Source: Promethearchaeota archaeon
GTDB lineage: Archaea; Asgardarchaeota; Lokiarchaeia; Sigyniarchaeales; SOKP01
NCBI GenBank assembly: GCA_016926735.1
Contig: JAFGOA010000078.1
Coordinates: 1 to 26,265 of the forward strand
Direction: 5' to 3'
Length of the DNA: 26,265 nucleotides
In this document: one piece after another, positions 1 to 26,265 of the stretch
How the letters are laid out: the number at the start of each line of letters is the position of its first letter
How positions within the stretch are numbered: the first letter of the stretch is position 1
Notes under the pieces: model-generated
Told to the model about the DNA's origin: nothing
Seen by the model: only the letters and a program-made list of their open reading frames with translations
Database searches by the model: none
Made by a program: the position numbers and the translations under genes

Positions 1-564
1 ATTTAAATCCCAAAAGAGTAATGATTTTTAGATTTTTATAAATAATTATAGGTCTTTATAAGATTTCAGTAAATAGTTGAAACAATAAACTTTAGAAAGG
101 AAAAGGAAAAAATTGGGAGCCACGATTCTTGAAAATTTTTTAAAAAAGAGGAGACGTATTTATCTAATAACAGGGTTAAGGGTTGAGGTATTAAACCGAT
201 TTTTGTCGGTTTTAGGTATAAGAATATATTTTTTATATCATGGCGTTCCAATTTTCATTTCTATATACATTAAATAACTTACCTAGTATTTAAATCCTAT
301 CTTTTCCTATGAATAATGCGAAATTCTAATTTTAATCTAATAGAATTGAATAGAGCGATTAAAGCATCAAGATATTCTCTCTCACTAATAAATATGCCCA
401 ATATCTTATTTTGAATAAATTTAGTTGAATTATCAATAATATTTTAGATATAATAAAACTCATTATTTTTTTTATGATATTTCTAATATCTAAAATTCAT
501 TATTTCCTAATTAAAAAGGGATTTTTTTAAATCATCAATAAAATCTTGTAAATAAAAATAGAAT

Positions 565-1374
565 TTAGAGATTATTATTTTCATGAAATAGGTCATTAAT
601 AGCTTTAAGAATTAAGATTTTGCCATACTCATTATACAGTTTTCTATTTACAAACTTTTTCATATTCTTAAAGTTTTTTTTAACTGGATTTTTATTTTTT
701 ATATCTTTTTTTATCCTATTATTCTGAAATTCTCTTATGATTTTAAGTATTTTTAATTTTAAAGTTGTATAGGCATTTTTATCATAAAATCGAGCTAATT
801 TAAATTTATAATTATTGCATAAAATATTCCAATCTGGAATTTGGCAAACATTAGCATTTCGCAAATAATAATATCGAAATTTATTTTTATATATCCTCTC
901 TTTTTTCATATTCACAGGAGAAAAGTGTAAAGCAAATGGTTTTGTAATAGTAGTTTTATTAGGATATCTAATTACATTTATGTAATATACCCTGCCACCA
1001 TAAATCTTATGTAAAAATTTTTCAATAGAACTAATCTTTACATTTTTTTTATGAAATGGTTCTTTAATTGATCCTACACAATTCCCCTTTCCATTGAGAA
1101 TCCAAAGTACAAATATATTTTTTTTATTATAATCAAGAGTCCGATCTATCAATTCTTTAATACTAATATAGGAATTTTGAACCTCTATAACAACTTCTTC
1201 ACCTGAAACAAATTTAAAATAAATATCTGCTATTCGATTTTTAAAATATTTTTCGAGGGATGATTCTAAAATATTGTTATTATTTAATATAATATTATTA
1301 TACAATAGGGTCTTTATTACTTTATGAGAAAATGATTCAGAATTTTTATTAAAATCATCAAATAGTAAGCGCAT
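565..1374 (-). CDS. CoiA-like / PD-(D/E)XK nuclease-family protein
   Basis: Motif RIADIYF...VVIEVQNSYISIKELIDRTLDY...VLWIL matches the CoiA-type D...ExQxS nuclease pattern; basic C-terminus. Confidence 0.6.
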   Translation of the reverse strand: MRLLFDDFNKNSESFSHKVIKTLLYNNIILNNNNILESSLEKYFKNRIADIYFKFVSGEEVVIEVQNSYISIKELIDRTLDYNKKNIFVLWILNGKGNCVGSIKEPFHKKNVKISSIEKFLHKIYGGRVYYINVIRYPNKTTITKPFALHFSPVNMKKERIYKNKFRYYYLRNANVCQIPDWNILCNNYKFKLARFYDKNAYTTLKLKILKIIREFQNNRIKKDIKNKNPVKKNFKNMKKFVNRKLYNEYGKILILKAINDLFHENNNL

Positions 1375-1483
1375 GAGATATGATATAAATTAAAGATTCT
1401 ATCTCAAAATAGTTGAGAGTTAAAAGATTTAATAATTTATAGAAATTCAAAAAAAATAATGAAAATAAAATAAATAAAAATGA

Positions 1484-2680
1484 CTATTTTCTGGTCAGAT
1501 AAGGTAAAAATTTTTCATGACATAATTCAATCAGAGTGTCGATATAATTTTCCATATTTTCGGCATCAATTGTATTTTTAAATAATTGATTGTCCATCTG
1601 AGAGTCTAAATCCCATAATTCTTTTGGAGCTTTTTCATCTTTTACGATCTTTTTTACTTCTGTAATCCATGTTTCTGGTAGTTCATTTGGGAGCTCTACA
1701 TCAAGCATTTGTGCTAAAAAAAGGGTCCATGCTCTTGGAACAACAGTCATCGAATAACCTCCGCCTCCAAATGCTAACCATTTATTATTGCAGTATTTCT
1801 GAGCGTATTCATCTATTTCTTTAGCTAGATTTTTATATAATTCTATTGAGTTACCCATTTGAGTTAATGGATCGCTAAAATGAGTATCAACACCCAATTG
1901 AGTTGCTAGAATATCTGGTTGATAACTATCAAGAATTTTTGGAATACATTCTTTAAATAATTTTAAATATAGCTTATTATTTGTACCTGGTATAAGAGGA
2001 AAATTAATAGAATATCCTGTTCCATCTTCTTCACCAATTTCATCAAGATCTCCAGTTCCAGGAAAAAGAAATTGTCCACTTTCATGTATTGAGATGGTTA
2101 ATACATTTGGGTCTTCATAAAAAATCCATTGAACGCCATCACCATGATGACAATCAATATCTAAATAAGCTATTTTAATATCTTTTTTTAACGTTTTTAA
2201 ATATCTTAAAGCAACAGCAATATCATTAAAAATACAAAATCCAGATGCTCTATTTTCAATAGCGTGATGAAGCCCTCCGGCAGGATTAAAGGCAACATTA
2301 CATTTATTATCATTCCAAACCATATCAGCTACCATAATACTAGCTCCACAAACCAGAGAAGATGCTTCAAACATTCCTTTAAAAATAGGATTATCACCGG
2401 GACCTAATCCATATTCCGAAGGATTTACAGAATTATCTTGAGGATTTGTACTTAATTTACTTACTGCGTCGATATAATCAGGAGTATGAACAAGCTCGAG
2501 TTCTTTATTTGTACAAGGTTTAGGATGAAGTATTTCTAATTTTTTATTATTAAATAATCCAATCTTATTCATTAGACTATATGTAAGAGATAATCTTAAT
2601 GGTCTTAATGGATGAGAATCACCAAAATTATATTTCTGATAGTCTTCAGTATATATTAGGCCAACCTTTTCAGTTTTCAT
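1484..2680 (-). CDS. acuC: Zn-dependent histone-deacetylase-family protein (AcuC / class I HDAC-like)
   Basis: HPLRPLR, GGLHHA, SGFCIFND, YLDIDCHHGDGVQ, SIHE, FPGTG, QLGVDTH..DPL and GGGGY motifs are all present. Confidence 0.9.
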   Translation of the reverse strand: MKTEKVGLIYTEDYQKYNFGDSHPLRPLRLSLTYSLMNKIGLFNNKKLEILHPKPCTNKELELVHTPDYIDAVSKLSTNPQDNSVNPSEYGLGPGDNPIFKGMFEASSLVCGASIMVADMVWNDNKCNVAFNPAGGLHHAIENRASGFCIFNDIAVALRYLKTLKKDIKIAYLDIDCHHGDGVQWIFYEDPNVLTISIHESGQFLFPGTGDLDEIGEEDGTGYSINFPLIPGTNNKLYLKLFKECIPKILDSYQPDILATQLGVDTHFSDPLTQMGNSIELYKNLAKEIDEYAQKYCNNKWLAFGGGGYSMTVVPRAWTLFLAQMLDVELPNELPETWITEVKKIVKDEKAPKELWDLDSQMDNQLFKNTIDAENMENYIDTLIELCHEKFLPYLTRK

Positions 2681-3018
2681 AATTTAAAAAAAAATTTCTT
2701 CTATACTATACTAATATAACAATTTAAATTAATCAAGGCTATTTTTAATTTTCTAAAATAAAATATTTATATATCTAAAATATACAAATTAAATTTAGCA
2801 TCACATAAATTGTTCTTATTTAATCATTTATTTAAAATCCAAATGGATTATTGTATTGAAGAAAATTTTTGATAATTTCTTCTTGCATGTTATAAATAAT
2901 TAGTTTTAGTATGGAACGAAGCTAAAATTAAATAATAAAAGTGATATTACTAAAATAACATATAAAAAAATAAACAACCTTAAAAAAAAATAGATCAAAT
3001 TATATAATTATAAAAACC

Positions 3019-3573
3019 ATGTCGATCAGATTTAAAAATTTCATGACTAGAATTGGAAAAGAATCAGAGTTTAAACCATTACGAAATCAATTACTCATTT
3101 CATTAAAAGAATCTAGTGAAAACAAATACAAAAATTATCCAAGATTGATAGAGTTAATGAAAGAGTATTGGTTAAAATATAGTGAACAATCAAAAATATC
3201 TCATTTACTTAGAGATCACTATGATGAATTATTTGGTTTTTATATGAATAAAATATTTCCTTTTAGAAGAAGAGGTTTATCATTTGATGATGCTGAAGCA
3301 CCAACGCCAGTCGATTTTAAACTTGAGTTTCATTATAGATTCAATGACAGAGAAATAGAAGTTGTGAAAGAAATTATTAAAGAGTTAGAATTAGAGATTA
3401 ATATTGAAGCGGTATTGAAAAGAATCTTTATTTTCACAATCAGTTCTTTTGGTTATATTGTAGAGATCATTTTTGGTCGTCCATTTGCCTTCCAATTTTT
3501 TAATATAGATGCTAATCAATTAGAAAGTGGTGAATGGGAAATAGATGCAATTATTTCTGGTAGGGAACAATAG
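3019..3573 (+). CDS. Hypothetical protein
   Basis: 184-aa ORF with normal composition, convergent with the next gene; no motif recognised. Confidence 0.7.
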   Translation: MSIRFKNFMTRIGKESEFKPLRNQLLISLKESSENKYKNYPRLIELMKEYWLKYSEQSKISHLLRDHYDELFGFYMNKIFPFRRRGLSFDDAEAPTPVDFKLEFHYRFNDREIEVVKEIIKELELEINIEAVLKRIFIFTISSFGYIVEIIFGRPFAFQFFNIDANQLESGEWEIDAIISGREQ

Positions 3574-3588
3574 AATTGATAAATAACT

Positions 3589-4116
3589 TTACCATTTTAT
3601 TTCAAATATTGCATTTTCTTCATCAATGATTTCCACATTTACATTTTTAATACCCAGCATTCTAAAAATCCCAATATATACTCCTTTAAACAGCATAATA
3701 TCAAAACCCGGTCCAGGAGCTTGAATAATAACATGTCCTTCTTCAAATTTAAGGAATTTTCTGGGTATTACTTCAGATTTTTCATCAGATTTATGATCCA
3801 TTAAATAAGTTTTTGACTCATATTTTAAAGCTTCTAAAGGACTTTTAAAATCAGGTAGCCCAACTGTTTGTTTTATTATTGGAAAAATATTTCGTCCCAT
3901 TGTAAGCATTGCTTCTCTACCAGTGGGTGAACTATTTTTATAAGTCTCCATAAAAACAGTTATTATATCTCCATCATACCATTCTTCGGGTTCAAGTTCA
4001 TCAAAATGTAAACCTGTTTTTTCAAAAAGAATTCCATCAGCCTTTTTTTGTGATTCCTTATATAAAGTCATTAATTTACCACAAAAAGTTATGTATTTTC
4101 CTTTTACTTTTACCAT
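3589..4116 (-). CDS. Hypothetical protein, possibly V4R/HNOB-like small-ligand-binding fold
   Basis: 175 aa; EWY...MGRNIF...GVYIGIF...FEIKW layout resembles V4R/HNOB-type domains; GGGA SD-like motif upstream. The fold call is tentative. Confidence 0.5.
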   Translation of the reverse strand: MVKVKGKYITFCGKLMTLYKESQKKADGILFEKTGLHFDELEPEEWYDGDIITVFMETYKNSSPTGREAMLTMGRNIFPIIKQTVGLPDFKSPLEALKYESKTYLMDHKSDEKSEVIPRKFLKFEEGHVIIQAPGPGFDIMLFKGVYIGIFRMLGIKNVNVEIIDEENAIFEIKW

Positions 4117-4302
4117 ATAATAATTCCCTAGTATAATAATGATATAGTTGTCTTTTTTTTTAATTCAAATCCAATAAGAAGAATAATTTTCATAATAATA
4201 AACTTGATTTTTCTAAATAAATTTATCTTTTTACTAATTAAGACTTGATTTAGAAAGATATTTTTTAAAATAATAAAAGAATAATATCAAATAAAAGAAA
4301 TT

Positions 4303-5280
4303 TTAATTATGTAGTAAATAATAAAGTAATGCTTTAATAGTATATAATCTGTTTTCGGCTTGATCATATATAATTGAATGAGGACCATCAATAGTTTCAT
4401 CATCAGCAACAATATTTCTTCTGATTGGAAGACAATGCATAAAAATAGAATCTTTATTTGTGTAATTAAGATATTTTGATTTTATCATCCAATTATCTCT
4501 ATTAGGCATTCTTAAGGATTTTTCTTTTTTTGCATCTCCATACGCAGATATAGCACCCCAACTTTTTACATAAACAATATCTGAGTCTTCATAAGATTCT
4601 TTTATATCATTTGAGAAATTTAGGGAGCCTCCTGATTCTTTAATATTTTTCTGTGCTTTACTTATTATTTCATCATCTAATTCATACTCTTTTGGATGTG
4701 CTAGAGTTACATCCATCCCATATCGAGTAGACATTAAAAGAATTGAATTGGGAACACTTAAAGGTAATGGTTTTGGATGATATGCCCAAGAAATCGTGAT
4801 TTTCTTATGTTCTGTTGTTCTTTTTTTTTCTTTTATTGTAAAAATATCTGTAAGTGCTTGGAGAGGGTGAAATTGATCATCTTCAAAATTAATAATAGGA
4901 ACTTTAGACCATTCAGAAAACTCTCTTACTATTTTATTTCCCTCCTTATATTTCCAATCTACAACATTTGGAAAAATTCTGATTCCTATTGCATCATAAT
5001 AACTCGAGAGTACTCTAGAGGTGTCTTTTATTGATTCTGAGTGATATCCTATCCATGAGTCCTTAATTCCATTAAGTACAGATAACATTCCAAGTTGATA
5101 AGCTGCTACTTGAGTTGAATTTCTCGTACGTGTTGAGGGATTGTAAAAAAACATACATAAGGATTTACCATCTAATTTATTTTGATATTTTAAAGGATTA
5201 TATTTCATATCTTTAGCTAATTCTAATAGTGTATCTAGATCTTTTTTACTCCATTCTTGTGTTGTAATAAAATCCTTCAT
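4303..5280 (-). CDS. argF: N-acetyl/N-succinylornithine carbamoyltransferase (ArgF'-type)
   Basis: Carbamoyl-phosphate motif STRT, HPLQAL, the AOTCase-specific WAYHPKPLP, YVKSWG and HCLPIRRN motifs, and QAENR. Confidence 0.85.
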   Translation of the reverse strand: MKDFITTQEWSKKDLDTLLELAKDMKYNPLKYQNKLDGKSLCMFFYNPSTRTRNSTQVAAYQLGMLSVLNGIKDSWIGYHSESIKDTSRVLSSYYDAIGIRIFPNVVDWKYKEGNKIVREFSEWSKVPIINFEDDQFHPLQALTDIFTIKEKKRTTEHKKITISWAYHPKPLPLSVPNSILLMSTRYGMDVTLAHPKEYELDDEIISKAQKNIKESGGSLNFSNDIKESYEDSDIVYVKSWGAISAYGDAKKEKSLRMPNRDNWMIKSKYLNYTNKDSIFMHCLPIRRNIVADDETIDGPHSIIYDQAENRLYTIKALLYYLLHN

Positions 5281-5381
5281 AGTCTGATTTTTTGTTTGAA
5301 CTCATATAAATTAATTAGTTTAAAAATAAAAATTAAGATTCTTTAAATAAGAAGTTTTTGTTTAATAGATAATAATAAAAA

Positions 5382-5807
5382 TTAGTCTTTTTTAAGATAA
5401 GAACCTAAATCCATCATATCATCGCCTCGTTTTACTTGAATCTTACTTTTAATGCCTTTTACTTGTCTCTCTAATAAAATTATTACATCAAGAGGGATTC
5501 TTCTAGCAACTCCTCCTTGTTTTTGAATTAATGTAATTAAGTAATCAATATTATTGACAATATCTTGCCCAACTAATTCATTAAAAATAGATTGATAGAC
5601 ATTTGGTTCGGTTTTTTTTATTGTGCTTAAATGGTTAAAAGCCTCAGGCATTAATACTATTTTAAGAACATAATCTATTTTATCATAAATAGAAACAGTT
5701 TGTTGTTGAGTTTGTTCTGCTCTCTTTTTAGCTTCCATTATTGAACGCATTTTTTGCATTCGAATTTTATTAAGTTCATATTCTTCATTGTCTTCAGTAT
5801 TATTCAT
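5382..5807 (-). CDS. PDCD5-like DNA-binding protein
   Basis: EEYELNKIRMQKM N-terminus, LKIVLMPEAFNHLSTIK..P core and KIQVKR C-terminus resemble PDCD5/MTH1615. Confidence 0.75.
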   Translation of the reverse strand: MNNTEDNEEYELNKIRMQKMRSIMEAKKRAEQTQQQTVSIYDKIDYVLKIVLMPEAFNHLSTIKKTEPNVYQSIFNELVGQDIVNNIDYLITLIQKQGGVARRIPLDVIILLERQVKGIKSKIQVKRGDDMMDLGSYLKKD

Positions 5808-5939
5808 ATTGTTCAGTATATTTTCTTAATTTTCCGTAAGGCTTCAAATAAATCTTAATATTTAATAATAATTTTTAATAAAATAATAATTTTATTGGGA
5901 TTTTGAAATACTTAATAAACTAGTATTTCAATAATAAAA

Positions 5940-5957
5940 CCGAAAATATTTTATTAT
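5940..5957 (+). promoter_or_regulatory. Putative BRE + TATA promoter of tRNA-Tyr
   Basis: CCGAAAATATTTTATTA (BRE-like CGAAA followed by TTTTATTA) about 30 nt upstream of the tRNA 5' end. The AT-rich background lowers specificity. Confidence 0.45.
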
Positions 5958-6022
5958 TTCTATTATTATAAATTCTAAGTTAAACCCTCCTTAACTCAGC
6001 CCGGTAGAGTGCTCGGCTGTAG

Positions 6023-6069
6023 ATAAATTCGCGTATTGAGGTTATACCTATGAAGATACGTCAGCTGAA
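6023..6069 (+). other. tRNA intron 1 (canonical 37/38 position, 47 nt, relaxed BHB)
   Basis: Removal gives the 7-nt anticodon loop CTGTAGA. The central helix CTGT/GCTG has one mismatch, so the motif is relaxed and boundaries could shift by 1 nt. Confidence 0.8.
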
Positions 6070-6091
6070 ACCGAGATGTCGCTGGATCAAA

Positions 6092-6121
6092 AAAAAATTG
6101 AATCTCTCATTTTATTGATAA
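6092..6121 (+). other. tRNA intron 2 (T-loop, position 59/60, 30 nt, BHB)
   Basis: Central helix ATCA(6086-6089)/TGAT(6116-6119), each followed by a 3-nt bulge (AA^A, AA^G) stacked on the T-stem; removal leaves a 7-nt T-loop ATCAAAG. Confidence 0.85.
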
Positions 6122-6362
6122 GCCGGCAGGAGGGACCACTTTATTTTCTTATTTAATTTTATTATTCTAATCTAGTTCTTTGAATAGGAACAACTAAAAT
6201 TTTTAAAAATAAAAAGATATTTATAATCTTAAATAATATATTTTTCTCCAATAAAATTTATATTTCCCATTTTTGAATTTTGTATTTAGAAAGTTTTTAA
6301 TTTATCCAATATATAATTTTATAAACTTATAATAAAAATAATTAAAATAACTAAAATAATAT

Positions 6363-6369
6363 GGTGATC
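6363..6369 (+). promoter_or_regulatory. Shine-Dalgarno motif of the E2 gene
   Basis: GGTGATC is complementary to the conserved 16S 3' end (GAUCACC); GGTGA ends 6 nt before ATT at 6374. Confidence 0.6.
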
Positions 6370-6373
6370 AACG

Positions 6374-6883
6374 ATTAGAGAAGACACAGACTATTCTGAA
6401 TCTGTTGAAGCATTTAAAAATGAAGATCTTGTTATATTAGAACCTTGGGGAAGAAGCATAGATCACCTTCGATTAACTATACTTGGAAAAAAAAATACTC
6501 CATATGAAGGGGGAAAATTTATTTTTGAGGTAAAATTCCCTGAGAATTATCCATTTATGCCACCTTATGTTTATGCGGTAACATTAATGTGGCATCCAAA
6601 TATAGACTCATCAATCCCTCCTGGTAAATTGAATATTTGTTTAGATCTAATAAATCCTGATAAAGTAGGAAAAGTGGATCCAGCAACTGGTGCAAGTGGA
6701 TGGACACCATCAAAAACATTAACAAATATTATTGAAGCATTAAAAGGTATGATGCATGTAGAACCTCCATTCTTTAACCCAGGAGATCCCCTAAATCACG
6801 AAGCAGGAGAGCAATATTTTAGAAATCATAAAAAATTTGTCCAAAAAGCAAAACAATGGACAGAAAAATATGCAATGGACTGA
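6374..6883 (+). CDS. Ubiquitin-conjugating enzyme E2 (about 169 aa, probable ATT start; the ORF track start at 6557 is internal)
   Basis: The frame is open from 6368 and encodes GKKNTPYEGGKFIFEVKFPENYPFMPP, then HPNID, catalytic ICLD, WTP, PLNHEA and AKQWTEKYA, a complete UBC fold. Confidence 0.9.
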   Translation: MREDTDYSESVEAFKNEDLVILEPWGRSIDHLRLTILGKKNTPYEGGKFIFEVKFPENYPFMPPYVYAVTLMWHPNIDSSIPPGKLNICLDLINPDKVGKVDPATGASGWTPSKTLTNIIEALKGMMHVEPPFFNPGDPLNHEAGEQYFRNHKKFVQKAKQWTEKYAMD

Positions 6884-6887
6884 TTGA

Positions 6888-6896
6888 TTTTTTTTT
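6888..6896 (+). terminator. Oligo-T archaeal terminator candidate after the E2 gene
   Basis: T9 run directly after the TGA stop. Confidence 0.4.
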
Positions 6897-6987
6897 ATCC
6901 TTATTTATTTTTTAACCTAATAATTTCAAGTTAATTAAAATATAATTTAGTATCTAAATTAAAAAAATACCAAGACTTATCAATAAA

Positions 6988-7599
6988 ATGCTGGATAAAT
7001 CATCTTTTTACAAAAAAAAAATAATTATTTTTGATTTAGATGGTACAATAGTAGATTTAGATGTAGATTGGAAGTATTTGAAAAATATTTTAAGAAATAG
7101 ATATCATGCAAAATATAAAGAGTATTGTGAGTTCAGAAGTATTTCTGATTGTTTAAATCAAATTGTTAAAAAGAAAGATGAAGAAGAACTTTTAGAGATT
7201 TTTAAGATAGTAGAAGATTTTGAGATAAAAACTATTGATAAAACCAAGCCTATTAATGAAGTTATTTCTTTTATAAAGAATATTTCAAATATACCTTTTT
7301 TAAATAATATTAAATTAGCAATATTTTCCCTTAATACAAGAAAAACAATTATCCAAGCTCTAAAATTATTTAATGTATCAAATAGATTTGATTTTATTAT
7401 TGGAAAAGAAGATGTAAGATATTGGAAACCAAATCCTGAGGGATTATTAAAAATTAGATCTTTTTTTGGTGTTGAGACAGAGGATATGATTTATTTTGGA
7501 GATACTGAAAGGGATTTAATAACGGGAAAAAATGCGAATATAGATTCTGTTTTAATTTATGATCTCATTGAGTTTATCGTGAATAATTATAATTTTTAA
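6988..7599 (+). CDS. HAD-superfamily hydrolase (phosphoglycolate-phosphatase-like)
   Basis: Motif I FDLDGTIVD, motif II SLN, KPNPEG, and motif IV GDTERD. Confidence 0.88.
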   Translation: MLDKSSFYKKKIIIFDLDGTIVDLDVDWKYLKNILRNRYHAKYKEYCEFRSISDCLNQIVKKKDEEELLEIFKIVEDFEIKTIDKTKPINEVISFIKNISNIPFLNNIKLAIFSLNTRKTIIQALKLFNVSNRFDFIIGKEDVRYWKPNPEGLLKIRSFFGVETEDMIYFGDTERDLITGKNANIDSVLIYDLIEFIVNNYNF

Positions 7600-7661
7600 A
7601 GATAGAATTTTCAAAAAAAAAACCTTACATCTTTAAATCTATTGATAATTTTATTTTTTTT

Positions 7662-8321
7662 ATGGAATTTAAAAAAAAAATATTCATTTTCAGTATAAGT
7701 ATTTTGTTTATAATTTCTTTGCTGGGAAATACAAACGCATTAGTTATAGATGATAGTGAAGTTGGAATTAATCAAGGAGATATATATAGATGGAATTACT
7801 ATATTAACGATACATTTCAGTGGACCATGCAGATTAGTATCTCAGATATATCTACTCAAGGCGGGAACTTAGTGGTCGAGGGTGAAATTAAGGATTTAGG
7901 GACTCTAGGGTATCAATATACTGGCAATTTATTAGAGTTTAATGATACCACGGATTTTCTAGATCTAAGTGGACAAATTGATTTATTAGATTTAGGTGGA
8001 TATTGTATTATTCCAATTCCTTTAAATCTCACACTAATGACAATGTATTTAGACAATGAACATGGATTAGCCAACCTAAACATTACAGATAATTTAATTT
8101 ACGGAGATTACCCAAATATGCATTTTTATTGGTATTATAATTCTCAAGGACTCTTGACTCAAGGGGGAATATTGGTAGGTGAAACATTGCAGACAATGGT
8201 ATTAGTAACCAATAATGATGGTGGGAATATCCCAATAGGTTATACAATTTACCTCATAATATCACTCTCAATAATAGTACTTCTTATCAAGAAATATAAT
8301 CGAACTATTATTCGGAGATAA
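7662..8321 (+). CDS. Secreted surface protein with Loki-CTERM-like C-terminal anchor
   Basis: Signal peptide MEFKKKIFIFSISILFIISLLG, VGINQGD.Y.W start of the mature domain, C-terminal IPIGY + TM helix + basic tail. Confidence 0.75.
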   Translation: MEFKKKIFIFSISILFIISLLGNTNALVIDDSEVGINQGDIYRWNYYINDTFQWTMQISISDISTQGGNLVVEGEIKDLGTLGYQYTGNLLEFNDTTDFLDLSGQIDLLDLGGYCIIPIPLNLTLMTMYLDNEHGLANLNITDNLIYGDYPNMHFYWYYNSQGLLTQGGILVGETLQTMVLVTNNDGGNIPIGYTIYLIISLSIIVLLIKKYNRTIIRR

Positions 8322-8378
8322 TTTTTTTTAATTTTGGAGAAAAAATTAAAATAAAATTAGGAAAAAATCTATTTAAAA

Positions 8379-9998
8379 CTACATATATGTTATAACAACA
8401 TTAAATTTTTTAATAACAGAGTTTTCTTTAGCTTCTCCTAAAGGGATGAGGGCCACAATTGCATTACTATCAATTTTTAAATCAGCTTTAAGTTTTAAAT
8501 TAGGAACTTTTAATGATTCTACATAGGGATTCCAATAAAACTCTTTAGTCATTGGATTTGTCATAATCCATAGATCTGGATCTAGATCATAACCACTCAT
8601 AGTCATAGCTTTAAAAATATATTCAACATCCGCATCGAAGGGTACTACTATTTGAACATTTTCTTCACCTTCAATATTTCCACACGCAAGACAGGATTCT
8701 CGCTTTTGAATTTCCAAACAGTCAAATTGTCCATAAACGCCATTATAATTAATATATGAAGGATACATAGGTGGACCAATATTCCTTCCTTTAACTCTAA
8801 ATAATAACTTTAATGCTTCTTGGGATTCTATACTGGAAATGATAGAACTCACAGTTTGAATAGCAGCGATTTTATTTTCTAAAATATTTTCCATTTCTTC
8901 AAATTTATAATCGGGTCCAAAGGTTTTTCTAATATTTTCTTTCCATTCATTTACTTCTTGTTCTGTGAGAGTTTGTAATTTTTCTAAAGGAATATTTTCT
9001 TCAAATACTCGATTTCTCAATGCCTCTAATTCATTTTGAGCTAATTCAATTAAAAAATTAACATCATCATCTTTATTGAAATCAGGTTTTTTTCCATATT
9101 TTTTTTGAAAATCGACTTCTGCTTTTATGACACAATGATTTCTATTTCTTGGTAAACCTTTAAGTGTACAAGCTGCTACTAATTTATTAGCTGGGGGAGG
9201 AATTGGAACTAAACATCTATAACAAGCTGTTTGATTCATTTTATTAGGAGCATAATCTTCATCAAACTTATATTTTATATTATCACGTATTTTTTCAATA
9301 ACAGGCTCGATTTTTTCTTCTCGAATTTTATCAATTTCATTTTCCAATTCTTCAATTTTAGCTCTAGCAGAAAAATATTCAGGATAATCATCTTCATTAA
9401 GTTTCCATAACTCAGATTCTAAAATTTTCTCAATTTCTTTCTCACGAGAACCATAATCAAGATTTGATCCTTTAGGAATTATTATTTGAACATGACCTTC
9501 AAAACCTACAGTTCCTCCTTCTACAATAGGTTTTTTTAATCTTAAACATATTTTATTCAGATCTAATCTGGCATTAAAATTATCTAAGGCCATAATAATA
9601 ACATCTGCCTCTTCATAGACAGACATAGGTAATTTTTGAAGTTTTTCAAAATAGAAATTTATTTTCAAAAAGGGATTCATTTCCTTTAATCGTTCAGCGG
9701 CTACTTCTGCTTTAGGTCTACCTTCATCTCCTGGCTTAAATAACATTTGACGGGATAAATTTGACGTTTCAATTGTGTCTAAATCAATTAATATTAATTT
9801 TCCAATTCCCATTAAAGCAAAGTCTTTAGCGATCTCACATCCTTACGTGTATGTTATTAATTATAACAAACTTAACGCGCCCACACCAACAATCATTATA
9901 GTCCCATTATCGAGAATGTCTTGATTCCAACCATCTATGAGTTGTTGTCTAGAATACATTCTTGATTTTTTTCTTTCTACATTTTTATTATCAATCAT
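8379..9998 (-). CDS. Ubiquitin-like activating enzyme E1 (ThiF family, UBA3/UBA2-like), spliced: exon 1 9998-9873, exon 2 9842-8379; about 529 aa
   Basis: Exon 1 reads MIDNK...MYSRQQLIDGWNQDILDNGTIMIVGVGAL. Exon 2 reads GCEIAKDFALMGIGKLILIDLDTIETSNLSRQMLF...KAEVAA...ALDNFNAR...GTVGFEG, then CYRC, catalytic ACTLKGLPRNRNHC and CLAC. Confidence 0.9.
9843..9872 (-). other. 30-nt BHB-type mRNA intron in the E1 gene
   Basis: mRNA: GCGU-UA^A-GUUUGUUAU-AAUUA-AUAACAUAC-ACGU-AA^G. It has a 4-bp central helix, 3-nt bulges, a 9-bp intron stem with one U.U mismatch and two in-frame UAA; excision restores GALGCE. Confidence 0.85.
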
Positions 9999-10156
9999 TT
10001 ATAGATCAAAATTATTCTAATTAAGATATTATATCAAAATAAAAACGCAATAATATATTCTTTTTTTTTTATCTTAAAAATAATAACTTACAACAATCAA
10101 AATATTATCGTACAAATAATGTAATATTATCAGAATAAAAAAGAAAGTAAGTGAAA

Positions 10157-13100
10157 TTATTTTTTTTTCATTGTCTCTCTGAGCATTTTCTTGATTTCGT
10201 TAACATTTTCTTTCTCTTTTTCTTCTTGTATTTTTTGTTTTTCTTTTAATTTTGTTTCTTTTGACTCTTTAATCTTTTGTAAGAGATCTTCTTTCAAACG
10301 GATTAATCTTTTCATACTTTTTCCAAATAGTTTTGCATCTTCCTTAATCTGCTTTTCTTGAGATTTAGTCTTAAGTTTTTCTTTGAGAATTTCATCTTTA
10401 ATTGATTCAGATGCTTTTTGAGTAAAATTACCAACTTGATTAACAGTCTTCTTCATAAAATCAGATTTTTTAGATCTTTCATATTCTTCGAAAATTTTTT
10501 GCTCTTCAAGATGTTGTGTCATTATTTTTCTATGAACTTCCATTTTGTTTATCTTATCTTCAAGTTCTCTGATATTTTTTATTTCAAGTTCAAGATATTT
10601 TATTTGATGATTCCAACCAAGAGATTTGAATGTTTGAATCGCTTTATTATAATAATTATATGATTCATTAAAATGATATTCTGCAGCCGCATGTTTTGCT
10701 TTATCAATATATTCATATGCTTCTGATTGAAGCTGATTAAGCTTTTCTTTTTGCTCAACATATTCTCTTATTTTTAATGTTTTCTCCATTTCTTTTTTCT
10801 TAATTTCTAATTTTTGTCTTTCAATCTCTTGGAGGTATTGTTCATGCTCCCTCTGCCTTCTAAGTTCTAAAAATTTATCTCTTTTCTTTTTATTAAAATA
10901 GTTTATTTCTTCATTACGCACTTCATTGATTAAATCATTAATTTTATTTATTTCTGGTTCCCAACCAATAGTAGCAGCTAAGAAGTCTCGAGCCTCAATA
11001 TAAAGAGAAATTGCTTTCTGATAATCTGGAGGAATTAATTGTAAATATTCTGTTGCCTTTTCTAAAAGAGAATATGCAGTATCTCTTTGGGACATCTGTT
11101 TTTGTAAAATTTCATCTTTCTGGATCCTAATCAAATTTTCATTGAGAGCTTGAGTCCTTTCTCTTCTTTTTCTCTCTCTTATCAAAAGATTAAGATCTCT
11201 ATCTTGTTCAAGATTTTGTAATTCTTTTTGATAAATTAATTGTTTCTCTCTTTCTTTCTGTTCTTTTAATCCTATTATTTTTTTAATAGATTCACTAATC
11301 GAATTTGTAGGAAACTGGATTTGATCTAAAAGTGATTTTGCTTTTCTATATGATTCTATTGCTTGGTCAAATTGAGAATTATAAACAAGATTTTCTGCAT
11401 CATCTAATAAATTAAAAGCTTCTTGTCGTTTATTTTCAATTATTTGTTTTCTTTCTTCAAATTCATGAATTTTTATTTGTTTTTCTTGTAATTTTATTCT
11501 TTTATTATCAAACTCTTTTGCAATTCTAGTTTGAAATTCTTTATCTTCCAATTGTCTTTTTTGTTGTAATTCAAAATTTCTTTGCTTTTCTATTTGGTCT
11601 CTTCGTTTTTGTTCTTGAACTTTAGAAATCATTTCATCAATAAGATGTGTGGGGTAGTTTATTTGATTTAAAATAGTTTTAGAATTAAAATATAATTCAA
11701 GTGCCTTATCATAATCACCTCTTTCTACGATATCTTGAGCTTGTTCTAATAAATTCAAAGCTTTATCTTTTTCAACCTCTTGTAATTGAATCGATTTTTC
11801 TCTTTCCCTAAGTTGAACTTCTTTTTTCTGTATTTCTTTTCTTTCTATAACCATTTGCTCATTAATTCTTTTTTGAAACTCTTCTTCTTCCTTTAATTTT
11901 CTGATCTTTTCTTCCATTTGGCGATTTTTTATTTCATCTAATTCTCTCTTTTTTTCTTTCACTTCAGAAATAGATCTTTGAATTAAATCTATTTCATCTA
12001 TCCAGTTAATTTCTTCGAAAATATTCATTGAATTTTGATATGCAAGAATTGCATTATCAAGTTCACCTGTAGATACATAGTTTCTTGCTGAATCTAAATA
12101 ATTAAAAGCAAGTTCCTTTCTTTTTTCAAAATATTCTTTTTCTTTCTCTCTTTCTCTAATTATTAATTCTTTATTTTCTAATACTTTTCTCTCTATACTT
12201 AAGTTTTTAGAAACAAATTCTTGAAAGTCTTGATTCTGTTTTAAAATATCCTCTTTTTGTTTTTGCTGCTGGATTTCCATATTGAGATGAGATTCTTTCT
12301 TAGTTTTTACACTATTAATTGTGTTTTGGATTGTAGGAATATAATATTCCCAACCTTTCCCCATATCTTTAAGGAAATCTAAAGCATTATTATACTCTTT
12401 AATTGCATCATCAAATTCCTCATAATTAATTAAATGATCTGCTTTTTCTAAGATTTTAAAAAATTTCTCTTCTTTTTCCTTTTCCTCTCTTTTACGAGTT
12501 TCATATGCTTCCAATTTTTGAACTTGTTCTTGAGAGGATATATCTACAGTATCATGAGATTTTTTGTCAATAAATTCTTTAATTTCATAAATTCTCTCCT
12601 CCTGCATTTTTCTTCTTTGTCTTTCAGCAATCTTCATTTCCTTCCTTTCATTAATTTGCCCTAATAATTCCTCAAATGGTTGAATATATGATCCCCAATT
12701 AATTGATTTGAAGAGATCTATTGCTTGATTGACTTGATCAATTGCTTCATCATATTTCTCATTTTTATCTAATTCATTTGCATCATCGATCAATTTAAAT
12801 GCTTCTTCTCTAATTCTTTCTTCCTCATTTTTTGCTTCTAAATATGATTCTTGAAGGGATTGAAAATTCTTTTTTGTCTCAACTATTCCATGCTGCTTAG
12901 GTTTTTGATCGATATATTGTAATGTTTTTTGTCTTTTAATAAGATCTTGAGATCCTAAATTCTTATTGAGATATTTTATCTTTTCCAAAATGTGTTGTAA
13001 TTGTACTCCAGTCCAACCAGACTCTTTTAATAGTTGTATAGCCAATTCGTATTTCTTTATCGCTTTCTGAAAATTTCCTTCTTTCTCTAACCCTTCCGCT

Positions 13101-13384
13101 TGTTCTATAAGAAGAAATGCTTCTTTTTGGAGTTTACTACGTTCTTCTGAAATACCAAGTTGTTTTGATTTCTTTTTATCCTCTAATAATTCTACAAGCT
13201 CATCAATATGATCTTGTACATCATTATTTCTATGTGGTAAATACCCACTCTCTATAAGATTCTTTAATGCCTCTTGATATATCTCTATTGCTTTTTCTAT
13301 ATCATCTTCAGCTTCATATTTTCCTGCTAATTCTAAAGCTTTAATTGCCTCTTGAGCTAATTCATCTGAATCTGAATTTTTCAT
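10157..13384 (-). CDS. Large helical repeat protein: nine MIT/TPR-like modules joined by charged helical linkers
   Basis: The motif A(F/Y)xL(L/I)(D/E)xA...(Y/F)DxAIxxYxxAxxx(L/F)xx(I/L)x(W/F/Y) recurs nine times, mostly about 115 aa apart, with E/K/Q/R-rich spacers. Confidence 0.75.
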   Translation of the reverse strand: MKNSDSDELAQEAIKALELAGKYEAEDDIEKAIEIYQEALKNLIESGYLPHRNNDVQDHIDELVELLEDKKKSKQLGISEERSKLQKEAFLLIEQAEGLEKEGNFQKAIKKYELAIQLLKESGWTGVQLQHILEKIKYLNKNLGSQDLIKRQKTLQYIDQKPKQHGIVETKKNFQSLQESYLEAKNEEERIREEAFKLIDDANELDKNEKYDEAIDQVNQAIDLFKSINWGSYIQPFEELLGQINERKEMKIAERQRRKMQEERIYEIKEFIDKKSHDTVDISSQEQVQKLEAYETRKREEKEKEEKFFKILEKADHLINYEEFDDAIKEYNNALDFLKDMGKGWEYYIPTIQNTINSVKTKKESHLNMEIQQQKQKEDILKQNQDFQEFVSKNLSIERKVLENKELIIREREKEKEYFEKRKELAFNYLDSARNYVSTGELDNAILAYQNSMNIFEEINWIDEIDLIQRSISEVKEKKRELDEIKNRQMEEKIRKLKEEEEFQKRINEQMVIERKEIQKKEVQLREREKSIQLQEVEKDKALNLLEQAQDIVERGDYDKALELYFNSKTILNQINYPTHLIDEMISKVQEQKRRDQIEKQRNFELQQKRQLEDKEFQTRIAKEFDNKRIKLQEKQIKIHEFEERKQIIENKRQEAFNLLDDAENLVYNSQFDQAIESYRKAKSLLDQIQFPTNSISESIKKIIGLKEQKEREKQLIYQKELQNLEQDRDLNLLIRERKRRERTQALNENLIRIQKDEILQKQMSQRDTAYSLLEKATEYLQLIPPDYQKAISLYIEARDFLAATIGWEPEINKINDLINEVRNEEINYFNKKKRDKFLELRRQREHEQYLQEIERQKLEIKKKEMEKTLKIREYVEQKEKLNQLQSEAYEYIDKAKHAAAEYHFNESYNYYNKAIQTFKSLGWNHQIKYLELEIKNIRELEDKINKMEVHRKIMTQHLEEQKIFEEYERSKKSDFMKKTVNQVGNFTQKASESIKDEILKEKLKTKSQEKQIKEDAKLFGKSMKRLIRLKEDLLQKIKESKETKLKEKQKIQEEKEKENVNEIKKMLRETMKKK

Positions 13385-13691
13385 AATAGTCCATTAATCT
13401 CGCTTTTTAAATTTATTATAAAATAGATTTAGATAATAAAATTATTTAATTATTACAATAAAATATATTATTTATCATATTTATTAGTAATTCCATTTGA
13501 ATAAGAAAAAAAAATCTTGGGTTCTTTTATGATAATAATTTACGCGAATAATTTCTAAAATGATATTTTTTAATTAAATATCTGTATATTCAAAATTATA
13601 TATCAAAATTTATTAAAAGTTAAAAAATTTTATATAATTATGCATAGGATTTAATAATCTAAATAAAAAAGAATTTTCTATTTAAAAAATC

Positions 13692-15662
13692 ATGAATAAT
13701 AATGAAAAAGATCAAATAATAATAGATATAGAACCAATATCAAGGAGAGTTAAAATAAATTCATTAAATAAAACTCTTTATGAATTACTAATTGATATTG
13801 ATGTTAGAATAAGGTCCGAATGTCAAGGTAGAGGAACTTGTGGTAAATGTAAATTAAAGGTAGAAAATGGAGATTATTATCTAAATTCACCCACAAATTC
13901 AGAGTTAAAGCTTCTAAATAAAAATGAACTTGAAAATGGTTATCGTTTAGCTTGTCAAACAAAAATAATAGAAAATATAAGACAAAAAGATCATTCAATT
14001 TCGCAATCAAATATGAAAATATATTTACCTGAGAATTTATTACTTGAAGAATTTCAAATTCTAACCTCTGGGATAGGAAAAGGTGTAAATCTAAATCCTA
14101 GCATGATAAAGATCTTTTTAAAGATACCTAAAGCATTATTTAATAATCAAACCGCAGACGTAGAAAGAATTTTTCAAGAAATATCAAAGATTAGAACAGA
14201 TATTTATTTAGAATTAGATATTGATTATGAATTATTAAAAATAATACCAGAATTATTGAAAAATCAGAATTCTGAATTAACAGTTACAATTCGAAATAAA
14301 AAAAGAATAATTAATCTAGAACCCAGAAATCAAGTAATAGAAAATTATGGAATTGCTATAGATATTGGAACAACAACTTTAGTTGGTTATCTAATCAATC
14401 TTAATGATAAAAAAATATATGCAATAGACTCTAAATTAAATCCACAGACACAATATGGTGAAGATGTTATTTCTCGTATCTCCTTTATAAAAGATAATAA
14501 AAATGGATTAGAAATATTGAATTCTTTAATTATTAAACAAATAAATAAAATTATTTTTAATGTATGTAAAAAGGCAAATATTCATCAAAATCACATAAAT
14601 GAAGCGACAATCGTAGGAAATTCTATTATGCATCATATATTCTTAGGGTTGAATCCAACTCAAATAGGAATAAGTCCCTATACCCCTATTTTGCAAAAAT
14701 CAATTAATATAAAAGCAAAAGAACTGAAATTAAATATTTTTCAGAATGGAAATATACATATCTTACCATTAATTGCCGGATTCGTAGGTGCAGATACAAT
14801 GGGATTAATACTTTCTTCTAAAATTTATGAAGAAGAAACCTTAACTCTAGCTATTGACATTGGAACAAATGGAGAGATTGTAATAGGAAATAAAGATGTA
14901 TTAGCAGTTGGAAGTTGCGCTGCAGGGTCTGCCTTAGAAGGAGCACATATCAAACACGGAATGAGAGCAGCAGAGGGAGCAATTGATTCAGTAAAAATTA
15001 ATCCTGAAAATTTGGAATTATCATATACTACAATTAAGAATAAAAAACCTATAGGAATCTGTGGTTCTGGTCTTATAGATGTTATTGCAGAAATGTTAAA
15101 AGTAAAAATCTTAACTCAAAGTGGATTATTCAATAAAAAAATGATAAATAATAAAGATTTTATAATTAATGGTAATGAAATAGAATATATAATTGTGAAT
15201 GAAAAAGATACACTATTAAAAAGTCCAATAACATTATCAATTAATGATATTAGACAAATACAAATGGCAAAAGCAGCATTCTATTCAGGTGTTAAAATAA
15301 TGATAAAGAATATGTATGAATCTTTTAATATTAATACATTAAATATTGAAAAAATTTTATTAGCTGGAGCTTTTGGAAATTATATTAATAAAGATAATGC
15401 AAAATTTATTGGTATGATTCCAGATATTAACACAAATAATATTTTTCAAATCGGAAATGCGGCAGGTATAGGAGCTCAGTATAGTCTATTAGATATAAAT
15501 GTTAGAAAGGAAGAAAATGAATTATTAAAAAAGATTAGGTATATAGAAATTGCTAATGATAAAACCTTTCAAAGAGAATATGCAGAAGCAATGTATTTCC
15601 CTCATATAAATTTAAACATATTTAAAAGTTTAAAAGAATATCAAAATATTCCTAAACGATAA
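13692..15662 (+). CDS. ASKHA-type reductive activator of corrinoid proteins (RACo/RamA-like, DUF4445) with N-terminal 2Fe-2S ferredoxin
   Basis: CQGRGTCGKC...RLACQ ferredoxin motif; DIGTTT, YGEDVISRI, GFVGAD, DIGTNGE, SCAAGSALEG, GICGSG, LAGAFG and GNAA. Confidence 0.9.
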   Translation: MNNNEKDQIIIDIEPISRRVKINSLNKTLYELLIDIDVRIRSECQGRGTCGKCKLKVENGDYYLNSPTNSELKLLNKNELENGYRLACQTKIIENIRQKDHSISQSNMKIYLPENLLLEEFQILTSGIGKGVNLNPSMIKIFLKIPKALFNNQTADVERIFQEISKIRTDIYLELDIDYELLKIIPELLKNQNSELTVTIRNKKRIINLEPRNQVIENYGIAIDIGTTTLVGYLINLNDKKIYAIDSKLNPQTQYGEDVISRISFIKDNKNGLEILNSLIIKQINKIIFNVCKKANIHQNHINEATIVGNSIMHHIFLGLNPTQIGISPYTPILQKSINIKAKELKLNIFQNGNIHILPLIAGFVGADTMGLILSSKIYEEETLTLAIDIGTNGEIVIGNKDVLAVGSCAAGSALEGAHIKHGMRAAEGAIDSVKINPENLELSYTTIKNKKPIGICGSGLIDVIAEMLKVKILTQSGLFNKKMINNKDFIINGNEIEYIIVNEKDTLLKSPITLSINDIRQIQMAKAAFYSGVKIMIKNMYESFNINTLNIEKILLAGAFGNYINKDNAKFIGMIPDINTNNIFQIGNAAGIGAQYSLLDINVRKEENELLKKIRYIEIANDKTFQREYAEAMYFPHINLNIFKSLKEYQNIPKR

Positions 15663-15925
15663 ATAGTTAATTCAAAATTAATTTTTCTTCTTCGTTCTAT
15701 ATTGAAATTAATATAAATAAATAAAATATAAATAGAAATTAAAAAATTAAAACATTAATATAAAATATTGTATGTATCAAAGTAAAAATATATAAGAGAT
15801 AATTTTAATTAAAGATTTAATTTAAGATAATTTAAAATATTATTTACGATATAAATTTCATATAATACGAATTTTGTTAAAATAAATAATAAGAGTATAA
15901 AAATATTTTTCTGGAGAATAATAAA

Positions 15926-16453
15926 ATGTCAAGCTTCAAATTAAAAGTACTTTTAACGGGAGCAGCAGCTTGCGGTAAAACTAGTCTTGTTCAAAGGTTT
16001 ATAAAAAACCATTTTCAAGCAAATTATAAATTAACTGTTGGAGTAGATATTCTTACAAAGGATGTTGAATTTCAACCAGGAGAAGTTGCTACACTCTCTA
16101 TTTGGGATATTGGAGGGCAACAAAGATTTGAATTTATCAGAAGTACATTCTATAAAGGAGCAGCAGGAACATTATTAGTATTTGATCTAACAAGAGAACA
16201 AACATACACTGAAACAAAGAAATGGTTAACAGAGATAAGACAATTTGCTGGTGAAAATATTCCTTTTGTACTAGTTGGAAATAAAGCAGATTTACTTGAA
16301 GATGTAGGTCGTGTTATTGATAGTGATGAAGCAAGGAAATTTGCCGAGGATGAGGGAAGCATTTATATTGAAACTTCAGCAAAAACAGGTAATCATGTTG
16401 ATGATGCATTTACGGAATTAACTCGCCGAATAATTAATTCTAGAACAAAATAA
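15926..16453 (+). CDS. Rab-like small GTPase (Ras superfamily)
   Basis: G1 GAAACGKTS, G2 T in YKLTVGVD, G3 WDIGGQ, G4 NKAD, G5 ETSAK; RabF-like motifs; GGAG SD upstream; no C-terminal Cys. Confidence 0.93.
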   Translation: MSSFKLKVLLTGAAACGKTSLVQRFIKNHFQANYKLTVGVDILTKDVEFQPGEVATLSIWDIGGQQRFEFIRSTFYKGAAGTLLVFDLTREQTYTETKKWLTEIRQFAGENIPFVLVGNKADLLEDVGRVIDSDEARKFAEDEGSIYIETSAKTGNHVDDAFTELTRRIINSRTK

Positions 16454-16548
16454 AAATCTCTTTTTTAAAATCAGCTTAATCTTTCTTAATAAATTTTAAA
16501 ATATCTTAACTGTATTATTATTTAAAATTAATTTTAAAAAAAATAAAA

Positions 16549-17976
16549 TTAATTAGTGCAATTATTGTTTTCAAATTCTTCACATAAATCATCATGGACT
16601 ATGTTAATTCCATCCATTAATTTCTCTTTTTTTACTAGTAAAGAAAGATTAAGTTCATCATTACTTTGAGAGATTCCTTTTACATTTACATTCTTTTTTG
16701 CTAATGCGTTAAAGATGTCAGATTTAGTCTTATTATCTAAGACTTTTAATCCTGTTATATTGATTATAGAAACAGGTTCCCAATTTATATGATAAAATTC
16801 GGAAAAAAACTCCTCACTTTTTAATGCTTTAATTGCTTTTTCAGAATCTTCCCCATTAACAACAAAAGAAGTACTAATTTCAGATGAACTCTGAGCAACA
16901 AAAGAGACACTTATTTTATTTTTACCCATAACATCAAATATCTTACCCAAAACTCCAGGGATATCTACCATACTACCTGAGATAATCGTTATAACAATTG
17001 CATCTTCAATTGCAGAAATACCTTTAATTTGATCTTTATTTGTTTTGTTAGATATTATGGTAAATTTTTCCTTTTCTAAAGGTTTATTAAAATTTCTTAT
17101 CTCTAATGGTATTTTTCTTTCTTCAATTGCTTCTAAACATTTAGGATGTAATACTTTAGCTCCAAAATTCGCAATTTGTTTTGCTTCAATATAATCTAAA
17201 TTTCTAATTAAAAAAGATTCGCTAACATATTTAGGATTTATAGATAATAGTCCATCTACATCTTTCCATAATATTATTTTGATGTCTTTATCAGCACACT
17301 CATCATAAATCGAGCGAGCTAATATAGTAGCAGTATAATCAGAACCACCTCTTCCGAGAGTTGTGGTATATCCAATCTTATTTCTTCCAATAAATCCAGT
17401 AACACAAATTAAGGTATTTTCCTTGGGATTTTCTAAAAGAGGAACAAGATGATTTTTTATCCTTGCATTAGTTAATTCATATAAAGGATAGGCATTGTTA
17501 AAATTATCATTTGTTATTATTAAACTATTTGCTGAAATAAAAATAGAATTTATTTTTTTACTTTCTAAATATTGACTGAGTATATATGTAGATAAGATTT
17601 CTCCAAAACTAGAGATATAATCGATATAATAAGGTTCTAAACCAAATTCTTCTATGTCTACAATACAATCTTCTAATTCACTTAATTTTTTATCTAACCA
17701 ATCTTTGGAATTGGTATAATATTCTGTATCTTGATTGAAAATTTCCTCAATAACATCTAGATGTTTTTTTTCAATTAAAGCAATATTTTTATCAATTTCT
17801 TTTTTATCTACTACATTATGGGCGGTTTTTAAAAGAATATCTGTAATGCCTTGTAAAGCGGAAGCTACATAAATTTTTTTCGAATCTTTATATATATTCG
17901 TAATATCTAATATTTTACCAAAAGCCTCATTATTTTGTAGACAACTTCCTCCAAATTTCATAATAACAATTGTCAT
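16549..17976 (-). CDS. lysC: Aspartate kinase with two ACT domains
   Basis: MKFGGS, VASA..GITD, SFGE, TTLGRGGSDYTA, WKDVDG, FGAKVLHP and C-terminal ACT repeats. Confidence 0.92.
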   Translation of the reverse strand: MTIVIMKFGGSCLQNNEAFGKILDITNIYKDSKKIYVASALQGITDILLKTAHNVVDKKEIDKNIALIEKKHLDVIEEIFNQDTEYYTNSKDWLDKKLSELEDCIVDIEEFGLEPYYIDYISSFGEILSTYILSQYLESKKINSIFISANSLIITNDNFNNAYPLYELTNARIKNHLVPLLENPKENTLICVTGFIGRNKIGYTTTLGRGGSDYTATILARSIYDECADKDIKIILWKDVDGLLSINPKYVSESFLIRNLDYIEAKQIANFGAKVLHPKCLEAIEERKIPLEIRNFNKPLEKEKFTIISNKTNKDQIKGISAIEDAIVITIISGSMVDIPGVLGKIFDVMGKNKISVSFVAQSSSEISTSFVVNGEDSEKAIKALKSEEFFSEFYHINWEPVSIINITGLKVLDNKTKSDIFNALAKKNVNVKGISQSNDELNLSLLVKKEKLMDGINIVHDDLCEEFENNNCTN

Positions 17977-18160
17977 TAATCAATACCTTTTTTTAGCTGA
18001 ATATTAATTATTAATCTTTAAAATTACAATTCTGATAATTTTTCAATGAATATTAATTTATAAGTAAAAGCATTTTAAGAAATTTATAAAATTAAATAAA
18101 CTTAAATTTTTTTTAAAAAAAGGAGTAGGGTTGGAGTATTTAATTACGTATAAATAATTT

Positions 18161-19402
18161 TTATGATTTATTTCCTAATGATTGATTAATCTCAGCGATT
18201 CTTATTTTTATTGTATCCATTTCACTACTTAATTTTACATTTTGTTTATCATAAGTATTCGCATCCATTTTACCAGAATTATAATTCTTTTTAATAAAGC
18301 TCAGTAAGTTTTCCATCGAGTTCAGTTTTCTTTCTAAACTATGTAATTCGTTGTTTAAATTTTCTTTTTCTGATTTTTTCGGAATTTTTATTTTAGTTTT
18401 TTGACTACTTGGTTTAGCAGTTTTTTTTTTTTCCGGTAGTTTAGAGAGAGTAATCTCATTAAAAATATTATCAGATAAATTTGAATATTTTATTAAATTT
18501 TCAATAATCTCTCTCATTCCATTTACTTGAATCAATAAGTTTTGTAAAAAAGATGATAATTCTTGTTTAGAGGAAAAATTATAATCTGTACTTATATCAG
18601 ATGATGTTTGAGTATAAGAAATAGATTGATTTATTATATTTTCATTTACAATTTGATGGTTATTTATTACATCTTCTATTTGTGGTTTAGATTTTTGCTT
18701 TGTAGAGCTTAGTTGTGATTCAAACCTATAATCTGAAATCAACCATTGAAAAATATTCAATGCTAATTGAGAATGTGTATCATAGGATATACCTCCACCA
18801 ATTTTATCTCTAAATATCTCATAACTACCACAACAACATACACGTCCTCTTTCAGGTTCAGAAACACATATTAATGGTGTTGAAAATGGATCTGAAGTAT
18901 CATTTGAGTTCGCAATAGGAATTCCATTCCCTATAATACTAAGGGAACATCCAGCTCGATAACATATTTCTTTAATTCCACTAGTAATTGGGTGAGGGGG
19001 CGTAAAATTAGATATTAAAGGTAGATTTTCTAAACCAAAATTATTTTCATTATCGAGGACTTGATCATTTTCAAAAGATATTCCAAATAACTCTGCTAAC
19101 TCACTTAGATTGCTATTTCTTCCTTTATCACCACCTGCATGAGAAAGTAGTAAAAGTCCACCTCCATCATCTTTAACCCAATTTTCTATCTCTAAAATCT
19201 CTTGGCGAGAGATTTTGGAGAAATCTGGGCAAGAAAAAACCAATATATCATATCCTTTTAATGTTTCTTGAGTAATAGTCGCTTCAAAATATTCATTACA
19301 TATAAAATCATTTTTAGTTAATAATGTATATAATTCTGTAAAATTTTCTTTAAGATTTCCTCTAGGTTTATGTCCTATATCAAAAGCTATATATTGAGGC
19401 AT
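18161..19402 (-). CDS. GIFT/DUF4350 (IFT52/GldG-like, class I GATase fold) domain protein with low-complexity linker and C-terminal helical domain
   Basis: IAFDIGH, LKGYDILVF..P, EI..IENWVKDDGGGLLL, NLSELAELFGISF, HPITSGI and GRV...GS..IF; coiled-coil C-terminus. Confidence 0.65.
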   Translation of the reverse strand: MPQYIAFDIGHKPRGNLKENFTELYTLLTKNDFICNEYFEATITQETLKGYDILVFSCPDFSKISRQEILEIENWVKDDGGGLLLLSHAGGDKGRNSNLSELAELFGISFENDQVLDNENNFGLENLPLISNFTPPHPITSGIKEICYRAGCSLSIIGNGIPIANSNDTSDPFSTPLICVSEPERGRVCCCGSYEIFRDKIGGGISYDTHSQLALNIFQWLISDYRFESQLSSTKQKSKPQIEDVINNHQIVNENIINQSISYTQTSSDISTDYNFSSKQELSSFLQNLLIQVNGMREIIENLIKYSNLSDNIFNEITLSKLPEKKKTAKPSSQKTKIKIPKKSEKENLNNELHSLERKLNSMENLLSFIKKNYNSGKMDANTYDKQNVKLSSEMDTIKIRIAEINQSLGNKS

Positions 19403-19505
19403 ATTAGATCAAATCTTTAGAATAAAAAATTCTGATTGTTTTATTATTAATAAGTTAAATATTATTAAACTTACTTTAAATTATTTTGATAAATGAAAAA
19501 TGAAT

Positions 19506-20603
19506 TTAAAAAATACTTTTATCCCCTATAATCAAATTATTTTTTGAAATATTACTAATAACCACATTACTACCAATTATAGAATTTTCAGTAATTATAT
19601 TGGTAAAATTAACTTTTTTTTCAATCACACAATTTTCCAATATACTATTTTCAATTATAGAATTTTTTCCTATAGATACATTTGGTCCTATAACACTATT
19701 AATTATTTTTGTATTCTTTCCTATGTATACTGGATTTTTTATTATGGACTTTTCAATTTTAATATTTTTATCATAATAATTCTTCGAATTATGTGATACT
19801 TGTTCCAATAAAAATTTATTTCCATATAATAAAGAAGATGGTTTTCCAAAATCCAAAATACCTTTTTTTAATTCAACTGCAGCAATTTTAAATCCACTAT
19901 CTACGAGATCTTGAAGACTCTCTGTTAGATAGATCTCATTGGATTTATCAGTTTTTTTATCTAAGTATTTTTTAAGGTTTTTAAATAATTCCTTTGAAGC
20001 AGTATTAGAAAAGGCATAAATGCCTGCTATAGCTAAATTAGAAATATATTCTTTGGGTTTTTCAACTAATTTCTTGATTATATTATTATCATCAACAGCA
20101 ACAATTCCATAAGAGCTTGCATCTTCTTCCGGTACTTTCATTACAGTAATAATTCCATCTACATCTGACTCATAGTATCTATACATAATATAGGAATATT
20201 CATCAATCAAAATCATATCTCCTAAGAAAATTAAACATCCCTCTCTTTTATCATCTTCAGGATTATTAATTCGAATATTATCAAATTTATCATGAGCTAA
20301 ATAAACTGCTTCTCCTAATCCCCAATAATAAGGAATATCTTCTCTATATCCTCTTGGAAGCTGCTCTAAAAAACTAAGTTTAAATCGTTTAGAATAATGT
20401 TTTTGAACATAATCAATAATTTGTCTTTTTTTATACCCTACAATAAGAATTAATTCTGCATTGTTGTCAAATGTATTTAAAAATTTCATTAGGATATGAT
20501 CTAATACCATTTTTCCCGCTACGGTAATAAATGCTTTTGGTTTACTTAATGTAAATGGACGTAAACGCGACCCAATCCCAGCAATAGGTCCAATTATTTT
20601 CAT
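19506..20603 (-). CDS. Sugar-phosphate nucleotidyltransferase (long form, with left-handed beta-helix)
   Basis: AGIGSRLRPFTLSKPK, LGD, YGIV, VEKP, EIYLT, DFGKP and C-terminal hexapeptide repeats. Confidence 0.9.
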   Translation of the reverse strand: MKIIGPIAGIGSRLRPFTLSKPKAFITVAGKMVLDHILMKFLNTFDNNAELILIVGYKKRQIIDYVQKHYSKRFKLSFLEQLPRGYREDIPYYWGLGEAVYLAHDKFDNIRINNPEDDKREGCLIFLGDMILIDEYSYIMYRYYESDVDGIITVMKVPEEDASSYGIVAVDDNNIIKKLVEKPKEYISNLAIAGIYAFSNTASKELFKNLKKYLDKKTDKSNEIYLTESLQDLVDSGFKIAAVELKKGILDFGKPSSLLYGNKFLLEQVSHNSKNYYDKNIKIEKSIIKNPVYIGKNTKIINSVIGPNVSIGKNSIIENSILENCVIEKKVNFTNIITENSIIGSNVVISNISKNNLIIGDKSIF

Positions 20604-20694
20604 TTTTTCTTGAGTTAGGAAATATTTACTATGCTTTAAAATTTCTTAATATTAAGTTTCCCAAGCATATAAAAATAAATAATAAAAAAGAATT

Positions 20695-21471
20695 TCAATA
20701 AAACTTTGATTCATCCGAATTAAAGATTCTTTGCAGGGAACCGAATAAAATATCAACAGAATTCTCTTCTTTTGTTGAACAAGGAATTAATTCAGAAGTT
20801 GAACCCATCTGGATAAAAACCTCTGAGATTAACATAGATAATTCTCTTATTAATCCTTGTTCTCTTTCATTTGTATAGTCCTCTAGTGCTTGGAAATCTT
20901 GACTCCAATTTATAATCATATCTACTTGATCCTCATCTATTAGATCTGTTTTAGATAAAATATTGATCTGTGGGATGTGTCTGAATCTGAATTGTACTGA
21001 AGCAGCCAAAAGTAAGGTCGAAATAAAACCATTTGGTCTTAAAACAAAATTTGAATCAAAGAGAAATGATACGGATTTTTGAACGGCTCCAAGACCTAAA
21101 GAACTCGCAATCAATGGTCCCGTTTCTCTAAAAGAAAATAGTTCTAATTGACCGGCTGTATCCACCAAAACCCAATCAGGATTATATTCTTCAATTTCAT
21201 TTCTTAAATCTCTTATATAATTAACCATTAGATCTGAAGCAAGAATTGTGGCTCCATTTGGGCCAAGCCCATATTTATCCATTACATCTTCTAATATAAT
21301 ATAATCTCTAATATCAATATCTGGATTATAGGGTATATGCTTAACTCCAGGATCAAGATTGATGGTAATGACAGATGTTTCAGGATTTCTGTTAATTATA
21401 TAATTTTTTAAAATACCTGTTAAAGTAGATTTCCCACTTCCAGCAGTACCAATAATATAATTTAATAGAAT
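20695..21471 (-). CDS. GPN-loop GTPase (about 258 aa, probable ATT start; the ORF track start at 21282 is internal)
   Basis: The upstream in-frame segment encodes LLNYIIGTAGSGKST (P-loop) and INLDPG...DIDIRDY, followed by YGLGPNG, DTAGQLELF and SKTD. Confidence 0.9.
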   Translation of the reverse strand: MLLNYIIGTAGSGKSTLTGILKNYIINRNPETSVITINLDPGVKHIPYNPDIDIRDYIILEDVMDKYGLGPNGATILASDLMVNYIRDLRNEIEEYNPDWVLVDTAGQLELFSFRETGPLIASSLGLGAVQKSVSFLFDSNFVLRPNGFISTLLLAASVQFRFRHIPQINILSKTDLIDEDQVDMIINWSQDFQALEDYTNEREQGLIRELSMLISEVFIQMGSTSELIPCSTKEENSVDILFGSLQRIFNSDESKFY

Positions 21472-21477
21472 TGTAAG

Positions 21478-21484
21478 TTACCTC
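21478..21484 (-). promoter_or_regulatory. Shine-Dalgarno motif of the GPN GTPase gene
   Basis: GAGGTAA on the minus strand, ending 6 nt before ATT at 21471. Confidence 0.6.
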
Positions 21485-21798
21485 TCTAAAAATCTCTGAG
21501 AAAATTATTTTACATTTAATTATGTATAATTTAATGATAATTTCATTCATAAAAAGAATTTATTCTTTTTAAAACTGTTATTCTTAGAAATTCTAATTTA
21601 TTTTTTTTATTCAATTTTCTTAAAAATTATATATAAATGACTATTATCTTAAAAATACAAAATTATAATCACATTAGATGAAAGAATTTGGTTATATTTA
21701 TTAAAAAATATAAATTTAATTATATTTTTTTAAATATTCTCTAAGTGGAATAGATTTTTTCTTATAATAATTATCAATAAATAAAAATTGAAATAAAA

Positions 21799-22176
21799 CT
21801 ATAATTTAGATAAATAATATACTTTTCTTTTTAATTTATTTTTAAAATAATCAATTTCTTCTTCAGTTTGTTCTCCTATATAGTTATCAATATCTAAAAC
21901 TAAAATAGCTTCTTGATCTATAAGTTTTTTTAGTGCTATTTCTTGTAAAATAGCCCATTCAATATATGAAAATTTATCTTTATTTAACAATCCATCAACC
22001 GAACAAATTGAGACAATTTTTTTATATTTTATTTGAAGAATTGATTCAATTTTAATAAAAAAATCTTTTGCTTTTGATATCGAGCCAATAAGAAAAATCT
22101 TCTCTTCTTTAATCTTTGAGAAATCATAGTCTTCAAATTCATTTAGAAATTCATAACTCAATCTTTTTTGTGACAT
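21799..22176 (-). CDS. Hypothetical protein, possibly nucleoside 2-deoxyribosyltransferase-like Rossmann fold
   Basis: IFLIGS at the N-terminus and AILVLDIDNYIGEQTEEEIDY resemble NDT/DUF4406-like small proteins. Confidence 0.5.
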   Translation of the reverse strand: MSQKRLSYEFLNEFEDYDFSKIKEEKIFLIGSISKAKDFFIKIESILQIKYKKIVSICSVDGLLNKDKFSYIEWAILQEIALKKLIDQEAILVLDIDNYIGEQTEEEIDYFKNKLKRKVYYLSKL

Positions 22177-22268
22177 ATAACTTATTGAAATAGTAGTTTA
22201 TCTTTATTTTTTTTCATACTCAACTTAGATAAAATTAAAATAAAAAAAAAGTAATATATGAAATTTTA

Positions 22269-25200
22269 TTATATTCTTATTAATCTTCTTTTTCGAGTTA
22301 GTAAAAATATGCATGTAAATCCAATAACAGCAAAGATTAACACAAGATCATATCCAGGAATACCATTTGCTGGAGGTTTTTCAATAGCCTCAAAAGAACC
22401 AAATTCCTCTTTCATTAGACTATCTTGCTCTCGATCATTATCATTATCCCAAACTTCAATTTTAACATCATGATTTCCAAGATCATCCCCCCACTGATTT
22501 AAAATAATAAATTCATAACTAGTTTGATCTCCAATTGGGACTTCTGTAAGAACTAATATTTGATCAATATATATTTTAATTAGAGAGAGTCCGCTATCAT
22601 CTCCAGAAACCTCATCATAAGCATCAAATGATATAAGAACATCTTCAAATCTGTAGGTTATTACTAAATTTGTTATTTGAGGTGCCAAAATATCATCATC
22701 AATAATCGTTATATTGACCATTTTTATAGTCGTAAGTGCATCTTCAGAACTTTCATTATCATTATCAATTGCAATAAATGTAAATTCATAGGTTCCAAGT
22801 TCATTTGTAACTAAATACGTACCACTTGGATCTAAGGATAATCCTGATAAATCAAAAGCTGCAACAATAATATAACCAGAATTGCTATCAGTATAATCTC
22901 CTATATATTCATAGGATATATCTGGAGGATTAACATCATCATCATTAATGGATAAATCAAATTCAATTTCATAATATTTTTTTAATATTCCATCTCCTGA
23001 AGCTTTGAGCACTAAATTATAGATATTTGATTCTATGTTATTACTTTGAGAGATAATCAATTCAATTGTAAAAATCTTAGTCTCATGACCAGTAAATCTA
23101 TGAAAATAATATCCTTCATTATTTTTATCTAATTCAATATCATTTTGAAGAATTTTAAACTCTAATTCTGAAGGTAAGTTATCTAATGCAAATTCTATAG
23201 TAACATTTTCTTGTCTGTTAATAAACTCATTATAAGGAAGATTCAATAGAGTAAAATCAAAACTGATAGTCTCGCCAATATGTGTTATTTTAGATGGAGT
23301 ATCAATTAAAGTCATTTCGATTTGATTAGCTTTTTTAGCTCCAGACATCATGTTATAAGAGAGTTTATATAATGTCATAAATTCTTCCCGAAAAGTCTCT
23401 TGGTATAATTGTAATGCCTCAAATTGTATTTCTTCCCCAATTTTTATAGATTCAAAATAAGATTCATTTAAAACACATTTTGCTTGATTATCCAATCTAT
23501 TATTTAATTCTTCGATTTTTAATATAGTGTTTTGATCATTTAGAGGAGTTCCATCAAGTAAATCTTCTGAGATATGTACTTTAGTATGAGAATTTGATTC
23601 TATTATTGCACTAGATATTCTTTTCATCATATCAAAAGTACTCATAGATTCTGCGATTGCATTATTTAAAGTGTTTAAATCAGCTATATTAATATTATTA
23701 ATAGTCGTTTCAGTTTGATGTAAATCTCGAATAATAGTATCATTAAGCCCTCTCATTTGAATATAATATTCAGCGAAATCAATAAAATTAGGATCTATTT
23801 TAAAATCATAGGTTCTTATAAGATTTAAATCTTCTTGATTAAAGCTCAAAATATCATATTCTGTGATAATATTAATTTCCTCAACAAGAGAGATAAAATT
23901 CTCGCTCATTTGTTTTGAAAGTTGAAGTCCAGTTTTTGATATTTCATTAATAACTTCACTTTTTTCTTTAGCTATATTATAAATACCTTCTAAATAAGAT
24001 GATTTTAATTCCTCCATATTTACAAACATTCTTGCTCCATTTTCATCATATTTCAGCATTGTTTCAATAAATTCCTTTCCTTTTATAGCAATTGGAATGT
24101 TTAAATTCAATCCATTAAAAAGTTCAGTAAATTTTTCATAAGGAAAAGATATTAATTCAGATACTAAATATGGTGTATCTTCTCCATTTGCAATTTTTAG
24201 CAATAAACCATTTTTAGTAAAATCAATCAATCCACCAGCTATGAATAAAACAGAGGAGATGAGTATTTTTAAAACTGCTTTTTTAGGATCCATTAATTTT
24301 GAATTTACTAATGAAGCACCTAAATAACAAAGATCACTTAAAACCTCAGCTAGAATAATGCTTGCAAATGCAGCTTGTTGATCCAAACCAGGAATAAATC
24401 CAATACCGCAATACTTCAATCCAGGTTTATTGGGAACATCTTGGAAATAATCTGAATAGCATACCATTGAATCTAATTTTTGTCTTTCATTATCATTCTC
24501 CCTTGTATAATGACAATCATCATCATCATCTATATAATCAATTCTCCAAGTCCATGTATTATCATTTGGATTTGTAGAGGATTTATATGCAACGAAGGCT
24601 TGCTGAACCATAATATCAAAAAAGACAGAACCACCAGGATTTAAAACACCAGGAATTCCTTGATATTGTTTCCATAAATTATACCAATTGATTAGATCAG
24701 ATTTTAGGCTTCCTTGTTCCATAAACTCTTCAACTTCCTTTACATGTTCAGAGACGTCCTCTATTAAATCTTTTATTGCAGACATAATACCATAGACATC
24801 TGGGATAATTTCAAACAATCCAAATCCAAGATCTTCAATATCTTCACTAAATAGTTGTTCTTCATCAATTAATTTCATATTATCAATTGAAAATGTAAAT
24901 AAATCAATAGTTTTCTTGCTTGTTACTGTATTTTTTTCACCAAGTTCAATCCAGAAAGAAATATCATTATCATAATTTTCAAGGTTGAACTCTGAATCAT
25001 ATTGAAAGAAATCTCTTAAATGAGCATCACTAGTAATTCCACCTTCATAATATTTATAATTTGGATTATATTCATATTCATAGAAATCTTCTGTAATAAC
25101 ATTATATAAAGCATTTTGAATAGCATACATTGTAATAGCAAATTCCATTCTTATAGGATAACGTTCGTTATTTTCTAAATCAAGCGAAACTGTCACTTCA

Positions 25201-26265
25201 TTTCTCATATTATCTTTTTTATATCGAGTAATGAGAGTTGTGGATAATCCTTCAACAGTCATAGAAATCCCTTTCTGAGTTTCAAATGGTTTAAAGAATA
25301 CTTTTACCGAATTCTCATAAGATGGTGTTTCATAAATATCTATCTGATAAGATATCGAGGAAAATGATCGATCAATAACACCCCGATCATTATCATTATC
25401 TTTATAATCCATCCAAACTTGTATTGAATCAAAATCTACTCCACTCTGTTTTGCGAAATTATATAATTCTAGTATAGACCATTCAGCTCTCCAATTATAA
25501 TCATCTAATTTAGTATGTCCTTGAACTAGATTTATAGGAACCCAATTATTAGAATTATGAGATTTACATTCAGATATTTGAGAAGGATCATGGATATTTA
25601 TCCTTATTCTATATCCTCCATATTGATCTTTTGGAATAGAGGTCATATCTATAGGAGCAACTATATCTTTCCATCCTAAATTAGGATCATAGAATTCACC
25701 ATGATAATCTGGACCTGTTGAATCATCATCACCTATACCAGTAGGAGTAGTTCTATGTGGAGTATATCCCCTAATACCATTATAATCATATAAAATTCTT
25801 AATTCTATGATTACTCCGTACTCAACAACACCAGTTTCGTAAAATTCATAAGGTCCACAACTGTAAAACCAATGATCATCATCAGTGGGATTTTGATCAC
25901 CTAATATACCTGTAGCCACTTCAAATACTTTTGTTAGCTCTGGCCAATTTCCCGAAGAACTAGTAGATTCAAACCATATTTCAAAAGCAATAACTTGATA
26001 GAGTTCCAGAATAGGGGGAAAGATACTTATCTTACTTTTTATATAAAAATCCACACTAAATTTCATTTTTACATCAGACAGTTCATGAATAGTTAACCAA
26101 TGAAATTCAACACCCATGTTACCTATACTTGTATCCATTTTGTTATCTGTATTTTTATCAAAAATTTCATAATTTGTTTTATTTTTGAAATCTAATAAAA
26201 ATATAGATGGTATACTTGAAAATAATAGAAGAAATAAAAATATAAAAATTTTAATTTTATTTTTA
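22269..26265 (-). CDS. Large secreted surface protein with Loki-CTERM-like anchor (5' end beyond the window)
   Basis: The frame stays open past 26138 to the window edge and encodes a signal-peptide-like KNKIKIFIFLFLLLFSSIPSIFLL. It has repeated DDDxxxP...DNDN(D/E) Ig-like units and a C-terminal IPGY + TM + RKRR. Confidence 0.8.
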   Translation of the reverse strand, partial: KNKIKIFIFLFLLLFSSIPSIFLLDFKNKTNYEIFDKNTDNKMDTSIGNMGVEFHWLTIHELSDVKMKFSVDFYIKSKISIFPPILELYQVIAFEIWFESTSSSGNWPELTKVFEVATGILGDQNPTDDDHWFYSCGPYEFYETGVVEYGVIIELRILYDYNGIRGYTPHRTTPTGIGDDDSTGPDYHGEFYDPNLGWKDIVAPIDMTSIPKDQYGGYRIRINIHDPSQISECKSHNSNNWVPINLVQGHTKLDDYNWRAEWSILELYNFAKQSGVDFDSIQVWMDYKDNDNDRGVIDRSFSSISYQIDIYETPSYENSVKVFFKPFETQKGISMTVEGLSTTLITRYKKDNMRNEVTVSLDLENNERYPIRMEFAITMYAIQNALYNVITEDFYEYEYNPNYKYYEGGITSDAHLRDFFQYDSEFNLENYDNDISFWIELGEKNTVTSKKTIDLFTFSIDNMKLIDEEQLFSEDIEDLGFGLFEIIPDVYGIMSAIKDLIEDVSEHVKEVEEFMEQGSLKSDLINWYNLWKQYQGIPGVLNPGGSVFFDIMVQQAFVAYKSSTNPNDNTWTWRIDYIDDDDDCHYTRENDNERQKLDSMVCYSDYFQDVPNKPGLKYCGIGFIPGLDQQAAFASIILAEVLSDLCYLGASLVNSKLMDPKKAVLKILISSVLFIAGGLIDFTKNGLLLKIANGEDTPYLVSELISFPYEKFTELFNGLNLNIPIAIKGKEFIETMLKYDENGARMFVNMEELKSSYLEGIYNIAKEKSEVINEISKTGLQLSKQMSENFISLVEEINIITEYDILSFNQEDLNLIRTYDFKIDPNFIDFAEYYIQMRGLNDTIIRDLHQTETTINNINIADLNTLNNAIAESMSTFDMMKRISSAIIESNSHTKVHISEDLLDGTPLNDQNTILKIEELNNRLDNQAKCVLNESYFESIKIGEEIQFEALQLYQETFREEFMTLYKLSYNMMSGAKKANQIEMTLIDTPSKITHIGETISFDFTLLNLPYNEFINRQENVTIEFALDNLPSELEFKILQNDIELDKNNEGYYFHRFTGHETKIFTIELIISQSNNIESNIYNLVLKASGDGILKKYYEIEFDLSINDDDVNPPDISYEYIGDYTDSNSGYIIVAAFDLSGLSLDPSGTYLVTNELGTYEFTFIAIDNDNESSEDALTTIKMVNITIIDDDILAPQITNLVITYRFEDVLISFDAYDEVSGDDSGLSLIKIYIDQILVLTEVPIGDQTSYEFIILNQWGDDLGNHDVKIEVWDNDNDREQDSLMKEEFGSFEAIEKPPANGIPGYDLVLIFAVIGFTCIFLLTRKRRLIRI

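Follow-up and report, generated by a model that had tools for sequence, protein, structure and literature searches.

Is the ubiquitin-type E1 gene at this locus of a Promethearchaeota archaeon interrupted by an intron of the tRNA-splicing type, and does such an intron act as a switch? The window, i.e. the entire stretch of 26,265 nucleotides that was analyzed (contig JAFGOA010000078.1, assembly GCA_016926735.1), holds the E1 gene together with an E2 gene and a tRNA-Tyr gene. An earlier note had read the three as a module in which EndA/RtcB splicing could gate ubiquitin-like conjugation. We consider it probable that E1 carries a genuine BHB intron, one of a small population of mini-introns, and that this intron is tolerated and constitutively removed rather than serving as a switch.

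On the reverse strand, exon 1 of the E1 gene (9873..9998, 42 codons, ATG at 9998-9996) ends in GVGAL, a 30-nt insert with two in-frame TAA codons follows at 9843..9872, and exon 2 (8379..9842, 487 codons plus stop) begins with GCEIAKDF. The split between the two halves, which lie 30 nt apart, falls within the codons of the GxGxxG motif, readable directly in the translation. The 45-aa open reading frame at 9861-9998 holds the first half of this Rossmann motif, and the ThiF match (PF00899, E=1.7e-46, 158.8 bits, above the curated Pfam cut-off) starts only at model position 42. As the earlier note had stated, unspliced E1 mRNA would give only this 45-aa peptide; the predicted product after splicing has 529 aa. 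In the folded transcript, GCGU (9878-9875) pairs with ACGU (9848-9845) to form a central helix with 4/4 pairs, the 3-nt bulges are UA/A (9874-9872) and AA/G (9844-9842; slashes mark cuts and junctions), and an inner hairpin pairs 9871-9863 with 9857-9849 (8/9 pairs) around the loop 9862-9858. Cutting each bulge behind its second base gives back GVGAL/GCE and the frame. Only two junctions in the window restore GVGALGCE, and one of them has these 4/4 central-helix and 8/9 inner-helix pairs. Just one to three of five scored pairs form in the outer exon-exon helix, so that the strict hBHBh' arrangement with helices on both sides is missing; since this helix is nearly absent, the motif corresponds to the relaxed HBh' form, which the accessible part of one study describes for non-canonical introns that are substrates of (alpha-beta)2 EndA (PMC5829648). 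By its predicted fold, the insert is a genuine archaeal mRNA intron of the BHB type and a real insert, and for an insert of this type the synthesis of E1 should need EndA and an RNA ligase.

The comparison with relatives bears on whether the insert could instead be a recent disruption of a dying gene or a mis-assembly, an idea for which the origin of the sequence, a MAG of 238 contigs, gives some room. The intron occupies the identical site in 9/76 species loci (Promethearchaeota, Lokiarchaeia) and is missing from the other 67; it is present in 4/4 genomes of the same genus and absent from 16 loci of other genera. The open E1 frame accordingly measures 487 aa in the four congeners (G000-G003) versus 527-550 aa in other genera. 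An identical insert at an identical site in nine independently assembled species genomes, exons with 79-96% protein identity among the compared loci and no other lesion, and compensatory changes in the stem make disruption or artefact hardly credible. For all nine loci there is a rule-conforming solution giving GVGALGCE, with 1-5 motif-restoring junctions per locus. The central helix has 4/4 pairs in three loci and 3/4 in six, and the inner helix has 7-9 of 9 pairs. Over the nine sequences, 88.9% of cells are paired compared to 19.8-50.8% when partners are slid, and the covariation score of 0.300 (0.032-0.117 slid) was reached by none of 500 shuffles. Four pairs are altered on both sides, including an exon change from GCG to GCA that is matched by C to U in the intron. 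In the E1 tree the intron-bearing loci are spread over four separate groups.

The E1 intron is accompanied by similar inserts elsewhere. Among E2 orthologues, 8/66 loci carry BHB introns at three sites and 58/66 are intron-free: HVE/PPFF with introns of 29, 30 or 32 nt (L091, L106, L127, L135, L147, G005, G009), FPE/NYP (L095, L113) and PPY/AYA (L150, G011). The close kin L150, L127/L135 and L149 disagree in their E2 intron site which, together with the spread over the E1 tree, points to repeated gain or retention of these predicted introns. Introns at two sites were found in the cognate ubiquitin-like gene, Ubl (31 nt in G001 and 30 nt in G027; matches in 36/41 genomes). In the genome under study, a gene with a MoCF domain holds a 29-nt intron (C151), its halves matching Pfam model positions 2-66 and 67-143, and a paralogue of EF-2 is interrupted by 31 nt inside the P-loop (C188). 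Inserts of 30 nt are present in EF-2b of G002, G006, G007 and G015; overall, at least 8/82 EF-2 copies carry mini-introns and both paralogues are affected. The segments that host the mini-introns are highly conserved, and three are rich in glycine (GVGAL/GCE, GHIDHG/KTT and SGGL/GPT). The earlier note had allowed for a solitary insertion; the presence of BHB introns in other protein genes of this genome and its relatives speaks against it. Taken as the predicted folds suggest, the mini-intron in E1 is neither a one-off nor specific to ubiquitin genes.

These inserts also bear on two ways in which E1 might be produced from an unspliced message. Ribosomes are known to hop over a stretch of mRNA in phage T4 gene 60, and bypass elements consist of a hairpin and an early stop codon, which is what the E1 insert looks like. 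Alternatively, the ATG at 9812 could open a 477-aa frame whose product assembles with the 45-aa peptide into a split protein. Base for base, however, more than 20 inserts conform to EndA geometry, distributed over six genes and nine sites. Applied to the 29-32-nt introns of E2, Ubl, MoCF and EF-2, the EndA cut rule yields the correct frame, and for inserts of 29, 31 and 32 nt it does so on its own. Moreover, in the central helix exon bases pair with intron bases and the two co-vary, the codons that would serve for take-off and landing are unmatched (UUA, then GGA), and a protein break inside GxGxxG would disrupt the nucleotide-binding loop. We therefore regard bypass or a split protein as very improbable.

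If the intron is spliced, it could still be kept for regulation, i.e. introns in Ubl, E1 and E2 would place conjugation under EndA/RtcB control, so that proteins would be tagged only while splicing capacity is at hand or has been induced, as in HAC1/XBP1. Ubl, E1 and E2 are all repeated hosts, and both the four groups in the E1 tree and the E2 sites that differ among very close kin agree with such a role. Across 21 neighboring ORF families (458 instances) there was one doubtful intron event, and the control genes OTCase (0/37), HDAC (0/38) and RtcB (0/14) had none; the screens picked up only inserts that hold a stop or shift the frame and are blind to stop-free in-frame introns, so that these background rates are lower bounds. 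A Fisher test of pathway genes versus background gave p of about 1e-7 to 1e-8 with kinship ignored, and intron counts over related genomes are not independent. An in-frame stop at codon 4 is kept in 9/9 E1 introns, although the screen selected inserts with stops and this stop sits in a constrained hairpin. E2 has, in addition, a weak ATT start. Against a regulatory role, the pathway is intron-free in most species, the EF-2 paralogues are affected about as often and the unrelated MoCF gene too, which makes the preference not ubiquitin-specific, and to our knowledge archaeal EndA and RtcB have no sensor or regulated step. On balance we judge regulatory gating to be unlikely. The reading that we prefer, constitutive removal of tolerated insertions, fits the housekeeping EF-2 genes better than a dedicated ubiquitin switch does. 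That introns are so much more frequent in E1, E2 and Ubl than in neighbors and controls is an observation that mere tolerance leaves unexplained.

The E2 gene (6374..6883, forward strand), which has a UBC fold, is itself uninterrupted in this genome. UQ_con (PF00179) matches 6368-6883 with E=1.4e-27 and 96.5 bits, above the curated Pfam cut-off, and the motif HPN...NICLD can be read directly in the translation. The frame contains no ATG, GTG or TTG before 6557, which lies mid-domain. The ATT at 6374-6376 aligns with the ATG of MREETDY in six loci (L024, L025, L027, L028, L031, L036), in keeping with the claim of a non-standard start where other genera have ATG; L026 likewise has ATT. A Shine-Dalgarno-like GGTGAT (6363..6368), presumably complementary to the 3' end of 16S rRNA, lies 5 nt upstream, and both GGTGAT and ATT are kept in the two same-genus loci shown (L022 and L023). 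The GPN-loop GTPase gene of the window shares this habit of ATT starts, which is common to other genes of the lineage. No ubiquitin, RING or JAMM family match was obtained among the ORFs tested, five of which match no family, and the statement that the window shows no ubiquitin or E3 gene stands.

Upstream of E2, the tRNA-Tyr(GUA) gene (5985..6138, forward strand) consists of the exons 5985-6022, 6070-6091 and 6122-6138 with an encoded CCA (6136-6138), separated by an intron of 47 nt at position 37/38 (6023-6069) and one of 30 nt in the T loop, at position 59/60 (6092-6121). ARAGORN and Rfam did not detect it in the raw window. Removal of both introns by coordinates leaves 77 nt that form a cloverleaf, identified by ARAGORN as tRNA-Tyr(gta) with its CCA encoded; when the second intron alone is taken out, ARAGORN reports a tRNA-Tyr whose 47-nt intron sits at position 37, which bears out the earlier reading of a tRNA with two BHB-type introns. 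At the 59/60 intron, the central helix AUCA with UGAU has 4/4 pairs, the bulges are AA/A and AA/G, and the T stem provides the outer helix (5/5); the 37/38 intron is looser, with 3/4 pairs in the central helix. The T-loop intron and the E1 intron are indeed alike in being 30-nt AT-rich hairpins with the 3' cut in AA/G. A comparison of the mRNA introns with the tRNA introns of this genome revealed no similarity in sequence, the E1 query being offset by 10 nt, and descent of the former from the latter therefore stays a structural analogy. An orthologous tRNA-Tyr adjoins E2 in 42/80 loci, with the canonical intron conserved and extra introns, including the T-loop one, variable; many relatives show a linkage of E1, E2 and tRNA-Tyr. 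The adjacency of tRNA and E2 is inherited synteny. The tRNA-Tyr with its two introns and the E2 with its ATT start each represent a habit of the lineage that had been documented before and is independent of the E1 intron, next to which they happen to stand. The earlier interpretation holds as regards the BHB intron in E1, its not being a one-off and the E1/E2/tRNA linkage, while the derivation of mRNA introns from tRNA-type introns found no support. Multi-intron tRNA genes of Asgard archaea, as far as the available portions of two sources describe them (bioRxiv 10.64898/2026.10.13.758758; PMC5829648), have canonical and T-arm introns at BHB motifs, are missed by standard tools and vary in extra introns among kin; by that account the tRNA-Tyr is an ordinary member of this class with no essential difference. 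In its available text, the former source deals with tRNA genes only, uses protein-coding genes just as synteny markers and does not contain the term 'mRNA'.

With respect to the splicing enzymes, the genome has two EndA genes, whose products of 203 and 202 aa both comprise an N-terminal and a catalytic-type domain. The second lacks the Tyr and His found in the first, which we take to be the catalytic residues. Two genes of about 200 aa each fit an alpha+beta enzyme, and according to the accessible part of one report Asgard archaea have an (alpha-beta)2 EndA with an L1 loop permitting relaxed motifs (PMC5829648). In this assembly, neither a family search nor tblastn with RtcB of the same family detected RtcB (PF01139); the gene was found in the three congeners G001-G003 and in 11/13 genomes searched. 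The assembly is rated 99.3% complete, and the absence of RtcB is probably due to a gap. Every sampled word of the stretch occurs in one public DNA run, which may, however, be the source sample itself and lends no independent support.

We propose the following mechanism. In the pre-mRNA, the exon sequence GCG-U would pair with ACGU near the 3' end of the intron to form a 4-bp helix, bordered by a pair of 3-nt bulges and by an intron hairpin of 9 bp. The outer helix with 1-3/5 pairs and the central-helix mismatch in 6/9 loci mark this substrate as the relaxed type. A two-subunit (alpha+beta) EndA would cut after the second base of each bulge and an RtcB-type ligase would join GCG UUA to GGA UGU, restoring the GxGxxG ATP-binding loop and leading to the 529-aa E1, while translation of unspliced mRNA would stop after 45 codons. 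We infer cutting and joining, as well as their efficiency. The E1 intron would belong to a small set of BHB mini-introns, 29-32 nt long and turning over fast, in protein genes of Lokiarchaeia, hosted by E1, E2, the ubiquitin-like modifier, both EF-2 paralogues and the MoCF-domain gene, and most probably these are tolerated, constitutively removed insertions and not a dedicated switch.

In Asgard archaea, BHB introns would lie inside the catalytic loops of E1, which is eukaryote-like and of the ubiquitin type, of its E2 and of the modifier, and would also occur in EF-2, with a turnover fast enough for sister species to differ. The natural pairs with and without intron offer a test of how introns arrive, why few genes recur as hosts and whether the tRNA machinery ever exerts regulation when it splices mRNA. 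For annotation, gene callers will give a 45-aa stump and an N-terminally truncated E1, a truncated E2 (owing to the ATT start), truncated EF-2 and MoCF proteins and no tRNA-Tyr, and any reconstruction of the Asgard ubiquitin system that relies on called proteins will overlook these genes or get their size wrong.

HAC1 and XBP1 mRNAs undergo unconventional splicing in which IRE1 cuts and a tRNA ligase or RtcB joins. The E1 case resembles them in the short non-spliceosomal mRNA intron, the tRNA-type ligase that would join the exons and an unspliced message without active protein. There, however, the cutter is the stress sensor IRE1 acting at stem-loops, whereas here it is predicted to be EndA at a BHB, and regulation has been demonstrated there, while the E1 intron is known from its sequence alone. 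That tRNA-type introns of about 30 nt were repeatedly gained and preferentially kept in Ubl, E1, E2 and EF-2 as a regulated, EndA/RtcB-dependent splicing checkpoint, the prokaryotic counterpart of HAC1/XBP1, is in our view unlikely. Asgard archaea are the closest archaeal relatives of eukaryotes, and such a checkpoint, if true, would provide a prokaryotic parallel.

The closer precedent is the pre-mRNA of cbf5, which reportedly contains a BHB intron. In the literature searched, cbf5 of Crenarchaeota is the only archaeal protein gene with documented BHB introns, and the predicted ones in Asgard E1, E2, ubiquitin-like, EF-2 and MoCF genes are new. As far as the available part of the source goes, the cbf5 intron of Desulfurococcales and Sulfolobales is likewise short, resides in a protein-coding host, carries a motif for the tRNA-splicing endonuclease, occurs in lineages with hetero-oligomeric EndA and was gained and lost among relatives, as here (PMC2738675). 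Unlike in the cbf5 case, the introns described here have so far been seen as sequence only, and their hosts are E1, E2, Ubl, EF-2 and MoCF genes of an Asgard lineage, the Promethearchaeota, with several sites per gene and differences between very close relatives.

The E1 gene (PF00899) of the window, contig C108 of a genome of 3.88 Mb, 238 contigs and 26% GC (G000), gives a profile match that begins only at model position 42. Its main frame is preceded by a 45-aa ORF ending in GVGAL and reopens at GCEIAKDF after 30 nt with two TAA codons; the earlier note had stated that the unspliced mRNA would yield only a 45-aa peptide. The geometry applied to this insert was the standard one, in which two 3-nt bulges, one per strand, flank a central helix of 4 bp and the cuts fall behind the second bulge base. 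The central helix is formed by exonic GCGU (9878-9875) and ACGU (9848-9845), with UA^A and AA^G as bulges (^ marks the cut or insertion site throughout), and the interior folds into a 9-pair hairpin, one position being a U.U mismatch. The predicted cuts fuse GCG UUA with GGA UGU and restore GVGALGCE, which just two junctions in the E1 region are able to do. With hardly any outer exon-exon helix, the motif belongs to the relaxed HBh' kind.

Each of the four genomes of the genus has a 30-nt insert at the same E1 codon and an open frame of 487 aa; in other genera the E1 open frame measures 527-550 aa, and the 16 loci read were continuous. Among the 76 loci covering the site (drawn from 80 species loci and the window), nine carry the insert, always 30 nt long: those of the genus clade and L093, L115, L130, L137 and L147, which together fall into four separate groups on a quick E1 tree. 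By our own count on the alignment, the window intron shares 19 of its 30 bases with that of L115, and intron codon 4 is TAA or TAG in 9/9 introns. In this alignment 88.9% of cells were paired vs 19.8-50.8% with slid partners, four pairs were changed on both sides, including exon GCG>GCA with intron C>U, and the observed covariation score was reached by 0 of 500 shuffles. Such pairing and covariation make it very unlikely that the gene is dead or misassembled, and the proposal of a BHB intron in E1 is borne out by geometry, frame restoration, the same-site insert in relatives and covariation. The E1 orthologue of one MAG (L148:5067-5071) shifts frame at about residue 382, with two matches overlapping by 5 nt; this change is not intron-like and could reflect either a sequencing error or a frameshift.

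A genome-wide scan of G000 with the BHB rule and ORF fusion gave 12,307 matches, compared with 12,229-12,521 in three slid controls, and no excess over these controls in any stricter class. The BHB rule alone is thus unspecific at 26% GC, and orthologues were compared instead, using tblastn of 790 kb of the relatives G018 and G013 against G000. Here 571 relative ORFs matched at ≥40% identity and, besides E1, two interrupted G000 genes were found. The first, a MoCF_biosynth/CinA-like gene on the minus strand, contains a 29-nt frame-shifting BHB-like intron at SGGL^GPT (C151:13293-13321, locus L179); the halves of the gene match Pfam model positions 2-66 and 67-143, and the intron shares the bulges UA^A and AA^G with that of E1. 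The second, an EF-2 paralogue (EF-2a), has a BHB intron of 31 nt (C188:20431-20461, locus L180) within its P-loop, GHIDHG^KTT; the central helix of this intron is ACGG/CUGU, with AA^A and AU^A as bulges. The EF-2a site is interrupted in 4/4 genomes of the genus and uninterrupted in 16 other genera, and the open frames are 696-710 aa long in the genus (checked in the congener G001) vs at least 730 aa in other full-length matches. In relatives, a second EF-2 paralogue is interrupted by inserts of 30 nt that contain stop codons, either at the P-loop (L185 of G002, L184 of G006) or at switch I, MTDSD^DEEQ (L181 of G007, L182 of G015). Five further candidates (C110, C131, C210, C188:44765-45517 and C144) were dismissed, either because the alignment ran on 5' of the start codon or because they fitted the BHB rule poorly, and several partial matches simply stop at contig ends. 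The reverse comparison, with 646 G000 ORFs that had matches, revealed no interrupted gene in those G018 and G013 stretches, the sole candidate being an antisense artefact; an apparent insert on C2 of G018 is an antisense ORF of a gene that we read as UvrA-type.

The E2 gene (PF00179) has no ATG, GTG or TTG upstream of mid-domain. ATT 6374, with GGTGAT 5 nt upstream, occupies the place of the ATG of MREETDY in other genera and recurs in the two congeners shown and in at least one other genus, in agreement with the non-standard start noticed earlier. In relatives, E2 is interrupted at three sites: HVE^PPFF (site A; 29, 30 or 32 nt; L091, L106, L127, L135, L147, G005 and G009), FPE^NYP (L095 and L113) and PPY^AYA (site C; L150 and G011). 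Every E2 intron has a central helix of 4/4 pairs, and the BHB rule yields the correct frame. Introns were counted in 8/66 loci of an 81-locus set and in 5/24 genomes with a match in a separate genome search, the two sets overlapping; the counts leave out family 18, an antisense ORF family mirroring the E2 introns, and the aligned part of an E2 paralogue in G014 is uninterrupted. In a clade whose end branches measure 0.018-0.041, the intron occupies site C in L150 and site A in L127 and L135, and L149 and L139 have no E2 intron; with close relatives differing in this way, intron turnover is fast.

A gene of the ubiquitin family encoding 85 aa and ending in GG-IF (C100:9577-9831, locus L043) probably supplies the modifier for the E1 and E2 of the window. 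In other genera of its family this Ubl shows 92-100% identity, and its gene contains an intron of 31 nt in G001 and of 30 nt in G027, while a second Ubl copy in G026 has a deletion instead. The gene of the EndA beta subunit lies about 9 kb from the Ubl on C100. A compact cluster of E2-like, E1-like (411 aa) and ubiquitin-like genes at C237:6406-8592 (locus L044) is a second, separate conjugation system of G000. With introns also in E2, Ubl, MoCF and EF-2 genes, the E1 intron is not the one-off insertion that had been considered as an alternative.

The distribution over genes is uneven. The ±7-kb flanks of 80 loci provided 21 further ORF families, each represented by ≥6 loci, with 458 instances in total and some spurious ORFs among them. 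The one well-supported interruption in these families (L131, family 8) is not intron-like: its C-terminal tail is broken. Conservation in several of the families is close to that of E1 (median identity 69-73%, compared with 75% for E1). In a 41-genome set, no interruption was found in OTCase (0/37), RtcB (0/14) or HDAC (0/38, with one TAG at an alignment end and one stop-free surplus of 36 nt). Fisher tests of 9/76 or 8/66 against 0-1/458 returned p values of about 1e-7 to 1e-8, which exaggerate the significance, as relatives were counted as independent and are not. E1, E2, Ubl and both EF-2 paralogues are intron hot spots. The introns sit in strongly conserved stretches, of which three are Gly-rich, and in an AT-rich genome the GC-containing codons of these stretches may provide the exonic strand of the central helix.

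G000 has two EndA genes, one of 203 aa on C33 and one of 202 aa on C100, both with an N-terminal and a catalytic-type domain (catalytic-type scores 99 and 65 bits). Judged by their sequences, these two genes would fit the (alpha-beta)2 enzyme with an L1 loop that accepts relaxed motifs, reported for Asgard archaea (PMC5829648). Neither a Pfam family search nor tblastn with the RtcB of a relative found RtcB in the G000 assembly; it is present in 3/3 congeners, and its absence is probably an assembly gap. A search for RNA data sets containing the E1 stretch yielded none among those listed. The E1 intron would most probably be removed constitutively by EndA and RtcB. The earlier note had instead imagined EndA/RtcB activity as a gate on the ubiquitin-like pathway, and introns in Ubl, E1 and E2 could conceivably place conjugation under splicing control. 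Their clustering favours gating in that every gene of the pathway is affected, and makes it worth testing; against gating, EF-2 is interrupted about as often (at least 8/82 copies) and most species lack an intron in the E1, E2, Ubl and EF-2 genes.

Synteny across relatives agrees with the linkage seen in the window: E1 and E2 lie ≤7 kb apart in 66/80 fetched loci, as they do in the window, and tRNA-Tyr adjoins E2 in 42/80. Neither ARAGORN nor Rfam detected an RNA gene in the raw window. Excision of 6023-6069 and 6092-6121 leaves a 77-nt cloverleaf with encoded CCA, called tRNA-Tyr(GUA) by ARAGORN, and with the second insert alone excised ARAGORN gives a 47-nt intron at position 37. The T-loop intron (59/60) is a strict BHB fit in which AUCA/UGAU makes up the central helix, the T stem forms the outer one and the bulges read AA^A and AA^G, and the canonical intron fits more loosely, so that the description of a tRNA with two BHB-type introns holds. 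The T loop (6086-6122) has A at position 54, usually U (A-U-C-R-A), which is conserved across the orthologues listed. The canonical intron is conserved among loci; T-loop, variable-region and other inserts vary. As multi-intron tRNA genes are already described in Asgard archaea (preprint 10.64898/2026.10.13.758758), the tRNA counts as an ordinary neighbour rather than a partner. The suggestion that mRNA introns arose from tRNA-type introns found no sequence likeness in G000: blastn-short with the tRNA, MoCF and EF-2 introns returned only 12-25-nt partial matches (best E 0.052), and the E1 query (20 nt of intron and 10 nt of exon) had no match.

Other window genes include a GPN-loop GTPase (PF03029) on the minus strand at 20695-21477, with no ATG, GTG or TTG ahead of the P-loop. 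Taken as 20695-21282, the gene looked truncated at its N terminus in Pfam, which raised the possibility of a split by an intron; the P-loop lies upstream in the same open frame, which points to another non-ATG start. The likely start is ATT 21471-21469, 9 nt behind GAGAGGT, and the gene would be the second ATT-start gene in the window. Eukaryote-like neighbours are a 1075-aa MIT/TPR array directly adjoining E1 (10157-13384), a Ras-family small GTPase (15926-16453) and, at 18161-19402, a protein containing an IFT52 GIFT-like domain.

In the literature searched, we found nothing on BHB introns in Asgard protein genes (the same preprint being considered without supplements), and introns of this type in protein genes were found described only for cbf5 of Crenarchaeota. 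On sequence grounds, the E1 insert is a genuine archaeal mRNA intron and a member of this known kind.

Follow-up and report, generated by a model that had tools for sequence, protein, structure and literature searches.

To our knowledge, bulge-helix-bulge (BHB) introns of archaeal mRNA have so far been known mainly from one gene, cbf5 of the Crenarchaeota, whose pre-mRNA intron is said to have been described by Watanabe in 2002 and by Yoshinari in 2006. A related principle is found in HAC1/XBP1, where IRE1 cleaves an mRNA at a pair of structured sites, a tRNA ligase (RtcB or Trl1) joins the exons, and the regulation of splicing by stress is established. Bypassing by the ribosome, as in T4 gene 60 and the yeast mitochondrial byps, requires matching take-off and landing codons but no exon-intron helix. 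According to PMC2738675 (Yokobori 2009), the cbf5 intron is predicted to be cut between the second and third bulge residue. Many non-canonical tRNA introns are described for Asgard archaea (PMC11291895; bioRxiv 10.64898/2026.10.13.758758), while introns in protein genes do not appear to be reported in these two sources. Nor did we find a description of BHB introns in Asgard protein genes in the literature searched, which included few subscription journals and no supplements.

The window, i.e. the whole 26,265-nucleotide stretch of Promethearchaeota DNA that was analyzed, contains a 30-nt insert at positions 9872..9843 that is best explained, with a probability of roughly 0.85, as an archaeal BHB pre-mRNA intron of the cbf5 kind in the coding sequence of an E1-like gene. 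As described for crenarchaeal cbf5 (PMC2738675), it would be a short intron in a protein gene, its site falling on a codon that belongs to a catalytic or binding motif, with an unconventional (relaxed) BHB, a hetero-oligomeric EndA and a patchy pattern of gain and loss among related species. It differs in its phylum (Promethearchaeota/Asgard rather than Desulfurococcales/Sulfolobales) and in its gene, a eukaryote-like E1, and while the cbf5 work concerned one gene, at least four genes of a single genome appear to carry such introns here. Furthermore, cbf5 splicing was demonstrated by cDNA and in vitro cleavage, whereas the E1 intron is predicted here from DNA sequence. Unlike the BHB introns of tRNA and rRNA, it would reside in an mRNA, where recognition could not be aided by a tRNA body.

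The gene lies on the minus strand. Exon 1 (9873..9998) starts with the ATG at 9998..9996, whose equivalent is also used as start by E1 orthologues, and its 42 codons end in IVGVGAL, the first half of the GxGxxG motif. Exon 2 (8379..9842) comprises 487 codons from GCEIAK onwards, which encode the ThiF/E1 adenylation domain as well as the region of the catalytic Cys, and a stop codon at 8381..8379. Between them, in frame and inside the ATP-binding loop, is the predicted HBh'-type intron (9843..9872) with two in-frame TAA codons, for which the sequence itself, the orthologues, an independent DNA contig and covariation are the evidence. A preliminary description of this DNA had placed the missing N-terminus upstream in the same frame, separated from GCEIAK by 30 nt with two TAA codons; translation from ATG 9998 bears this out down to 9873, and the insert agrees base for base. 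Its expectation that gene callers would annotate the gene as truncated also holds, as the ORF listing of the window yields only a 477-aa E1 ORF from ATG 9812.

Exon 2 matches the Pfam ThiF domain at 8.8e-51 (profile positions 32-237 of 238), and the best solved relatives of its protein are UBA1, UBA3, UBA6 and SAE2. In the PDB comparison, UBA1 reached 1e-29, as opposed to 1e-16 to 1e-18 for ThiF/MoeB, and the match begins at UBA1 residue 480 (GCELLKNF), i.e. at the exact position of the junction. The CTLKGLP segment was aligned with the PICTLKNFP region of UBA1. An E2 gene (UQ_con, by Pfam match) is found at 6368-6883 in the same window, and E1 and E2 matches are situated a few kb apart on one contig in at least G001 and G010. 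The ThiF adenylation domain with GxGxxG, the catalytic-Cys region and the nearby E2 identify the predicted protein as a eukaryote-like ubiquitin-type E1. A second intron was suspected in the E2 gene, since only profile positions 61-139 were matched by Pfam; according to the orthologues, this could be ruled out, the frame being complete with an ATT at the start position.

By employing a collection of species representatives, we obtained 75 loci covering the insertion site, eight of them with an insert. With the window added, a same-site 30-nt insert is present in nine out of 76 species-level E1 orthologues, while the other 67 read straight through as GALGC, which gives the presence/absence comparison that the preliminary description had asked for. 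All four genomes of the genus share both the site and the 30-nt length, whereas 16 orthologues examined from other genera lack the insert. Among metagenome contigs, it occurred in two of the 60 loci covering the site. On the gene tree, the inserts are patchily distributed, with at least four changes needed and a single clade rejected (p-AU 1.6e-7). Such patchiness would also be expected from an element acting at the DNA level, e.g. a tiny mobile palindrome or programmed DNA excision, and similar short words (GUUAAG / GUAAGG) indeed flank the insert, which is an inverted repeat. Together with the possibility of an assembly artefact, which had been named as a refutation, this reading is confronted by nine independent assemblies and an unrelated DNA run that all carry the insert. 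In the latter, a run from another study, a 151-nt contig spans positions 9782-9932 with no differences. No intron-less allele was seen among contigs assembled from DNA runs at the locus, and the likely source sequencing run gave only short, partly fitting pieces there. No RNA run was among the sequencing runs found to contain the locus, and two metatranscriptome runs of the source study yielded no sequence there, a result that has no bearing on expression. Nor did the insert match an Rfam family (no hit in 9650-10050 up to E = 1) or another feature. These comparisons indicate that the insert is real and old.

In the predicted fold, the exon sequence GCGU (9875..9878, minus strand) constitutes the 5' strand of a central helix and pairs with 9848-9845, i.e. 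the intron sequence ACGU (9845..9848, minus strand), an assignment based on sequence and covariation. All four pairs (G.U, C-G, G-C and U-A) are formed in the window. The flanking bulges, likewise on the minus strand, are UAA on the 5' side (9872..9874), with a predicted cut between 9873 and 9872, and AAG on the 3' side (9842..9844), with a predicted cut between 9843 and 9842. The intron hairpin h' (9849..9871, minus strand) has the arms 9871-9863 and 9857-9849 and the loop 9862-9858 (AAUUA). Central helix and bulges had been described correctly, as had the location of the hairpin arms, except that a U.U mismatch went unmentioned, so that 8/9 hairpin pairs are formed in the window, as compared with 9/9 in G001 and G002. 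Cuts placed behind the second bulge nucleotide on either side take out exactly 9872..9843 and restore GALGC, the junction also seen in the 67 uninterrupted orthologues and the one originally proposed. In the window genome, moving both cuts by -1 leads to an identical product; GALGC results in all nine intron-bearing sequences only with the register of the preliminary description.

The exon-exon helix h is essentially absent in this genus, where it is reduced to a C-G plus a G.U around a mismatch, in agreement with the weak pairing noted earlier, while it has 3 bp in five intron-bearing species outside the genus. By the rule of bioRxiv 10.64898/2026.10.13.758758, the window intron scores as HBh', a canonical class. 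In the window's own genome, with 26% G+C, motifs of this quality (L = 30, with 4/4 pairs in the central helix and at least 8/9 in the hairpin) were counted at 1030 out of 7,761,858 positions (1.3e-4); the position of the intron is fixed independently of the motif, by protein homology. RNAfold gave a minimum free energy (MFE) of -13.4 kcal/mol, compared to -9.7 kcal/mol with the BHB enforced (z = -0.56), meaning that the BHB is not the MFE structure here, and it is so in only one of the nine intron-bearing sequences (L125). This result was not taken as decisive, because 3-nt bulges are penalised and because the enzyme binds the motif. If the central helix is instead placed one base upstream, as CGCG/CGCG, pairing becomes stronger in L145 and L176 (the intron of the latter being identical to that of L110). 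This register was rejected, as it turns Leu into Phe there and is not the one that co-varies.

Over the nine sequences, the predicted pairs were formed in 87.5% of 144 cells (83.3% in the central helix and 90.1% in hairpin h'), as opposed to 23.6-44.4% with slid partners. The covariation score was 0.262 versus 0.144 in shuffles, and none out of 500 shuffles reached 0.262, a significance that is overstated since the nine sequences are related. Four pairs changed on both sides, namely three in the hairpin and one in the central helix. In the latter, the third pair (columns 17-46) goes from G-C to A-U in three of the nine sequences by way of a synonymous change in an Ala codon and a change in the intron. 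Only three sequences have the complete central helix (4/4 pairs), the other six having 3/4, with a C.A in G002 and a G.A at the outer pair in five group-2 sequences, and the L176 variant adds two hairpin mismatches. Compensatory changes, which the preliminary description had suggested looking for among orthologues, are accordingly present even in the helix between exon and intron, and they argue for selection on the fold of the insert. An exon-intron pairing that co-varies through a synonymous site fits an RNA helix and not a transposon end, and we consider it extremely unlikely that the insert is a DNA element or an artefact rather than an RNA intron.

Two in-frame stops within an essential motif could also signify a dead or dying gene, in which a small palindromic insertion broke E1 and a paralogue took over its function. 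A ThiF-family paralogue does exist, on contig C237, with 53% identity over residues 1-123; this type is, however, also found in intron-less genomes. The dN/dS of exon 2 was 0.036-0.128 among the intron-bearing species, that of exon 1 (last 34 codons) was similarly low with dS up to about 1 or more, and a pair of intron-less orthologues gave 0.072, i.e. much the same. Relaxed selection had been brought up as a potential refutation of the intron, and what was found instead are values of 0.04-0.13 for either exon. Moreover, nine species have kept the insert while the identity of their E1 proteins fell to about 70%, other stops or frameshifts are missing from the E1 exons, and the covariation of the helices speaks of selection on the insert itself. 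These data indicate that both exons are under strong purifying selection and that the gene is not a pseudogene, leaving only a minimal chance for a broken E1.

Similar inserts were identified elsewhere in the same genome. The P-loop of an EF-2 paralogue (contig C188) is interrupted by a 31-nt insert in 4/4 congeners, with a compensatory central helix, and the insert is absent from 11 other orthologues examined. A DeoC-type aldolase on C50 has a 32-nt insert, also with compensatory changes, and NAD synthase (NadE) on C143 has one of 30 nt, at whose junction the Pfam profile positions 2-143 and 144-242 abut. Judged by sequence, these three make convincing further introns of the same design, and a DnaG-like gene on C192 is a candidate for another of about 30 nt. 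They derive from a genome-wide vectorised BHB scan, which returned 8415 ORF-merging candidates in 3258 clusters. Requiring a paralogue to span the junction kept 11 loci, three of which were accepted (E1 as control, the EF-2 paralogue and the aldolase), the other eight being weak. A strict-motif filter kept 11 clusters, again with three accepted (NadE, the EF-2 paralogue and the aldolase), and the E1 intron itself fails this filter (5/6 hairpin pairs). Filtering by coding score retained 285 and 150 clusters, mostly adjacent gene pairs, that were inspected by eye only. In a MoxR-like gene on C235, the 69-nt candidate of the scan was wrong; an insert of about 32 nt seems to be present, but no canonical BHB was found for it.

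The sister inserts also bear on translational bypass or read-through, in which the mRNA would never be cut and the ribosome would either hop over the 30 nt or read the stops. The E1 insert resembles the gaps of T4 gene 60 and byps in that it is a short non-coding stretch within an ORF, starts beside a hairpin and has a stop soon after the last exon 1 codon. Each of the nine sequences, moreover, has an insert length divisible by three. Unlike in those systems, the codons around the gap do not match: take-off would be at UUA or CUA, while the codon preceding exon 2 is UAA, AAU, AAA or AAG across the nine sequences. Bypassing would have no need of the exon-intron central helix, yet this helix co-varies, and a frameshift results from the 31-nt insert of the EF-2 paralogue and from the 32-nt insert of the aldolase, both of which nonetheless have the same fold and cut geometry as that of E1. 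Read-through, for its part, would add 10 residues within the GxGxxG loop. Either variant is therefore highly improbable.

Two EndA genes (PF01974) were found in the genome of the window, on contigs C33 and C100. One is catalytic-like, matching PDB 3p1z_B at 7e-36 and aligned from residue 23 to its end, and the other is structural-like, without the Tyr/His positions. For Asgard archaea, PMC5829648 describes an (alpha-beta)2 EndA with an L1 loop tied to cleavage of relaxed motifs; from this statement, a broad EndA specificity may be presumed in this organism. Intron calls accompany 19 of the 52 tRNA calls in the genome. Neither a family search nor tblastn with a congener's protein recovered the ligase RtcB (PF01139) from the window's assembly (G000; 99.3% complete, 238 contigs). 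It was found in 3/3 congeners, and the genomes searched yielded it in 11 out of 13 cases, G000 being counted as a miss; its absence from G000 is likely an assembly gap.

The idea of a tRNA-type intron in an Asgard E1 is thereby supported by site conservation, selection, covariation and the EndA genes. That the RNA is cut and ligated, and that its spliced form is translated, is our inference. In the proposed mechanism, the exon GCGU of the pre-mRNA would pair with the ACGU close to the 3' end of the intron, and the remaining intron sequence would form a 9-bp hairpin, leaving two 3-nt bulges on opposite strands, i.e. the HBh' form without a real exon-exon helix. A heteromeric EndA would cut behind the second nucleotide in each bulge, whereupon an RtcB-type ligase would join the exons and the intron would be released, probably in circular form. 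Splicing would thus be required to obtain an mRNA for a 529-aa E1 with its GxGxxG ATP-binding loop intact, while the unspliced mRNA would give a 45-aa peptide or, at best, a loop-less protein from ATG 9812. Since the insert has the fold and the cut sites of an archaeal tRNA-type intron, E1 probably needs RNA splicing for a working protein. As in HAC1/XBP1, a protein endonuclease and a tRNA ligase would be at work and active protein would come only from spliced mRNA, although with EndA and a BHB in place of IRE1 and twin stem-loops.

More tentatively, and in our view rather doubtfully, the Promethearchaeota family to which the genome belongs may harbor a dynamic population of BHB mini-introns of about 30 nt in protein genes, numbering tens per genome and repeatedly gained and lost. 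These would be located preferentially in nucleotide-binding loops, at Gly/Ala codons rich in G+C, since an AT-rich genome could form the central helix nowhere else. If so, this would be the first prokaryotic lineage with routine splicing of protein genes by the tRNA-splicing machinery, and the splice-dependent E1, EF-2 paralogue, NadE and DnaG would represent a regulatory gate analogous to HAC1/XBP1.

The E1 intron by itself appears to place the cbf5 mechanism in the archaeal group closest to eukaryotes, within a eukaryotic-signature gene. If this holds true at the RNA level, it would follow that genes of this kind are systematically shortened or broken up by gene callers in Asgard MAGs, affecting ESP inventories as well as completeness estimates. 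With its presence and absence recurring at a single site, the intron would offer a tractable system for the study of gain and loss. Lastly, the tRNA-splicing endonuclease and ligase would constitute an mRNA-splicing system in Asgard archaea, with a bearing on intron tolerance and on the origin of mRNA splicing by protein enzymes, as in HAC1/XBP1.

In a mechanical list of open reading frames, the sole call for the ubiquitin-type E1 was a 477-aa ORF starting at ATG 9812. Reading the minus strand upstream in the same frame, we found the N-terminus that the preliminary description had placed there: a first exon of 42 codons runs from ATG 9998 to IVGVGAL, followed by a 30-nt insert (9872..9843, minus strand) with two TAA codons, as had also been described, and by a second exon of 487 codons, from GCEIAK to a stop at 8379-8381. 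Exon 2 carries a ThiF-family domain whose match opens at profile position 32 of 238, and its top solved relatives are the eukaryotic UBA1 (1e-29), UBA3, UBA6, UBA7 and SAE2, with ThiF/MoeB far behind. As the alignment with UBA1 opens precisely at residue 480 (GCELLKNF), the insert falls within the GxGxxG nucleotide-binding loop of a eukaryote-like E1. With a probability of roughly 85%, we regard it as a putative intron of the EndA (archaeal splicing endonuclease) type, the removal of which would be required for E1 expression.

The neighborhood includes a UQ_con (E2) gene (6368-6883, plus strand) about 1.5 kb from E1, a 1075-aa coiled-coil protein with MIT and TPR repeats (10157-13384, minus strand) and a Ras-family small GTPase (15926-16453, plus strand). 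The latter two families are usually counted among the eukaryotic-signature proteins of Asgard archaea, the Promethearchaeota being the Lokiarchaeota/Asgard group under a new name. ATG, GTG and TTG are all absent near the 5' end of the E2 gene. At the start position (6374-6376), aligned in 11 sequences (the window and 10 orthologues), ATG occurs in five and TTG in one, while ATT is found in the window and in genomes G001, G002, G010 and G032, suggesting an AUU start codon for E2.

The fold proposed earlier for the insert, a bulge-helix-bulge (BHB), was found as described: a central helix of GCGU (9878-9875) and ACGU (9848-9845), bulges UAA and AAG, and hairpin arms at 9871-9863 and 9857-9849 with a single U.U mismatch, so that canonical BHB cuts remove precisely the 30 nt. 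By the rule in the accessible part of bioRxiv preprint 10.64898/2026.10.13.758758, this is an HBh' motif, i.e. a central helix plus intron hairpin with the exon-exon helix essentially absent. Motifs of equal quality occur at 1030 positions among the 7.76 million of this genome (26% G+C); the position of the one in E1 is fixed independently, by protein homology. RNAfold favors exon-exon pairing (-13.4 vs -9.7 kcal/mol with the BHB enforced; z = -0.56), and the BHB is the minimum free energy structure in just one of the nine intron-bearing variants. No matching family was returned by an Rfam search.

Compensatory changes, for which an alignment of orthologues had been proposed, were found in a gap-free alignment of nine 70-nt intron-bearing segments. 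Standard pairs fill 87.5% of the 144 cells; sliding the 3' partners by one to three columns lowers this to 23.6-44.4%. With shuffling, the covariation score falls from 0.262 to 0.144 +/- 0.023, none of 500 shuffles being as high, a control that overstates significance as the nine sequences are kin. Both sides have changed at four pairs, three in the hairpin (one of which is seen as U-A, C-G and A-U) and one in the central helix, where at the third pair a synonymous exon change in Ala (GCG to GCA) accompanies intron C to U in three species. A BHB requires such pairing between exon and intron, which a DNA palindrome or ribosome hopping leaves unexplained. Irregularities are also present: at the outermost central pair, four of the nine sequences have G.U and five G.A, G002 has a C.A adjoining the 5' bulge, and L176, a locus from outside the genus, has two hairpin mismatches.

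That the insert is a DNA element or an artefact is contradicted both by this covariation with the exon and by independent assemblies. The three other genomes of the genus each have a 30-nt insert in this place, and a 151-nt contig from a DNA run of another study spans 9782-9932 with 0 differences. In 16 orthologues examined from other genera the insert was absent and the gene continuous. The site is covered by 75 of 80 species-representative loci, of which 67 read GALGC and eight (the three congeners, L145, L161, L176, L194 and L201) have the 30-nt insert; among metagenome loci, 60 of 78 cover the site and two of these have it. A pseudogene, as which the interrupted frame might also be read, fails on the selection acting on both exons: dN/dS between intron-bearing genes is 0.036-0.128 in exon 2 and comparably low in the final 34 codons of exon 1, it stays low up to saturated synonymous divergence, and an intron-less pair gives an equal value (0.072). 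Given the shared insert, the independent contig and the low dN/dS, assembly artefact and pseudogene are for practical purposes ruled out.

In a tree built from 74 E1 sequences (the window's genome and 73 of the 80 loci, leaving out five without the site and two truncated ones), the nine intron-bearing genes fall at four places. When all nine are constrained to group together, the log-likelihood drops by 179 units (p-AU 1.6e-7), and constraining the five from outside the genus gives p = 0.010, both groups having been chosen after the tree had been seen. As the site and length are identical and the sequence similar, these data argue that the intron arose once and was then precisely lost several times, or that recombination spread it. 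A like pattern of gain and loss is described for the cbf5 intron in the accessible text of PMC2738675.

Two genes with the EndA domain (PF01974) were found in the genome. Residues 23-203 of the protein on contig C33 align with PDB 3p1z_B (7e-36), the loop region past the first strand among them, and the Tyr/His/Lys positions of the triad are kept; 3p1z_B comes from a crenarchaeal heterotetramer, of which it is the catalytic subunit. The copy on C100 is diverged and lacks Tyr and His. Asgard EndA is an (alpha-beta)2-type enzyme with an L1 loop tied to cleavage of relaxed motifs, according to the accessible part of PMC5829648, and the two proteins would be compatible with such an enzyme. The ligase RtcB (PF01139) was not found in the 99.3% complete assembly, neither by Pfam family search nor by tblastn with a congener query. 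It is present in all three congeners, in one of them (G003) on a 3.9-kb contig, and a search of 13 genomes, with the present one counted as a miss, found it in 11; its absence here is likely an assembly gap. ARAGORN called introns in 19 of 52 tRNAs. Only one of these calls lies among the 21 tRNA genes clustered at C157:7086-13605, which might stem from contamination or else form a mobile or viral array; the remaining 31 tRNAs, mostly single on other contigs, account for 18.

A genome scan for BHB geometry joining two open frames recovered E1 and several further cases. The screens rely on paralogues or very clean motifs, a bias that may partly explain the apparent preference for Gly-rich loops. 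An EF-2/EF-G paralogue has a 31-nt insert (C188:20431-20461, plus strand; L203:632-662) splitting its P-loop (GHIDHG / KTTL), with the GTP_EFTU match of exon 2 starting at profile position 17. All four genomes of the genus have this insert, which was absent from the 11 other orthologues examined; in its central helix, ACGG/CUGU gives way to AUGG/CCAU together with a synonymous His codon. A DeoC/LacD-family aldolase has a 32-nt insert that separates GAVGVD from MGRNIFQ (C50:42170-42201, minus strand; L204:871-902), present also in G002 (L253) and in G007 of another genus (L256) and absent in G001 and G011; its central helix shows a compensatory change, with GCGU/GCGC here but GUGU/ACAC in G002. 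At a second site in this gene, after VIAGG, G002 has an insert of 36 nt with a clean HBh' motif and G005 (L262) one of 30 nt with a 5-nt 5' bulge. NAD synthase is interrupted by 30 nt between KYGD and GGVD (C143:3050-3079, minus strand; L264:450-479), with an 8-bp hairpin and a GGUG/CACU central helix, and its Pfam NAD_synthase matches (positions 2-143 and 144-242) meet exactly at the junction. A candidate of 31 nt lies between AIFGQ and TEGLL in a DnaG-like Toprim gene (C192:7776-7806, plus strand; L265:276-306), where exon 1 has only 38 codons and no Pfam match. All of these introns have A as their first nucleotide and AA or AU as their last two, and are AU-rich hairpins measuring 30-32 nt. 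Translational bypass, by which ribosomes would skip the E1 insert, failed a codon-matching test and cannot account for frame-shifting sister introns of identical geometry. In a MoxR-type AAA_3 ATPase (C235:~10265-10334, minus strand; L266:~965-1034), exon 2 matches from profile position 6 (GVPGLGKT) and GHVLLE lies ~32 nt upstream in a different frame. This gene probably carries another insert, at which no canonical BHB was found.

The reading as a tRNA-type intron is supported by all tests below the RNA level. No prior report of such an intron was found in the literature searched, the coverage of which was incomplete and excluded supplements. The E1 insert is apparently one among several BHB-type inserts in this genome; archaeal BHB pre-mRNA introns are of a known kind, and the phylum and the gene are new here.
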